Shown: positions 1 to 64,000, numbered from the stretch's first letter. The stretch is DNA of 64,000 bases from Guillardia theta CCMP2712 (GCF_000315625.1 NW_005434645.1:45477-109476); one strand, 5' to 3'. Notes: generated by a model not told the origin, from the letters alone. A program made the numbers and translations.

Positions 1-3000
1 CTCTTGTACGATCGATCGCTCTGCTGCTGCACTGGCCAGGGCTCGCCGTCCAGGTCCTGCCGTGAAGATCGACCCTCTGTGGAAGTTGTTGACAGATCTG
101 AGCTGCTCTGACTGCGATAGGCGATGTTTTCAGTGCTGCTCCTCACCTTCTTTTCAGTCGGCACGTGAGGACGTGGAGCCTGCCGGATCACTGCGAAGTC
201 TCGAACCTCCGGCCCATAGCGCTTGTCCTGCAAGCCGATAACGACTGCCGTGTGCGCTGCTCCGAGAAGCATCTCATTCACTTCCGTCACTTTCATCCCT
301 TGCACGCGAGCTCCGTCGATGGTCATGACCACACTTCCAACTTGAATTCCACACTTGGCAGCGCTGCTTCCCGCCTCGACATTGGAGACAAGAATCTTGC
401 CCGTCTTCTTCTCCAGGCCCAGCATCACACCCACCCCACAATGTTCCACGTTTGCTCGATGATCTCGAAGGTTCGAATGTCCTTCCAATTCTGCTTGAAC
501 CAGATTATCTGCATGTCCATTTTTCTCTTGCCTGTGCACGTCATGACCTGCAAAATCTGTGGACGGCCTGATGGGAAGAACGCGAGGAATTCTAACATTC
601 GAATCTTGTGAAGTTCCGTTGGAATTCAAGCGATGGAGTTCTTCTTTGACCGGCTTGATCTCTTCGATGATTTCAGGTACCTTTGAGGCAGGGTTGTCCT
701 TCTGTACAGGAATCTCTTCAGGAGCTGCATGCGTATTTGCCTCCACTTTGTCAACAATGTCGTTCCTTGTTTCAGCAGAAGGAGCGATGTGATTCCTGCT
801 ATCAAATCATAACCACACTAAATACTGAAGTAAAGGAGAACAAACCTGTTGGCATGGGAAAGATTTTCTTCAATAAGACTGTAGTCGCTTGCTATCTCTG
901 GAGAATTTTCAACTGTCTTCTTTGATTCATGATGGTAACCAACGTCTGAGCCTCCCAATGAATCTGTTCCTGTGAGGACCGCAGATTCTTTTCCTGACCT
1001 CGGAATTTCATGTGCTATCAATGTTTGGCTCTCGTCTACTTTACTTGCTACCAACGTTTGATTTTCTTCAGTCTCTGACTTCTCTTCGTCGCGCATTTTC
1101 AGTCTGCGAATGAGCTCGTTCTTTTCTTGCTCAGCCCGCTCGTTTAATCGCTTTGCTTTCTCAATCAAGTCTTCGCCTGAGAATGTAGATTTCATTGCTT
1201 CAGATTGAATCGCTGCTTCATGTTCCCCCTTCAACCTCTCCAGGTAGGTCCAGGCGTTCTGATAAGAGTTCTTGTTGGTATCTGGTACTTCAATCGGTCG
1301 TGTGAACAGATTCTTTTCAGCGCCGTTAAGGTCAGAAAGTTCCACATTATCATGCCGATTCTGCTGCAAGTGTCAAGAGAGCAATTTCACATCAGCAAGA
1401 AATTGAACCGCTGATGCTTTGTCAGAGCCGTTCACTGGAATTTCCCAGTTACTTGGGGATTCGAAAGAATTGCTGTCGTCATTCTTCAATTCCTTGGACT
1501 CTGATGAACGTAGAAGGGCGGTCATTCAACGATTGTGAGGGAAGAGATTACCTTGTAAGTATTTGTGCTCAATAGGTGCATCGTGAACTTCAGCAGCCTA
1601 AGAAATGCATCAGTCTTCGGACGATGATGATGACCAATACACACATCAGATGTAGCTTCTGTTTCTTTCTGTTTCTTTGCATCTGTTCGATATAATCTAA
1701 GATGGTTTTTATGGAAGCTAAATTGGGATTGCCTGTTATGAAGGACAGCAATGCTGCCTCGTTGGTGCTGTTTGGATTCAAGGCATATGCCAGCTTGATT
1801 GACAGCCAGTCAAACTGTTGAGCGCATTGAGTCAAACGACTTCGCCACAAGATCTAATCATTTCTTTTACCTGCTCTTCGTTCGGAGTGTGGTTATAACT
1901 GAAACAGTTTGAAACATATGGCATCATGAATCCATATTCTGACAGTTGCTTTTCCAACAACATCATTCTCGCAAAGCATGCATGGAGTTCTCTTACCGTA
2001 TATTCTGCTGAGAGTATACGTCCTTGAATCGCCATGGGATCATTGTAGATCGCAATCAAGGGAATTCTTCCAGTACGCATGAAAATTCTGTGAAGAACCA
2101 TCCGAAAATCCTGATCTACTTCGTTGTTATACAATTGATTCTCCGATCCTGCAGGCGCATCATCGTTAAAATGAATTGCCCAACAGATTGTAAAACAGAC
2201 CATCAACAGCAAGGATGTGAAAGGATTTGGGGTTCACTGAGAATGCATCGTCTCTTGATATGAGGTTGAGAAATTTGAGTTGCTTTGCTGGAAAATCTTT
2301 GAAATTTGTTGTCAGGATTTCAATTTCGAAACATGCAACACCTCACTCTTTTGATTGATGACGTCTGAAACATAATTTCTGATTTGCATGTCGATACCAC
2401 TGTTGTCTTCCGTGACAATCTTCGGACTCCCCTTTCAGATAACGCATTGAGAAAAATAGAACCTTACCGTTAACGTCTCAACTTTCGCTGGAATTGGAGC
2501 AAACATCGCTGCGGTAGAGGCTAAAATATCAAACAACACATTCTGTTGCGATTTGCTGAGCCTTGCATTGAACGAAAACAGTGAGTTTTCTATCGTGTCT
2601 TTGCTGAAACCCTCCTTCATGGCTGAGTCCTTGACTTCCATTGCACACACGGTGTTCATGTGTTGACTTTAAAAAAGTCAAAACAATTGCATTTCAGTCG
2701 ATCAATGGAAACCACCTTTCTGAATGATTACAGACGAACACAAACGGGCTTTTTCCTGCATTGAATGTTGAAACTCAGTGCAACAACCTTTCAGAATGAA
2801 AGTTCATCACCAGTCAAGTATTCCATTTGCAATAGAGGGAGCCTCATGTTCTCGAGAGGGTGTGAGAGCTCAGTCGACTTCTCATCAGTATATCTAAAGG
2901 TCTCATCAGTTCATATCGGAGCTTTCTGGGCAAAGTAGTTCTTACGGAACAAGTACAAACACGATGGCATCCATGCTGAGTTTTCTGTGCAATTCAACGG

Positions 3001-3430
3001 AAGCATCCTTCAGAGAAAATTCGACTAGTTGTATGGAGGTTTGTTCTAAAGACAGCAATCACAAAACCACCGAATAAAACAAAAGATCGGCACCAGCATA
3101 CTCTCCAAATGAAGCTTCCCAGATTGGATCGATTTGCTGTTTGAATCGAGTTATGTGAAATTCCAAGTCCTGTTTAGGAGTCAGATGATTGATGATGAGA
3201 AGAGAAAAGTGGATCAAACCTTGAACGAGGAAGATTCATGAACGATGAACGCTTGTGGGACTTTAGAAGTCATGACTCGAAGATGAATTGATTTCAAACA
3301 CCAAGATACAATGTTCTGCTGATTGTCTGAAGGAATACAGCTATGACAATCTTTCAAGTTGTTGCTTGCTGAGTCTCGAAGTGTGTCCTCCTCATCTCCT
3401 CGTTTCCAACTCGCACTTTCCCGCGCATTG
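1..3430 (-). CDS. Multi-exon protein with a PDZ domain in its C-terminal part; runs off the window edge, 5' end uncertain
   Basis: Minus-strand translation of ~180-445 gives CGVGVMLGLEKKTGKILVSNVEAGSSAAKCGIQVGSVVMTIDGARVQGMKVTEVNEMLLGAAHTAVVIGL, a typical PDZ pattern absent from the ORF track. ORFs 818-1369, 1590-1850, 1832-2212 and 2435-2659 appear linked by short GT-AG introns. Confidence 0.7.
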
Positions 3431-3459
3431 CGAATGTCTCCTTGTGCATTCTGATCAGT

Positions 3460-4070
3460 GCTGCACCTCGCCTAACTACCCTACCCGCTCAAATCTACCC
3501 TACCTTCCGTAAGCCATGCTTGATGACCCTACCCCTGACTTCCTCCTCCACTCCACCATCACCCCTCCTGCTACACCTCTGTTCCCTGACCCACCCTATT
3601 CAAATAAGTACACTTCCAATACCTGTGCCTACCCACCCCACCAATCTATAATTCACCCCTGGGTCCCTATGCGAATTCAAACTACCCTCCGTTGAATGTT
3701 CCTGGCAACCACCCTACCTAGCTAGCTTCGCATTGACCACCCCTCTCTGGACTACCCTACCTCCCTTTCACCGACCTCCCTCTTCACCCGGTCATACCAC
3801 CACAGAGTCGGTACTACTTTCACCCCGCCAGCAATTTTCAAATCGGTACCCCTACCCCCTCAAGTAAGAGTCTTTAGCACCAACCACCCCCTTGTCTTCC
3901 CTTCAAACTCCCCTCCCTGTTTCTACGTCCAGTTCTTCGGATATCAAATCATCTAGCTCATGTACCCTACCCACCCTCCGACCAATGGCTGCCAAGCTGA
4001 TCGGTCGGACCCCTCCCAAAAGACCCCAACGGCGGTTCTACCCACCCCCACTGTCCATGATACGGTACCC
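3460..4070. promoter_or_regulatory. C-rich CTACCC/ACCC tract upstream of the minus-strand PDZ gene
   Basis: Dense ctaccc/caccc motifs (e.g. ctaccctaccc 3476-3486), no credible coding signal. Mirrors the G-rich tract at 5490-5800. Confidence 0.45.
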
Positions 4071-4150
4071 CGGGGGTGGGTCATGTTCCTACCGCTCATT
4101 CGGGCCAGCTAGGCCTGTTGGAAGTTTATTTCGTACCTTCAGTCTATTAG

Positions 4151-4187
4151 CTCAGTCGTTTACTCAAAGTTAAGTTAAAATCAGTAC
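4151..4187 (+). repeat. Dispersed ~37-bp repeat, copy 1 (ctcagtcgtttactcaaagttaagttaaaatcagtac)
   Basis: Near-identical to 44955-44992 and similar to 5314-5339; its reverse complement core is at 5183-5198. Confidence 0.85.
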
Positions 4188-5182
4188 CAAGACAGTCTAT
4201 CCTGTGAACCACCCCTGCTAATTCCCTAAACTGCTCGGTCAGTGGCACCGGTAGCCGGGGTCTCGCTCTCCCGCCAGTCTAAATGTGTAGTAGTACCGGT
4301 GATTTTCCTACCAGGAGATCTGGCGGAAGTTTTCATGTCATGGAGCTAGGCTGTGGCATGCATAACTGGAGCTACTTCTGGATCGGCGAACAAGGTACAA
4401 CTGCACAACAATCTTCGAATGCCTTGAAACGGATGTTCCATCTCGCGGCAGCAATCTCTGGTCACAAGTTCTTTACGGTTCAAAATTTATCTTTTGGTCT
4501 TCAAATGCCGGCGGGCACGCTCTCTCTCTCTCTCTCTCTCTCTGTTATCTGAACTCCGAAGTTCTCTCCTCAGACTCTCTTATCTTATCCTCCTTCTCTC
4601 GTCATTGCATCAGCTCGCCAGGCATCTCCCTTATCTCTGCACTGCACATCTAATAGCCCTGCATGAAAATCTTCTTCAGAATGGACTATCCTTGAATGGT
4701 TATTGCCCACTCAGCATGACTGTGAACTTGACGTTGTATCATCGTATCTTGACTTGGATCTGCTGACATTCTTGTTTGTGTGACTTTCTGACGTCCGATG
4801 TAACGTACTATTTCAGAAACTCGGGGGGAGGATGGAACGTATGCCAGCCGTGCCAGTCAGATAGCGCCGAGTTAACAAAAACTCTCCTGTAAACCAAGAC
4901 GACTTACGTGGCGAGGCGGCATGTAGTACGTGGGATGAAGAGGGGACTTTCCTAGCCGTCTTGCTAAGGTCCTCTCATGTCTGGATGCTTGGGTTTCACA
5001 TCCTAGCATACAGTCTATCTCTCATGTGCTCCTCAATGCTGGTTTTTGTGTGCATTAAACTCGGTCTTGAGCAAAAACTGTCTTGTTACAACTAAGGTCG
5101 ATGTGACGTCTGCGGCGTGACTTTGGACTAGTACAAGTCTAACAAACTTGTATTCCGTCAAACCACCCGTTAGTGTGACACA

Positions 5183-5339
5183 TTAACTTTGAGTAAAGTT
5201 TACGACGACCGGGTGGCCGGCCGGCCCGGCCTGGCCCGGGGCGGCGGGTCCGGGTACTTCACTAGCAGCTGAGCCCGGGCCGTAACCCGAGCGGCCAGGC
5301 TGGCCGCAAGCATCTTTACTCAAACTTAAGTTAAAAATC
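5183..5339. mobile_element. MITE-like unit: inverted repeats ttaactttgagtaaag / ctttactcaaacttaa around a ~115-bp GC-rich core
   Basis: 5183-5198 is the reverse complement of 5314-5329 with one mismatch. The core is rich in ggcc/cccggg. No transposase is visible. Confidence 0.45.
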
Positions 5340-5489
5340 TGGTAGTCACTACATAAAGGTTCGGATAATTCCCCAAATATTATTTTCAATTTTAGAATTA
5401 GCTGATTATATTTAAAAAAATAATTCAACTTGACTTCCGGTGGCAACTCCCAAGAAATGCCGAGGGTCTCGACACGTTCGGGGTGAAAT

Positions 5490-5800
5490 CTGTAGGTGTG
5501 ATGGTGTACCAGGGGTAGGGTCAATGATTTTATCAACGGAGGGGTACTTTTCATGTTTAATTGAGGGGTAGTGGTAGTCAGTGTTGGGGGTGGAAATGGG
5601 TGGAGCTAGGTAGGGTGATAGGATCGGGGGTACCCCACCTGCTGACCATCCTTGCCTTATAGGTTGATGGTGGGGTCTGGCATGATTCATAGGGGTAGGG
5701 GTTCAGTAAGGTATGAAAATACCGGGTACGTTTCATTCTCGTCATTCGATGGGAAGGGGGTAGGGGTACAAAGTTTGGGGTGTCGGGGTACTGTGGAGAG
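5490..5800. promoter_or_regulatory. G-rich GGGTAGGG tract upstream of the mitochondrial carrier gene
   Basis: Repeated ggggtaggg/gggtg motifs (e.g. 5512-5520, ~5692-5701, ~5756-5767). Confidence 0.45.
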
Positions 5801-6240
5801 GGCGCATGCAAGGAGATGGCGTTGCTGCAATGGGGGCAGTAGGCCGTGGGAGGAGAGGCGAAGAGCGGCATGAGAACCGGCATGCAGAGAATCATAAGAG
5901 GGGAGAGGAAGAGATAGGACATGACATGAGTTGTGTTGATAAGGGGGGCGATCTCCCGTCTGAGTTGCCATGCACCATTCCGAACCGGACCTCGCTCGCC
6001 CACAGTTGGTGTGATGTGTTGATGGACGTGCTGCACGAGTCGCGAGTTTTGGCAAGAGGCCATGTTGTTGTGAAAGGAATGCTGATCAGGATGTTGAACG
6101 AGTCAGAGTATCCCGCGTGTGTGTTTGTTCATATGATAGGCGATGTTGAAACGCAGAGGAATCTCAAAGTCGGTAGCGAAGCGTGATCGAGGATTGTGTC
6201 ATCGTCAAGTAATCATGTGCTTGCAGGATTGGATGCAAAC

Positions 6241-7599
6241 ATGAGTGCTTCTCCAGCCGTACAATCGAACAACATCACTTCCTTTGCCCACAGACATCCT
6301 GAAGCCAACTCCACCAACCTTGAAGACTCGGTCCGCGTCACGCGCCGTCCCAAGCAGCTCGATGACACGAACAAGAAGAATTGGAAATATTTGATAGCAG
6401 GAGGTGTAGGTGGAATGACCGGGGCTGTGCTGACATGCCCGATGGAAGTCATGAAGACTCAGCTGCAGTCGAAAGGGTATCACCAATACGGAATCACTAC
6501 AATTGCGTCGCGCACCCTCCAGAGCGAAGGGCTGTTCGGCTTCTGGAAGGGGATCGGGCCCATGCTGGTGGCTGTCGTTCCAGCGCGAGGGGTCTACTTC
6601 TGGACGTACAACAGCACCAAGGGCTCTCTGCTCAGCCGAGGGCACGCCGACGAGGCCCCTGTACACCTTGCCTCGGCCGTCGTGGCTGGGGGCTTGTCGG
6701 CCACGATCATCAACCCTGTCTGGGTGAGCGCACGCTCTTCCTATTTCCTTCCTCTCCTCATCGTTGCGCAGGTTGTGAAGACCCGGTTGCAGCTCCAGAG
6801 CAGGGACTTGAACTCCAACAGCCGGTATGCTGGCGTGCAGTACAAGGGCTCCCTTCATGTGAGGCTTCGTGAGAATGACGTGATGGGTTCGCCCTGAGAT
6901 GGTGCACAGGCTGTCCGTCAGATCTTGCGGGAGGAAGGAGCCCGGGGCTTCTTCAAAGGGTTGGTGCCGAGGTATGAGAGATTGCAGTGAGCTGTGAACT
7001 CGGGTTGTTTGTGAGACTGGGTCCAGTTATTGGGGAATCTCCGAGAGCGCGCTGCACTTTGTTCTGTACGAGTACTTGAAGAACACGATCCACTTCCGGA
7101 AGCAAGGCATGTCGGAGGAGTCTTCTAAGAAGCTGTCGAACCTCGAGTACCTGTCGACGGCAGCGATCGCCAAATTCGCGGCTTCGGTGTCAACTTACCC
7201 CCATGAGGTGACCGGGTACATGCTTCTTGCCAAGGATGCCGATCTTGCCGCTCGCAGGTTATCCGAACTCGCATGAGGGAGAGAGGAGCGAGCGAGGTGA
7301 GGACAGCTTTGAGGTGTTGGCGGGAGGTGACTGAGTGCGGTTGCAGATCTACAAATCTTCCATCCACTGTGTTAGGAAGATCTGGATAGAGGAGGGAATG
7401 AGGTATCCCCTTGTTGCTGCCTGCCTGCTTCATCCTCATACCTCACCGCAGGGGATTGTATGGAGGGCTCTTCATGCACTTGCTCCGCGTCGTTCCTAAC
7501 ACTGCCATCCTCTTCTTCACCTACGAGAAAGTTTCGGTGACTTCGGTGACGTGTGTCCTGGACCTCGCTAACGAGAGGGTGCAGGCGTGGCTGTCGTAA
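6241..7599 (+). CDS. Mitochondrial carrier (SLC25), RIM2/SLC25A33/36-like pyrimidine nucleotide carrier
   Basis: Three carrier signatures: TCPMEVMKTQLQ, INPVWVVKTRLQL and TYPHEVIRTRMRE. SYWGISES and RVVPNTAILF fit the RIM2 clade. Short GT-AG introns include 6724-6771 and 6859-6909. Stop TAA at 7597-7599. Confidence 0.9.
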
Positions 7600-7769
7600 C
7601 ACCCAAGAAGTCAATCATGTTCCTGATTTGTAGCATAGAGACAGAAACTTGTACGTTAGCAACCCCATCGTCGAGCAGAGGAAACTGGTTCTCCATTCAT
7701 TGAATGCTATTATTCGTTCCTCGAGACTCCAGGTGTGCATGCAAGGCGGCGAGCTGCTCCCATAGAGCT

Positions 7770-9342
7770 CTACAAGCCGTAGACAGCAGCCAGCCCCGGG
7801 CTAAGCCTGCAGCACTCCTTGAACAGTCTCAGCGCCTTGTTCGGGTCCTCTGCGAACATGTGTGACTACAGTTCAAGGTCAGCTGGACGCTGCAGTGAAT
7901 ACCTGCCTCCGCCAGCTCCGCCTCACGGAAGACGCGGTAGGCCTCCCGGTCGTTGGGCTCATCGAAGATCTTCGGGTCCCTCTGGTAGAGGATGTCCGAG
8001 CGAATCATGTACTTCATGCACCCTTCCCCCACCGGCTCGCCTTCATGCAGCGTGTCCTGCCTCCCATCTTCACCCCACGAGCAACAGACGAGGCGGGAGG
8101 ACCTGAAAGAAGAAGAGCGCGCTGCCTGCTCTCGGAGACACGCTCGAGCGTATCCTGTGGTCTTCGAAGCGATGCCTGCCCTCACTGTCCTTCACGAACG
8201 TCTCCTGCTCTGATTCAGCTCCCACTCAACGCTCGCCATCCCTCATCCACCTGCACGTGATCGCCGAGCGCATCTCCTGACTCCTCCATCATCCTCGTCG
8301 CACCTCCCTGAGTTGACAGTGAGGAGACAAGGCTGTTAACCAGCTCAGCCACCTTGGGGCAGTCGTTGAGGTAGAACAGCGCTGAGTACATGGACCGCGT
8401 GTTGAAGTCAATAATGGTGTAGCCGTCCGTGTGAGGGGAGAAGTGACCGCCGGGGTGATATCGATTGAACAACATGTTAGGATTCAGACCCACTGCCACC
8501 CATGTGCCCTCCAGCTCACGGGACCATCTGCTCTGCTCGCAGCACCTCAGTTTCTTCTCTCTTCTGGCACTTGCCGCAGTTACCTCTCCCGGAGATATGG
8601 TCACACAGGGCACGACGAGGTGCTTGATGCGCGACCACAAATCTTGCGCAAACTTTTCATTGATGATCTCGATCGTGTCTGCGTTCCTGTAGTCTGTTCT
8701 TGTGCTGCCGAGCCAAGAGAGTGTTCAGCGGATGTCTAGCTAAAGGGGGAATATTCAACCTGTCAGGATTCCAGAAAGAATAACCCATCTTCTCCGTCTC
8801 CGCGATCAGCCTTGAGCATTCATCTTGGAGAATCACTTGGTTGACCGTGAAGCCATCTATCCCGTTGCCTACATCTTCTCTCTGCAAGAGATTGTTCCAG
8901 TCCTTGTCACCTTTCAAGACAGTCACCACAATCACGGACAGATGCGAGGAAGAAATTTACCGTGAGAAGCGAGAACTTCATCGATAGACTTTGAGCTCGT
9001 GATCCCTTCTTTGTACACTGCGCGAATACTCGCGAGGTCTATATCGTCTCCCCCCTCGCCATGCTGGCTCGACTGGCTCGACTCTCTCTCAGAATCTTCT
9101 CCTTCAGCAGAGCATATCGGTCTCTGCTCTGAGGGAACGGAGCCAAACGACCTAAGCTTGTAGGGGGTGTACGGATCACCGCTGATCACGGATGATGCCT
9201 TGTGTTGTGACATGGTCGTATCCCGTGGCTCTTCGTCATCGCTGTCGGCAATGGCGTTGAGAAAGTCTACCGCAAGGTTGCCTCCCATGTCGTCTTCCTC
9301 CAGACCCGTTGCTGCATGTATCGCATCGCACCCTCCCGGCAT
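7770..9342 (-). CDS. 2OG-Fe(II) oxygenase, prolyl-4-hydroxylase-like
   Basis: FNRYHPGGHFSPHTDG (HxD), SALFYLND, GGATR, and LHEGEPVGEGCMKYMIRSDILY (distal His, Lys/Arg). The spliced last exon ends ...LSPGLAAVYGL*. Confidence 0.85.
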
Positions 9343-9979
9343 TCTCAACACCGGGAGATGCGCCCCCGCGAGGTCAAGCAGGATGAGGAGCGGGGGAAGG
9401 AGGAGGACAAGGAAGTGAAGACGTAAAATCGTTATCAGCGATCCTCTTCTTCCTGCACATGGACGAGGTCATGAATCGAGGCACGACATCGCAAAGCAAG
9501 CATTGGAACGGCAGACAGCGCTCCCCGCATGCGTCAGCCTCGTTCATGCTACCCTTCGCTTCTCAACATCGTGAAGCTATCAGCTCCGTATCTGCTCTAT
9601 GCTCCTGTCACAATCCACTCATCTTGTGCATGGTATACTGAGCCTTCCTTCCTGCATCTCTCAATTTCCTGCCTCTCTCGTATTATACCTCTGCTCATCG
9701 CACTGAATTTTCTCTCTCCCATAGATAGCTTCGCTCGCTCGCTCCTATCGCCCCCCTTCCCTCCCTTCCTCCTGGTTCTTGTAACCGCTTCCATTCTTGT
9801 TATGTTGTCTCTCCCTCCCTCCCTCGTTCCCTCCTTCTCCTTCCCTTCACATACTTGCTAATGGCCTCATGCCATATTTACTCGAGTCGCTTCACGTTCT
9901 GGTAACGACGCCCGTTTCATTCGCAACATAACGTGATTGAAACCGTTTTTGTAACGGATAACGGCAGGACGGAGGCGCC

Positions 9980-11493
9980 ATGGTGGTAGCAAAGGAGATC
10001 GAGGGATGGCTGGAGAAGATACCGCTGAGGAAGGGGATGAAGAACCTGGCGAGGGACTTCAGCGATGGCTGCATGTGTGCGGAGGTCATCAAGAACTTCC
10101 TGCCCACGGCCGTCGACCTTCACAACTACTCGGAGTCCCTCTCGGTGGCCAGGAAGCGAGAGAATTGGATAGTTCTGAACCACAAGGTCCTGAAGAAGCA
10201 TCTTGGCATCAATCTAGGGAAGGGGGACATTGAGGATCTTTGCAGTGGCGCCAACGATTCTGCTGAGAAGCTCCTGCTGCAGATCAAGAAGAAGATAGAA
10301 TCGAAACTGTCCAAAGTAGCCCAGACAAAGAAGGAGCAACAGGCTGGCGCGAAGGTAAACGACGCGAAGCAATTACACAGGGAGCAAGGGAAGACAGATA
10401 GAGAAGAGAAATCGTATGCAATAGAGGAAAGAATGCCTGAGGCAAAAGCTCCGACACAGGAAAACAAGAACCCATATCAAGCTCGACTCGACTCTCTCGA
10501 AAGCCCTCATGCTGTTTCTGATTATGACCAGCAGCCATCACATCGGAAGTTCTTCGAACCGCAGAACCTCATGAGCAGAGGACAACAGCCCGTTCAACCA
10601 AGCAGTTACCAGGGAAATGACAGGAATGGTTATGAGCAAAACTTTGCCATGAACAAGATGTTGCTGGAGATGGCCAACTACAACCTGTCACAGTTTGATC
10701 TTCGACGGAATGCTGCAAAGCCGCCGCCAGAGAAAGAAGTAATCTTGCCAGATGTGCATGTCAAACAGCAGACTCGGCAGGACTCAGACAAGAAGATGGA
10801 TCCTGGGAGGAGACCGAGGGGAATCATCAAAGGAGGGACCCCTGCTCTCTCCAAGAAGGGATCGGAACGGGTCCCTGCTGCCCCGTCGTCGTCAGGCTCG
10901 AAGCAAGCAGCAAGTTCTGCAGGAGTAGCCCCGAGCAGGTCGAGAATGGTGGCAACGAAGAGAGGAGTTGGGTTCTCAAGGTGCTTGCACCCTGCGATGT
11001 GTTGGAGGTCGAATAGCGCCTGACTGTTTCTCGACAGGGAAGCATGGCCGGAGGAGGAAAGCAACGTGGACGGGAATGGACGCGATGTAGTCTCTGAGTG
11101 CAACTCGATCCTCTCCGACGTTCGGAGTGTGTATGATCAGCTCGAGAGCTCCCTCGCCGCGCTGGAGGAGCGAGTGAGGGTCACAAACGGAGGCTTGCAA
11201 GGCTTTTCAGGTCTCGTAGCGTGCCCGCACTGTCGCTGCTGGATGTACTGAAGTTTTCTTTTCCCCGCAGAGTTCTCCGGCATGAACGGAATCGATGACC
11301 ATGAATCTCATATGGGTGGCAGTGAGTTTCGCAGGATGTACAGTCAACTCAACGAGTATCCCTGGTGAAAGACGAAGAAGCCTGTTTTTTATGGCCGATT
11401 TTTATTCACTTTGTATTCTGCAGGTTCAATCCTTATGTCGCGCAATTCAGGAGAGGGCGTTCGGCTGACCTCCAATCATTCCATGAGCGTTAG
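9980..11493 (+). CDS. SPEF1/CLAMP-type calponin-homology (CH_2/DUF1042) domain protein, probably microtubule or flagellum associated
   Basis: N-terminus WLEKIPL..KNLARDFSDGCMCAEVIKNFLP..VDLHNY...S...KRENWIVLNHKVLKK is the SPEF1 CH signature. Further exons by hand to TAG at 11491-11493. Confidence 0.8.
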
Positions 11494-11569
11494 AATGCTT
11501 GGGAACTTTCCAGGTCTTACATGTTTGGCAATAAATTTTAGCACCGTGATTGAACTTTCTCGTTGCATC

Positions 11570-11800
11570 AGGGCCTCAGGCTAGCAAACTTGAAACACTG
11601 ATACCATACGGTACCGTCGGTCGCTGGTGCCACTGTCTGAAGTTCAAGGCTCCCGGGGCAGTCCCCTCATCACTCGGAGTCATCCGATTATCCCCGCCGT
11701 GTCCGAGTGAGTCTCCGTTGTCGGAACGGTCAGAGTCACGGCCGCCCGGCCGCACGGCGGCCCGGGCCCGGCCCCGGCCGTCAAAGAGTTTTCCGAATTT
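11570..11800. repeat. GC-rich CCCGGG/GGCC island sharing modules with the 44.5-45.2 kb island
   Basis: tgaagttcaaggctccc (11638-11654) matches the reverse complement of gggagcctgaacttca (44744-44759) with one indel. gtccgagt and gtcacgg modules are also shared. Confidence 0.6.
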
Positions 11801-12697
11801 CAGAACCAACTCAGTATTATTAGTGCTATCGGCAGGGCATCAAAATAAATTGTTATAAGTTTCAAACATATTTCAGGGTCCGGTAATAATATTTCAATAT
11901 CTCGATGCAAATCGGCTCTCGCGTTATAGGTGCCCCTAATAAGCAAAGAACAGTACTGTAATTTTGCTACAACAATGTGATTTTACTACAATAACTTTTT
12001 AAATAATGTACTGTAATTAATTTACAATGCTTCCATATGAGTGATTTCATCTAAATTAAAACTTATTAATTATTCAATATTTATTAAATTGTGCCTGTGG
12101 GCTGTACCAATAATGGTTGTAAAAATAAAACGCAGGAGAGGCGCGCAGCATGCAGGAGTAGGGTGGACAGGTAGAGAAGGGTGGAGGAGGAGGGCGCGTG
12201 AAGGAGGAGGAGGAGAGAGAGCAAGTTTGTCCTGATGCGACACAGAAGAGTGATGATGCAATTGATGCCACTGCACTCGAGTGAGTTAGAAACATGCACG
12301 AGGAAGAAGGGTTGGTGATAGTTTGACGACAAGGTCTTGAGGTGGAGAACAGCTGCGATTGCAGCCAGAAATTATAGAGATCAGTTGTAAAGAAGTAAAG
12401 CAAGAAGATCATTGGGAGGGATTCGGGAACAGGATTGTGATTTGGGTCCACTGTGGCAGCGTTGTTTGTTGAGATCAAGGAAGGAGCTACCAGCATCATA
12501 AAAAGATGCTGGAAGTGTAATGATATCTGATGAAGAAGAATGAGACGCATGAGTTTTGGCAAACCTTGTTCTAGCTTGTTTGGCTGTTCTGTTTGTTCAT
12601 ATTCCTGACATGTTCCCTGCAGGCAGTGGATTCATACATAGCGGTTTCACTCCAAAGCAACTCTTGCTGATATTCGTCTCCCGCCTCTTTGAAGAAG

Positions 12698-14473
12698 ATG
12701 GCTTCTGCAAACAGCTGGGACCAGGGAGGTCGTCTCAGCAGAGAGGATTTCAAGAAGCGACAAGAGCTGGAGGAGCTTAGAAAGTCTGGAGCGATCGAGC
12801 CAGAGCGAGATGAGGAAGGAAATGAGATCAACCCTCACATCCCACAGTACATGTCCTCTGCGCCATGGTACTTGAACTCCAAGGGACCCACTTTGAAACA
12901 TCAAAGGAATCTCAAAGTTCAGTCCATCACTGAGGGAGTTGCGGCTCGTGCAGTCCAGCCGGTTGGGAAGGGGAAGACCGTTTCGCGGACGAGGGACGAA
13001 TTCGGAGAGAAGAAGAAGTCCAAAGATGATGACACTGATGCTCCTCGTGCAAACGGATATGATACAACCTATGCCGGCAAGCGCGACAGGTGGAACGGGT
13101 TCGATGCGGATATGTACATGAAGGTCGTGAAACGACACGAGCTGCTGGCAAAGGAGCGGCAGGCGTTGCGCGAGCAAAATGTCGACAAGTCACTGCAGGA
13201 GGGAGAGTCTTCTGCGTCGAGAGTGAAGCAGAAGGACGAAAGTGACTCGTCGTCCTCTGACGATGAGGACGAGCAGAAAGACGCGGAGAAGGCAGAGATG
13301 ATCGACCAGGATGGTAAATTGGTAGGACAGCAACTTGACACTGGCCGACTGGGTATGCAAACAAGAGTTTCTGTCAGAAATCTCCGTATTCGTGAGGACA
13401 CTGCCAAGTATCTTCGCAATCTTGACGTGAAGTCTGCCTACTACGATCCCAAGACTCGTTCGATGCGTTCCAACCCTAATCCAGACAAGAATCCCCATGA
13501 ATTGGATTATGCCGGTGAGAATTTCATCCGATATACAGGAGATACTGTCAAGGTTGCCAAGCAGCAGCTGTATGAGTTGGAGGCGTACGAGAGAGGACAG
13601 GATGTGCACATGCTGGGTATGCCGACGCAGGCCGAGCTGCTGCACACCCAGTTCGAGGATAAGAAGACGTCTCTGGTTGAAAAGCAAAAGAAGCAGCTCT
13701 ACGAGCATTATGGCGGGCAGGAATACGCAGAGAAATCCATTCCACGAGCTGTCATCTTTGGGAACACCGAGCAGTATGTGGAGTACGCTGATGATGGTAC
13801 CATCGTTAAGGGTCAGGTGAGGACATGGATAGTCTCTTGACTCTGTCTCGCTGATTGTGTGCTCGGCTACAGGAGCGAAGGGTCTTGAACTCCAAGTACG
13901 AGGAAGATAAGATGACCAACAACCACACCAAAGTCTGGGGCTCCTTCTGGTACAACGGCAAGTGGGGATACGCTTGCTGCTGTCAGTTCATCCGCAACTC
14001 GTACTGCACGGGCAAGACGGGCATCGAGGCCTTTGAAAAGCAGAAGGGAAGCCGGATGGGTCTGACTCCCTTCTTCGAGAACTCAAGCCAGATGGTTGCG
14101 ACGATGCAGGCTCAGATCCAGAACCAGAAGCAAGAGAAGAAGGACAAGTCTGAAGGCTCCAAGAAGCTTGCCATCGGCGATCGCATGGTCGGACGCTCGT
14201 CCGACAGTTTTGACAAGAAGGCGCTAAAGAAGGCGCTCAAAGACGAGGAGAGGCGTGAGAAGCATGGTAGGATGAGCCTTGTCCTGTGTGTAACGAAGCT
14301 GACATGTGGCTGCAGACGGAGAGGCGGACGAGAGGAAGAGGAAGTACAACAGCCTTTCGACCACAGACGTGACGGAGGAGGAGATGGAGGCATACATGCT
14401 CAAGAAGAACCGCGGGGACGATCCGTTAGCTGGGTTGAGCAAGGGTGCCAACAACGGCTACGACTTTGTGTAA
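12698..14473 (+). CDS. SLU7: Pre-mRNA splicing factor SLU7
   Basis: [81 protein letters not shown] and terminal VTEEEMEAY....RGDDPL. Two short introns. Confidence 0.96.
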
Positions 14474-14925
14474 GAGCTACTCTAGTTTGACTCTACTTGC
14501 CCGCGATGCTGCTGCATCGCTAACATGAACTAAGAGTGAAATGCATCATAAACTCTCTCGCTCTTACCTCTCGTGTGTCTCGCTCGCCTCTCGCTCCTCC
14601 TTATCCTCTTCACTCGCTCCCTCCCCTAAGAGTCTTGACCACCTCCCCTCTCTGTCCTTTTATTTCGCCGAAACTGAACCCAATAACCTTGTCCTTCCCT
14701 ACTCCGCTCCCTCCGCTCCCTCCACCCTCACCTGCCCCTTCTCTTCCAGCGCCCTCCCTCCCCTAACTGAGACCCTCCCCTCTGCCCTCTGCTCTGCCCT
14801 CCCCTCCCCTCCCCTTCTTCCCCTCCTTTCCCTCTCCTTCCTCCGTCCTCTTCCTTCCCCTCTTTCATTGTCACTATTCTCCTCCTGGTCCTACACTGGT
14901 AGCCGCGGCTACCGGCCGCAGCCAC

Positions 14926-17407
14926 ATGCGCGATGCGCGATGGCTGCATGCGAGGCACAGAGCGGCAGAGGACGTGACGCGAGCGATCGAAGAGCTCGTG
15001 GACCAGCTCGAGTATCCCAGCATCAGCATTTTCGCGTCCGCACACGCGCCGAGGTACAGTCTGTGGAGGAAGGCGCTGGCAGGAGTGTTCAGCTACCAGG
15101 ACCACTTCAACCAGCGGGCAGAGGAGCGAGCGAAGGAGATTCTGAGGGAGGAGAGGGCGAGGAGGGAGTTCCTCAAGAAGAACGCGCCTCTGACGACTGA
15201 GTTTGACCTCGATGTCGCCGTTACACTGCTGTGCATGGCGGAAGACAGCATGTTTAGACCCTTTCCCCCACCAGCAGCCAAGGAGCAGGTGGAGGGGTCT
15301 GACATGCTACAGGTCAGACTAGAGGACATTGAAGTGCTCGCGCGCAACGTGGAGAGGAAGGCTATCCGGTCGATCTTCCACGAGGCTGGGCAACATCAAG
15401 TCTGGAAGGACTGGTGGAGGGACGTCCTGTCGAGGATGATAGCGGCAGCCGAAGAGAGTCCGAGCTCTGGCGAGGAGAGGATCTCTAGAGAATTTTCAGA
15501 GGTGGAGGTATGCCTGCATCTGCTGGAGGAAGGAGTGGTGCACGAGGACTTGGATCGGAGCTCGTCGGATGTTCCCGCGGAGGTGCACGAGAAGTTGGAG
15601 GCGCTGGCGGACGAAGCAAGCATCAACGTCGTTCTCTCTTTTCTCAAGTCGTACGCCAAGGCCATGAGGGAGAGGATCAGCGCGTGCGATGTCTCTGTCG
15701 TGAAGCATCTTGTTGACTATGACAGGCACACTGGAGGGTTCCGACGTCTCTCCAGCTCCGTCAGGCCCACTGGCCCGACCGCTGCGTCCAGGAGAAAGGC
15801 AGGAGCAAGGACGGACGTCCAGGGTTCCTCCAAGGCTGATTCAGAAACCTTCGTTGCTGTTGTGTTGAAGAGCTTCCGAGACAAGTCGCTGTTTGTTCAG
15901 GTACTGTCATGGTGCATGTTGTGCCGCTGGGACCTTGACGGAGCTTGCTCAACGACAGGTGAAGTCGATAGAGTTCGACATGTTGTCCTCACGAGTCGAG
16001 CCATGGTTCGATAGCATCCTTGAGACTTTTGTTGACGTCAACTGGCGCACAAGGAGAAAGATCAGCCCCGACTCGCTCGCCGTCCATCCGAGCGTTGTCT
16101 CCTTCCTTGTCCATCGACTGAGCAGTCCGACAAGGGAGGGGCAGGACCTGCAGGCCTCTGATGCCGACGACCAGGAGAGGAGACATCAACTTGCGGCCCT
16201 CGGAGCTCTCGCCATCTTTGCGCAGAACGAGGAGAACGTGAGCAAGTCGGGCGCCCTCGACAGCCTCGTGCAGCTCCTCACGGGTTTCATGCAAGGCGAT
16301 GCTCAGCAAGACGTCTTCACCGCCCGCTTGTTCGCGCTGGCCAACAGCCTCTGCAAGTTCGATGCGGTACTGGCTCCCCTCCTCGCCTGCGGCTACAGCG
16401 AGAAGGCGGTAAGAAGCCTCGACAGGGCGAGGGAGTCGGAGCTAGTCAACGAGAGCATGCTGTTCCTTGCCGTGAACGCCACAGTCAACCATGGAGAAGT
16501 TGTTGGAGCAGAAGCGAACTTGACCGAAGAAGCTGTCACGCGAGCTTCTCAGGTGGTAGATCAGCTGGACCCGACCAGGGGCCGAGATGCCATGGCGACC
16601 GGGTTGGTTGACAAGTACCTGAAACTGCTCAGAGCCATCGCAGTCCAGCATCCGGAAATGATCCCGGTCAACGTGATAGGGCAGATCAAGACGGCGCTGA
16701 CCTACATGTGGGACTTGAAGTCTGTGCTGGAGAACGCCTGCCTGGTGCTGCAGGCAGCGTGCTGGGGGCACGAGGAACGGAAGCAAGCATGCCATGACAG
16801 CGGCCTATCCTCCTTCCTCCTCAAGTTGCTCGACCGATGCAAGGTGGACAAGGACAGCTCCCAGCACCTCTTCACCTCCATTCGCATCCTCTCCTCGCCA
16901 GCCTCCAGGCTTCACAAGGCAATAGCCCAGCACGTGGAGGTTTTCTTCCGGGTCCTCGACCTTCATCGAGGGGTCGGCAGTCTTGTGGAGAGCGTCTGCC
17001 TCATCTTCTGCAACATCTCCAAGCACGACAGCTCCAGCCTCCTGCATCACTCGGAGAAGCTCATCGACTACGTTGCTCAGCACGAGCAGGAACCCAAGAT
17101 CGCCAGGAATGGGATATGGCTGCTGGCGAACATCTGCGAGGACCTGGAGTTCTGGGACCTGTACGATGACGAGTACGTTTATGAGATCGTCTTGCACCTC
17201 ATGATCTTGCACGAGGACGACCAGGAGTTGCAGTACGCAAGTCTACACCTGGCGCTCCTGCTCCTTAAACAGCGAGGGGAGCTGCAAAATGAAGAGATGC
17301 TGCTGCATCTCAGGAAGCAGGTCCAGACCTCCATGCTGAAGCACAGCGAGCATGCCGGGATCTGCAGGTTCGGGGACATGTATTTGAGGTACTCGTCGAG
17401 CCTGTGA
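14926..17407 (+). CDS. Uncharacterised helical/armadillo-repeat-like protein
   Basis: Two long overlapping ORFs (362 and 504 aa) joined by a short intron near 15900-15958. The C-half has ARM-like helices (VLENACLVLQAAC, LVESVCLIFCNIS, IARNGIWLLANIC). Confidence 0.7.
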
Positions 17408-17562
17408 CGATAGCGAGGAGTGGAGGCAAGCGATGTAAGAGGAGGTGCTGCATACAAAGGAAAAGAGTTCATTCCGAGAATACAAAACACTTTTTTCCTC
17501 CATCTTGAAAGGAGAGAAGGAGCAGGCACAACACCCCCCCCGTTGCTTCCCTCCTGTCCTCG

Positions 17563-18532
17563 TCATTTCTTCATCAATGGGGCCCAGGGGTCTTCAACGA
17601 ATGAGCTCTTGTAGTATGGTCTCGCCCCTCCTCCCCCTTCGCCCCTCTCCTCCCCGCCTCTCCCTCCTCCTCTCCCACCTCCTCTCCACCCTCCTCTGCC
17701 ACCTCCCCCTCTGCCACCTCCCCCTCTGCCTCCTCCCCCTCTGCCTCCTCCGAAGTCATCACGGGGGTGATGTCCTCTGCCTCTGAACCCATGATCGCCT
17801 CGTCCTCTTCCATGTTGCCATTGACCTGATAGGAAGCGTTACTGATGTTACGACGGCGAAGCAGGAAGCATCATCAGAACAGCGAGGCGTGCCGAGACCT
17901 TGTTGTGTTTGATTGTGATGGAAAGGACGATGATTGTCCCCTTCGTTCCTGTCGGCAACGATCTCACCACCATGGAGCAAGACTCCCTGCCACATCCCCA
18001 TACCCTGCATGCGAATCCATGGCGGAAAACGCCTGCACCTCGAAGTTGCCGTTCATACCGCCAGACGGCAGATGAAATGAAGCATAGTATCTTGAGAGTC
18101 ATCAGTACATGAGCTTCACATCAGGAGCTTCTCCTCACCCGGGAGTACTGCCATCACCTGCCGCATGATAAGCCAGACTGTTGAGAAGGATCAGGAGCAA
18201 GCACAGACCAGCATGCGGCATTGGCATCCCCATAGCGTTCGTTTGTAGAAACCTTCCCACAGGAGGAATTCCTGCATGTCCTTGCATCCCTGGAGTCCCT
18301 GGCAGTCCCTCCATCCCCTGCTTACCAACGCCCTCAGCCTCGCAGATCCCGAAGCGTTCGTATTTACCTGACCTCCCTGCTCCTCGCCTCCTCCTTGCAC
18401 CGGTGGAGCAGAGTGCTTTCTGCCAGCTTCGTCCTGCAGCTCCTTGTCTTCTTGCTCTTGCCTCTCTCTAACCTCTCTCGCCCTCTTCCTCATCGCCTCC
18501 AGCCGCTCGCGCCTCTCCGCCGCGTCCTCCAT
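17563..18532 (-). CDS. SICKLE/TTDN1 (MPLKIP-motif)-like protein with RGG region
   Basis: Starts MEDAAERRERLEAMRKRA. The last exon reads GRGRGDHGFRGRGHHPRDDFGGGRGGGGRGG...ARPYYKSSFVEDPWAPLMKK* (TGA at 17563-17565). Internal exon structure is uncertain. Confidence 0.7.
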
Positions 18533-18763
18533 TGCCCATGTGCCCTCCTCAGAGGTATCAGGGAGTCAACGGAACAACGAAATGTAACGGACACTGAAGC
18601 AAGACTGAACGGAAAGAGTAACGGTTTTGGAATACGACGTACCCTCCCGAGCGAGGAAACTGAATAAAACTCAGTCAATAAAAATTTCAAATTAACAAAG
18701 ATCATTTGTACATATGATAGATTTCTGAGTACCCCTACCCCCAACGAATCATCCCCGCGCGCC

Positions 18764-21110
18764 ATGAGCTGGGCGGATCTAGCCGACGATGACGACGACG
18801 ACTGGCTGCAAGACTCGCCCTTCCCCTCCTCCTCCTCTCAGTCTCCTTCCGTCCCTATCTCTTCCACTGTCTCTAGCTCCCCTCCTCAGAAGACTTCAGG
18901 ATTTGCCCCTCCTCCCGCCACGACCTCTGCTCATGCTCCCAACAGGGCCTCCTCGCATTCCCACTCAAGCACGCCATCCTGGTCCTCTTCTGTGCCCAAA
19001 GCTTCTGTGCAGCCGTCCCAGTCAGCTCAGTTTGGTTCCATTCTACCCGACCCGCCGAACTCTTCGAAGAATGCCATACCTGCGTGCTTTCGGCTGACAC
19101 CCCAACGTTCGTCTGTCACACTACCCGAGGATATAGCGGAGCCTAAAAGGGAATCCCCGAAAAAACCTGAAGCTTTTGCTCTTTCCATGCCTACCTCCAC
19201 GGCAACGTTTTCCTTCGGCTCAACAGCTACATCGAATTTCACGTTTGGACAGTCATCAACGACTAGTCAGTCTTCGTTGTTCAAGCAACCGGTTCAGACA
19301 TCGACAACCGCCCAGCACGGTAAACTTTCAGCTGCTCCTGCACACTCGCGAGCCCCTCCAGCTGCTCCTGCACACACTCTCCAGTCATCCTCTCCCGCAA
19401 CGCAATCTTTGATTTCCCCTATGTCGCGAACAAGTCCTTCGGCGCCTGCTGCAACAACAGAGATTGAGGAAAGCGTTGGGGTAAACAAGCACGAAAGCTT
19501 TATCACAAGTCTTTGCAAATTTAATGTGGCATTGGTAATAGCATAAAGCTGATTTGGCTTCATAGCTGACCTTCTTGCTTTTGCAGACAAAGCCAGCTTT
19601 GTTGGCCATGACAAAGTCGCAGTTACTTTCCCTGCGAATTCCGTAAGTTTTCAGATTGTTCATGCGCATTTGGGTACTGAGCGATATTTTCAGCATCGGA
19701 ACCATCAAATATTTGCTAAGTCAGCCCACGAATAACGTCCAAAGGCCAGACGTGCAAGCCAGGATGTCCCAACCGTACCAAGGTTTCCTAGACGCGATGA
19801 ACCTGAATGTGACATCGCTCTGCATGATAGAGCAGGAGACTCCTCAGATCCGGGCTCTTCCCATAGGAGTGAGGAAACGCCTTCAGATGGTCAGGGGGGA
19901 CCTTGACAGGGAGGCCCGTCACAGGCCCTCCACAGACAACATGCAGATTCCTGTGAAAGTTCGGGAATACCTGGACGCCCTGCCCCTTGGCGTACGGGTT
20001 CATCTTCACTCGCTGTCAGGTTCTGTGGAGGAGTTGTGCCGGGAAAGCAAGAGCTCCGAAGTTGCTAAGGCTCCTGTTGTTGTCAAAGATGAGAACCAGG
20101 AGAAGGAGATCGAGAAACTTAAGAAGAAGCTGAAGGAGAAAGCAGCTGAGAACGCTTCCTTGATCTCAAAGTTGGACGACAAAGACAAGAAGCTGGCGCA
20201 ATCGATCAAGGACAACGAGGCGAAGAGTCAGGAGATCAAGGATCTTCATCACGTTGTGGAGAACGTCTCCCGCAACTTCCAGACTCTGAAGGACACCCTC
20301 GTCCAGAAAGAGTCCGAGCTAAGGGCTTGTCACGATGAGATCAAGGCAAAGAAAGACATCATCCACAAGCTTGAATCGAAGATTCGGCACCATGAGAAGA
20401 CCATCGCGAAGCTTCAGAACCTTGAGAACTTCCATGTTGAGCGAAGAATACCGCTCTACAAGAAGGCCGCGGCGTTCAAGAGGCTTGTCGCCGGGCTGCA
20501 CGAAGAGCAGAGGGAACGCGTGAGGGAGGAGCGTGCTGGTGCGATGAGCTGCAGGAAGGAGAAACTGCGGTCTCTTGTGCGATGGAAGCAGTGCTTCATG
20601 GACAGCAGGGCGGAGGAGCTGGATGAGGTTTCTTCACGCTACAAGGAGATCCGAGCGAAGATGTCGAGGATCGCTAACGAGCTAGTGCCCCTTGGAGCTT
20701 TCATCTCCTCCTCCTCCTCCTCCTCCCCTTCGATTCGCAGGTCTTTCGAGCGCTCGATGATCAGCCTGCGTGAGGGATTCATGGACGTGAGCAAGTACCC
20801 TCCACGCACAGCGGGCGAGGAGGAAGAGAAGGCATCTCCTCCTTCCTACCGGCGTCCTGGACGCTCTCAGCAAGCTGACTACCTGCTCAACGACTCAGAG
20901 AATCAGCTTGCCAACTGCATGACGCCTACAGGAAAGCTAGGTTCCCCCCTGCCCTCTCCTGGGGATCTCCACCACACGCCCATCGCCACAGACCGAACGC
21001 GGGAGATCGTTCAGAGTCCGCAGTCGAAGGAGAAGACGTCAGTACAGAGGAATGTGCCCAAGGACCTGATCCGCTGGCTGCAGCGAGGAAACTTGTCGTC
21101 TACTCAATGA
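18764..21110 (+). CDS. Uncharacterised protein: Ser/Pro/Thr-rich N-terminus followed by a coiled coil
   Basis: ORFs 18764-19546 and 19656-21110 with short introns between them. Heptad-rich segment EKEIEKLKKKLKEK...IAKLQNLE. Confidence 0.7.
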
Positions 21111-21599
21111 CAGCAGGGACTTGGGCTGTTGGGTTGTTGGTTGATGAAGTAAATATGACACGAACGTGAGAGTGATGGAGAGGTTCTAGGAAGGGAGAGG
21201 TTCTAGGATGGAAGAGCTGATGGAAGAGGTTCTAGGGAGGACGAGGGTGCTGACAACAAGATGAAAGGGGAGAGGAGGACGGAGAGGTGGGAGGATTGGT
21301 GGGAGGCACAGCGTAAGGGAGCAGGGCAGCAGGCAGGCAAGCAGGCAGGACGGGTGGGATGCGGGTTCCCAAAAAAAAACTGATATGAGTTTGTTGGACT
21401 GGGGCGGGGAGAGAGGAGGACGGAGGGAGAGAGGAGCGACGGGGCGATAACAGCTAGAGAGGTAGAGGATGCGGAGACGGGTGGACAGTCGGCAGGAAGG
21501 GAGAAGGGGAGGAGGAGAGTGGCAAAAGAGGAAGTAAAGGAAGAAAGCGTCAAGGAGGACGGGGAGGGGAAGGGGACGGGAGGGCGAGGATCCGAGACC

Positions 21600-23506
21600 A
21601 TGGGAGGCACCAGCTCTGTGTGTGCGGATGTGAAGGCGAGAGGAAATGCATTGTTTGCTGAGGGCAAGTACGAGGAAGCGGTGGAAGCGTACACACGAGC
21701 TCTGGAAGCGAGCGGGCAAGACCAGACGCTGTGGAGCAACAGGAGCGCGGCCAGGTTGAAACTGGGCCATTATGGCTTCGCCCTCGCCGACGCGCTTTCT
21801 TGTGTCCACCTCGCTCCTCGCTGGGCCAAGAGCTACTTCCGTCTCGCGAGCGCGTTCCTCGCTGCAGGCAGACCCGTCGAGGCAGCGGACAACTTCAGAC
21901 GGGCGCTGGCACTGAGCCCGACGGACGCGACGATCCTGACGAGCTTGAAGGCGTGCGAGGAAAAGAGCGAGGGCGTGAGAGGACGAGGATACGTCTACTT
22001 CTGGGGACAGGCGGGATCAGCTGTGGGCGAGCAGGTGTCGTCAAGTACCCCAAGGATGCTCAAGAAGGCCATGGGCCGGCAGGTGCGGGACGTGGCCTGC
22101 GGGCTCGTACACTCGGCCATGGTGATGGGGAGCGGGGAAGTGCTGTGCTGGGGAGAGAACAAGTACGGGCAGTGCGGGACTGGGACGCAGGAGCAGACGG
22201 AGCACCCGACCTTCGTCGGCTCGCTCTTCGGAGTCGCGTGCATGTCCGTGTCCTGCGGGGGAGCACACACGGTGGTGGTCAGCGAGGACGGGAGGGTCTT
22301 TTCGTGGGGGCTGGGAGCCAACGGGCAGCTCGGGCATGGGAGCAGAGACAACTTGACGACCCCCAGCGTCGTGCAGGCGATGAGAGGAAGGGACGTGCTG
22401 GCGGTCACGTGCGGTGTCGGGCATACGGTCATTGTGCTTGCTGGGGGGGAGCTGTACACGTGCGGATGGAACAAAAATGGTTCTCTCCGCCTTCATTTTC
22501 TGCCCCTCCTCTTCATCCTGCTCCTCCTGCTCCTATCAGTTTTTCCAGAAACACCTCATCCTTCATCACACCTTCACTTCTCCTCCTGGTCCTCTTCTCC
22601 ATCTCTCTCCCCGATCATCTTCCCGTTTCTCGTCCTGCTTATCATCTCCATCATCTCCATCATCTCCATCTTCTCCATCTTCTCCATCTTCTCCATCTTC
22701 TCCATCTTCGTACTTTCCATCTTATCGGCTGTTTGCAGGACAATGTGGAGTAGGGAGCACGAGCGACCTCCTCTCACCCCAATGCGTCGAAAGTCTGCGG
22801 GGTGAAGGGGTACAGCATGCTTCCTGCGGGGCAGGACACACAGCAGTCGTGACAGGAGGAGGGGAGGTGTTCACCTTCGGCTCCGGCAGCTGCGGACAAC
22901 TCGGCCATGGCGACTGTCAGGACTTGTCCATGCCCAGGAGAGTTGGGGCCCTGGTGGGGATCGTGATGTCCATGGTGGCATGCGGGGAGGAGTACACCGT
23001 CTGCGCTGCCTTCGATCATAGGGTGTTCGGCTTCGGGCTGAACAACGTCGGTCAGCTGGGGGCCAGCTCGACGTCCCATCCCTACCTGAGCGAGCCAAGG
23101 CAGATGGAGTTCCTCAAGGAGGAGGAGGTGGAGCTGTGCAAATGCAATCAGAGCGAAGTGATCGCGCTGACGAGGAGAGGAGCACTGAGAGCGTGGGGGG
23201 GGTCGAGCTTCCCCTCCTCCTCCTCCTCCTCCTCCTTCTCCTCCTCCTCCTCCTCCTCCTCCTCACAGCTGCGAAGCATCGCGGGCTTTGACAGGAAGAC
23301 GGTGCAGAGAATTGAGTGCGGCAGACGACATGTCTGCATCCTCCAGCGATCTACTCACGCACAGGCTTGCAAGGTCAGATGAAGTTGCAACGAAAATCGA
23401 TGACGATGATGATGATGATGAGGATGAGGATGATGAGGATGAGGATGATGATGATGAGGATGATGATGAGGATGAGGATGATGAGGATGATGATGATGAT
23501 GATAGA

Positions 23507-23539
<33 letters not shown>

Positions 23540-25193
23540 AATGATGATGAGGAGGAGGAGGACGATTGGAAGATAGAGAAGACAATTGTACGGAGGGGGG
23601 AAAATAGCACGAGTAGGAAGTGCAGGAAGACGAGACAGGTGGAAGGCGAGGAGGATGAAATAAGCTGCAGGCTGTTGGGGAAGCAACGTGCTGTGTACAA
23701 GCAGGGAAGAAGTCGAAGTTCAAGATCATCGCAGCGTACGAGGATGGAGAGCGAGTGGATCAGGTGGGTCGGAAGGGAGGACGAGGACGAGGACGAGGAC
23801 GAGGATGAGGACGAGGATGAAGGAGGAGGAGGAGGAGGGAGGGAGAGGAGTCTTCTGATGCCATTACAGGGAGGGGACCGTTTCTCAGCTCTGCTGTTCT
23901 ACGAAGACGGGAACTGCGAGTGCAACGTTAACTTTTCTCATCCCACTTCCCTTGCCGTGAGTGTTTCCCTTCAGATCTTCGTCGACGACAACTTCGATGG
24001 GACTTACGATGGCGAGCTGATCGCCCAGCATGCTGGGGAGGCTCGCCTCTGGATCCTACTAGGTCCTTCCCCTCATCAACCTTCCACCCTCCTCCTCCAA
24101 CCCGTTCCTCCTCCTCATCCTTCACCGCCTTGCCTTGCCCTCATCATCGTATCCCCCTCTCTTTTCTCACTTCCAGCGTCATCTCTCCCCATGCTGTTCC
24201 TCTTTCCCTTCTTGCTTTCATCTAGACAGATCTGCCTGCTACCTCTGCATCACCTTCATCCTCTCACTTGGCTGTTGAAAAGATGGAGTTCACATTCAAG
24301 GCAGCCCTTATCATGTCAAGATTGAACCGCAGGAGGTTGAAACTTGATCGGCCATGCCTTCCCATCTTGAACTTGTCTTTACAGATCAGCTGCAAAGATT
24401 GTTTCGTCGTCTGCAAGACAAGCAGGTGCTCAACAGGTCTTGTTGCCTGATGGTTTGCATGAGTTCTGGGAGCAGAGAGAACAGCTATCACGAGGCCGGC
24501 CAGATGATGTTTGTCATGGTTTACTTGAGAGATAAGTGATAGAAGCAATTTCTTGCACTCCTCCCCCTGTAATCTTCACGTCAGGTTCAACAATCCATGC
24601 AAACCTGACCTTGCACGGATCAAACACTCCATCACAGTTGCGGAGAGCTCCAGGGAGGTTGGAGAGGTGACTTGATGAATGCCTCCATCTCCTGACGATG
24701 ATAACATTTGTGTCTACAAGATTGAAACGAACATGGAAATCGACAAGACAGGAGCTGTGGTCCTGACCATGTGAAAGCTATCATTGTCATCCAATACCGA
24801 TGTCTTGACGATCTTTAATCAAAGGGAGCCAACAATCCGAGCAAATTACTTGATAGACGTTGGCGTGCTACGGGATTGGATGGTAGCATTGAAGCTGATG
24901 ATAGGTTCTCTTCGACGGCAGTCAACTACCAGGGTGCCCCCTTGAAGTCGAAGTATCCTCTTCCTCCCTCCCTCCCTCCCTCCCTCCCTCCCTCCCTCCC
25001 TCCCTCCCTCCCTCCCTCCCTCCCTCCACTCCTCCTTCGCTCTTCAGCTATGCCTGCCGCTCTCTTTCCGTCCATCCTCCACTGTCCCGCCCTGACGAGG
25101 CATCTCACGGCTTGTCTTGCAGGTCTTTCCTACTGAGATCTCCCCGGACAAATGTCTCGTGGACGATAAAGGTAAGAGGAGGAGGAGGAAGAT

Positions 25194-25239
<46 letters not shown>

Positions 25240-25452
25240 GGGGCAGAACAAAACATCGCTGACATGCAGTGAAGGACTTGAGCCTTGTGTTGCCGGACAA
25301 GCGTCGAGCTTCACTGTGAAGCTTGTCGACAAGTATGGTAACGATGGTGATTACATAATGCAAGGATCGAGCCTCTGGATACTGATGGATTTGGTCAAGG
25401 TGCAATCTTCAAAGATGGATACGTGCAGGTATGTTCAGGGAGAGGGAGGGAG

Positions 25453-25529
<77 letters not shown>

Positions 25530-28126
25530 AGATATGGGCAAGAGAGAATATTCAACATGACAGTTGAGAATCCGACGACCAAACCAAACAAGAATTTAGC
25601 TCAAACTAAGGGGCAGGAGTTCATGGACCATACCAGCGTACCTCTCACTGTCAAACTCAACCAGTCCCTGCCAGGTTTTCCCTTCCCTCACTTGCGAAAC
25701 TTCCTTGAGATTTGTCGGGGCAGGCGGCGGCGTCGGAGAGGCTTTGGAAGTTGATATCGTTTCCCTTGGAATGTTTCTCGGATCCGGTGAGCTGGCAGTG
25801 CTTGTCCTTCCCCTGCCATCGCAAATCCACTTCCTGCCATCGAGATCGTTCGAGTCTGTCGGCATGTCGCCATGACCTAACATGGAGGCTCAGGACATCA
25901 AAGGGCGACGCTCATGGCGACGTTCACTGCCTTCAAGGCGAACAAGCTCGTCCTGCAGGTGAAGGAGCGGAAGTTGACATCATGTTGCCTTCTTAGATGG
26001 TCGGAACAGGTCAACATCGGACGTACAAGCCTCTTCAAGACAACTCGTACCATTCAAGTGCTTCCAGCATCGACTTCAGCCTTGTACTCCAAGATCACAG
26101 GGGATGGACTGACGAGCGGGAGTCTTCGGTCTGGTAACATGCTTGACTGCAGACCAGGACTGACTGTGATGATGATGATGATGATGATGAGAGGAGGAGG
26201 AGGAGGAGGAGGAGGAGGAGGAGGAGGAGGAGGAGGAGGAGGAGGAGGAGGAGGAGGAGGAGGAGGAGGAGGAGGAGGAGGAGGAGGAGGAGGAGGAGGA
26301 GGAGGAGGAGGAGGAGGAGGAGGAGGAGGAGGAGGAGGAGGAGGAGGAGGAGGAGAGGAGGAGGAGGANNNNNNNNNNNNNNNNNNNNNNNNNNNNNNNN
26401 NNNNNNNNNNNNNNNNNNNNNNNNNNNNNNNNNNNNNNNNNNNNNNNNNNNNNNNNNNNNNNNNNNNNTATCTCTGCCGTGGCTTCATCTTATTCTTCTT
26501 CTCCTTCAGATTCTTTTTCTCATCCCGCTGCTACTCTACAAATATATACCTATTAACCACCGCACCCGTCTCCACCAGCCCCCAATGTCCCAAACTCCGT
26601 GCTCGTCTGCTTGCCACGCACGACGCCTGCCCCCCCGTCTGTATCTTTTTTTGTTGATGAAATCGTTGCTCCCCCCCCTCAGCTATCATTGTTTTTCTGT
26701 TGTTTTACAAAGTTGTGTTTGTGGGGGCGGTAATAATCGTATTTTTTGTTTCCCCCCCCACCCCCCCCTATGATGAATATAACGCAAAGGAGGAGGGGGA
26801 GGAGGAGGAGGAGGAGGAGGAGGTGGTGGTGGTGGAGGAGGAGGAGGAGGAGAAGGAGGAGGAGGAGGAAGGTAGAGATGGAGAAATAGGTGATGATGAC
26901 GATAGAGATGATGACGATAGAGATGATGATGATAGAGATGATGATGATGGATTTGATGACTCAATACACATTTACATGATGAGGCTGAGATTGACCATGA
27001 CGACACTGGTGAAGGTATACTGGAGCGAACTTTCGCCATCGAAGCGCGAGACGAGTATGACAACAAGAGCAGCAAGGGAGGAGACAGTTGGGACATTAGC
27101 TTGGAGCACAAGGAGACGAAGGAGAGAGTCGAGGTAGCTGTGGCAGAGGAGCAAGGCGGCACATACAAGTGTAGCTACCAGGTGAATCTCCTGAAACTTC
27201 ATCTCCTCCTGACCTCCACAAGGTAACAAGGGCAGGGGAGTTTTCCCTTGCCGTCACTCTCAACTCAGAGCAAGTATGCGAGAGGTAAGCGAAGGCTCTA
27301 CATGTGCATTTTTTCAAGAGAAAGAACTCTTCCTGTCAGTCCGTACGTCTTCAAGATCAGCCCGGACCCTGCTGAGCTTGTCAGACTCCGTCACTTGGAG
27401 CAGCAGAGCCGCATCGAACGCGAGAGGAAGGGATGCTCTTGCGCAAGCGTCGACCTGAGCTGTGCTTTCTGCAGGCGGGTGCAGGAGAGGAGGAAGGCGG
27501 AAGAGAGGAGGAAGATGGAGGGACAAGGTAAGGAGGGGGGGGAGAGAAGAGGCCTGTTTGCTATGACTTCTGTTGGCGGCAGCTGCGCAAAGGAAGGAGA
27601 AGGAGGAGGAGAAGCTTCGGATCCACGAGAAGCTGGTGGAGGAGAGGTGCGAGGGAGCCTGTTGGTGCCCTGTCTGACATGAGGGCCTGCGAAGGAGGAG
27701 CAAGGAGGAGGAGCTCAAGGCGCGGAGAGAAAGCGAGGCACACTTTGCTTTCATTGCAGACTCGACGGTGAGAACTTGACAGGAAAAGGCGAGGAGCGAG
27801 GAGAAGAGATTGAAGATTATGGAAAAGCTGAGACGCGAGGAGGAAGCGAGGAGGTGAAAACTCGATCGCCTCCTTTCTTTATCCCTCTCGCCTCACTGCT
27901 TGCTCTCAGACGTGCCCTCGCGCTCGAGGAGGAGAAGAGAAGTCTGACGCTGCAGAAGCTTCAGGTCCTCGAGGAGAAGCGGTCAGTCTCACTTCTTGCA
28001 CCACTGAGATCCTTCGTCCTGGAGCTCATGGTGACGATTTGCAGGGCGCGGCCAGGATCCGCTCGCAGAAGCGCAGGTGGAGGTTTTACCTTGTCGTTCA
28101 GTCGGACGGGGAGCGAGGCTCGGTGA
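21600..28126 (+). CDS. TPR + RCC1 propeller + filamin/Ig repeats + charged coiled-coil protein (spans an assembly gap)
   Basis: TPR: KARGNALFAEGKYEEAVEAYTRAL..LWSNRSAARLKLG. RCC1: VACGLVHS..WGENKYGQCG, SCGGAHT..WGLGANGQLG, SCGAGHT..FGSGSCGQLG. Filamin-like: IFVDDNFDGTY, GLEPCVAGQASSFTVKLVDKYGN, SKITGDGL, EEQGGTYKCSYQVTRAGEFSLAVTLN. Confidence 0.8.
22640..22710. repeat. Intronic 9-bp tandem repeat (catcttctc/catcatctc)n
   Basis: Direct reading of the sequence. Confidence 0.85.
23399..23563. repeat. Intronic (GAT/GAG)n microsatellite
   Basis: Direct reading; lies after a gtcag donor near 23373. Confidence 0.9.
24963..25527. repeat. Cluster of microsatellites: (CCCT)n ~24963-25025, (GCA)n ~25195-25235, (GGCA)n ~25455-25527
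   Basis: Direct reading of the sequence. Confidence 0.9.
26167..26960. repeat. (GAT)n/(GGA)n microsatellites flanking assembly gap 26369-26468
   Basis: Direct reading; 100 N at 26369-26468. Confidence 0.9.
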
Positions 28127-28499
28127 GAGAGCGACAGTTGCTGCGGAGGGACAACGAGACGGCTACATGAAGCGGTCGGAGGACTCAAAAGGTTTGTAGG
28201 AGCAGCGATGAAGGCGATGTGATGAAGAGGGTCACTCGTAGTTGAAACATGTTCATGCCATCATTAGTCAGCTCTGATATCTGCATCTTCTCTCCCTTCT
28301 CTCCACCTCGCATCGCTCTCGCTACTGCCATTCCATTTCGCTCTGTATCCTAAAAATTGCACTTTATCGGGCAGGCGTATCGTTGTCGTACCCACCCTTT
28401 CCTCCATGGAGATTGGGGGTACTAAATATTCAAGTAGAGCATATTGAATTTGAAATAATGCAATAACTTTTGAAAATTGGTATTTAGGTGAATGTGGTA

Positions 28500-29400
28500 G
28501 CTGGTGAATAGTAGACCGAGAAAGGGGGGTGGGGGTTATCAGGTTTCGGAGGAGGGTGGGAGCCGAGGGGGTAGCTAGAAGAATAGGGGTGGGGCTGGGA
28601 ATACAAGGGGTAGTTGAATTTGTTGGAATGAGAAGATCCTCTGGGAAATGGACGGGTAGTTTACGGTCGAAGAGGTGGTGGGTAGTGAATAAAGGGTGGA
28701 GGCATAAAGGAGGGTGAATCGCGAAAGGCAGAAAGTCTTCCTAGTGAAGGAATTAGTCCAGTCCAAGGGCAGAAGCCTGGGGTATAGTGTAGAGGAACAG
28801 GGGGTGGGCTCATTTTGCGTCAGACTCGAGTGGGTGGGGGTACACGTTAGGAGTAACTGCAAGGGGGGAGGTAGAATATAAGGGGTGGGTGGTTTAATGT
28901 GAGTAATATCCACGGGTACTGTAGTAATGAATCGAAAAGGATTCCCGAGGTAGGTGCTGCCCTTGCTAGGGTAGGGTTGAAATTGTGTTGGATGATGAGG
29001 GGTAGGGTCCATGTCATCGGATGCCCAAGGGGGTATTCATCTGATTGACTTTTGGGGGGTGGTTGGTGCTGAGTTTCAAGTTGCTGCAATTGAAGGGTAC
29101 TTCTCGTGGGGGGTGGTCATAATCACTACCCCTACTAACCAAAGAAAATGTCTGATATATGTACCGGTGTTCCGTCCTCAATCGTCAAACTGGGTCAGAG
29201 GGGGTAATGCTATGGGGTCAAAACTGGTGGGTGGGGAGCAGTCCGGGCGGGGTAAAAGGAATCCTTACTATGGGTGGGGTCCATAATTGTGAGGGGGTGG
29301 TATGGGAGAGACTGGTGGGGTAGGCAGGGAGTGAGGGGTGGGTTAAGTCTACTCGATTTGTGGGGTGGGTAGGGGTGGTCCGTTGGATAATCCAGTTCCT
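28500..29400. promoter_or_regulatory. G-rich GGGTAG/GGGGTG tract upstream of the laminin-domain gene
   Basis: Many ggggt/gggtaggg motifs (e.g. 28968-28978, ~28999-29008), no credible coding signal. Confidence 0.45.
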
Positions 29401-30124
29401 CTGATGCTGCCGCTGGCGTCGACAAAATGAGAGTAGGAAGGAATGAGAGGAGAAGAGGAATGAGAGGAGAGGAGCAAAACATAGACGATGGGAGAAGATT
29501 TGAGATTAAACCAGAAGAGAAGATAAGAGAAGAGAAGAGATAGTGAGAGAAAAGAATAGAAGAAAATTAAGATCGTTCGACACTCGTCGGGATCAATGAA
29601 GATAAGAAGATGACAAGAGAGAAGTTGATGGGAAAAGGCCAGGCCAGGACTTGACAGGACAGAAAAGTTTGAGCTATCAGAATATCGAATGCAGCAGAAG
29701 ATGATGAAAGCAGAAGTAAGCGAGCAAGGAGTGAGCTGGATGTTTTGTGAAATCAAGGATCAGATCCGCACGGAGCAAAAAGCGGTCGATGATAGACACC
29801 CACATCAGGTCAGATAGAGAGTGTAATTATTATGTGATGCTCAAGGCTAGGATCGCAATCAGATTTATGAAGTTGAGGTGTTACTGAAAGATTTCCTTGC
29901 GATTCAGGATGTTTCTGTGCCGTCATAGGTGCAGCATGCCACTTACTCGCGGATAGCGTTTAAATGCGTTTGGGTTGAAACGAAGACCTCGTCTCCAGTT
30001 CGCCATTTTGCATTTTTTCTATTTCGTTCGCAGGTATGAATACTAAGTCTAGTCCTTCAATCGTTGGAACTGTAACCTTGTGTGCTGAAGTTTTCTCCAT
30101 TTCTAGGTTTACATAAATTAAGAA

Positions 30125-32700
30125 ATGAAGCTTTCAGTGAGAAGATTATTTTTCCTTGTAACTATTGGGATTGCTGGCCATCAGCGTGTTGATGCAGGTA
30201 ATCAAGAGATGGGAAGGTTATGTCTGTAAATATGTTCGCAGGGAATGGTGACATAATGGCGAGTAGCGATTTCAATTGGGATGCTGAAGATTGGGAGGTG
30301 AAACAGCGCCATTCCTTGAGCTTTCACATTGATCACGTTCGATTGTAGCTGTTTGGTCCGGGGAAGTTGAAAGTTTACGATAGGGGGGGGATGCTCTACG
30401 CATCGGTAACCAGTCACTTGATTTGATTGTTGATTCCCGACAGTTGTTCGAATAGGACCAAGGGAAGACAGTCTGGTACTTCGCTGCACCAGCGAAGTTG
30501 GATTCATGTAGAGTGCAAAGACTATGACTTACTGATTCCTCAGATTCCTTGGGGAGAAAGCTTTTGCCCACAACGGCAAGCTCCGATTCCGACTTGGTCA
30601 TTCGGAGTAAGTCCTAAAGAAACAACTTTCAGAAATATCTGATTTGAATCAGGTACATGTCGAACGGGAAAGACATGATAAAAGATTGGGACGTCATTCT
30701 TGAGAGCAAAGAGTGGAAACTTCGTAAGATTCTACATACTTTGTTTTGCACTGAATTCTTTTGCCATGGACGTGATTCATTGTTTGTCAGGAATTGGTGT
30801 CCGCAACCTCATACCCCCCTGGGTGGGTGCAACCGACAACGACCTTTCCTTGAACGAGAAAAGCTGGACAGTGGTCAAAGGGCAAGGGCACGGGCACTCT
30901 CCGACAACGATCCAGATGCTTCGTTTATTGTCCAGCCTATCTGCCGTAAGTCTATGCGCCTCAATGCTGGACAAGTTTGGCTGAACTGACTTGCACATTA
31001 GATATACATCCGTGGGGGATACTATGATGGCCATGAAGAAACATGGCTTGACTCAGTATCTTTGATTGAGGGCGATCATCACGAGGAAACTATGCAAAGT
31101 ATCATTTGATGACCCGCGGTGTTGGTTTTGACGATTTGTCCCAAGGAAAAATTCAGAAGCATCATCATGAACCATTGCGGAAGAAAAAGGAACAAGAGAA
31201 GAAGTGATGATGACTTTTCCAGAACAAGTTGTTGAACTGATCCTATTTCAGGAAGCGTGAGCAAGAGGAAATTGAGATGCTTGCGGCTGCTGGGCAACTC
31301 AACAACGCACAAGCTGCTCTTAATCAGAACAATGCTCGTCCCCCTTCAACCAACTCTCAGTTGGACAGGCAAAGCAGTGAAGAACTGAAACGCAGACAGG
31401 AGGAAGAGGAAAGGAAGACAAAGGAAGAGGAGGAGCGGTTGAATGCTCAAAGAGCGCAGGATGAGATGGAATCGAGACGAAAAGAGGAAGAGCTCAAAGA
31501 GCTTGAAAAGCAAAAAGCTGAAATGGAAGCGAAATCTCACATTGAACAATTGTTGAAGCAAGAGGCAGAAACAGGTGGCGGAGATCGGCTAAACTCTGGG
31601 ATTTCGGAGCAAATTAAACAGGAAGATGAAAGGATCCTTGAAGAGCACTTGAAGCGCGAACAAGGAATTTCCAACAGCATCGATCCCAATGAATTGAAAA
31701 GAGCAGCTAAGGCGGCCCCACGGCTTGTCCCTTTGCAGGATGATAACATCGTGCCCGACAACGAGTTTGCGCAAGTAGAAGAGCCTGCCGCTCCTACTGT
31801 GACTGGAATTTCTTCGCTCCAAGACCAGACATCCCCTGAGGATTTGGCTGGACAAATTGACAAGGAGCACAGCCAAAGCCGAATGGGAGCACAACAGGAT
31901 AGGTTGAGAGAGGAAGAAACTCGTAGGATGGAGGAAGAGGAGGCTCGCAAGAAACAGGAGGAGGCTGCTCGGAAGAAGCAGGAGGAGGAAGAGGCTGCTC
32001 GGAAGAAGCAGGAGGAGGAGGAGGCTGCTCGGAAGAAGCAGGAGGAGGAGGAGGCTGCTCGGAAGAAGCAGGAGGAGGAGGAGGCTGCTCGGAAGAAGCA
32101 GGAGGAGGAGGAGGCTCGCAGGAGACAAGAGGAGGAGGAAGCTGCCCGAAAGAAGCAGGAGGAAGAAGCTAGAAATCGGATGATTGCAGAACAGATTCGG
32201 CGTCAAAAGGAGATGGAAGAGATCGAGGAAATCCGAAAGCGTAAGCAGTTGAGACATCACTGCGTCGTGTAGTGACGTTGAGACCATAGGTGCTCAAGCA
32301 CAGGAGGAACTCCGTGAAAACACGAGTGGAGATGCAGAGAATTCTGATCAAGATTTCATTGCGGATCAAGATTTTGACAGAACGGTGGATAATTCCAAGA
32401 AGGAGGAGCAAAAACGGTGATCATGATTGTTGGTGACAACCAGGACACTTGTACTGAGACGCAGGATCAATGCAGGGGTGAATCTCGCTTTGAGAGGCTC
32501 AGATCAAGGTTCCTCAAGGGTGACAAGGAAGCCAAGTCAAACAAGGTATTCCAGGGAAAATGCCTTGCTCCCTATCTAAACATGTTTGAAGGAAATGGAT
32601 GGGGAAGACCTTCCCTGAGCTCTTGGTGATGACTTGTCTTCCGAACCAGAGGTGTTACCTTGATGCCATGAAGCGGAACAAGCTGGTGAAGGGGTGAAGG
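30125..32700 (+). CDS. Secreted protein: signal peptide + laminin domain IV (Laminin_B) + long charged helical tail
   Basis: Hand splicing of short exons gives MKLSVRRLFFLVTIGIAGHQRVDA-GNGDIMASSDFNWDAEDWE..DQGKTVWYFAAPAKFLGEKAFAHNGKLRFRLG..WDVILES..LSLNEKSW..PTTIQMLRLLSSLSAIYIRGGYYDGHEETWLDSVSL. ORF 31277-32272 follows. The 3' end is approximate. Confidence 0.78.
31930..32170 (+). repeat. Coding 30-bp tandem repeat encoding (EEEEAARKKQ)n
   Basis: The unit ggaggaggaggaggctgctcggaagaagca recurs at 31981, 32011, 32041 and 32071, with degenerate flanking copies. Confidence 0.92.
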
Positions 32701-33603
32701 ACTAAGTGCGAGGCGCACAAAGCTTGCATAATATCTGCAACAAGTTCGGGGCCTTATTTCGGGGAAACCGTAAGTTCATCGTCTGAAACGAGGGGGGCGA
32801 TGGCCAGACCGCCGGATGCTCCAACAGCTTGGTTTCTGCGCTCAAACATGTGAATAGACCGGGAGGAATTGGCTACTTGACTGCCTTCCTGGCGGTTACA
32901 GATCAACCGTACATCCTAACAATAAACTACATAAACATCACGAACTAATGTGATCGAGCGTTGTGAGCTCGAGAAATTCCAACCGTCACAGGGAGAACTG
33001 CGGGCTCAATAAACTCGATGAGCTGAGTAAACTCCATAAGCTAAGTCCGATATCAGAGTACGTTGCATTGCAGTGAAGAATTCACAGGGACCGTGACTAC
33101 CGTCCAGGTTGGTCACATGGCACTACCCTCTTTGATGGGGTCCTTCAAGGCTATAGAGGAGGGGTGATCGATAGTAAGGGTCTGGTACCTGGTCAGTTCA
33201 TGGAACGATTGGATAACAAATTTCATCTTAGGTACAAATTTTTCAAAAAAAGAATTGGAGTACCCACCTTATAATGATGAATAAGATGTCAAATTGTATG
33301 GTGGGGTCAAAAAAACAAAACATCGATCGCCCACTCATGCGGGTGTGAGCTTTGACCACTGGACAGGAAAGGGGCGGAGGGGGAGAAGGGGGAGGAGAAC
33401 AGCTAGGAGGAGGAATGAAACCCGATGATGGAGAAAACATTGAAGCAGAGGAAGAAGAATGTAGTGTTGATGAACTGAGAAGTAACATCATCAAGTGCAC
33501 TGGAAAGGAGGCAAGGTGGAGGGCAGGGAACAAGAAATCGTGAAGTCGAAAGTATTGGAGAGCATGTTTCCTCCCTCCTGACAAACTTGCTCTTACAGGA
33601 CCA

Positions 33604-35040
33604 ATGTACACTTCGATGCCATTCAGCAACGTCATCTTCTTCATCCTGCTCTTGTCTCTGCTGTGCCCCCCGTCAGAAGCCAGACAGTGCATTCCAGCTC
33701 CTGCAAACAACACGAATACCTCAAGCGTCACCCCCGTACTGCATCATCGGCTTCCTTGCACAAGTGCTGATCGTTTCTTGTCAGTCGCCAAGCCCGAGGA
33801 ATGAAACGAGCGTGTTCAACACAACAACATCGTCAGAGCACCCCAAGTTCACCCTCCCCGCTGTGATCATCCCAGTAGTGACCCCCCATCCCATCTCGTC
33901 GAAACTGGTCGCCTCTTCCTGCCTCCTGGCCTCCTCCTTGACTGTGAGGGCAGCAAACGAGCGCAAACTCCATCACATCGGACCTGAGCTACATCAACCA
34001 AAGCTTCGTCAACGCAACCCATCAGAATTTGTAATGTGTCGATACCTCCCTCTCCCCCCTCCTCTCCCTCTCCCTCTCCCTCTCCCTCTCCCTCCTCTTG
34101 CTCGCTCGGCTAGTCTGACACCCTTGCAGCTTCCCCTCAGTTCAGCTGCCTCGTTCCCTTGAGCTCTTCATCGCTACATTGCTCGTCATTGTGGGCTCAG
34201 TCACATGTAACACGTTTGACGTCACACAAACGAGATGATTGAGAGGTCACAGGTTTCCTCGGCTTCATGTACGCGAAGCTGCTGTTTACCATCCTCTCCT
34301 TCATGGCAGGAGTGATCATCTCCATGTCATCTCTTCCCTTGTCGTGCACTCGTCCCTGACCACCGTCATGCAGGTATCCCATCGATGTCTTGATGGGTAA
34401 CATACTGTGCGGGAAGTTCTACTGTGTAAGGGGAGAGGCAGGGGAGAGTTCTCTCAACTCAGTCCCGCTGGTGCGCAGGTGGAAGGACAGGCAACAAATC
34501 AGTTCTGCGGATGGGCCATGGTAAGAGAGACGAGAAGGGAGGAGTCGGATAGGGAGAGCACAGGAGAGGGAAGGGGCGGAGAGAAGAGAGGCATTGAGGA
34601 GAAGAGGAGAGGAGAGGAGGAAGAGAAGAGGCAAGGAGGAAGTGAGGAGGAGGAGAAGAGGAGGAGAGATCGAATTCTTGTCATATGTCAAGCAGGTTGC
34701 TGGGCTGTTCTTCGGCCTGTTCGCCGCGAGCTCAGTGAGATATTCAAGCAGCTTGTCAAACTTTCTTCTCAGCTGCCCCAGGCATCCAAGATGTTCGACC
34801 TCGGTCTCCTAACTCTCGGCGCCTCTGTCGCAATCATCCCAGCCCTGATCCTGCAGCCTGCCATTGACTCTGTGATGTCAAACTTTGACGCCCCTGCCCG
34901 ATGACAGCGCTGATGGTTTCCTGCAGGCCATGTCAAGATGGCCAGATTGGACTCACTACATCCACTACATCGTCTTCGCCGGCGTCGGAGCCCTGGTGAG
35001 CCTCCGAGCGATCGATCGTTTGAAACCTCATCGTCCTCGT

Positions 35041-35075
<35 letters not shown>

Positions 35076-36854
35076 CCCTCGTCCTCGTCCTCTCGTTCTA
35101 CTACATTGACTTGTTCATGGCGCGATTGTACATGATCGGGTGTTGACCTCCTGCGTCTCGCAGGCGGCCAAGAGCAAGCCCGATCCCTTCATCATATGCA
35201 TGACGTCTGTCATCGGGGCCCTTCTGATCAGTGAGGCAGTTTGGCTAGAAGTTTGACCAGCTGACCGTCTTGTCCCGTCAGCGATCTCCTCCTCCTACTA
35301 CATGGACGGAGGGCTTTCACCATCCAACATCTCTAGGGGGTGAGATGAAGAGGGAGGGAGAGGGAGGAACAAGTGTGGAGAGCTGCGGAAGAGGGAGAAG
35401 TGCTCGGGAGGTGAAGGGGAGAGGAGAGGAGGGGGAGAGGGAGAGGAGGGGAGAGGCGAGGAGGGGAAAGGAGAGGGAGGGGAGGGGAGGGGAGGAGGGA
35501 GGAGGGAGGACGACNNNNNNNNNNNNNNNNNNNNNNNNNNNNNNNNNNNNNNNNNNNNNNNNNNNNNNNNNNNNNNNNNNNNNNNNNNNNNNNNNNNNNN
35601 NNNNNNNNNNNNNNAGGGATGAAATATGACGAATACCAAGAGGAGAGAGGAACCTTCACTGTGCTTGATAATTTTTTTCGGCGGTCTTGGTCCCTCTCTT
35701 TCTTTGTCAAGAAAGGATAGTGAAGCTTTCTCTCTTGATCGTCTTATTTCTTTCTTTCTCCTTGTCTTTTCTTCCCTCGCTGTCGTTTTTCCTCTCTCTC
35801 TACGAACAGTCATTGAAAGGGAGAAAGGAGACGGCGGGGGAGAAGGAGGCAGAGTCGGAAGCAGGGCAGAACTTCGAAAGAGAATAAGACCTGCATGGAT
35901 AAGTGAGCAAGAGAGGGGAAGTCAGAATGAGTGATAGGTCTTATGATCAAGAATAGACGGCACTTGTTGAGGTGAATACTTGATAAGCTCTGAAAGCAGA
36001 GACGGCGAGGGGAGGGGAGAGGAGAGGAGACACAGCATGATTGATATCGGACGCAGACAGCCTTGTCAAGATGTCAAATGTATCTCCATGGTGATTTTGA
36101 CAGTGGTGAGAATTTCCCTTCCCTCCCTTTTCCCTTCCTCAAAAACTTCTCGCGTCTTCCCTCGTCCTCTTCCTCTCCATCCTCCTCTTCGTCACCGCCG
36201 CCATCGCTACCTCTTCTCTCGCATCTCCAAGCTCTCCACAAACATCACCAATTATTTTGATAGGTTCTCGCAATCCTCGGAAATCTGTTCCAGCTCTTCC
36301 TCAAGAAGCGAAAGGTTCCTTTCCTTTGCCCCTTCCCTTTTTCTCCTTCCCCCTGCCCTGCCAAACCCCATCCTTGCCCCCCCCCTCGCTCCTCCACGGC
36401 CCACAATGAAATGATTTCTACAGGAGAGGAGAGAAAATGGGGACGAAGTCACTGACATCCTGGATGAAGCACTCTCGACACAACAAGACTTGAAGTCAAG
36501 TAAGTTTTGAGTTTTCTTCACCTCCGTTCCTTCTCTTGACTTACTTCTCTTTCCCTCCGTCCCTCCGTCCCTCCGTCCCCTTCTCTCCCTCCTCCCCCCC
36601 CCTCTTCGTCCTATCGCAAACTCACCTCCTGTATCTCTACAGCCCTGCAGTCCATCGAGAGACGGTAACTTGTCCTTGCTCCCCCTCTCCTCTCCTCTCC
36701 TCTCCTCTCCTCACCACCGCGCACTGCCTCCAGGCAGGAGATCGCGAACGAGATCCATCGCTTCGACTGGCGTGCTCCTCCCGTCAACCCTGAAGCTCTC
36801 CCTGGCCCATGGGAGGACAGAAATCGCCCCAGGAGGAGCATAGATATGTGCTAG
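33604..36854 (+). CDS. Multi-pass membrane protein, DUF4203 (TMEM198/TM7SF3-like), with signal peptide; spans gap 35515-35614
   Basis: Signal peptide MPFSNVIFFILLLSLLCPPSEA. TM exons GFLGFMYAKLLFTILSFMAG, VAGLFFGLFAAS, DLGLLTLGA, YIVFAGVGAL, FIICMTSVIGALLI, VLAILGNLFQL. Last exon ...RRSIDMC* (TAG 36852-36854). Confidence 0.7.
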
Positions 36855-38153
36855 TGAATTTCCACTGCTGCTCCTGCTTCTGTTTCCTTCAAGTGGATCC
36901 GCGGAGCCCGCAGAAGCAAGGCAAAAAGCACGTCTTCCACAAGGACCGAGGCTTCTGAGGAGAGGGAACGAGTCAGAGGGAGGAAGGAGCAGAGGAAGAG
37001 GAGAACCGCGGGGGTGCGAGACTGGATACTGGGAGGAGGAACAGGGACTCTGCACGAGAACAGGTCACTTGCTGTGTGAGTGTAGCGGAGGCCGGAACCT
37101 GAAGACGACGACGTTGCTGTTGTTGTCCCCCAGGGCGACATCGTCTTCCTTTTGACAGGGGCTGACTTCGGTGGTGTTCCTAGGGAACTCGTCAGGCACT
37201 TTCAGGGAGGGAGGGGAGGGAGGGGAGGGAGGGAGGGGAGGACGGAGGAGGAGTTGAGACCTTAAGCTGTGAATGAACTTGTACGGTCGTTCATACTTGA
37301 TTACAGCATAGAGACCGACTGCTGCTGTCGTTGCAAGGCCTGCAGGTCCCTGAGCCACTTTCCTGGAATTGTTTCTCCTCCCCCCGTTCATCCCCTTCTC
37401 ACATTCCTTGCCCGTTCCCTCCTCCTCCTCCCTGCCTGTCCTGCTCGACCTCTCCTGCTTTCTCGTTCTCCTTCCTACTCCACTTCTCCCTCCTCTCCCT
37501 CCTCAGTCTGTACCAAGTGGAGTGATCACGACACCGAGTCCGAACGTGAAGAACCCTGAAGTCACCAGTCACGCTCCTCACTCTCGAGCCTCCGCGCGTC
37601 CATACCGATGGGAATGGCAGCGATTGACGCAAACCTCTCCACAAAGTTTCTCCTCTGACACCTCGTCAACTTCACTCTTCTCCTCATACACACTCACGAT
37701 CTGCCCGACTTTGAGTGAGTCACGCCAAGAGATCTCCGCATGCTCCTGCAGTCCATCAGCGGAAACATGGGCTATCCCACTGCATCTTCAGTTCTACCTC
37801 GACACTCTCGGCCTCCCTGCCGTCTTGCGTTGGACTCTTCTCGCTCGAGTAAGACAGCAGCTCCCTCCTGCATCCATCGGATCACCGACGACTTCGCGCC
37901 TTAGTCTCTCAACCTCCCAGGCGCACGCCACGTGTTGTTTGCTGTCAGGACGACATCCCAGCTGTTGCTCCGATGCTGTCTTGCAGCTCAACTTCTGGTG
38001 CATCAAGTCAAACTCATCCGCACCTCGACGCTGCGAGTTTGAAGGCAGTCTAGAGCCATCCATCAGCATACAAGGGAAGAGCCGTAAGATCAACTTACCC
38101 GCTCCAGGAAAACACAGGAGGAAAGCGAGAAACAGCTGAAAATTGCCGCTCAT
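36851..38153 (-). CDS. Hypothetical multi-exon protein with possible signal peptide
   Basis: MSGNFQLFLAFLLCFPGA is followed by a gtaagt donor. Several minus-strand GT-AG pairs. Terminal exon EASVLVEDVLFALLLRAPRIHLKETEAGAAVEIH*. No family recognised. Confidence 0.45.
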
Positions 38154-38849
38154 TGCGGCAAAGCAACACCTGTTCGATAGAATGCAACCATCAAGAAAGC
38201 ACAAATGAAGAAACCATGTATCTCTTCTGGTTATTTCCCTTCATAACGTGTCTCATCCTCCTTCCCGCAGAAGCATCTCCCTACCATTTCTCACTTCCTG
38301 TCTGCCTAATCCTGACCCATTCCTTGCTTTACAACCTCCTGTAGTGGAAGCGTTGCTCCTCCACATCAACTTTTGCAACCCACATTCCAATTTTCCCCTC
38401 CTTCTCCATCACTTGCCTTTATCCATATCTTCTCTTCCCCGTTTTCCCTTCCCTTGTCCCGCTCTTCTCGCTCGTCTCCCTCTCCCTCCTCTGCCCTCCT
38501 CTCCAACCTCTCCTCTCCCTCTCCCCCCCTCCTCCTCTCTCTGCTCTCCCTTCTCTCCCCTCCCCTCCTCCCCCCCTCTCTCCTCTCCTCCTCCTCCTCT
38601 CCTCCCGGCCTTGTCACTCAACCAGCATGATCCGAAATTTCAAAGAGCGTGTAGAGCCCTTCTCATCATCCCCCTCATTCTCACTTCATCATCCCCCTCA
38701 TACTCAATTCAATCTCTCCGTGACCGCAGCCGTGACCGTTGACTACTAGAAAAACCAAGTCCGCCTCAGTATGATACTATGGATGGTAAAAAGACAGCAA
38801 CATAAATTAGTAGAAAGTCCCCCGACATCGAGGGCTTCGATCGACACCC

Positions 38850-41061
38850 ATGGCAGCGCTGTTGTTGGTGCTCCTGATGGCAGCGTCAGAGGTCGGCGGC
38901 TTCATGCATGCAGGAGGAGGATGGAAACTTCCTAGAATCAGTGCTAGATCCTCCTCCTGTTCACCCCAGGGACATTCAGCTCATTTTGGTGATGCGGTAG
39001 CTTCTTTGCGCCAGGCGCGCAGCAGGAGGGTGAAGGGGGTTGTGTGGAGCTGTGCCACATCGGCAGCAGAAGTGTCGTCCATGAAGGTCTCAGAGATCAA
39101 GGACGAGCTCTTCAGGAGAGGAATCTCGTTCCAAGGGCTGTTCGAGAAAGAAGAGCTAGTCAGAGCTCTGGTCAAGGCACGAGCCGAACAAACCTCGGAC
39201 CTGGACTCCTTGGACGTGCTCAAGGACCTCGGGGGCACCGTTGTGCCCATGAAGAGGACAAGGGCGAGAGAGAACAGCCTTGGGTCGGAGGTTCGGGTGG
39301 ATGAGAAGGACTACTTCTCTATCGCTGTGTCACTTCCTGAACTCAAAGTCAGCAGAGCCGAGTTTGTCATCGACACCGCGTCCACCCTCTCCATCGTCGT
39401 CCCGAGTTTCGCGAGGACGACGCAGGCGCAGGCCACAGGGAGGACAGCCTCTGTCAACGCAGCAACGGCAGGAGGGCAGCAGCTCAGCCAGGTCAGCCTG
39501 GGAAGGACTGAGATCAACGTCGGAGGGAGCAGAGTTGAATGTGGGAGGTTGGAACCGATCGTGATGGATCTTCCTGTGAAGGACGGGGTGGCAGGACTGC
39601 TGGGGGTCGACTTCCTGCTCAGGTTCGACGCCCTCTTCGATCTCAAGGAAGAGCGAGTCGCGCTCGCCCGGCCCAACACGATCGTGTCGGGCGCCTTGGG
39701 GCAGCAAGGCGCGCTCAGGGCGATGGAGCGGGCAGGGCTGGTAGAGGTTCCCATGTTCTTCCTGCCTCCTCCTGCAGGCTTCTATGTCGTCAAGGTGAAA
39801 ATTGAGGTGGAAGGAAGAAGCTCTCCCGTCATGTCAGCGGTGGTCGACATGGGGTCGACCTTCACAGTCATCAACACACCAGCAGCGCGATCGGTCGGGG
39901 TGGACGAGGGAAGCCCGGTGAGTCGGCAAGAACCTGCGAACCCCCAGCGGCTGCAAGAGCCGTCTGAAGTTCTGTATGCTCATGTGCTCGCACGTTGGGC
40001 AGTGACTATGTTGAGGATGTACCAGCTCCCCTCGTCCCTTGCCTCTTGTGATTATGTCGCTCTTCCATTCTCCTGACGGGGCTCTTTACAGCTCCTACGA
40101 GACACGAACTCAGTGCTGTCAGGAGCAACTTTGCCGGGGCAGACTTTCTCTACCATCAGGTTCCAAGAGGTCTGTACCTCTGCCTCCTCCCACGCTCTCT
40201 CTGCCTCTGCTCCTCTTCCGCCGCCCCCTCTCGCTCTACCCTCGCTGCCATCTCTTCCATCGCCTCCCTTCCCTTCCCTCCCTCCCTCCCTCCCTCCCTC
40301 CCTCCCTCCCTCCCTCCCTCCCTCCCTCCCTCCCTCCCTCCCTCCCTCCCTCCCTCCCTCCCTCCCTCCCTCCCTCCCTCCCTGCGGCTGCTCATCTCTC
40401 ATGGTTCAGCTTCAACATTCGCAACGTTCAGCGAGCGCTTGAGTACGCCTTCTTCTCCCTCGCCCGATGGTCCAGAGGTCATGCGAGGGCGNNNNNNNNN
40501 NNNNNNNNNNNNNNNNNNNNNNNNNNNNNNNNNNNNNNNNNNNNNNNNNNNNNNNNNNNNNNNNNNNNNNNNNNNNNNNNNNNNNNNNNNNCGCTCTCTT
40601 TCCTTCCTTTCTGCTTCCCTCGCCCTATTCCTCTCATAATTGCTATCACTCGTTGACATCGTCCATTCCAGGGAGCGCTGAAGCTGGGCAAATGCAAATG
40701 CTGCGTTGCAGGTAGGAAGCGTTCCCTTCTCTTCAACCTCTACTCCTCCTCCTCCTCCTCCTCCTCCTCCTCCTCCTCCTCCTCTCTCCTATTTGTCCTG
40801 CTCCTCTCTTCTGCTCCTCCTGCTCCTTCTGCTCCTCCTCATGTCGAGGCTCCTTACACTCCATGTTCAAGACCTTCCCGCCTTCGTGATGTTGGGGATG
40901 CGCGACCGACCAGCGATGGTCCTGGGACTTGACGTCCTGGGTGAGGGAAAATTCAACATGTTGGCTCGACGGTGACACGAAAATTTCTGGCAGGAGGGTC
41001 AAGGGGAAGGTTCGGTTTTTCCGCTTCTGGCAAGAGAGCATGGATATCACCGATGGAATGA
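38850..41061 (+). CDS. Plastid-targeted tandem retropepsin-like (clan AA) aspartyl protease with N-terminal HeH/SAP-like module; spans gap 40492-40591
   Basis: SP MAALLLVLLMAASEVGG|F then a Ser/Arg-rich transit peptide. MKVSEIKDELFRRGISFQGLFEKEELVRAL module. Two lobes: FVIDTAS...GLLGVDFL and AVVDMGS...MVLGLDVLG. Last exon GGSRGRFGFSASGKRAWISPME*. Confidence 0.8.
40275..40382. repeat. Intronic (CCCT)n microsatellite
   Basis: Direct reading of the sequence. Confidence 0.92.
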
Positions 41062-41104
41062 AAGTTGCATCACTCTCTTCTCTCTCTCTCTTCTCTCCTC
41101 GCAC

Positions 41105-43413
41105 TCAGCAACACCGCGCAATGCCGTCATGCTGGCGTCTGCTTGATTGGTGGTCCATGTTGGGCTTCTTCAGCTTCCTATGAGAGCGAAAGACATTATG
41201 GAGGGTCTTGTTAGATCGGGAGCAATCTCTGGATTTCTTCTCATGGCCATAACTTAGCTCCGTCTTCACATCAGGGTTGGCATGCACAAAGGAACAAGAG
41301 TCAAATATAGAGGGGCAGGAAAGCGATACAGCAGGTCGAGTTCAGTTGATGTTATTATTCACAAAGTTCTAACTGTGGAAAAAAAACGAGACCTACAAGC
41401 CAAGAGTCTTGGCGATCGGTTCCCCCAGACTAAATCCTGAAAGATGCAACATATCAGACGCAGTCAGGAGGTGGAAGGGAAGGAGGATGAAGGGGAAGGG
41501 AGGTGGAAGAGGAAGGTAGCGGAGGAAGAGAAAAGATAGAGTTGCTGTCGTTGCTCAAAGACGAGCTCTGAAGGGAGGACACTCACCGACGAACATGGCT
41601 GCATTGAAGATGATGCTTGCCGCCTGAGGGTTGCTCACGTTGACCAGAGCTGGGCCAGGACACATCCCAGCTGCAAGGGCATCTCCGTCAGCTGCTGGGG
41701 AGAAGCCGAGAAAGGAGCTCACCATATCCCCAGCCGAAACCAAAGATGACGCCTCCGAGTATGAGACGAGTGTCGAGGTTCACCCGGGTGGGCAGCTCGA
41801 ACTTAAGGGAGAGGACAGGCTTCTTGAGAGTGCCGTTCTTGATAAAACCCAGCATGAAGGGAGCGGTGACAAGGATGGCTCCTCCCTGTCGTAACGCAGG
41901 GTGAGAAGAGGCTCCTGCTCAATGCAAACAGGCATACCATGACGAACATGAGGGTTGGATTCCACGTTCCCTGCGATACATCCAAGAAAGAGACAACCTG
42001 AAGAACGCGATCAGGAGGAGGAGGAGGAGGAGGAGGAGCATCAGCAGCTTACGTTGGCTGGGTTCGTCATTCCGCTGATGCCTGTACAGCATCTTTGTCA
42101 AGACACCAACAGTCAAGGCAGATGGTCCTCACCAAGTCCAAAAGCAAATAGACTCCCGTCCACGAAACTCACGAACTCACGGAGCAGCTCCTGAATGGGG
42201 CGGTCAACCCCCAGCAGCAAGGAATCTTTCTCAGCTCCCACCTTCTCAATGCCCATGGCCTGACCCAGGCTGACCACCATGGCGTACAGGGATCCGTGAA
42301 GGATCAGGACGATGAAAGCAAGCTGCCACGTCGAGGGCAGGTCAACCTACAGGGACCTCCGTCACGAGACGAGCCGCACGCCGACCATGCAACGTCACCG
42401 GAGCTGGAAAGTGAGCCTTGACAGCAGCGGTGCTGTGGAAGATGGAGGCGGTGGCAAATCCTGGCAGGAATCACATCAGATAAAGCTCCGGCATGCAAAC
42501 AAGCACTGACCGGCCGCCATGAACGTGAGAGTGTAGGCAAGAGAGCGAGGAGAGAGACGAGAGTTCCCACAAATGCCATGTCTGTCCGCCAATGTTACCA
42601 TGCACCAAGGCATTCAACGTCCTCTGAGGGGCTTACCCCGATGTGCACCCGTTGCCCATAGTAGAGCCGATGCCAACCTGGACTTGGAGATCAGTTCAAC
42701 GATCCGAACAAGGCCGAACAAGCAAGTTTGCTTCCTCACCGCCAAACCCGCAATGATCAGTCTCAACTCTGATACTTGCATGCTCCCAAGAGCCGACGGG
42801 TAAACTGATTTCAAGATAACTCCACCTGTGCCCCAGGTGAGGCTATGACTAAAAAAGAACTCTTCCTCTCTCCGTACCAACAAGAAGGCCGAGCAAGAAA
42901 GCCCATCTGCTCAATTCTGATGATTTTCCTTTAACGATCCCCCCAACTATTCCTGACACCCCCAAAACATCCCCCTACACAAGGGATCTTTCAAACGGGA
43001 ACATAGAAACAAGATATCGAAACTCACCCGAAGATACATTCTTACTGCCGCCGCTATCCCAAGCAAGAGCCCTCCAGTCAGAGCATAAGCCGGTTGAAAG
43101 TTATAGATCTTCAGCCCCAGAAATTCGCTTGATGCTGTTCGCAACGCATGAGAAAGTCGGAGGATGTTGACACGGTACAGCCACACAACAAACAAGTTTC
43201 ATTCCCAACCCCATGTGCAGATAAGACAGAGCAAGAGTTCATAAAATTTCAAAATGAATCACCTGTGCTTCCTGATGCATAAGAAGCACCAGAAACAACA
43301 GTCAAAAGGTATGCAAAGGAAGTCAAGAAGATGACTTTTGACAGACCAAAGGTCCCCGTCAATGCCGATGCATTGAGACTAGAAACGTTTTGCGAGAAAT
43401 CCAATCCTAGCAT
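41105..43413 (-). CDS. Fused YeeE/YedE (sulfur-compound/thiosulfate transporter family) membrane protein
   Basis: ALTGGLLLGIAA, spliced [47 protein letters not shown] and GMCPGPALVN. Both ends are approximate. Confidence 0.85.
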
Positions 43414-44489
43414 AGTTTGCTTCCCCAGACAAGTGTATACGATTGTTCGAAACCACAACAGACGCCTTTATAAAATCTGCATCAAGATGGGGAGTAAGAA
43501 TCAAGAAGAAACCGCGCGGACGGTTACAGACAGAATAAGTTCTCCATCACATTCACACAGAAGTGGTCTAAAAAGCAATTCTCTCACACACAAATCCCTC
43601 CATCAGCCTGACAGCCTCGAATAATACACTCAGTCTCTACCCTCCAACCTCACTCCAAACCTCGTTCCTTCAGCACAACATAAGGATCCACTCCTCTCCG
43701 GCGCATCAGCAGTATTATCTCAGCATACTTTTCATTGTCTATCAAGGGTAATCCCAACGTCCATCTCTTCTCTCGCCATCTTCCATCTCTCCTCGTCATC
43801 ATCTCTTCTCCCTCCTTCCTTGCCCATTCCTATCCTGCACCGCTCCTTCTCCTGCTCTGCTCTCTTCTTCTCTCATCTTCCCCCAGAAATTTTCCTTGTG
43901 TAGGGGGAAAAGGGGGAGTGGAGCCGGTGAAAACATGACAGTCTTAGGGGTGGGTACTGAAACGGTCTATGGGTGGGGTGATAGTTAGAAGGCATTTCCT
44001 GACACTACCCCTACATTTATTGGATTTCATGGGGTAGGGGTAGACAATGGGCCAAGAGAGTATGTAAAAGACGGGGGGGATGGGGTATTCAAAACCACCC
44101 CTACCCAACTTTCACCCTGAAGTACCCACCACTTGTGGATTCTCGTCTCTACACCCCCTTTCACCATAGTCATCTCTCACCCCAGGTGGGTTGTGACTTG
44201 CGGGCCACCCGTGCTGCTGACATGTATGCTGTCAAGTACCCACCCAGGAAAGCATGAATTTTACATCATAGATATGGTGGGTATATTGACCCACCCCTAT
44301 ATTTTCCTGCATGACCCCTTCATTTGCACGCTCGTGCTATCATGACCAGTCAGCAACTATGATTATCGTGGGATGGTACCAGGGGGTGGATACGTTACCG
44401 AGGAGTACCCCCCCTTTTCTGATTCAGTTGTGTAATGACCTAGGAGTGGGGGTATATAAACACAGGGGGTACCATTTTTCACTGAATTG

Positions 44490-45180
44490 TCCGAAGCACG
44501 GGAGCCCGCCCGGGGCCCGCCCGGGGCCCGGCCACAGGCTGCCAGCCCGGGCCGCGGGCGGAGGCCGGAGCCTTGTAGTACTACGGTACGCCCGGGGCCG
44601 GCGGCCGCCGCGCGGTACGGTCACTGCCGCGTCCGAGTCATACGGGCAGTCACGGTCGGTGAGGCCCAGCCTAGCCAGGCTAGTAGGTCAGGCCGCTCCG
44701 AGCGACCAGGCCCCGCCCGGGCCGGGCCCGGGCCCCGGCCCGGGGGAGCCTGAACTTCAAGCGGCTTAACGCTCCCGGGCCCGGGCCCGGGGCTACCGTA
44801 CTGTTCAACGGTTATCATCACGCGGCCGCCGCACTGCACCGGGGCCCGGGCCGACAGTCTAGCCCGGCCTGAGCCGCTACTGCGGCCCGGCCGGGGGCCC
44901 TCAGTGACTCAGTGACTATACGCCGGTCGGACGGTCACGGTCCGTACGTCAGGCCTCAGTTCTTTACTCAAAGTTAAGTTAAAGATCAGTACTACGGTAC
45001 GGTACTACGGTGACGGTGCAGTATGCCAGGGCCGCCCGCGGTGCGTCCGATCACCGGGCCCAGTAGTATTCCGCCGGGCGCGACTGAGCCGCCGCGCGGC
45101 ACTGAGTGCCCGGGGCCGGCGGCGGGCGCCCGGCCCGACCGCCGGCTGGCTGGCCGGCTGGCGAGTAGCAGATAGGCGGG
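44490..45180. repeat. Large GC-rich CCCGGG/GGCC island containing the dispersed repeat (44955-44992), in the divergent YeeE/SMCHD1 intergenic region
   Basis: Dense cccggg and gcggccgc sites, modules gtactacggt, cagtgact and cggtcacggt, and ctcagttctttactcaaagttaagttaaagatcagtac. Confidence 0.8.
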
Positions 45181-45265
45181 GGAATGTAAGGGAGGAAGGA
45201 CCCGGTGGTTGTGAGAGCAAAGTTAGGAGATACAAGGGGGTACTCAGATACAAACAGGGCACGCC

Positions 45266-48200
45266 ATGGCGGGTGTGGAGGTTCTGTGTGAAGCCGAGCG
45301 CTATGGCGGAAAGAGGGTGAGCTCGGTGGTGGTACCTCCATCCTCCCTCTCCCCTCCTCATGTCCTCTCCCAGTTCCTCCAAGACGCCCTCGGCCTTCCC
45401 GGTCGGCCGTTGCTGGCACTTGCATCCCTATCAGGAGAGCCCCTCTCGGATCAGGAGGTGCAGACGTCAGTACCCTCGTGCGCGCTGCTGCTCATCGATG
45501 GGAGCGTAGCAGAATTTAGTGTAGAGAGGAAGAGATCGAATGTGCCTGTGAAAGGATTCTTGGATGATCTCGCTACATGCCAGTATACCATCCTGTTGGC
45601 CATGTGCGAGCTGATAGACAACAGCGTGCAATCCACCAAGGGCAACAGTTCGAGCGAAGGCAGGACGATAGATATCGACATTGACGAGATTGATTCCAAG
45701 ACGTTCACAATATTCGACAACGGGATGGGTTTTACACTGGGTGACTCGGCAGACTTTGCTACAATAGGAAAGAAGGGGAGGATGAACAGTGTGGGGGAGG
45801 AGGTCGAACCTGGGACCCAGAAGGTCACATCCTATAGGTCATACTTCACCTCCAACATCTCAAGGTTCGCCTTCATTGACGATCGACATGCAGCTCCTAA
45901 CCTCTGATGCTCGGCAGGTACGGGGTCGGTCTGAAGATGGCGCTACACTTGCTGGGAGCCAAGTACTCCTTGAAGTCGAAGCAGAAGGCGAGCAAGGTTG
46001 TGCTCAGGTGCAGCTTTGACAAGATCGGAGACGATTATGAGTACATCGAAGAGTACGAGCCTTGCGATCCTTCAGAGCAGTCTAGGAGCTACAGCCTGAT
46101 CCAGGTCCAGTTCTTCCGGGAGGGGTTGGCCGCCGCCTGCCAGGCGAATCACCATGACGAGTGGCCCACGATTCTTGCGAGGAATCTGAGGAGCATCTAC
46201 TACTGTTATCTTGACATACCAAACATGCTGCATGAAGAAGGTAACGATCAACCTCACAACGTCTCTGTCTGAGGTCTCTTGTTCCTCGGCAGGAGATGAC
46301 AGAGGGAAGAAGGAACGTGGAACCGGTAACTTAGGTTCAGTCAAGATCGCCAAGATGATTCATCAAAGGCTTGAGAGTAGCACATTCAACAAGAAGAATG
46401 GGCAGAAACGGAAGAGCTCGAATGGGAAACTGACTTATCTTGAACTTGCCTCCGAGAATCTTCGGCAGCAACTGGGGCACTACCTGTCGGCGAGCAAGAA
46501 AGCCAAGAACGAGATCGTCGGTGTGGACTTGAACTTCTCTGTGAGAATTTCCTTTATGCCCAATCACTTTGAGGAGGTGATGATGGTTTTGCAGGTCAAG
46601 AGCTACCAGAAATGCATGATCTCACAAGAACCTTGCTTCTGGGACGAGGTAATCCTGGCATGGACCGAATCTTGAACGATTGCTCGTCTCAGACACATGA
46701 ACACATTTGCACATTTTCGTGTAAATGTCTCTTTGAGCATGCAACAGGTGTTTGGTCCGGGTGCTCAAGATTGCTTCCCCATCTGGTTTGAAGTTGAAAC
46801 TTGCGGGGCTGGAAGATCGATTGTTATGGGAGCGATCTTCTACTATGGAGTGAAGGAAGACTCCACTGGAGAGAATGTTCCGAGGTTGACGAATTGTTGT
46901 GTTGCTAATGTTGAAACTTGTAGGAGCATGGAAAAGTTTGACTTGTATGAGATGATACGTAGCTGATGATACAGTGATTCCATGTAGAATTTGGTGTGGA
47001 AAACTAGATGTTCGCTGTGATTGATCGATATACTCGAACAGGAGAGATTTTCGAGTGGACATGGCACGCAACAGCGTTGAAGCAGACTTTCGTTTTGCTA
47101 CTTTGTGGATGGGAAGATGGCTTCCTAACGAAAACTTCATACCTCCGTTCATGATCTTCGACAATCATCGCTGTTCAAAAGCTCCGTCCCGTTGTTACAA
47201 GAGGGCATTTGGCTTCATGTCACTTGATGTGCAATGTTGATGTGAGTGTGAGTGTGTTGCAGGTTGTTAGACCGTGCGTTCAAACCGCAACAAAACAAGC
47301 AAGCCATCGAGCCGAACGGAGATGTATGGTTGAACCTAAGAAGGGCCATGGGGGATGAAAGAATGTTCTCCCTGTACGACGACTGGCTGTTAGAGTGCCA
47401 CAAGAAGTTTGATTACGAGGTGTTGCCCCTTTGCGCAGTATTCTGTTGGATGAATAAGTTTTGTGCGATCTGTTCGTCGTGTTTGGCTTGTTTCTTGTTC
47501 CACCTGACGTGTGAGATGTGATCGAATCTCTGCAGGTTGTGTTTGACTCAGAAGATGCGGTCATCGTGTACGACGAGCAAAGAGAGCAATCCTGCCACAA
47601 GTCGATCTTGCTGGCAGGAGTCAGAATCAAGGTGCGCGATCAAGACGCGGAGGGGGAGCGAGAGCCGTCGAACTCTAACATCCGCTCGCTCTGCAGGCAG
47701 GTGACAAGGTTCAGTATGCGAGGAAGGGAAAGGATATCTCGAATGGACCGCTGGGAGAGATAGTGGAGTTTTGGCAGGACGGGCATTTCAAGCTGCAAGG
47801 GAAGGAGGGGAGCGTCATGATCCGTGAGATGGAGCAGGGAGAGTGCTTGTCCGATCCACAGGAGCTCCGTCTGAACCAGATTAGCATCAAGAAGGTCACT
47901 ATGACTCGATGGAAGGAGGAGCTGACGAGGATGAGGAGGAGTGTGATCTGCGACATCGTGTGGGAGAACCGGGAGGAGGAGGTGGAAGCAGGAAAGCTCA
48001 TGAAGGATATCTCTATCCTCTGCCTGAATTCCGAAGGAAAGCCTGTCTCTGTGAGCAGGAGCGGCAGGGGCGTCAAGGTTTCCCTCCTCGTGCAGTCTTC
48101 ACACGGCCGGTCGTGGAGGTTTGATGCTGAGACCAAGGATGGGGATGGGAGGACGGAGGGGTCGAGGAGGTTTATCTTCGGCCCCTTGGTCGAAGGGGAG

Positions 48201-51200
48201 GAGAGCATCCTGCAGCGAGCAGGAAAGTTTGACTTCACCTTCTTCCTCCTGAGGGCGAGGAGCAAGGCTGAAGAGACGCTGGAGGAGGTGACCAGCTGTC
48301 GGAACGAGGTGGAGGTGAGGGCTGGAGGCATCAGGTCCATGAGGCTGGTGGAGGAGGAGGTGGAAGGCTCTCGCGTGCAGAGGGGACGTCAAGTCCCAGA
48401 TTTCTCCTTCCTCCTCCTCGATGGATACGGGAACGAGGTACAGGACGCCGCTGCCGAGGGCTGTACCTTCGAGCATGAGCTGCGAGGACCAGAAGAGGAC
48501 GTACGGTCTTGTGACCGGTGCCGCATCCTCTTCGAAGGAGGAAGGCTCGTCGTTGGCAACCTCGTCCTCCACGACAGGGCGTTGGGGAAGTGGAAGCTGG
48601 TGGTGCGGGTGGTGGAGGGAGGGAGGAGGCAGGCGGAGAGCTGCGTGACCCTTGAGCTGATCCATGGGGACCCTCAGGTGATCGAGTTCATCCCCAACCG
48701 GCTGGGTGCGAGCTTGCAATCTTATCAGATGAGGGGGACGCGGGAGGAGAGCACGTGGATGGTGTCGCTGCTCGACGACGCGGGCAACATTTGCTCAACG
48801 TCGCAGGGGAGTGTCGTGCTCGTCAGCTCCTGCCTCGTGAAGCCGGTCAGAGCGCAGGCTGTCAACGGGCATGCGATCTTCAGTGAGCTGGAGCTGGAGC
48901 TGCTTCGAAATCCTCTCTTCTCTGGGGGCGACGGAGGAGCGTCCTCGCAGCAGAGCTCAAAACAGGCGCACAAGAAGAAGAACTCCAAGAAGAATCCCAA
49001 GAAGGACGCCGAGCTCAGCTTGACCTGCTTCCCTGGCCTTGGACTCCTGCTGGGAGGTGAGTGTTTGCTGAAGTTGCGTGTTAGTCTGTTGCTGAGAAGG
49101 TGGCAGATGGGAGAGATTTCTTCTGTGACAACGACATGATCTACTGCAAGACTCCGAGCTCTAACTCGTTCAAGCTTGCCAGACTGTTGGCAACTCGGCA
49201 AGACAAGGGAACCCCCTGCATCAACATCTGCGCGATGGGAGAAGAGGGCGACAGGATGGTGGAGAACAGCGTGGGCGAAGTCTTGGTTCAGTCGAGGGCT
49301 TTCCTCCTCAACAAGAAGTTGCAGGACTCGCTGCCCAGAGACTTCCTGTCTCCGAGCGTCTTCTTCACCTCGGATGAAACCGTCGAGAGCTACCCCAGCA
49401 TCCCTCTCAACGTCTTCTTCCTCCAGCAAGTCGACCCTGCAGCCGAGGCTCGCACTCTGTCACCGGATGCTGTCAAACTTTTCACGAGGGTCTCACTGAA
49501 GATCCTCAACAGCCTCTCTCCTCAGTCCGTCAGGATCGTCAACGGTGACAAGCTCGTCGCCCTCTCTGATGACGTCGTGCTGCTCGTCAAGCCTGGGCAG
49601 CAGCTGGACAAGCTGAAGCTGCAGCTGGTGGACGAGGCCGGGGTGTTGTGTGAGCGGCTCCCTGCAAGCAAGGAGGAGGAGGCTCTGCTCGTGGTGGCAT
49701 GCAGCTGGGGTTCGGATGTCACCGTTAAGCACGAAGAGTACAAGGGCGAGGTCGACCTGCCATGCCTGCAAGCGCCAAGCTCCGAGCACGAGAGCGTCTT
49801 CCACGTCCGATGCTCGCTGGAAGACCGGGAGTTGACAGCTTCCTTCAAGGTGGTGGTCGAGACGGGGGCCCCAGCCCAGCTGAGGGTGCAGCTGGAGGAT
49901 GAGGCGGTGAGGGTGGGAAGGGACTGCTCGCTAAAGTTGACGGTCCTGGATGAGAGAGGAGCGAAGGTGGTGGGGTCAGACGACCAGCAGGTCACCCTCG
50001 ACAAGTTCAACGTGTACGTGACGGACGAGAGCGGGAGGAGCTACCCTGTGCTAGTCAGGAAGGAAAACTATGCTCAGGGCTCGCAGATCTACACTCAGTT
50101 CAAGGAGATGGAGGCCGAGCAGGACGAGGACGGGAGCTTCTGGCTGCGGTGCATTCGGCTGAGGGGCAGGGCAGGGAGGGTCGACGTGCATGTCGAGGCA
50201 GTGGTGGAGCTAGAGGATGGAGAGGACTGCAAGCTCTTCAGCGTCAGGGGAGCCTGCGAGGCCCAGCTCGGGGCGGGCAAGGCAGAGCAGTACATGCTGC
50301 AAGGCTCGAGCTGCGTCAGGAGGGTGTCATCCCAGCTGGTCGGGACTCAGCTGACTCAGCTGGAGGGGGCAGTGATGAGGGGGAAAGCCTTCTGTGCTCT
50401 AGAGCCTCTTATCCTGGAGGTCGTCGACGAGAGCCACAACGTGGTGGCAGAGCACAAGAGCAAGGTTCTGCTCGACTTCAGCTCGTCCTCTCTCAGCCGA
50501 TTCTCAGTGGTGAGCTCCAAGAAACCCTCGGGCCTGTCGAACGACGCTGTCCTGCTGTTCGAGAGGCTCCCTTGCAACAGCTACCAGATCGTCGGACTCA
50601 CCTTCCTCGAGAAGGGCTCTCACTCCGCTGTGATCCGCTCCTCTGGCCTCCCCGACCTCCCCCTCCGTTTCGACGTGGAGCCCGCAAACATCGTGCGGGA
50701 GCTCAGCCTCTCGTTTCCCAGCTCGCCGTTGGGGGTCGGCGAGACGGCGCGAGGGCGCCTAGAGCTCATGACGGAGGACGAGGAGGAGCTTGACTTGGAC
50801 CTTTCGCACGCGATCTCCATCCTCTCCTCGGGGGGCCAGGAGCTCCCAGCTCGGGTGGTCAGCCGTGACGGACAAGCAGTGGAGGTGGAGGTGGAGATGC
50901 CGACGCAGGCAGGGGCCTGCATGCTGTACGCCGTCTACACGGAAGTTCGAGACTCTCTGCAGCCAAGGCCGGCAGATGTCGAGTCCTCTCGGGTACGAGT
51001 AGAGCTCCTGCCCTCCTCCTTCTCGCGGCTTCAGTTCATGGAGGAGGAGGAGCAGAACTCGAGCGTGAAGGCTGCGGAGGACGGCGGCCTCGTCCTGCCC
51101 GACCTTTGCGTCTGCGCTACGGACTCCTTCGGGAACCCTTGCAGGCTGGGAGAGAAAGTCTTGAAAGTAGCAGTGAAGCTGAAGAGCAGAGACGGGCTGG

Positions 51201-52683
51201 TGCTGGAGGGGGCGGGGCAGCTTGAGATATCCGAGCGTCAAAACCCTGTGAGGGTGAGGAACTTGCGTGTAGTCCCGAAGGTGCCCCGGGAGATAGACTT
51301 CTGCGAGTTCAACCTTTGCTTCAGCGTGAAGAGAGACAGGAAGCGAGAGAGGGCGAGCCGCGGCGAGGAGGAGGAGGGGGAGATCGCTCAGATTGTGAAG
51401 ACTTTCACCTACAGTAACGACATCTCCATAGTCGAGAAGATCGAGGAGTGTGAGAGAAGGGAGCAGCTGCTCAAGTCCCGGCAGGCGGCCCTCCACAAGA
51501 GCATCCAGGAGGGACAGGCGAGGATCGCTGCGCGACGTTCGAAGTTCGCAGAGGAGGAGGAGGAGGAGGACGTGGACGTGAGCGAGAAGCTGACGAGCTC
51601 GCGGCAGAAGCTCAAGGGCCTGCTGGAGGACTGGGCAGGGGCCGAGCGCTCGTCCGCCGCTTTGCCCTCCATGCACGACGTCAACGTGGAGGAGCTGGAG
51701 GGGGTGGTCGGGGTGGCCGCGGACCTGGGTGTCATCGACAGGCTGCAGGGGGTCAGCTCGGAGCAGGTGAGCAGGTGCCTGACTGCAGCATTCAAGGGCC
51801 TGCTGTGTGCTGTGCTGTTCCGGAGGGAGGAGGATCTCAACGCCTTCGACGCCCTCCCGCTGGAGGTGAAGGCGCGGGCCAAGGTCAGGAGGGTCTACTG
51901 CAGCACGAGGATGATGGACCCCCCACGGCCGAAGCGTCCTTCCTCCCCGGGCTTCGTCGCCTTCGCCTCCGACATGGTCCAGGTCAGCCCGAGCGTGAGG
52001 GAGGAGGACAGGGGCTGCGCTCGCGTGTTCCTCAACACCATCCTGGCAAACCTCCTGGTCTTCGAGAGCTACGAGCACGCTGTCAAGTACTCCACCGCCA
52101 TGATGCTCCAGAGGAAGCGAGCTGGGCGGCTGGTTGGCCTCGACCGCCCCAACGACGTCATCGACTCGGACGGAGGGAGAAACGTCAACTTCGGAGGGGA
52201 GGAGCTGAGAATTTGCTTCGGGATCCTCCCGCTCCGACCCTCCACCTTGGGGAAGGAGCTGCTGCGAGCCATCGACGAGGGTCGGGCGGTAGTCAAGAAG
52301 CTGGAGGAGGTGGTCGACAGCGATCGGGAAGACAAGCAGTCGATCGAGTGAGAATCGCTCTAGCAACTTCTCTTCCCTGCTTTCCTTCCTCCTCATTCTT
52401 CCACCTACACCGCTCCCTCCTTGCGCTGCTTCTAAGATCTCGTCCTCTCCTCTTCCTCCATCCTGTCCTCCTAATCCAACCCGTCTTGTACAACACCTTT
52501 CCCTAGTGTGTGATCTGCTCCTTGCTATTCTCTTTCCTCTTGTTCTTTCCCGTCCTCTCGTGACTTTCCGTCAGGGCTGACAGGCAGAAGCTGCGGGAGG
52601 TGGACGAGGAGCTGGAGCACAACAGGACAAGCCTCGCCCAGCTCAGCAGCCTCGGGAAGCCCAGGGACGAGGACGTTAGCTGA
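45266..52683 (+). CDS. SMCHD1: SMCHD1/GMI1-like protein: GHKL ATPase + transducer, long beta-rich linker, coiled coil and SMC hinge
   Basis: GHKL motifs AMCELIDNS, IFDNGMG and SNISRYGVGLKMA. SMCHD1-type transducer motifs FATLWMGRWLP, FKPQQNKQ and WLLECHKKFD. Hinge: GVVGVAADLGVI, PGFVAFASDMV, FLNTILANLLVFESYEHAVKY, RLVGLD..VIDSDG. Final exon ends TGA at 52681-52683. Confidence 0.85.
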
Positions 52684-52745
52684 AGTCCAAACTGCAATAG
52701 ACTTGTAAATATTGTTACAAAACACGCTGAGCCCCCGCAAACTGC

Positions 52746-55700
52746 TCAAGCCGAGGAGGCCCTCAGCTGCGGCTCCTTCGCAGGTCGCCTGGCGACCTTG
52801 TTGAGCTGCTTGCGGAAGGCCTCGGGGTCGAGGATGAGGCGCGAACCTGACCAGCTCCCTGTCAGCTTCCCCCCAGCTCGATCCTCTGCTCCTCCTCCCT
52901 TACCGTCCTTGGGCTCCTTGGCGAGCAGCTGCTGGGTGTTGGGGAGCTGCTGGGAGTAGACCTCGCAAGTGATGGCCCTGCGTTGTTCCCCTCCTGTCTT
53001 GACCACGGAGGCCCACACCTGCTGGAGGAGGCGCTTGTCCACGAGCCGAAGAGCCTCCACCTCCTCCTTGTAGCGATCGAAGTTGTACTGGCTGGTAGCG
53101 ATCTCGTCCCAGTGGCCCAGCACCTCGTCCGCGAGCTTCTTGTCCGTCTCCTGCTTCCTCTCGATCAGGCTCGTGACGAACTTTGACACCTGGTCCTCCC
53201 CCAGCTGCTCCAGCTGCTTGTCAAACGAGTCAACGAAGCTGAAGATCCTGCTGGCGATCTCGTTGGCGTCCACCACGCTGGACTGGGTGGTGAAGATGAG
53301 AAACCTTGAGCCGTCTCTCTTCGCTATCCCCGCGTACACGATATACCCCAGCTGCTGATTTGTTCTCAGCTCCGAGTAGAAGGGCTGCTGGACGATGCTA
53401 GCCAGAACCTGCAAGCCGAAGTAAGTGGACGGAGGAGGGAGGAGGGAGGGAGGATAGGGAGGAGAGGGAGGAGAGGGAGGAGTGGGAGGGAGGGAGGGAG
53501 GGAGGGAGGGAGGGAGGGATGGCAGGGTGGGAGGAGGAAGTTGTGCAGGCAGGAAGCAGGAAGTATCGAGAGAGGGAGGTGGGGAGGAGGGGGGGGGAGG
53601 AGGGCAGTAGAGCTCAGACGCCTTCACCTCCATGGCCATCTGCTCCTTGAGGTCGGGGTTGACGTTCTGGAACTGCACGACGACGGCCGAGTTGGGGTTG
53701 TCCGGGTTCAGCTCCTTCCTCCTCAGCAAGTTTCCTCGTCCCTCCCTCACGATCGGGAGCTCAAGGAGGCGAGGGAGGGACCTCTGCTCCTCTGGCACCT
53801 CCTTGAAGGAGAAAATCTCTCGCATCCTCCCTGCCACCGCACGCGCCTCCTCCTCCCTCACGTTCCCTTGGATCAGCAACTGGCTGTAACCCTGCTCCCA
53901 GAGTCTCTTCGTCCACTCCTTGAGCTCCTTGAGCGAGATGCCGTCAAGCTCTCGCTCGACGTCCGTTGGGAGGTAAGCCGGCAGCTCCAGGCAGAGGCGG
54001 GAGAACTCGGCGGCGTGCTGGTAGGGCTGCTGGGTGGTGAAGGCGCGAAGATCGCGGGAGATGAGGTCCTTGTAGCGTGCGAGCTTGTCCTCGCCCTCGG
54101 GCACGTGAGTCTTGATCCTTTCAGCAACCGAGAGGAGGAAGTCGGCGAGCTTGTCGTTGTAGCCCCCGAAGTTCAGCCGGACTCCACGCTGCGTGAAGTC
54201 GCAAGAGTACTGCAGCCCAGCCACCGCAGCATCGTAGCTAAACTCCGTAAGAGCGTCTGCCAGGGAAGCGGTGAGCAGCTTCGTGAGCGCTGAAGTTCGC
54301 GGGGTGGTCCCGGTGCCCAGCAGGGAGTCGAACTGGGAGATGAGCACGTAGGCGACGGCCTTGGGCTTGCCGTACCTCCTGTCCTGCTTGAAGAAGAGCC
54401 TCCAGGTGCTGTCGTCGACGAGGAGGGAAGGGGGTATGGCAGGCTTTGCCAGGTCCTCTACGATGGAACCCTTGATGTCGAAGTTGGAGGGGATGAACGG
54501 GTTTGGCTGCGGCACCGAGACGCCAGCAAGGGGAAGGCGACCCCAGCGGCTCTTGTCCGCCTCCTCGGTGTAGTAGCTCGTGCCATACCAGCGCTCGCGC
54601 ATCTTCGCGTCCTTGGCGAACTCCTGAAGGAGAAAGTGAGGCAAGGAAAAGGAAGGCAGGGAAGCAAAATGAAAGCACAGTGATTGAGGTTGATGAGGTT
54701 GGAAGGATGGCAGAATGAGCAGGAGAACGAGAAAGAGGAGGACAAGGACCTGGACGAGGAGGAAAGAGGAGGAGGAGGAGGAGGAGGAGGAGGAGGAGGG
54801 CGGGACGAGTACGAACCTTCGATGCGTACGTCAGCATGGCAGACTGCGGAGTAAGCGCAGAGAGCAGCTCCTGGGCCAGGTCGAGCTGGAGGTCACGGGC
54901 GAGGGCAGGGCCGGAGAGGTAGAGACGGGGGTCCTTGAAGGCCTGCATGGAGCTGACAACCCCGACGAACCGGTCCGGTTCCTCCGTCTCCTTGAAGCGC
55001 CAGAAGACCTGAGACAAATCCTCTACCTCCCTGAGGACGTAGGAGGGAATACCCTCCCTCCTGACCAGGTCGAGGTAGCTGAAGATGGAGGCTACAACCT
55101 CGTCCCTCCTCTTGAACCCCTCGATGGTCAGCTCCACGCTCACCACGAAGGACTGGAAGTCCGCCACGCTGTCGGCGACTCCTGCGAAGATGGAGGAGAC
55201 GAGGCCCTTCTCCGTCTTGAGGTAGGAGAGGAGCGAGTTCTTCCCCTCGTAGCCCAGGATCGAGCCGATCACTCGGTCGGGCTTCGACTTCATCCTCCGC
55301 TCCTTATCCTCCTTGGACTTGTAGGGGATCTGCCAGGTGAGCAGGAGCGACCTGCGGGAGGAGGAGGAGAGTGAGTTTGAGTTGATAACAGCACCTGCTA
55401 AGTAGTACAGAGACAGGCACAGAAACGGTATCAACAATATCAAGGCTGACAGCATTTTCTCTCCAACTCACTTTGTACCCCGCGGGTTCACAAAACTGTA
55501 CACAGCATGAAACAAACAGGACAAGGTAAGAATCACACTCCTCCTCCTCCTCCGCCTCCTCCTCCTCCTCTTCCTCTTCCTCCTCCTCCGCTCACCTCTC
55601 ATCCTGTATTGGGACAACATTGTAGACAACATTGCTCGCCTCCCTGCTATACGGCAGGATCTTCCCTGCCCAGCTCTCCTCCGGGGGCTTGACGTCCTTG

Positions 55701-56866
55701 TTGGGGATCGGAGAGAACAGCTCCTCCACCCACGACTGCAGCGTGTTCAGGTCCTCCCTCCCGATCACCGCCAGGCTCATCATGTTTGCCGAGTAGTACT
55801 TGTCGTAGAACTTGAGCAGCTCCTCCCTCACGTCCCTGCCCGACTTCTTCAGGTTCACCTCCAGCGTCTCCTTGTTTCCAGTGCCGAACTTGGCGACGGG
55901 ATGCGCCGGGTTTGCTCTGACCTTCTCGAGCTGGTTGAACCTCCAGCTGTCGGTCTGCAGATTCTTGGAGTTCTCGCTGTCCACCGCGTTGATCTCCCGC
56001 GACACTGCGGTCGCCGTGAACAGAGGGGACACGAAGAACTGGGAGAAGCGCTCGAGGGCAGGTCGGAAGCCGGCGCTGTTGAGGTTGAAGAAGTAGCACG
56101 TGTCCTCATCCGACGTGTACGCGTTGGAGGAGCCCGAGTAGGAAGACAGGAAGTTTTCGAGCTCGCCCTCCTGCGGAAACTTCTTGTTCCCGAGGAAAAG
56201 CATGTGCTCACAGAAATGCGCCAGCCCAGGCACGTAGTCAGGGTCCGAGAAGTGACCCACGTGCACGTTTAGCGCTGCTGCCGACGTCTCCACCTTCGGA
56301 TCGGACGCGATCAGCACTCGCAGGCCGTTAGCGAGCACCAGCGACCGATAGCTTCTCTTGTCCGCAGGAGACGTCTCTACCGTCCCCTCAGGGTCCACCA
56401 TGATCCTCCCAGGAGCCTTGTAGTCCTTGTCCAGGCCGAGGTCATACATCACCTCCTCCCTCACCACAGCATCCTCTGCATGCGCCGCCGGGGCAACGAG
56501 ACTCGAGAGGTCCTTGAGTACGACGCCAGAAGCAGCTGCCGCCGCACTTGCGCTGATGAAGCCTCGTCGGGACATCAGAAGCTTCACTGCCAGCGAGACT
56601 TGGGCGTCACCCCCCGTCTCTCTCCTCCCCTTGTCCTCCACCATTGCCAGCGGCACAGCCCTCCGAGCTCGCAGCCGAGGGCTCGCACACACAGCACGCC
56701 CACATGCCAGCAGCCTCCCCCTGCCGCTAACGGCTGAGCCCAGGTGGTTGGCCGTCTGGAAGCCGTGAGAAGCGTTGTTGGAAAAGAGCAGAACGAGGAG
56801 AAGATGCCACAGAGGGAGCAGGCTCCTCATGGCATGAACACTCCTCATCAAGCCAGGAGCTTCCAT
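52746..56866 (-). CDS. M16A metallopeptidase (insulysin/pitrilysin family) with SP + transit + twin-arginine presequence
   Basis: DKRSYRSLVLANGLRVLIASDP, GLAHFCEHMLFLG (HxxEH), NAYT, REINAVDSE, KFGTGN, YYSANMM and FYSELRTNQQLGYIV. Start at M56866 or M56830. Confidence 0.93.
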
Positions 56867-57292
56867 CGTGAAGAGTCTCTCCTGTGTATGAGAGTCAGCA
56901 ATGTAGCGAGAGGACGGCAGCAAATTCAGCATCAGAGAAGCTCATAGCGGGGAAAATATCTCTCTTCATGTTCATCCGCATCGTCTTCTTCTTGATTTCT
57001 ACAACAATTCATCATCTTGGCTCTTTCAAACTTCCACTAAGATGATTGATTTACTCCTCCATCTGTGAAAAGCTTGATACCGCATCATCCCTCCCTTCGA
57101 ATGGTCTCCTCACAAACTGTCCCTACTTCACCTCTCCTGCTCTGCTCCTCGTTTCAATCCCTCTTACCCTCTCGTAATTGTCGACGCCCAGCNNNNNNNN
57201 NNNNNNNNNNNNNNNNNNNNNNNNNNNNNNNNNNNNNNNNNNNNNNNNNNNNNNNNNNNNNNNNNNNNNNNNNNNNNNNNNNNNNNNNNNNN

Positions 57293-58300
57293 GTACGGTA
57301 GTACCCGGGCCCGGCGCGGTGGCGGCCGCGGCGTAGTTCAAACATTCAAACTCGAACCCTACCCCCTGTACCGACCCACTGACTACCCGTCCAATTCTGC
57401 ATAGGTTGTACGGTGGTCCTCTACACCTACACCCTGTTTTACTAATATTTTACCGGCCACCCTACCTACCCCGAGAGAAGAAATTCTTTCGAAACTGACA
57501 AATGTTCAATTTGTATAGAGTATTTTGAAATTTAGCCTATGCAAATTTCATATTTTACTATTCTTCTCATACTTTTTCAACTATACCACCCTCCCTTCTT
57601 AAAGGGCTTGCAAGGGTTTGCGCCTGTTTTCGGCAAGGAAGTGAGGGTAATGAATTGAACGGGGGTTACCTGGGGGGTGGGGGTGAGTGGATGTATGATA
57701 GGGGTAGGGTTGTTTCCAATGAGGGGAAGTCTTTAGATGTTGCAGCTCTGAGTTTGTTGAAATTTAAGGGTAGGGGTCCTCATTTGACCATTTGAAAGGT
57801 AGGGTGCTGAAAGCAAGGGGGTAGTGGCCTGTGTGGGTCCTGTTGTTGGGTCTGGTTTGAACGAAGAGACATAACCTGATACCTGTTGGAAGTGGGTAGG
57901 GTAGTCAGCTATCTAGAGGGGTCAGAGTTCAAATGAACCGGTACTGAATCAATTGATGTGGTAGGGGTGTATGTATTAGGTAGTGTCAACTTGGGATAAT
58001 TGGGGTCTAGAGGAAAATTTGAGGGTCATAGTATTGAGACATGTGTTCTGAAGGGTGGGTTAATGTCACAGGTACAATGGGTGGGGTAGTATTTAAGTAA
58101 AGGAGTATTGTTCCAGAAGCGTTGAGCCTGCAACAAGAGGGGTGGGGGTGAGCGGGTGGGGTAGCAACAGTTGGGGTAGGGTCATTTGAAACCTCGTAGT
58201 CTTGATCCTACTAGGGTGGTGGGACTTGTTGCTAGAACTGGTGGTAGGGGTAGTCTTGTGTTTTCGGAAATTGGGGTGGGGTTGGTGGTGAAGGTATAAG
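57293..58300. promoter_or_regulatory. Divergent intergenic region: remnant of a CCCGGG island (after gap 57193-57292), C-rich arm, then G-rich GGGTAGGG arm
   Basis: gtacccgggcccggcgcggtggcggccgc at 57301-57329; ctaccc motifs at 57357-57471; ggggtaggg motifs at 57701, 57767 and 58175. Confidence 0.45.
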
Positions 58301-58535
58301 ATTTGTAGATCTGCAACGATGGAGGGCAGGAGCAGGCGCAGCGGGAGGCGGGAAGAGGAGAGCGAGGAGAGGTGAGGTGAGATAGGCAACGAAAGGAGGA
58401 TCGAAACTGTTCGTTTCAACCAGATTACTGGACAACAAGTGGAAAAGAGCTTGATTTCAAGCTTTTGAACGAGTGATACTCCCGTGGTCATCTTCGGCCT
58501 GAAGATCAAGCTCGGTGCATCGTAACGTGAACGCC

Positions 58536-58983
58536 ATGCACAAGAAGACTCAAGAGCCCATTGAACGGATTCCTGAAGAGGAGGAGCTGGTACAAGCTCT
58601 CAGGATCCTCTTCAGAGACCCGAAGCTTTGCACTTCCAAGGCATTGCATCAGGTACAGTTTTCGCGAGTTTGAACTTCACTCGATTTTTTGTGTTCTAAA
58701 CGATGTCCCTCGCTTTTTGCTTAATACCAAACTTATCGTTCATCCGCAGGCCTTGAAGGATCGCTTTCCAGACTGGATTGTCAATCAAAGGAGGGTGAAA
58801 AAGATCGTCCGGAATTTCTCTGGATGCAGGGGAGAAACCAGTAATGAGGAGGTTCATACTGGATGGGATGAAGAGACGCATGAATACTGGGACAAGTCGT
58901 CTTGGACCTTAGTGGCAGACGAGGAGAGGGAGGAGGAGGAGGAGGAGGAGGGGTTCGTTATAGTGCACAGGGTGACTGTATAG
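58536..58983 (+). CDS. Small acidic-tailed protein with a short helical domain; 5' end uncertain
   Basis: Two exons: MHKKTQEPIERIPEEEELVQALRILFRDPKLCTSKALHQ and ALKDRFPDWIVNQRRVKKIVR...EEEEEEEGFVIVHRVTV*, with an intron at ~58653-58749. Confidence 0.6.
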
Positions 58984-59123
58984 TTGTAGACACGCCGGTA
59001 TCGCCCCTGTGCAAGCAAGTTTATTCATTGTTCTATAGATGAAAATATGATTCTTTAATTCAACAAAAGTGAAAAAAAAGTAAAAGTTCTAAACCGTAGA
59101 AGGAGCAGATGTCTTGAACCTAC

Positions 59124-60945
59124 TCAGTCGATGCGGACATTCCCGTCGTTGACGTTGCTCAGGATCTCGTTCAAGGCGTGCATGTCGCTTTCGTCGCCTC
59201 TCTGCGGAGAACGCCAGCCAGTCAGAACCTCCAAGTCAGTCTTGTCGGGAGGTCGACCTGAGCATTCTGACGGATCCGCAGATGTTCCATGAGATCAATT
59301 GGAGCGTGCCCCTCCTTGGCCTGAAAGGTCCAGCGCTAAGAATCCATTTGGCAGGGGGAAGAAGTAACAAACTGACCTGATTCGCAAATTCAACGTCATC
59401 TTCTCCATCGTCCAGCTCGTCACTGTCGGGCTCAAAGGCTGCAAACCCTCCCTTCGGATTCGCCTTGAACTCATTCTCCTCCTCATCCTCTTCATCGTCC
59501 TCCTTGGGAGCTGTTTGACAAAGTCACGGTTTGATCTCAAGAAGAGGTTACAAGGCAGACGTTTGATTTTGTCCAATCCTCCAACTTTTGCCATTTGCTC
59601 CCTCATCTACAGCAAATTCACACCAAGGAGCCCCGGGTCCAGCCTCCGCATGTCTTCACCTTCTTTAATCGTCGTTCGGTAGCTTTCGCTTCACGCTTCT
59701 GCTTCTCCTCAGCCCTGCTCGCAAGGTAAGCAGAGAATGTCGTCCCCTCCTCCTCTCCTACTTGGCTTCCAACATCGGTCTGTACACATTCGCATATTCC
59801 TCCCCTGCCCGCGCGATCTTGTCAAACAGATCCTGAGTTGCACATCAGCTCATGTCTACACGGAGGACCGTCAGGACCTCGACTCCCTCTCCTGTGACTG
59901 CCGACATGCAGACAGTCGTGATGTTCCGATAGAATTCCTGCCCCATGTGAGCGTGGAGTAAGGGCGGCCTTAATCAACTACCTCTAGCACGAGCCCCATA
60001 GAGGCTGACAGAGTCCCAGCATACGCCTTTTCGTCTTGAACAGCCTCCTGAAACTTCTCGTAGTCTGTCATCCAATCGCTACACACGCAGCAAGTTGAAA
60101 ATCCATGTCAGGCTGTGCAGATGAACACGGGCAAAGAGGTCACATGGCGAAGTCGGCCGAGGTCACATCGGTCTTGTTGAAGACGAGGATGAAGGGAAGC
60201 TTGAAGCAAGGTTCAGACAAGACAACTGCGAGGATCAACTTGCAACCTTGAACTTGTACATGATGGAGCATGCGTAGAGCATGTTCGACATAAAGGTCAC
60301 CGGGGACGTTGTCCTCGGAGTGTCCACCACGTAGATCAATGCAGTGGGAACAGAGAAAGCGAACATGTCAGAGATGATGGTACCAGAAGCAGACCAAGTG
60401 AAGATCTCGATCTGTCCAGGAGTATCCACAAAGATATGCTGGAGGCTGTCGGCCTTCTGCTCGATCAACCCCATGACTTGGTCAAACTTGGTTGCAAAGA
60501 GGTTCAGCGACGTCAAGATCCCCCCGTTCGGTCCCAGCTCGTACTCCTTCATCACTTGCTTGTAATTCACTGTGTCGCGGATGTCAATGTTGCAACCGTA
60601 AGGAACCGAGCTGACTGCAGGGTCCAGGTTGATGATGTACGATGGCAGCTGCTGGTTGTGTATGTGAACAGCGATCCTTTGCATCAGCGTCGTTTTGCCG
60701 CTGCCTGCCATCCCAAGCACCAGGCATGCGACTGGGCTCTTGCGGACGGGGCCGAGCGAGAAACGAGGCACTTGCTTCGAGAGATTGACGCTGGGCTCCG
60801 CTGCCTCCCGCTGCTCACTCGAGGATGACGACGATGTTGTCTTCTTCTTTGCTGCTGCAGGGCTGCTGCCGCTGCTGTCTGCATGGATCGATTGTTCTGA
60901 TCCATCTGTATCACTCTTCGCACTAGATAGGAATCCTTTCTTCAT
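59124..60945 (-). CDS. GPN1: GPN-loop GTPase 1 (XAB1/Npa3), RNA polymerase II biogenesis
   Basis: [66 protein letters not shown] and [12 protein letters not shown]. Acidic tail; last exon ...[10 protein letters not shown]. Confidence 0.96.
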
Positions 60946-61410
60946 CTCTCCGAAGTCGAAATTCCCGCAAACCTTTATCTTTATCCCCGTTGCTTGGTAT
61001 CGTTCCCACTTCCCCGCTCCTCCTGCTGCTGTCGCTGCTGCCCTTCTTCACTTCCCTCCTACCTCCCCTCCTCTAACTTCCTCCCTCAGCCTCCTTCCTC
61101 CCCCCTGTGTGCTTCCTTCCTTCCCAGCCGCTTCTCCTTCTCCTCCCTCTCCCTCTCCCTCCTCCTGCTTGCGCCTGCTCCTTCTCGTGTTAGTACATGT
61201 CCGCCTCAGATTGTCTACCCCTCCATCATCTAGCTGACAGGTTGCTGCCCCACACGTCACTTCCAAGATTCCAGTCTGTGTGTGTGCCATGTTTTACTAC
61301 CCACCCCTAGTAAATACTGTAAAATTGGGGTATACCTAAGATAAAAACTAAGAAAAGTATAGTGCAACACCGATACTTCAAAGCTAGCCCCACCCGATTG
61401 CGCAGGGGAC

Positions 61411-62522
61411 ATGGCGAAAAGGATTGGATGGTGGGGTCGCGCCCTCCCAATCCTCATGCTCTCGTTCCCTGCCATCCTTATCGTAACCATGGTGATTTCT
61501 CCTGCTTCTCCTCCACCCGTTGCTCTTCGTTCGCGCCGCCAAGACGCTGCATCTACGTTCCTCCAGGCCCTCTTAAAGCGAGTTGATGCCACGACTCCTG
61601 TTGAGGAGGAGAACCGGAAATTGGGCAGGGATTATGAAAGAGGAAAGCAAGAGATTGAGAATATCAGGTGATTATCATGAGTCTTGCCTGCTTTGAAAAG
61701 CAATGTCTCTCTTGCAAATGCTTCATTGCGACTCCACGTGTACTGATGGATTGCGAAAGGAAAAAGATCGAGAAGCAAAGGCGGATCTTAAACACGGAAA
61801 GAAGGCTGGCCTCTCGGGCAGAAGAACGATTGAAAGACGGAGAAACCATTAATCTTGCCAAAGTGAGGTCATTGGTATGAATTGCGAACCCCTGACTGAC
61901 CAAGAACGACGTCCAGATAACGAATTTCTACACCTCCCCTCCCAAGCCATGGTGGCAACATGGAGTCGGTATCGAGGAAGAGGTTGTTGACAACTTCCTG
62001 CAAGACACATGACACTAATACAAGGACTTGACACTACAGAATGGGGATCCGACGGATGCAATGCGATCGAACAGTCCGATGCTTGTTCCAGTCCAAGCTG
62101 GCGATGTTGCAGCTGCCGATGAAAGCTCGGAAGCATCACGTGGCTGGGGATCATCTTCATTTGCGGAGAAGACGGGACAAGCAAGAGGACGAGCCACAGA
62201 TGACCGAAGAGGCAGAGATCTGATGGACGCGAATAACTTGTCCACCAAAAGTGGTCAAGAAGGAACGAATGAAAGGAGAGACCGCCGGAGCAACAGCCTC
62301 TGGTCTGATATGCGTTCGCTTCTGAAAGATACTTTAAGGATGGAACGAGACAAGGATGCATACAGCAAGGCGAGGAAAGAGGAAGCTGAAAGGTAAGGAG
62401 CGTGCATTGCGATTGAAAGCAAAAATACATCCAATTAATATCTGTGGGTGCGTCTGACAAAATCGTTCAGGCGGATCGTCAACCGTCTGCGAACAAGAAG
62501 GGACACCGATGGAATCGATTGA
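61411..62522 (+). CDS. Hypothetical protein with N-terminal membrane anchor or signal
   Basis: MAKRIGWWGRALPILMLSFPAILIVTMVIS, then exons linked by GT-AG introns to ...RRIVNRLRTRRDTDGID* (TGA 62520-62522). Confidence 0.6.
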
Positions 62523-62527
62523 TCGAT

Positions 62528-63818
62528 CTATGGGTCCCAGGGGAGGGTCCCGAAGTATATGTTGGTCCCGCAGAACTTGAAGAGCGAAGTCAACTCCTCG
62601 CAGCCCTGGGAAAGCAGCATCTTCAGCAAGCATGCCGTGGAGTGGAGAAGTTTTGCAGGGATCTTGCAGGACAGCATGATTCGAACCTGGGGATATGGTA
62701 CCGCCATGTTGAAGGGGTTCCGTGACTTGCGCTTCTCGGCCAAGGATCCCCTTGAGTATCCGATCAACGCACGGAAATGTGCAGATAGAAGGAGGGAGGG
62801 AGTCACCTGCATCCGTAAGGATCCCTCTCGTACGGGGTCAGCGAGTGCCGGAGCTCTCCCTCGACAGCAGCTGGGGGAGAGCCTCCCCTCCCCACGAACT
62901 CGAATCGGTGTATGGGGAAGCGGAGAGCCTTCCTAGTGTGGATTAACCCATCAGACGATGGTGCAAGAGCTTCAGCAAGGTGACCTGTGGATCTCGCGGA
63001 ATCGCTTCTCCTTGAAGGGTAGGCTTCGCCGTATCAACAAGTGAGAAAGAACTATCTTGAAACACTTTGAACAACATCTCACCTGACGACTGTTATCTTC
63101 TCGGGATACCTTCCCGTTAGCTGACGAAACCTACAAATGCTGAAGAGCAAGTTCTCGAAGCTGTCTCTTGCAAAGTCCTCCGTGTGTACTCTGTGCTTGA
63201 GGCTCTCAATCTGCATGCGAGTGTACTTCGACGGGTCCAGAAACCAATCCTGGAGTCAAACGTGACTGCCCAGCAAGCACTGAGCTCGAGATGAACCTGA
63301 GCATCTGCATACAGCCAGTAAGATTGCGCTTCCGTCCTCGGGCCCGCGAGCATCCTCGTCGCCCCCCCACTGAAGAGCAGCAGACTGCTGGGATCCTCTT
63401 GGGCCAGCTTCACCCCCGCGGTGATGTGCTGCAGGAACCAGTCGAACTGATTCCTCTGGTAGTCGTACAGGAACCATCGATCCCCCTGCGACCCTGCGCT
63501 CGAAAAGTCCGTGCCCATGAAGACCGTGTGGCCGGCAACCATTATGAGATGGGTGAGATTGCTCCAGTCCCTGCTGGGCACGAAGCCACCCAGGCTCTTC
63601 TCCATCATCTGCCATGATCGGGAGGCAGGGGCTGAGGAGAAAGAGGAGAGCTTCCCTTTCACCCTCTCCTTCTCCTCCTTGAGGTGAGTCTGCTCTGTCC
63701 TGCCTGGTGGCTCGGGCGACATGGAATCAGCGATCCTAGCGAGTATCAGCAGCCATCCGAGCCCCATGGCAATCATGAGGAGGAGGATGACCCTGAGCTC
63801 CCCACGCTTGCTCAGCAT
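62528..63818 (-). CDS. DUF218-like (fungal YOR238W-type) protein with N-terminal TM anchor
   Basis: [83 protein letters not shown] and terminal LPWDP*. Confidence 0.8.
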
Positions 63819-63906
63819 GATAGACTCTAAGGATCTGAGCTTTCCTTTCCCCTCCTCTGCTTCTACGGCCGCCTCCGCTTCCTCCTCTCTGCGGAATCAT
63901 GCCATG

Positions 63907-64000
63907 GAGGGAGGGAGGGGAGGGAGGGAGGGGAGGGAGGGAGGGAGGGGGAGGGGAAGGGGAGGGGAGGGAGGGAGGGAGGGAGGGAGGGAGGGGAGGG
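63907..64000. repeat. (GGGA)n microsatellite at window end
   Basis: Direct reading of the sequence. Confidence 0.9.

Follow-up and report, generated by a model that had tools for sequence, protein, structure and literature searches.

A predicted SMCHD1/GMI1-type ATPase gene in the unicellular alga Guillardia theta

Results and Discussion

Gene model

The window is a stretch of 64,000 nucleotides from Guillardia theta CCMP2712 (NW_005434645.1:45477-109476), and all positions are counted from its first letter. At 45266-52683 on the + strand it carries what we take, with a probability of about 0.8, to be an intact nuclear gene of the SMCHD1/GMI1 family encoding a protein of about 2,170 aa. Our model has ten exons with a spliced CDS of 6,513 nt (2,170 aa, no internal stops) and nine introns of 44-227 nt, all of them GT-AG. 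It runs from an ATG at 45266 to a stop codon at 52681-52683, exactly the ends that an earlier sequence-only reading had given to the gene, and every motif quoted in that reading is present on the + strand. The features are as follows.

45266..45864, +, exon 1: start codon, UBL-like N-terminal region (~45266-45550) and first GHKL half
45605-45625, +, CELIDNS, motif I with catalytic Glu and Asn (exon 1)
45716-45730, +, DNGMG, motif II (exon 1)
45918..46240, +, exon 2: second GHKL half
45919-45936, +, YGVGLK (exon 2); motif III, (S)RYGVGLK, is rebuilt over a 53-nt intron
46335..46648, +, exon 3: low-complexity linker from the GHKL core to the transducer, open in phase
46748-46884, 47042-47218 and 47263-47419, +, exons 4-6: jointly encode an SMCHD1-type S5 transducer
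47103-47126, +, LWMGRWLP, S5 transducer
47291-47302, +, QNKQ, switch-lysine motif of the S5 transducer
47384-47413, +, WLLECHKKFD, S5 transducer
47536..47631, +, exon 7: short conserved post-transducer segment, VVFDSEDAVIVYDEQ...LLAGVRIK
47697..49056, +, exon 8: opening part of the long middle region
48402-48434, +, FSFLLLDGYGN, motif copy (exon 8)
48762-48788, +, VSLLDDAGN, motif copy (exon 8)
48972-49004, +, basic patch KKKNSKKNPKK (exon 8)
49107..51415, +, exon 9, part 1: remainder of the middle region
49619-49642, +, LQLVDEAG, motif copy (exon 9)
from 49937, +, L.V.D..GN-type motif (exon 9)
50414-50440, +, LEVVDESHN, motif copy (exon 9)
51116-51136, +, ATDSFGN (exon 9), in an L.V.D..GN-type copy that starts at 51110
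51419..51652, +, exon 9: N-terminal coiled-coil arm into the hinge
51671..52225, +, exon 9: globular core, predicted SMC hinge
52133-52153, +, VGLDRPN, hinge core
52163-52198, +, glycine-rich DSDGGRNVNFGG, hinge core
52244..52347, +, exon 9: beginning of the C-terminal coiled-coil arm
52575..52683, +, exon 10: rest of the C-terminal coiled-coil arm (ADRQKLREVDEELEHNRTSLAQLSS...) and stop codon

The exons are collinear, from exon 1 or 2 to exon 9, with two environmental orthologues, P0055 (2,073 aa) and P0067 (2,454 aa), each of which is a single ORF. Exon 1 aligns with residues 35-241 of P0067 (37% identity) and exon 2 with its residues 235-340 (49%). Exon 3 was placed by alignment to both orthologues, to which exons 4-6 show 50-67% and exon 7 54% identity. 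For exon 8 the identity to the orthologues is 29-33% across 330-510 aa, and the first part of exon 9 reaches 34% to the environmental orthologues and 72% to P0001, a transcriptome peptide from Hanusia phi. Most splice junctions recreate the protein sequence of P0055 and P0067 residue by residue. The least certain junction is the acceptor of intron 2 (46334), for which an alternative exists at 46292. Intron 9 (52348-52574, 227 nt, GT-AG) keeps the frame, and the in-frame TGA after exon 9 sits within its GTGAGA donor. The coding status of exon 10 is less certain, with a weak similarity to the tail of P0067 (E 0.03); its 35 residues would yield a returning helix about as long as the outgoing arm. 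The frame-consistent GT-AG model together with the single-ORF orthologues supports the presence of ATPase and hinge on one predicted polypeptide.

ATPase and transducer

The Pfam scan was made on the exon pieces separately, with cut-offs of 25 bits for HATPase_c_3 and 27 bits for SMCHD1_S5 (PF22899). As the 53-nt intron at 45865-45917 divides the GHKL domain, HATPase_c_3 stays below its cut-off on exons 1 and 2 (19.6 and 20.1 bits, exon 2 matching profile positions 70-115). It does match both halves, and with motifs I-III all readable the proposed intact GHKL ATPase with its catalytic Glu could be confirmed. SMCHD1_S5, spread over exons 4-6, gives 13.3 bits on exon 5 alone, again under the cut-off; the equivalent residues 170-315 of P0055 score 38.8 bits, and PF22899 is present in 10 of the 12 family members. 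With the scores of the gene itself under the cut-offs, the case for its family membership is made by homology exon by exon, by the orthologues and by predicted structure.

By alignment via P0067 and the family profile, the E..N of motif I, DNGMG, YGVGLK and the switch Lys match E147, N151, D184, motif III and K525 of human SMCHD1 (positions from PMC6620310), with the K of QNKQ as the counterpart of K525 in the orthologue alignment. The human motifs FWNGRLIP, TNKL and WLKDCHEKYD, which the sequence-only reading had cited, are truly found in PDB entry 6mw7 and align with the corresponding motifs of the orthologue. SMCHD1 6mw7 is also the sole PDB match of P0067 (E 6e-7), and the family profile reaches it with E 1.2e-17 vs 0.066 for MORC3 and 0.13-0.25 for the Hsp90 proteins HtpG/Hsp83. 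The ATPase thus appears to side with SMCHD1 and not with MORC, MutL or Hsp90, and the grouping with one of the latter that had been named as speaking against an SMCHD1-like identity was not found. Exon 3 holds a conserved basic patch, QKRKSS (46403-46420), which could be a nuclear localisation signal.

N-terminal and middle regions

About 95 residues precede motif I. In human SMCHD1 the UBL occupies residues 25-109, in front of the GHKL domain, and the family-profile alignment to 6mw7 covers chain positions 38-90, starting within its UBL. The AF2 model of the N-terminus is poor (pLDDT 52) and shows a beta-beta-alpha-beta-beta arrangement, a beta-grasp-like order of elements; the Foldseek matches of this model are weak throughout, at best E 0.02, and nearly all fall on UBL, SUMO, ISG15 or PB1 domains. 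The UBL suspected earlier is supported by a low-confidence model and a profile alignment, and it is not proven by them.

Between the transducer and the coiled coil lie about 1,250 aa of non-coiled-coil sequence, in which an L.V.D..GN-like motif occurs seven times at a spacing of ~105-270 aa, mostly 105-160. This recurrence bears out one half of the earlier description of more than 1000 aa of beta-rich repeats; homology among the repeats was not recovered, as the profile-profile self-comparison of the region with hhalign was insignificant (probability <=37%). The linker of SMCHD1 is predicted to consist of beta-sheet and disorder (PMC7458401). An ESM Atlas search with the middle region pointed to the clusters Ig_SMCHD1_6th, invasin and filamin, each lead being below 0.9, and the part encoded by exon 9 probably forms Ig-like beta-sandwich domains, which we offer as a lead.

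SMC hinge

The C-terminal domain is recognised as an SMC hinge between two antiparallel helices by its predicted structure and not by its sequence. SMC_hinge (PF06470) was absent from the Pfam scan of the gene pieces, phmmer against the PDB did not detect the hinge, and the hinge profile gave insignificant matches to 5h69 (E 0.05) and 6n64 (E 0.32). The AF2 model has a pLDDT of 94.9 and a pTM of 0.83, with helices of high pLDDT at residues 2-48 and 55-79 (outgoing arm) and at 277-310 (return arm), so that the coiled coil beside the hinge measures only ~75 residues. All top Foldseek matches of this model in the PDB are SMC hinges or DMS3 (E down to 4e-9), and VIA-align superposes it on SMC hinges with Z 15.0 (rmsd 2.4-2.5 A, ~155 residues aligned) and, with a lower Z of 9.8, on 6n64, the hinge of mouse SMCHD1. 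The hinge between coiled coils proposed from the sequence is thus reproduced by the model. To the hinge ORF of a G. theta paralogue the identity is 28%.

Orthologues and paralogues

Orthologues of the gene also occur in Rhodomonas and in many environmental assemblies. In the environmental orthologues the full architecture is encoded by one uninterrupted ORF of ~2,450 aa, the cluster of P0067 consisting of single ORFs of 2,449-2,454 aa on contigs of up to 37 kb; in these environmental eukaryotes the gene is intronless. The Hanusia peptide, the sole relative derived from a transcript, has an open frame, is 72% identical over 1,088 aa and covers exon 9 alone.

G. theta itself has at least eight further SMCHD1-like genes (e.g. 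GUITHDRAFT_141368, _121490 and _141135), making at least nine in the genome. These paralogues combine GHKL, SMCHD1_S5 (50-62 bits), a long middle region and a weak SMC_hinge, and most of them begin directly at the GHKL domain without a UBL. They are collinear with the gene exon by exon at only ~25-30% identity and have one or two introns vs nine. Their clade includes recent tandem or inverted duplicates. The tree separates them from the window gene in two clades, each with 100% SH-aLRT. As part of the whole explanation given here, the gene is probably the G. theta member of a UBL-bearing subfamily common to Hanusia, Rhodomonas and environmental eukaryotes.

Taken together, the match to 6mw7, the SMCHD1_S5 score of P0055, the hinge fold and the single-ORF orthologues support the SMCHD1/GMI1-like identity proposed for this gene and the architecture putative UBL, GHKL, S5, middle region, coiled coil, hinge, coiled coil. 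The family has been proposed to be ancient or patchily retained, which is correct yet not new, as GHKL+S5+hinge proteins have already been described as an ancient eukaryotic lineage (Iyer et al. 2008). Because this origin was known, the gene is a fairly ordinary find.

Alternative explanations

The locus might comprise two transcription units, exons 1-8 encoding UBL, GHKL, S5 and the early middle region, and exon 9 being a separate gene or an internal-promoter transcript for a hinge protein resembling DMS3, with its ATPase partner on another polypeptide. Plants offer a precedent, as the hinge-only DMS3 cooperates with a separate MORC ATPase (PMC5651269), and the Hanusia peptide matches the extent of exon 9, its initial Met falling where intron 8 lies and its end coinciding with the exon 9 donor. 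However, G. theta lacks an ATG where the Hanusia peptide begins, and its first in-frame ATG (49136) follows residues conserved in Hanusia; this stretch (GRDFFCDND in G. theta vs GKDFFCVNE in Hanusia) lies 5' of 49136 and can therefore be coding only if spliced to exon 8. Splicing from a perfect GTGAGT donor (49057) to an acceptor at 49106 carries the reading frame from exon 8 into exon 9, and the apparent stop of the Hanusia peptide is a TGA within the conserved donor GA/GTGAG, as expected of unspliced RNA. In addition, P0055 and P0067 pass both junctions in one ORF, and the Hanusia orthologues of the G. theta paralogues each form one full-length protein (1,892-1,944 aa), which makes two units highly unlikely. 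We give even less credit to a decaying or non-functional gene, a divergent remnant of the G. theta SMCHD1-like expansion. It is indeed the most divergent of the nine loci, with sub-threshold Pfam scores and a hinge not recognised by sequence, but the low scores arise because introns split the domains, and a spliced CDS of 6.5 kb without stop or frameshift, the retention of all catalytic residues, the identity to Hanusia and the orthologues in Rhodomonas and many environmental assemblies all argue against decay.

It is similarly hard to believe that a MORC-type or generic GHKL protein outside the SMCHD1/GMI1 lineage acquired its hinge independently. [quoted passage not shown] Yet prokaryotic SMC hinges have been reported as the nearest relatives of the SMCHD1 hinge itself (PMC4628070), the ATPase and transducer are SMCHD1-specific (E 1e-17 vs 0.07 for MORC3; PF22899 and no Morc6_S5), and SMCHD1 has the same succession of domains with a non-helical linker (PMC7458401). 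A different question is posed by the possibility that the same protein, with the same mechanism, acts mainly to repair double-strand breaks or in homologous recombination, the function that has been reported for GMI1 in Arabidopsis. We regard this as a real possibility, though at less than even odds. A unicellular alga has neither X inactivation nor imprinting, and genome maintenance may be the ancestral function. Against this, a large expansion of paralogues would be more typical of genome-defence or silencing factors than of proteins at the core of repair, and the sequence does not separate repair from silencing.

Proposed mechanism and role

For the SMCHD1/GMI1-type protein that we favour, the analogy to SMCHD1 suggests that the hinge would join two chains permanently, and that the N-terminal UBL-GHKL-S5 modules would dimerise on ATP binding and separate on hydrolysis. 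The homodimer would therefore clamp or bridge nuclear chromatin, gated by ATP, and its hinge would touch nucleic acid. Between the two roles known for the family we lean slightly towards the compaction or silencing of repeated DNA over double-strand-break repair. A bolder and rather improbable idea is that two ancient SMCHD1 subfamilies persist in cryptophytes and share out the work: the UBL-bearing core type would retain the ancestral chromatin-clamp role, and an expanded, fast-diversifying clade of at least eight genes, most of them without a UBL, would serve genome defence or conflict. If this were true, G. theta would be a tractable unicellular model for ancestral SMCHD1 function.

Comparison with known systems

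Animal SMCHD1 has the same order of UBL-like domain (putative in G. theta), GHKL, S5, long non-helical linker, coiled coil, hinge and coiled coil, and a similar length (2,005 aa vs 2,170 aa). It shares the catalytic Glu and Asn, DNGxG, motif III and the switch Lys, and its FWNGRLIP, TNKL and WLKDCHEKYD correspond to LWMGRWLP, QNKQ and WLLECHKKFD. In contrast, the sequence identity is very low; a single sequence reaches 6mw7 only via P0067, the hinge model is nearer to canonical SMC hinges than to 6n64, and GHKL and transducer are separated by a low-complexity insert bearing an RKRK-like patch. The LRIF1/HP1 or X-inactivation context of SMCHD1 is inapplicable to a unicellular alga.

Arabidopsis GMI1 is shorter, with about 1,600 aa. 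In this protein of a photosynthetic eukaryote, too, a GHKL ATPase is coupled to an SMC hinge at the C-terminus (PMC5651269), a likeness at the level of domain description. MORC1-4 and the plant MORCs share the GHKL + S5 superfamily module, and their N-termini dimerise in an ATP-dependent manner, but they have no hinge and their S5 belongs to another Pfam family, Morc6_S5 (PF17942). In the Pfam scan this family had no match in the window gene, its orthologues or its paralogues, and three G. theta loci on other contigs (C83, C196 and C11) carry it. With Morc6_S5 absent and a hinge present, membership in the MORC family was rejected. Canonical SMC proteins (SMC1-6, bacterial Smc/MukB), whose ABC-type head with Walker A and B is divided over the two termini and whose antiparallel coiled-coil arms are long, were rejected as well, the head being GHKL and the coiled coil by the hinge only ~75 residues long; Pfam found no SMC_N or ABC head domain in any piece of the gene. 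Finally, the hinge and coiled coils of Arabidopsis DMS3 (6ois, 6oit) rank near the top of the structural matches, with a Foldseek E of 4e-9 and a Z of 13.8. DMS3 is a hinge-only protein of the DDR complex without an ATPase of its own, whereas the predicted G. theta polypeptide has both.

Results

Three-frame translation of window 45000-53000 gave a succession of open pieces along the plus strand whose frame shifts from one to the next, which fits an intron-containing gene. Splice junctions were set by two criteria, frame-preserving GT-AG sites and the match to orthologous proteins, and the predicted gene model comprises ten exons.

Exons of the SMCHD1/GMI1-like gene (window coordinates, GT-AG model)
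45266-45864, plus strand, exon 1
45918-46240, plus strand, exon 2
46335-46648, plus strand, exon 3
46748-46884, plus strand, exon 4
47042-47218, plus strand, exon 5
47263-47419, plus strand, exon 6
47536-47631, plus strand, exon 7
47697-49056, plus strand, exon 8
49107-52347, plus strand, exon 9
52575-52683, plus strand, exon 10

Together the exons span 6,513 nt (2,170 codons and a stop) and none of the ten contains an in-phase internal stop, while introns 1-9 (53, 94, 99, 157, 44, 116, 65, 50 and 227 nt) are GT-AG in all nine cases. The gene ends named by the sequence-only reading are exact, 45266 being the ATG and 52683 the end of the stop codon, and all motifs quoted there are present in the plus strand translation. 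The acceptor of intron 2 (46334; alternative 46292) and exon 10 are the least certain points of the model. The searched assembly of the cryptophyte G. theta covers 87.1 Mb in 669 contigs, with the window at C29:45477-109476 and the gene at C29:90742-98159. None of the proteins returned by the similarity searches is a G. theta protein annotated at this locus. A convergent gene on the minus strand (52749-54644) ends about 65 nt past the stop codon, and its product has M16 peptidase domains (Peptidase_M16_M, E 1e-46; PqqF-like_C_4; Peptidase_M16_C).

The exons were searched singly, and natural orthologues were used as full-length proxies. With exon 9 the sole match of a word search was P0001 from Hanusia phi (EukProt; 1,088 aa, 72% identity, co-extensive with the exon). 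An exhaustive profile search found 19 proteins, all from environmental assemblies except that of Hanusia, and a Rhodomonas salina fragment (24% identity over 319 aa) is located inside one cluster. The environmental orthologue P0055 (2,073 aa, N-terminus cut off) derives from the clusters of this search, and P0067 (2,454 aa), the representative of 36 sequences, from a further word search; its cluster includes single ORFs of 2,449-2,454 aa, the longest contig being 37 kb. Residues 35-2387 of P0067 are collinear with window 45275-52348 via exons 1, 2, 4, 5, 6, 7, 8 and 9, and exon 3 can be aligned to P0055. Thus ATPase, transducer, middle region and hinge lie on one uninterrupted frame in the orthologues. 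The splice junctions mostly match orthologue sequence residue for residue, as seen for GENVPR|RDFRVDM (orthologue EETIPRREVRVDM), AFGFM|LLDRAF (AFGFMFLDRTF), KKFDYE|VVFDSED (KRYDHEVLFDTER) and GVRIK|AGDKVQYARKG (GTRFKVGDKVKIARKG). The 90%-identity cluster of P0067 also holds three NCBI proteins tagged 'MAG: ... [Promethearchaeia archaeon]' (MGB1600409.1, MGB1600410.1 and MGB1599601.1) from contigs of about 1.4 kb, apparently eukaryotic DNA that was binned by mistake into the MAG of an Asgard archaeon.

Aligned to window 49085-52351, P0001 has exactly the borders of G. theta exon 9, with its first Met at the place of intron 8 and its stop in the donor of intron 9, which could mean a separate C-terminal transcript and thus two genes at the locus. 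The stop, though, is a TGA within GA|GTGAG, a conserved donor; G. theta lacks an ATG at the position of the Met, yet conserves residues before its own first ATG; and the orthologue frames read across both exon 9 junctions. These points suggest that P0001 is an ORF called from unspliced or intron-retaining RNA, and we regard two genes as very improbable.

By its own sequence alone the gene is weakly recognisable as a family member. Pfam detected HATPase_c_3 with 19.6 bits in exon piece 1 (profile positions 2-62) and 20.1 bits in exon piece 2 (positions 70-115), and both halves stay under the cut-off (25), since the domain is split inside motif III by the 53-nt intron at 45865-45917. SMCHD1_S5, the SMCHD1-type transducer, reached 13.3 bits in exon piece 5, exon pieces 1, 2 and 9 had no relevant PDB match by phmmer, and a genome-wide profile search with PF06470 and PF22899 brought up paralogues, the window locus not being among the matches. 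P0055 shows SMCHD1_S5 with 38.8 bits (Pfam cut-off 27) over the part equivalent to exons 4-6, and P0067 has a single PDB match, 6mw7 (ATPase module of human SMCHD1; E 6e-7), with one stretch for GHKL and another for the transducer. A profile built from window exon 1, orthologues and paralogues matched 6mw7 with E 1.2e-17 versus 0.066 for MORC3 and 0.13-0.25 for HtpG/Hsp83 as runners-up, placing the ATPase nearer to SMCHD1 than to MORC or Hsp90 as had been proposed, and a MORC-type protein is given low weight. Catalysis by SMCHD1 requires E147 and N151 (motif I), D184 in DNGxG, motif III and the transducer residue K525 (PMC6620310). At the aligned positions the window gene has CELIDNS, DNGMG, RYGVGLK and QNKQ; the human motifs named for comparison in the sequence-only reading are genuine. 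Architecture and intact catalytic residues are shown, and we attach little weight to a pseudogene. S5 domains of the MORC type were found at three other G. theta loci (Pfam, range 33-58 bits).

Morc6_S5 loci in G. theta (strand not given)
C83:29945-30382, Morc6_S5
C196:70406-70747, Morc6_S5
C11:384575-384754, Morc6_S5

The MORC and SMCHD1-like families are therefore separate in this genome and, judged from these domain matches, classical MORCs are present besides nine SMCHD1-like genes.

Of the two Pfam domains expected by the sequence-only reading, HATPase_c_3 was recovered on both halves, if below cut-off, and SMC_hinge was not, being absent from the ten open exon pieces and the hinge sub-ranges even at E 10. 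The C-terminal 200 aa share 28% identity (E 3e-8) with paralogue hinge ORFs, including LG..A.L..ID, VGLD.PN and glycines. These ORFs have borderline SMC_hinge scores (17-24 bits), and hinge profiles against PDB gave at best non-significant hinge matches (5h69, E 0.05; 6n64, the mouse SMCHD1 hinge, E 0.32). As the sequence evidence was weak, the structure of window 51416-52348 was predicted from an alignment of 26 sequences. In the model (pLDDT 94.9, pTM 0.83) an alpha/beta core is preceded by two long helices and followed by another long one, and the best Foldseek matches, to Geobacillus Smc, Arabidopsis DMS3, yeast condensin and Thermotoga SMC (E down to 4e-9), are hinges without exception. 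VIA-align superposed the model on cohesin and Thermotoga hinges with Z 15.0-14.2 (rmsd 2.4-2.6 Å, 151-157 residues), on DMS3 with Z 13.8 and on the mouse SMCHD1 hinge with Z 9.8 (rmsd 4.0 Å, 147 residues). From predicted structure and fold matches, the proposed hinge between coiled coils is real, a mildly new demonstration that a bona fide hinge may go undetected by Pfam. Within 25 kb at C20:302488-327151, three similar open frames of ~367 aa each have a weak SMC_hinge match (~22-24 bits); they have no relation to any SMCHD1_S5 locus and may represent a small tandem family of proteins resembling hinges.

About 95 residues stand ahead of motif I, and the profile alignment to 6mw7 begins within the UBL of that structure. 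AF2 of exon 1 (UBL and half of GHKL) was poor (pLDDT 52) with the element order beta-beta-alpha-beta-beta, and Foldseek with this poor model gave weak matches, nearly all to ubiquitin-like domains. A UBL-like N-terminus thus has support but falls short of proof.

Seven L.V.D..GN-like motifs occur in the middle region, which extends from exon 8 to 51415 (~1,250 aa). Self-comparison of four motif-centred segments with hhalign revealed no significant repeat homology, and the motifs are therefore not called strict repeats; of the beta-rich repeats described earlier, the recurring motifs are confirmed, with no significant homology found among their segments. ESM Atlas yielded leads below 0.9 only, from clusters named SMCHD1 Ig-like domain 6, invasin and filamin.

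SMCHD1 is said to carry a weak BAH-like region close to the ATPase. After the transducer, exon 7 and the first part of exon 8 (window 47536-47900) encode a conserved segment, ...LLAGVRIK|AGDKVQYARKG...GEIVEFWQDGH, that is common to the orthologues and has a similar form in the paralogues (GD.V....G.I..FLQD.H). It recalls the beginning of a BAH or SH3-like barrel; Pfam did not detect BAH on GDKV...FWQDGH.

A search of the G. theta genome with PF22899 and a paralogue query identified eight further loci (L021-L028).

SMCHD1-like paralogues in G. theta (strand not given unless stated; all with GHKL, SMCHD1_S5 and middle region)
C54:85236-91600, weak SMC hinge
C41:568000-574056, weak SMC hinge
C62:41000-47003, weak SMC hinge (L022, minus strand)
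C62:62045-68100, weak SMC hinge (L025, plus strand)
C62:99084-103601
C231:41900-47926, weak SMC hinge
C52:36400-42498, weak SMC hinge
C38:74400-80381, weak SMC hinge

Their SMCHD1_S5 scores are 50-62 bits, and their identity to the query, the C54 copy, is 30-43%. Mostly they consist of one ORF of 1,550-1,600 aa and a hinge ORF of ~480-560 aa, with a conserved intron directly ahead of the GPVEQL motif; for the C62:99084 copy no hinge ORF of at least 250 aa was found within the stretch examined. Most begin at GHKL itself, without the UBL-like extension, and Hanusia has full-length paralogue transcripts (1,892-1,944 aa). NCBI names G. theta paralogues GUITHDRAFT_... (Guillardia theta CCMP2712) and UniRef names them after the SMCHD1 S5 domain. 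Two of the G. theta copies, L022:2391-7028 (minus strand, C62:42390-47027) and L025:1019-5701 (plus strand, C62:62018-66700), are inverted, ~15 kb apart and 90% identical as proteins, with patchy rather than evenly spread differences. Such a pattern suggests that they were duplicated recently and perhaps underwent gene conversion or rapid local evolution. In an unrooted quick-search tree of the exon 9-equivalent region, with row P0012 on a long branch, the window gene groups with Hanusia P0001 and the environmental sequences in one clade, and the paralogues make up the other with G. theta-Hanusia pairs inside, each with 100% SH-aLRT.

Discussion

SMCHD1 is medically important (FSHD2, arhinia). 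To our knowledge half of the protein is uncharacterised, and we know of functional work on SMCHD1-type proteins from mammals and a single plant study only. In a full-text literature search we found no paper on SMCHD1 in Guillardia or algae. The antiquity of the family is borne out here and is not new, as an old GHKL, S5 and hinge lineage was already proposed (Iyer et al. 2008).

The study of SMCHD1 gains phylogenetic depth from a complete homologue, its catalytic residues intact, in a unicellular alga that can be cultured, and equally from the intronless environmental orthologues; beyond this depth the find is confirmatory. Mildly new are a separate, putatively UBL-bearing subfamily with such intronless orthologues and an SMCHD1-like family of at least nine genes within one alga. 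Homologues from the alga and the environment help to delimit the truly conserved parts, namely the putative UBL, the transducer motifs and the non-helical linker, to which the modelled hinge fold would belong as well, persisting even where its sequence is unrecognisable. Since Pfam SMC_hinge misses real hinges, the range of the family is probably under-counted.

By analogy to SMCHD1 biochemistry, the hinge would homodimerise constitutively and the UBL-GHKL-S5 heads would dimerise dependent on ATP (PMC4628070, PMC6620310, PMC7458401), and hence the protein might act as an ATP-gated clamp or bridge on chromatin. Its N-terminus is devoid of a hydrophobic signal and two basic patches are present, QKRKSS (RKRK in orthologues, conserved) and KKKNSKKNPKK, which would fit a nuclear protein. 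[quoted passage not shown]

What the first reader, a model, noticed from the sequence alone, without database searches (positions are those of the whole stretch)
56477..56866. Pitrilysin/IDE-type peptidase with a tripartite presequence pointing to the thylakoid lumen
Seen: signal peptide MRSLLPLWHLLLVLLFSNNASHG followed by +1 Phe, an Arg/Ala/Ser-rich transit peptide, then MSRRGFISASAAAAASGVV...VAPAAHA|EDA. That last part is a twin-arginine motif, a hydrophobic stretch and an A-x-A cleavage site just before the M16A catalytic body. Established: SP+Phe routes proteins into complex red plastids, and RR + AxA is the Tat thylakoid-lumen signal. Known plastid M16 enzymes (PreP, SPP) are stromal, while bacterial pitrilysin is periplasmic, the topological equivalent of the lumen. 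Inference: a lumenal peptide-degrading M16A enzyme, which I do not know as a described component. Cryptophytes uniquely keep their phycobiliprotein antenna in the lumen, so it could clear cleaved peptides or turn over antenna subunits.
Basis: partly seen in the sequence, partly recalled or inferred. Interest (0 to 1): 0.82.

Follow-up and report, generated by a model that had tools for sequence, protein, structure and literature searches.

The report
Thylakoid-lumen-targeted insulin-degrading-type peptidase
A cryptophyte alga encodes a complete insulin-degrading-enzyme-type zinc peptidase whose three-part leader should carry it into the thylakoid lumen; diatoms, brown algae and other red-plastid algae share that leader, and I found no report of a lumenal peptide-clearing enzyme of this kind.

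Summary
Window 56477-56866 encodes the leader of a five-exon gene (52746-56866, 1135 aa). The spliced model is 100% identical to an existing JGI protein model, P0275.

The leader has three parts:
- an ER signal peptide ending ASHG|F;
- a 63-aa Arg/Ala-rich transit peptide;
- S-R-R-G-F-I, a mildly hydrophobic stretch, and AHA|ED.

The body is a complete four-domain M16A enzyme with HFCEH and the downstream Glu ligand. It is much closer to eukaryotic IDE than to E. coli pitrilysin.

The same leader occurs in Hanusia, Hemiselmis, several diatoms, Ectocarpus, Nannochloropsis, a chrysophyte and many metagenomic sequences. These form one clade (SH-aLRT 100) whose sister group includes the red-algal IDEs, which have no RR lumen-targeting domain where the N-terminus can be judged.

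Lumenal phycoerythrin alpha-1 subunits of the same genome use the same leader grammar, and a nuclear TatA-like gene is present.

So the enzyme is most likely lumenal and Tat-imported, but it is not cryptophyte-specific, so antenna turnover cannot be its founding role. Localisation and substrates remain untested.

The parts
55596..56866 (-). Exon 1: leader plus catalytic M16 domain. The JGI model P0275 starts at the Met at 56830; an upstream in-frame Met lies at 56866. The donor GT is at 55595-55594, phase 2.
56762..56830 (-). ER signal peptide, M13-G35. Predicted cleavage is ASHG|F. The h-region has a Kyte-Doolittle score up to 2.28.
   Evidence: Conserved in Hanusia (ASYG|F) and Hemiselmis (VQC|F, VHG|F). 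Same pattern as the phycoerythrin alpha subunits (AAA|F).
56759..56761 (-). Phe at +1 of the transit peptide, the stroma-import marker in cryptophyte and other red complex plastids.
   Evidence: PMC5784005 (the AXA-F/Y motif)
56573..56761 (-). Transit-peptide-like stretch, aa 36-98: 63 aa with 11 R+K, 10 A and 4 D+E. It ends KLLM just before SRR, which fits a Leu/Met near the stromal cleavage site.
   Evidence: PMC5784005 (Leu or Met at -2)
56477..56572 (-). Twin-arginine lumen-targeting domain, aa 99-130: S-R-R-G-F-I, an Ala-rich h-region (KD up to 1.75), a Lys in the c-region, and AHA before the predicted mature N-terminus.
   Evidence: conserved in orthologs
56474..56476 (-). Predicted first residue (E131) of the mature enzyme. 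The mature protein is 1005 aa, 114 kDa, pI 5.5.
   Evidence: prediction only
56204..56218 (-). HFCEH inverted zinc-binding and catalytic motif, aa 217-221.
55973..55975 (-). Glu298 in NAVDSE, aligned with the third zinc ligand of IDE (the E in ..NAVDSEHEKN..).
   Evidence: alignment; invariant
54817..55351 (-). Exon 2 (M16_C domain). The acceptor AG is at 55353-55352 and the donor GT at 54816-54815.
53628..54623 (-). Exon 3 (M16_M domain). The acceptor AG is at 54625-54624 and the donor GT at 53627-53626.
52904..53408 (-). Exon 4. The preceding intron, 53409-53627 (219 nt), is in frame with no stop, and when read mechanically it gives a spurious Pro-rich insert.
52746..52846 (-). Exon 5 with the stop codon, following a 57-nt in-frame intron (52847-52903). 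There is no C-terminal PTS1; the protein ends ..RASSA.
   Evidence: P0275 is 100% identical over 1123 aa.

Best explanation
This is a nuclear gene of a Guillardia-type cryptophyte for an active, full-length IDE-type (M16A) zinc peptidase. Its tripartite leader should deliver it to the thylakoid lumen.

Inferred route:
1. Co-translational ER entry and signal-peptide removal at ASHG|F.
2. Transit-peptide-dependent passage of the periplastid and envelope membranes into the stroma, with F at +1.
3. Stromal processing near KLLM|S.
4. Zinc loading and folding in the stroma.
5. Export of the folded 114-kDa enzyme through the thylakoid Tat translocase, using the SRRGFI signal.
6. Cleavage by thylakoidal processing peptidase after AHA.

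In the lumen it would act as IDE-type enzymes do, enclosing unstructured peptides of up to a few dozen residues in its clamshell chamber and degrading them without ATP. It would therefore be the peptide-clearing step downstream of the lumenal endoproteases and processing peptidases: fragments made by Deg-type proteases, the pre-D1 C-terminal extension, released targeting peptides, and in cryptophytes possibly also the 8-10 kDa phycoerythrin alpha subunits.

Shown: gene structure, family, catalytic motifs, leader anatomy, its conservation, and a single phylogenetic origin.
Inferred: localisation, cleavage sites, the Tat route, and substrates.
For: Family and integrity:
- Pfam finds M16, M16_C, M16_M and PqqF-like_C_4 across the whole protein.
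- The best solved relatives are rat and human IDE (E 1e-86, 294 bits), against E. coli pitrilysin at 1e-43.
- HFCEH and the Glu ligand are invariant.

Gene model:
- Splice sites were read directly and guided by tblastn of P0122.
- The spliced product is 100% identical to the independent JGI model P0275.

Organism:
- The assembly is 87.1 Mb in 669 contigs.
- It holds 23 phycoerythrin-alpha matches.
- The nearest relative of the protein is from Hanusia phi, at 84% identity.

Leader conservation:
- SP+F, a transit peptide and RR + h-region + AxA/VFA occur in Hanusia, in two Hemiselmis sequences and in P0122.
- They also occur in Cyclotella, Thalassiosira, Detonula, Odontella, Nitzschia, Fragilaria, Ectocarpus (TRREFF), Nannochloropsis and Chlorochromonas.
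- Many unnamed marine sequences carry them too.

Phylogeny:
- In the full-length tree (76 sequences, 967 columns, leaders excluded) the leader-bearing proteins form one clade with SH-aLRT 100.
- Its sister group contains the Porphyridium and Porphyra IDEs.
- The catalytic-domain tree of 230 sequences gives the same clade at SH-aLRT 90.

Same-genome control: phycoerythrin alpha-1 precursors read AAA|FSPSMSLDV-SRRQVVQTGAAAAAVAPF..AQA|A, while the alpha-2 type lacks the RR domain. This matches PMC5784005.

Tat machinery: there is a nuclear exon with the TatA signature ..ALIFGPKNLAGLGKDLGK...

Signal quality: the LTD h-region is less hydrophobic than the ER signal peptide (KD 1.75 against 2.28), and the c-region carries a Lys.
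Against: - There is no experimental localisation, and no N-terminal or lumen proteomics hit was found. The T. pseudonana N-terminome paper and its supplements do not mention the enzyme.
- No dedicated signal predictors (SignalP, TatP, ASAFind) were available.
Expression in this species therefore rests only on the fact that presumed RNA contig sets hold 0.62-0.76 of the sampled words, close to the exonic fraction.
- A 114-kDa single chain would be an unusually large thylakoid Tat passenger (my own knowledge).
- A chrysophyte-like subclade keeps the hydrophobic + AxA module but has KK, RK or no basic pair instead of RR (P0296, P0338, P0014, P0125). So Tat dependence is not universal in the clade.
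- TatC was not found in the nuclear assembly. It is expected to be plastid-encoded, which could not be checked here.
Confidence: 0.68

Rival explanations
1. The twin-arginine domain inserts through Tat but is not cleaved, as in the Rieske protein. The peptidase would then be tethered to the thylakoid membrane by its N-terminal helix, with the catalytic body still in the lumen.
For: The h-region with its flank is long (about 28 residues). The small-x-small sites vary between orthologs (AHA, VFA, AEA, ANA). No cleavage data exist.
Against: Every cryptophyte and hapto-like ortholog keeps a canonical small-x-small site followed by acidic residues (AHA|ED, AHA|EE, VFA|ED, AEA|ES). These are the same sites used by the cleaved phycoerythrin alpha-1 precursors (PMC5784005). 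The h-region is Ala/Ser/Gly-rich and only weakly hydrophobic (KD 1.75), which is poor for a stable anchor.
Confidence: 0.1
2. The protein stops in the stroma, or in another plastid sub-compartment. The RR-hydrophobic stretch would be only a conserved part of a long transit peptide or a stromal-face membrane-association segment. The enzyme would then be a second stromal peptide-degrading M16, working alongside PreP.
For: Localisation is untested. Known plastid M16 enzymes (SPP, PreP) are stromal (PMC9860172). Arg-rich transit peptides can produce RR by chance; the transit peptide here has another RR, at ..RARRA...
Against: The RR is always followed by an uncharged h-region and a small-x-small site at a fixed distance from HxxEH. 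This holds across lineages whose transit peptides are otherwise unalignable. The same module separates the lumenal alpha-1 phycoerythrin precursors from the alpha-2 type in this genome. IDE relatives outside the clade mostly lack it: 2 of 14 judgeable sequences have it.
Confidence: 0.1
3. The enzyme reaches the lumen unfolded through the thylakoid Sec pathway. The conserved RR would be only the positively charged n-region of a Sec-type signal.
For: Some clade members have KK, RK or no twin arginine but keep the h-region and AxA. The passenger is very large for Tat.
Against: RR is retained in 33 of 43 clade members in the full-length tree, and most of the rest are truncated models. The S/T-R-R-x-F/L context appears repeatedly (SRRGF, SRRFF, TRREFF, TRRRL). 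The h-region is only weakly hydrophobic and the c-region carries a Lys. These are Tat hallmarks (PMC5539426, PMC7317946 for the general rules).
Confidence: 0.07
4. This is the first reader's functional idea taken as the primary role: a cryptophyte-specific enzyme devoted to turnover of the lumenal phycobiliprotein antenna.
For: Phycoerythrin alpha subunits are 8-10 kDa and lumenal (PMC5784005), which is within the size range IDE-type chambers accept (my own knowledge of IDE).
Against: The leader-bearing clade is present in diatoms, brown algae, eustigmatophytes and chrysophytes, which have no lumenal phycobiliproteins. The recruitment to the lumen therefore cannot be explained by the cryptophyte antenna. 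At most, antenna turnover is an added substrate class.
Confidence: 0.08

Closest known systems
Insulin-degrading enzyme / insulysin (MEROPS M16A), eukaryotic
   Same: It has the same four-domain, roughly 1000-aa clamshell architecture, with HxxEH and the downstream Glu ligand. Identity is high in domain 1 (PDB E 1e-86). The clade nests inside eukaryotic IDEs.
   Different: IDE is cytosolic or peroxisomal (partly mitochondrial or secreted) and ends in a PTS1. This protein has a 130-aa SP+TP+RR leader and no PTS1. It also has a roughly 35-aa mature N-terminal extension with a YDLG..APGK motif, shared only with its closest relatives.
Pitrilysin / protease III (PtrA) of E. coli, periplasmic M16A
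   Same: Same family, and a topologically equivalent compartment (periplasm and lumen).
   Different: It is a much more distant relative (1e-43, 151 bits against 294). The algal enzyme is not its descendant. Pitrilysin is known as a Sec substrate (my own knowledge), whereas here the signal is twin-arginine.
Presequence peptidase PreP (M16C) and stromal processing peptidase SPP (M16B) of plastids
   Same: Both are M16 zinc peptidases of plastids, and PreP is the organellar peptide-clearing 'peptidasome' (PMC9860172). An SPP-like gene with its own signal peptide exists in this genome on contig C27.
   Different: They belong to different M16 subfamilies and are stromal, with no lumen-targeting domain.
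M16B-type insulinase-family peptidases in the cyanobacterial lumen/periplasm proteome (homologs of sll0915 and slr1331)
   Same: These are M16 peptidases enriched by lumenal PsbU-APEX2 labelling in Synechococcus 7002 (PMC7880944). A lumenal M16 activity therefore has a cyanobacterial precedent.
   Different: They are short two-domain M16B proteins of bacterial origin. The algal enzyme is a single-chain M16A of eukaryotic IDE ancestry, so it would be a replacement or reinvention, not an inheritance.
Cryptophyte phycoerythrin alpha-1 precursors (tripartite leader, Tat)
   Same: The leader grammar is identical in the same genome: SP ending small-x-small|F, then a transit peptide, then SRR + Ala-rich h-region + AxA (PMC5784005).
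   Different: The passenger is a 114-kDa enzyme rather than an 8-10 kDa antenna subunit, and the transit peptide is much longer (63 aa against about 9).

Membership tests
Peptidase family M16, subfamily A (IDE/pitrilysin type) | Inverted zinc motif HxxEH in the first domain | tested here: met
   HFCEH at aa 217-221 (window 56204-56218, minus strand). It is invariant in the 11-sequence alignment.
Peptidase family M16, subfamily A (IDE/pitrilysin type) | Third zinc ligand: a Glu about 77 residues downstream, in the NAVDSE-type motif | tested here: met
   E298 in REINAVDSENSKN aligns with REVNAVDSEHEKN of IDE. It is invariant.
Peptidase family M16, subfamily A (IDE/pitrilysin type) | A single chain of about 1000 aa with four homologous alpha/beta domains | tested here: met
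   Pfam finds M16 (171-308), M16_C (335-516), M16_M (529-810) and PqqF-like_C_4 (923-1022) on P0275.
Peptidase family M16, subfamily A (IDE/pitrilysin type) | Peptidase activity and size-selective chamber | not testable with these tools
   This needs the recombinant enzyme. No structure was predicted here.
Twin-arginine (Tat) thylakoid lumen-targeting signal | S/T-R-R-x-F-L-K-type motif at the start of the signal | tested here: met
   The motif reads S-R-R-G-F-I-S (aa 99-105). Orthologs read SRRGF, SRRFF, SRRHF, SRRSA, TRREFF and TRRRL.
Twin-arginine (Tat) thylakoid lumen-targeting signal | A moderately hydrophobic h-region, a basic residue in the c-region, and an AxA-type cleavage site | tested here: met
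   The h-region reaches a KD maximum of 1.75, against 2.28 for the ER signal peptide. A Lys lies 14 residues before AHA|E.
Twin-arginine (Tat) thylakoid lumen-targeting signal | Conservation of the module in orthologs | tested here: met
   33 of 43 members of the SH-aLRT-100 clade carry it. The exceptions are mostly truncated models or a KK/RK subclade.
Twin-arginine (Tat) thylakoid lumen-targeting signal | Tat translocase present in the organism | tested here: inconclusive
   A TatA-like nuclear exon is found (29.9 bits against a 21-bit cut-off; the FGPKNL motif). TatC is absent from the nuclear assembly. It is expected in the plastid genome, which is not in G000.
Twin-arginine (Tat) thylakoid lumen-targeting signal | RR- and pH-gradient-dependent translocation and cleavage | not testable with these tools
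   This needs import assays or in vivo fusions.
Bipartite (SP + F-type transit peptide) leader of red complex plastids | An ER signal peptide with a small-x-small site followed by Phe at +1, then a positively charged transit peptide poor in acidic residues | tested here: met
   ASHG|F, followed by a 63-aa stretch with 11 R+K and 4 D+E. The same junction occurs in Hanusia, Hemiselmis, diatoms and the phycoerythrin alpha precursors.

The most novel reading that the evidence does not exclude
An IDE whose nearest leaderless relatives include the red-algal IDEs acquired a twin-arginine lumen-targeting domain once. It has since been kept in cryptophytes, ochrophytes and probably haptophytes and dinoflagellates as the oligopeptidase ('peptidasome') of the thylakoid lumen. 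No plant or green-algal counterpart of that function is listed. It would also be the largest single-chain passenger known for a thylakoid Tat translocase. A chrysophyte-like subclade may have later switched it to a non-RR (Sec-type) signal.
Probability: 0.45. Interest if true: 0.72.

Novelty: new variant of a known kind. Interest (0 to 1): 0.62.

Why it matters
Lumenal proteolysis is known to involve the Deg1/5/8 endoproteases, CtpA and the processing peptidase. What removes the peptides they release inside the lumen is not described: PreP, OOP and SPP are all stromal (PMC9860172).

A conserved, Tat-targeted IDE-type enzyme in red-plastid algae would supply that missing step for a very large share of marine primary producers. 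Testing needs only a handful of standard experiments in Phaeodactylum, Thalassiosira or Nannochloropsis.

It also gives a clean evolutionary case of a host-type (non-cyanobacterial) enzyme being retargeted across up to five membranes. And it offers an extreme test passenger, 114 kDa with bound zinc, for thylakoid Tat capacity.

Tried and rejected
I have no 5'-end or splice-junction reads. Local work used the pieces 52500-53445 and 53494-57000, which lie beside them.

2. Literature turned up nothing on this enzyme. I searched:
- insulinase + thylakoid lumen;
- insulin-degrading enzyme + thylakoid + diatom;
- M16 + thylakoid lumen + peptidase;
- twin-arginine + Phaeodactylum + lumen;
- Guillardia theta + insulinase;
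- insulinase + diatom + plastid.
No paper describes a lumenal M16A. The T. pseudonana N-terminome supplements have no hit. The G. theta antenna proteome paper does not mention the enzyme.

3. Pitrilysin or cyanobacterial descent is rejected. IDE scores twice the bits of E. coli PtrA, and the clade's sister group includes the red-algal IDEs.

4. An alternative start at the Met before SRR, which would give a bacterial-style Tat precursor, is rejected. That Met is Leu in Hanusia, Hemiselmis and P0122.

5. A Pro-rich insert and a Gly-rich C-terminal insert appear in the mechanical ORF. Both are rejected as in-frame introns, by homology and by identity with P0275.

6. Taxon names for the closest non-cryptophyte relatives (P0002, P0005, P0121, P0276-P0284) could not be obtained, because the cluster look-ups returned metagenomic sources only. 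'Haptophyte-like' is therefore a guess.

7. The other M16 genes of this genome (contigs C86, C40, C72, C27) were inspected and none has an RR domain.

Full report
**What is in the sequence**

The finding lies on the minus strand. I number residues from the in-frame Met at 56866.
- The hydrophobic signal peptide is M13-G35, and it ends ASHG|F36.
- A 63-residue stretch follows that is rich in Arg and Ala and poor in acidic residues.
- Next comes S99-R-R-G-F-I, then an Ala/Ser/Gly-rich h-region, a Lys in the c-region, and A128-H-A130 followed by E-D-A.
- The finding's limits, 56477 and 56866, are exactly the last codon of this third module and the upstream Met.
- The zinc motif HFCEH is at residues 217-221.

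**Gene model**

Exon 1 ends at 55596 (donor GTGAGC). Four further exons follow: 55351-54817, 54623-53628, 53408-52904 and 52846-52746. All are bounded by GT..AG. I placed them by reading the junctions and by tblastn of the full-length ortholog P0122.

Two introns (219 and 57 nt) are in frame and free of stops. This is why the mechanical ORF list shows a spurious Pro-rich insert.

The spliced product (1135 aa from M1, 1123 aa from M13) is 100% identical over 1123 residues to P0275. P0275 is a JGI protein model returned by the word search, so it gives an independent confirmation. The gene itself was therefore already modelled. What is new is the reading of its leader.

**Family**

Pfam finds all four M16A domains. 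The best solved relatives are rat and human insulin-degrading enzyme (E 1e-86, 294 bits over residues 185-445). E. coli pitrilysin scores 1e-43. HxxEH and the downstream Glu ligand (E298) are invariant. There is no C-terminal PTS1. The predicted mature enzyme is 1005 aa, 114 kDa, pI 5.5.

**Organism**

The assembly has 87.1 Mb in 669 contigs and holds 23 matches to the cryptophyte phycoerythrin alpha family. The nearest protein is from Hanusia phi, at 84% identity over the whole of exon 1 including the leader. This fits a Guillardia theta-type cryptophyte.

The word search and the exhaustive profile search recovered many relatives with N-termini:
- Cryptophytes (Hanusia, two Hemiselmis sequences, and P0122) all show signal peptide|F, a transit peptide, L-S-R-R, an uncharged Ala-rich stretch, and AHA, AEA or ANA followed by acidic residues.
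- A closely related unnamed marine group (P0002, P0003, P0005, P0008, P0121, P0277, P0284) has A|F, then SRR(H)FFV..VFA|ED.
- Named diatoms have TRRRLVLSLL-type domains after an ASAFAP-type junction. These are Cyclotella, Thalassiosira, Detonula, Odontella, Nitzschia and Fragilaria.
- Ectocarpus has TRREFF. Nannochloropsis and the chrysophyte Chlorochromonas also carry RR domains.

I then built trees from which the leaders were excluded.
- The tree on the catalytic region (230 sequences) places the leader-bearing proteins in one clade of 34 tips, SH-aLRT 90.
- The tree on full-length sequences (76 sequences, 967 columns) gives one clade of 43 tips with SH-aLRT 100. Of these, 33 carry the RR module by a simple rule.
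- Most of the others are truncated models.
- A chrysophyte-like subclade keeps the hydrophobic + AxA part but has KK, RK or no basic pair.

The sister group contains the IDEs of the red algae Porphyridium and Porphyra. Porphyridium's N-terminal extension has no such domain, and the Porphyra N-terminus is too short to judge.

Among proteins with at least 125 residues upstream of HxxEH, 20 of 26 inside the clade carry the module, against 2 of 14 outside. This count is descriptive only, because the sequences are related.

The module therefore arose once and has been maintained across lineages whose transit peptides are otherwise unalignable.

**Controls in the same genome**

The alpha-1-type phycoerythrin precursors are accepted lumenal Tat passengers in cryptophytes (PMC5784005). 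They read ..AAA|FSPSMSLDV-SRRQVVQTGAAAAAVAPF..AQA|A. The alpha-2 type has only the signal and transit peptides. The peptidase leader uses the same grammar.

A nuclear exon with the TatA signature is present. TatC is not in the nuclear assembly, as expected if it is plastid-encoded, but I could not check that.

The other M16 genes of the genome lack an RR domain. They are a TM-anchored M16A on C86, a signal-peptide M16A without Phe on C40, an SPP-like gene on C27 and an M16B-like gene on C72.

**Interpretation**

The most likely reading is a soluble lumenal IDE-type peptidase, imported by signal peptide, then transit peptide, then the Tat signal, and released by cleavage after AHA.

Even if the signal were not cleaved, the positive-inside orientation would still put the catalytic body in the lumen.

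IDE-type enzymes degrade short unstructured peptides inside a closed chamber without ATP. The most economical function is therefore clearance of the peptides produced in the lumen by endoproteases and processing peptidases.

A plant chloroplast proteostasis review lists only Deg1/5/8, CtpA and TPP on the lumenal side, and places all peptide-degrading peptidases (PreP, OOP, SPP) in the stroma (PMC9860172). Cyanobacterial lumen proteomics does list M16B insulinase-type peptidases (PMC7880944). These are unrelated in subfamily and origin to the enzyme here.

1. The enzyme is a eukaryotic IDE whose nearest leaderless relatives include the red-algal IDEs. It does not descend from periplasmic pitrilysin, so the periplasm-lumen parallel is convergent.
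2. The clade is widespread in algae without lumenal phycobiliproteins. The cryptophyte antenna cannot explain why the enzyme is in the lumen, although alpha subunits may be additional substrates.
3. The Met before SRR is not conserved.

**Limits**

- No localisation, cleavage or activity data exist.
- Dedicated signal predictors were not available.
- Expression in this species is only suggested. Presumed RNA contig sets hold 0.62-0.76 of the sampled words, close to the exonic fraction of the stretch, while probable DNA runs hold up to 0.88.
- The Hanusia protein, which comes from a transcript, covers the entire leader.
- Six targeted full-text searches found no description of a lumenal M16A. 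The library does not cover all journals.

**Verdict**

The feature is real. The lumen-targeting reading is well supported by comparative evidence. It is a new variant (a new compartment and import route) of a well-known enzyme family, of moderate to high interest, and directly testable.

Noticed in passing
window 53409-53627 and 52847-52903 (minus strand): Two introns of this gene (219 nt and 57 nt) are multiples of three and have no in-frame stop. Six-frame ORF reading therefore fuses exons and invents a Pro-rich and a Gly-rich insert. This is a likely source of false low-complexity 'domains' elsewhere in this genome.
   Followed up: yes
P0296, P0338, P0014, P0125 (relatives): A chrysophyte-like subclade of the lumen-type IDE keeps the hydrophobic + AxA module, but RR is replaced by KK, RK or nothing. 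This may be a switch from Tat to Sec import of the same passenger.
   Followed up: partly
P0096 and P0245 (partial metagenomic proteins): Two IDE fragments outside the main clade, grouping with Ala/Pro/Arg-rich green-alga-like sequences, also show a transit-peptide-like stretch followed by SRR + a hydrophobic region. This could be an independent gain or a misplacement of short sequences. Their taxon is unknown.
   Followed up: partly
aa 139-158 of the protein (window about 56393-56452, minus strand): A motif Y-D-L-G-x-x-K-D-[YF]-x-x-A-P-G-[KR] lies between the predicted mature N-terminus and the IDE core. It is conserved in cryptophytes and the closest marine relatives but absent from canonical IDE. 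Its function is unknown.
   Followed up: no
G000 contigs C86 (L013), C40 (L016), C27 (L015), C72 (L014): There are four other M16 genes: an N-terminally TM-anchored M16A interrupted by an assembly gap, an M16A with a signal peptide but no Phe at +1 (secretory or periplastid?), an SPP-like enzyme with a signal peptide, and a PqqL-like M16B with a C-terminal hydrophobic tail.
   Followed up: partly
L027 (G000:C97:46030-46130): A TatA/Hcf106-like exon (..VIGVIAALIFGPKNLAGLGKDLGK..) is present. Its own leader was not examined.
   Followed up: partly
window 57194-57293: A 100-base run of N (assembly gap) lies about 330 bases upstream of the gene's first Met. The promoter and 5' UTR region is therefore incomplete, and GC drops from about 0.58 to about 0.41 there.
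   Followed up: no
window 60235-60945 (minus strand): An ORF with a GPN-loop GTPase signature (GMAGSGKTT ... GPNGG) is a neighbouring housekeeping gene, unrelated to the finding.
   Followed up: no
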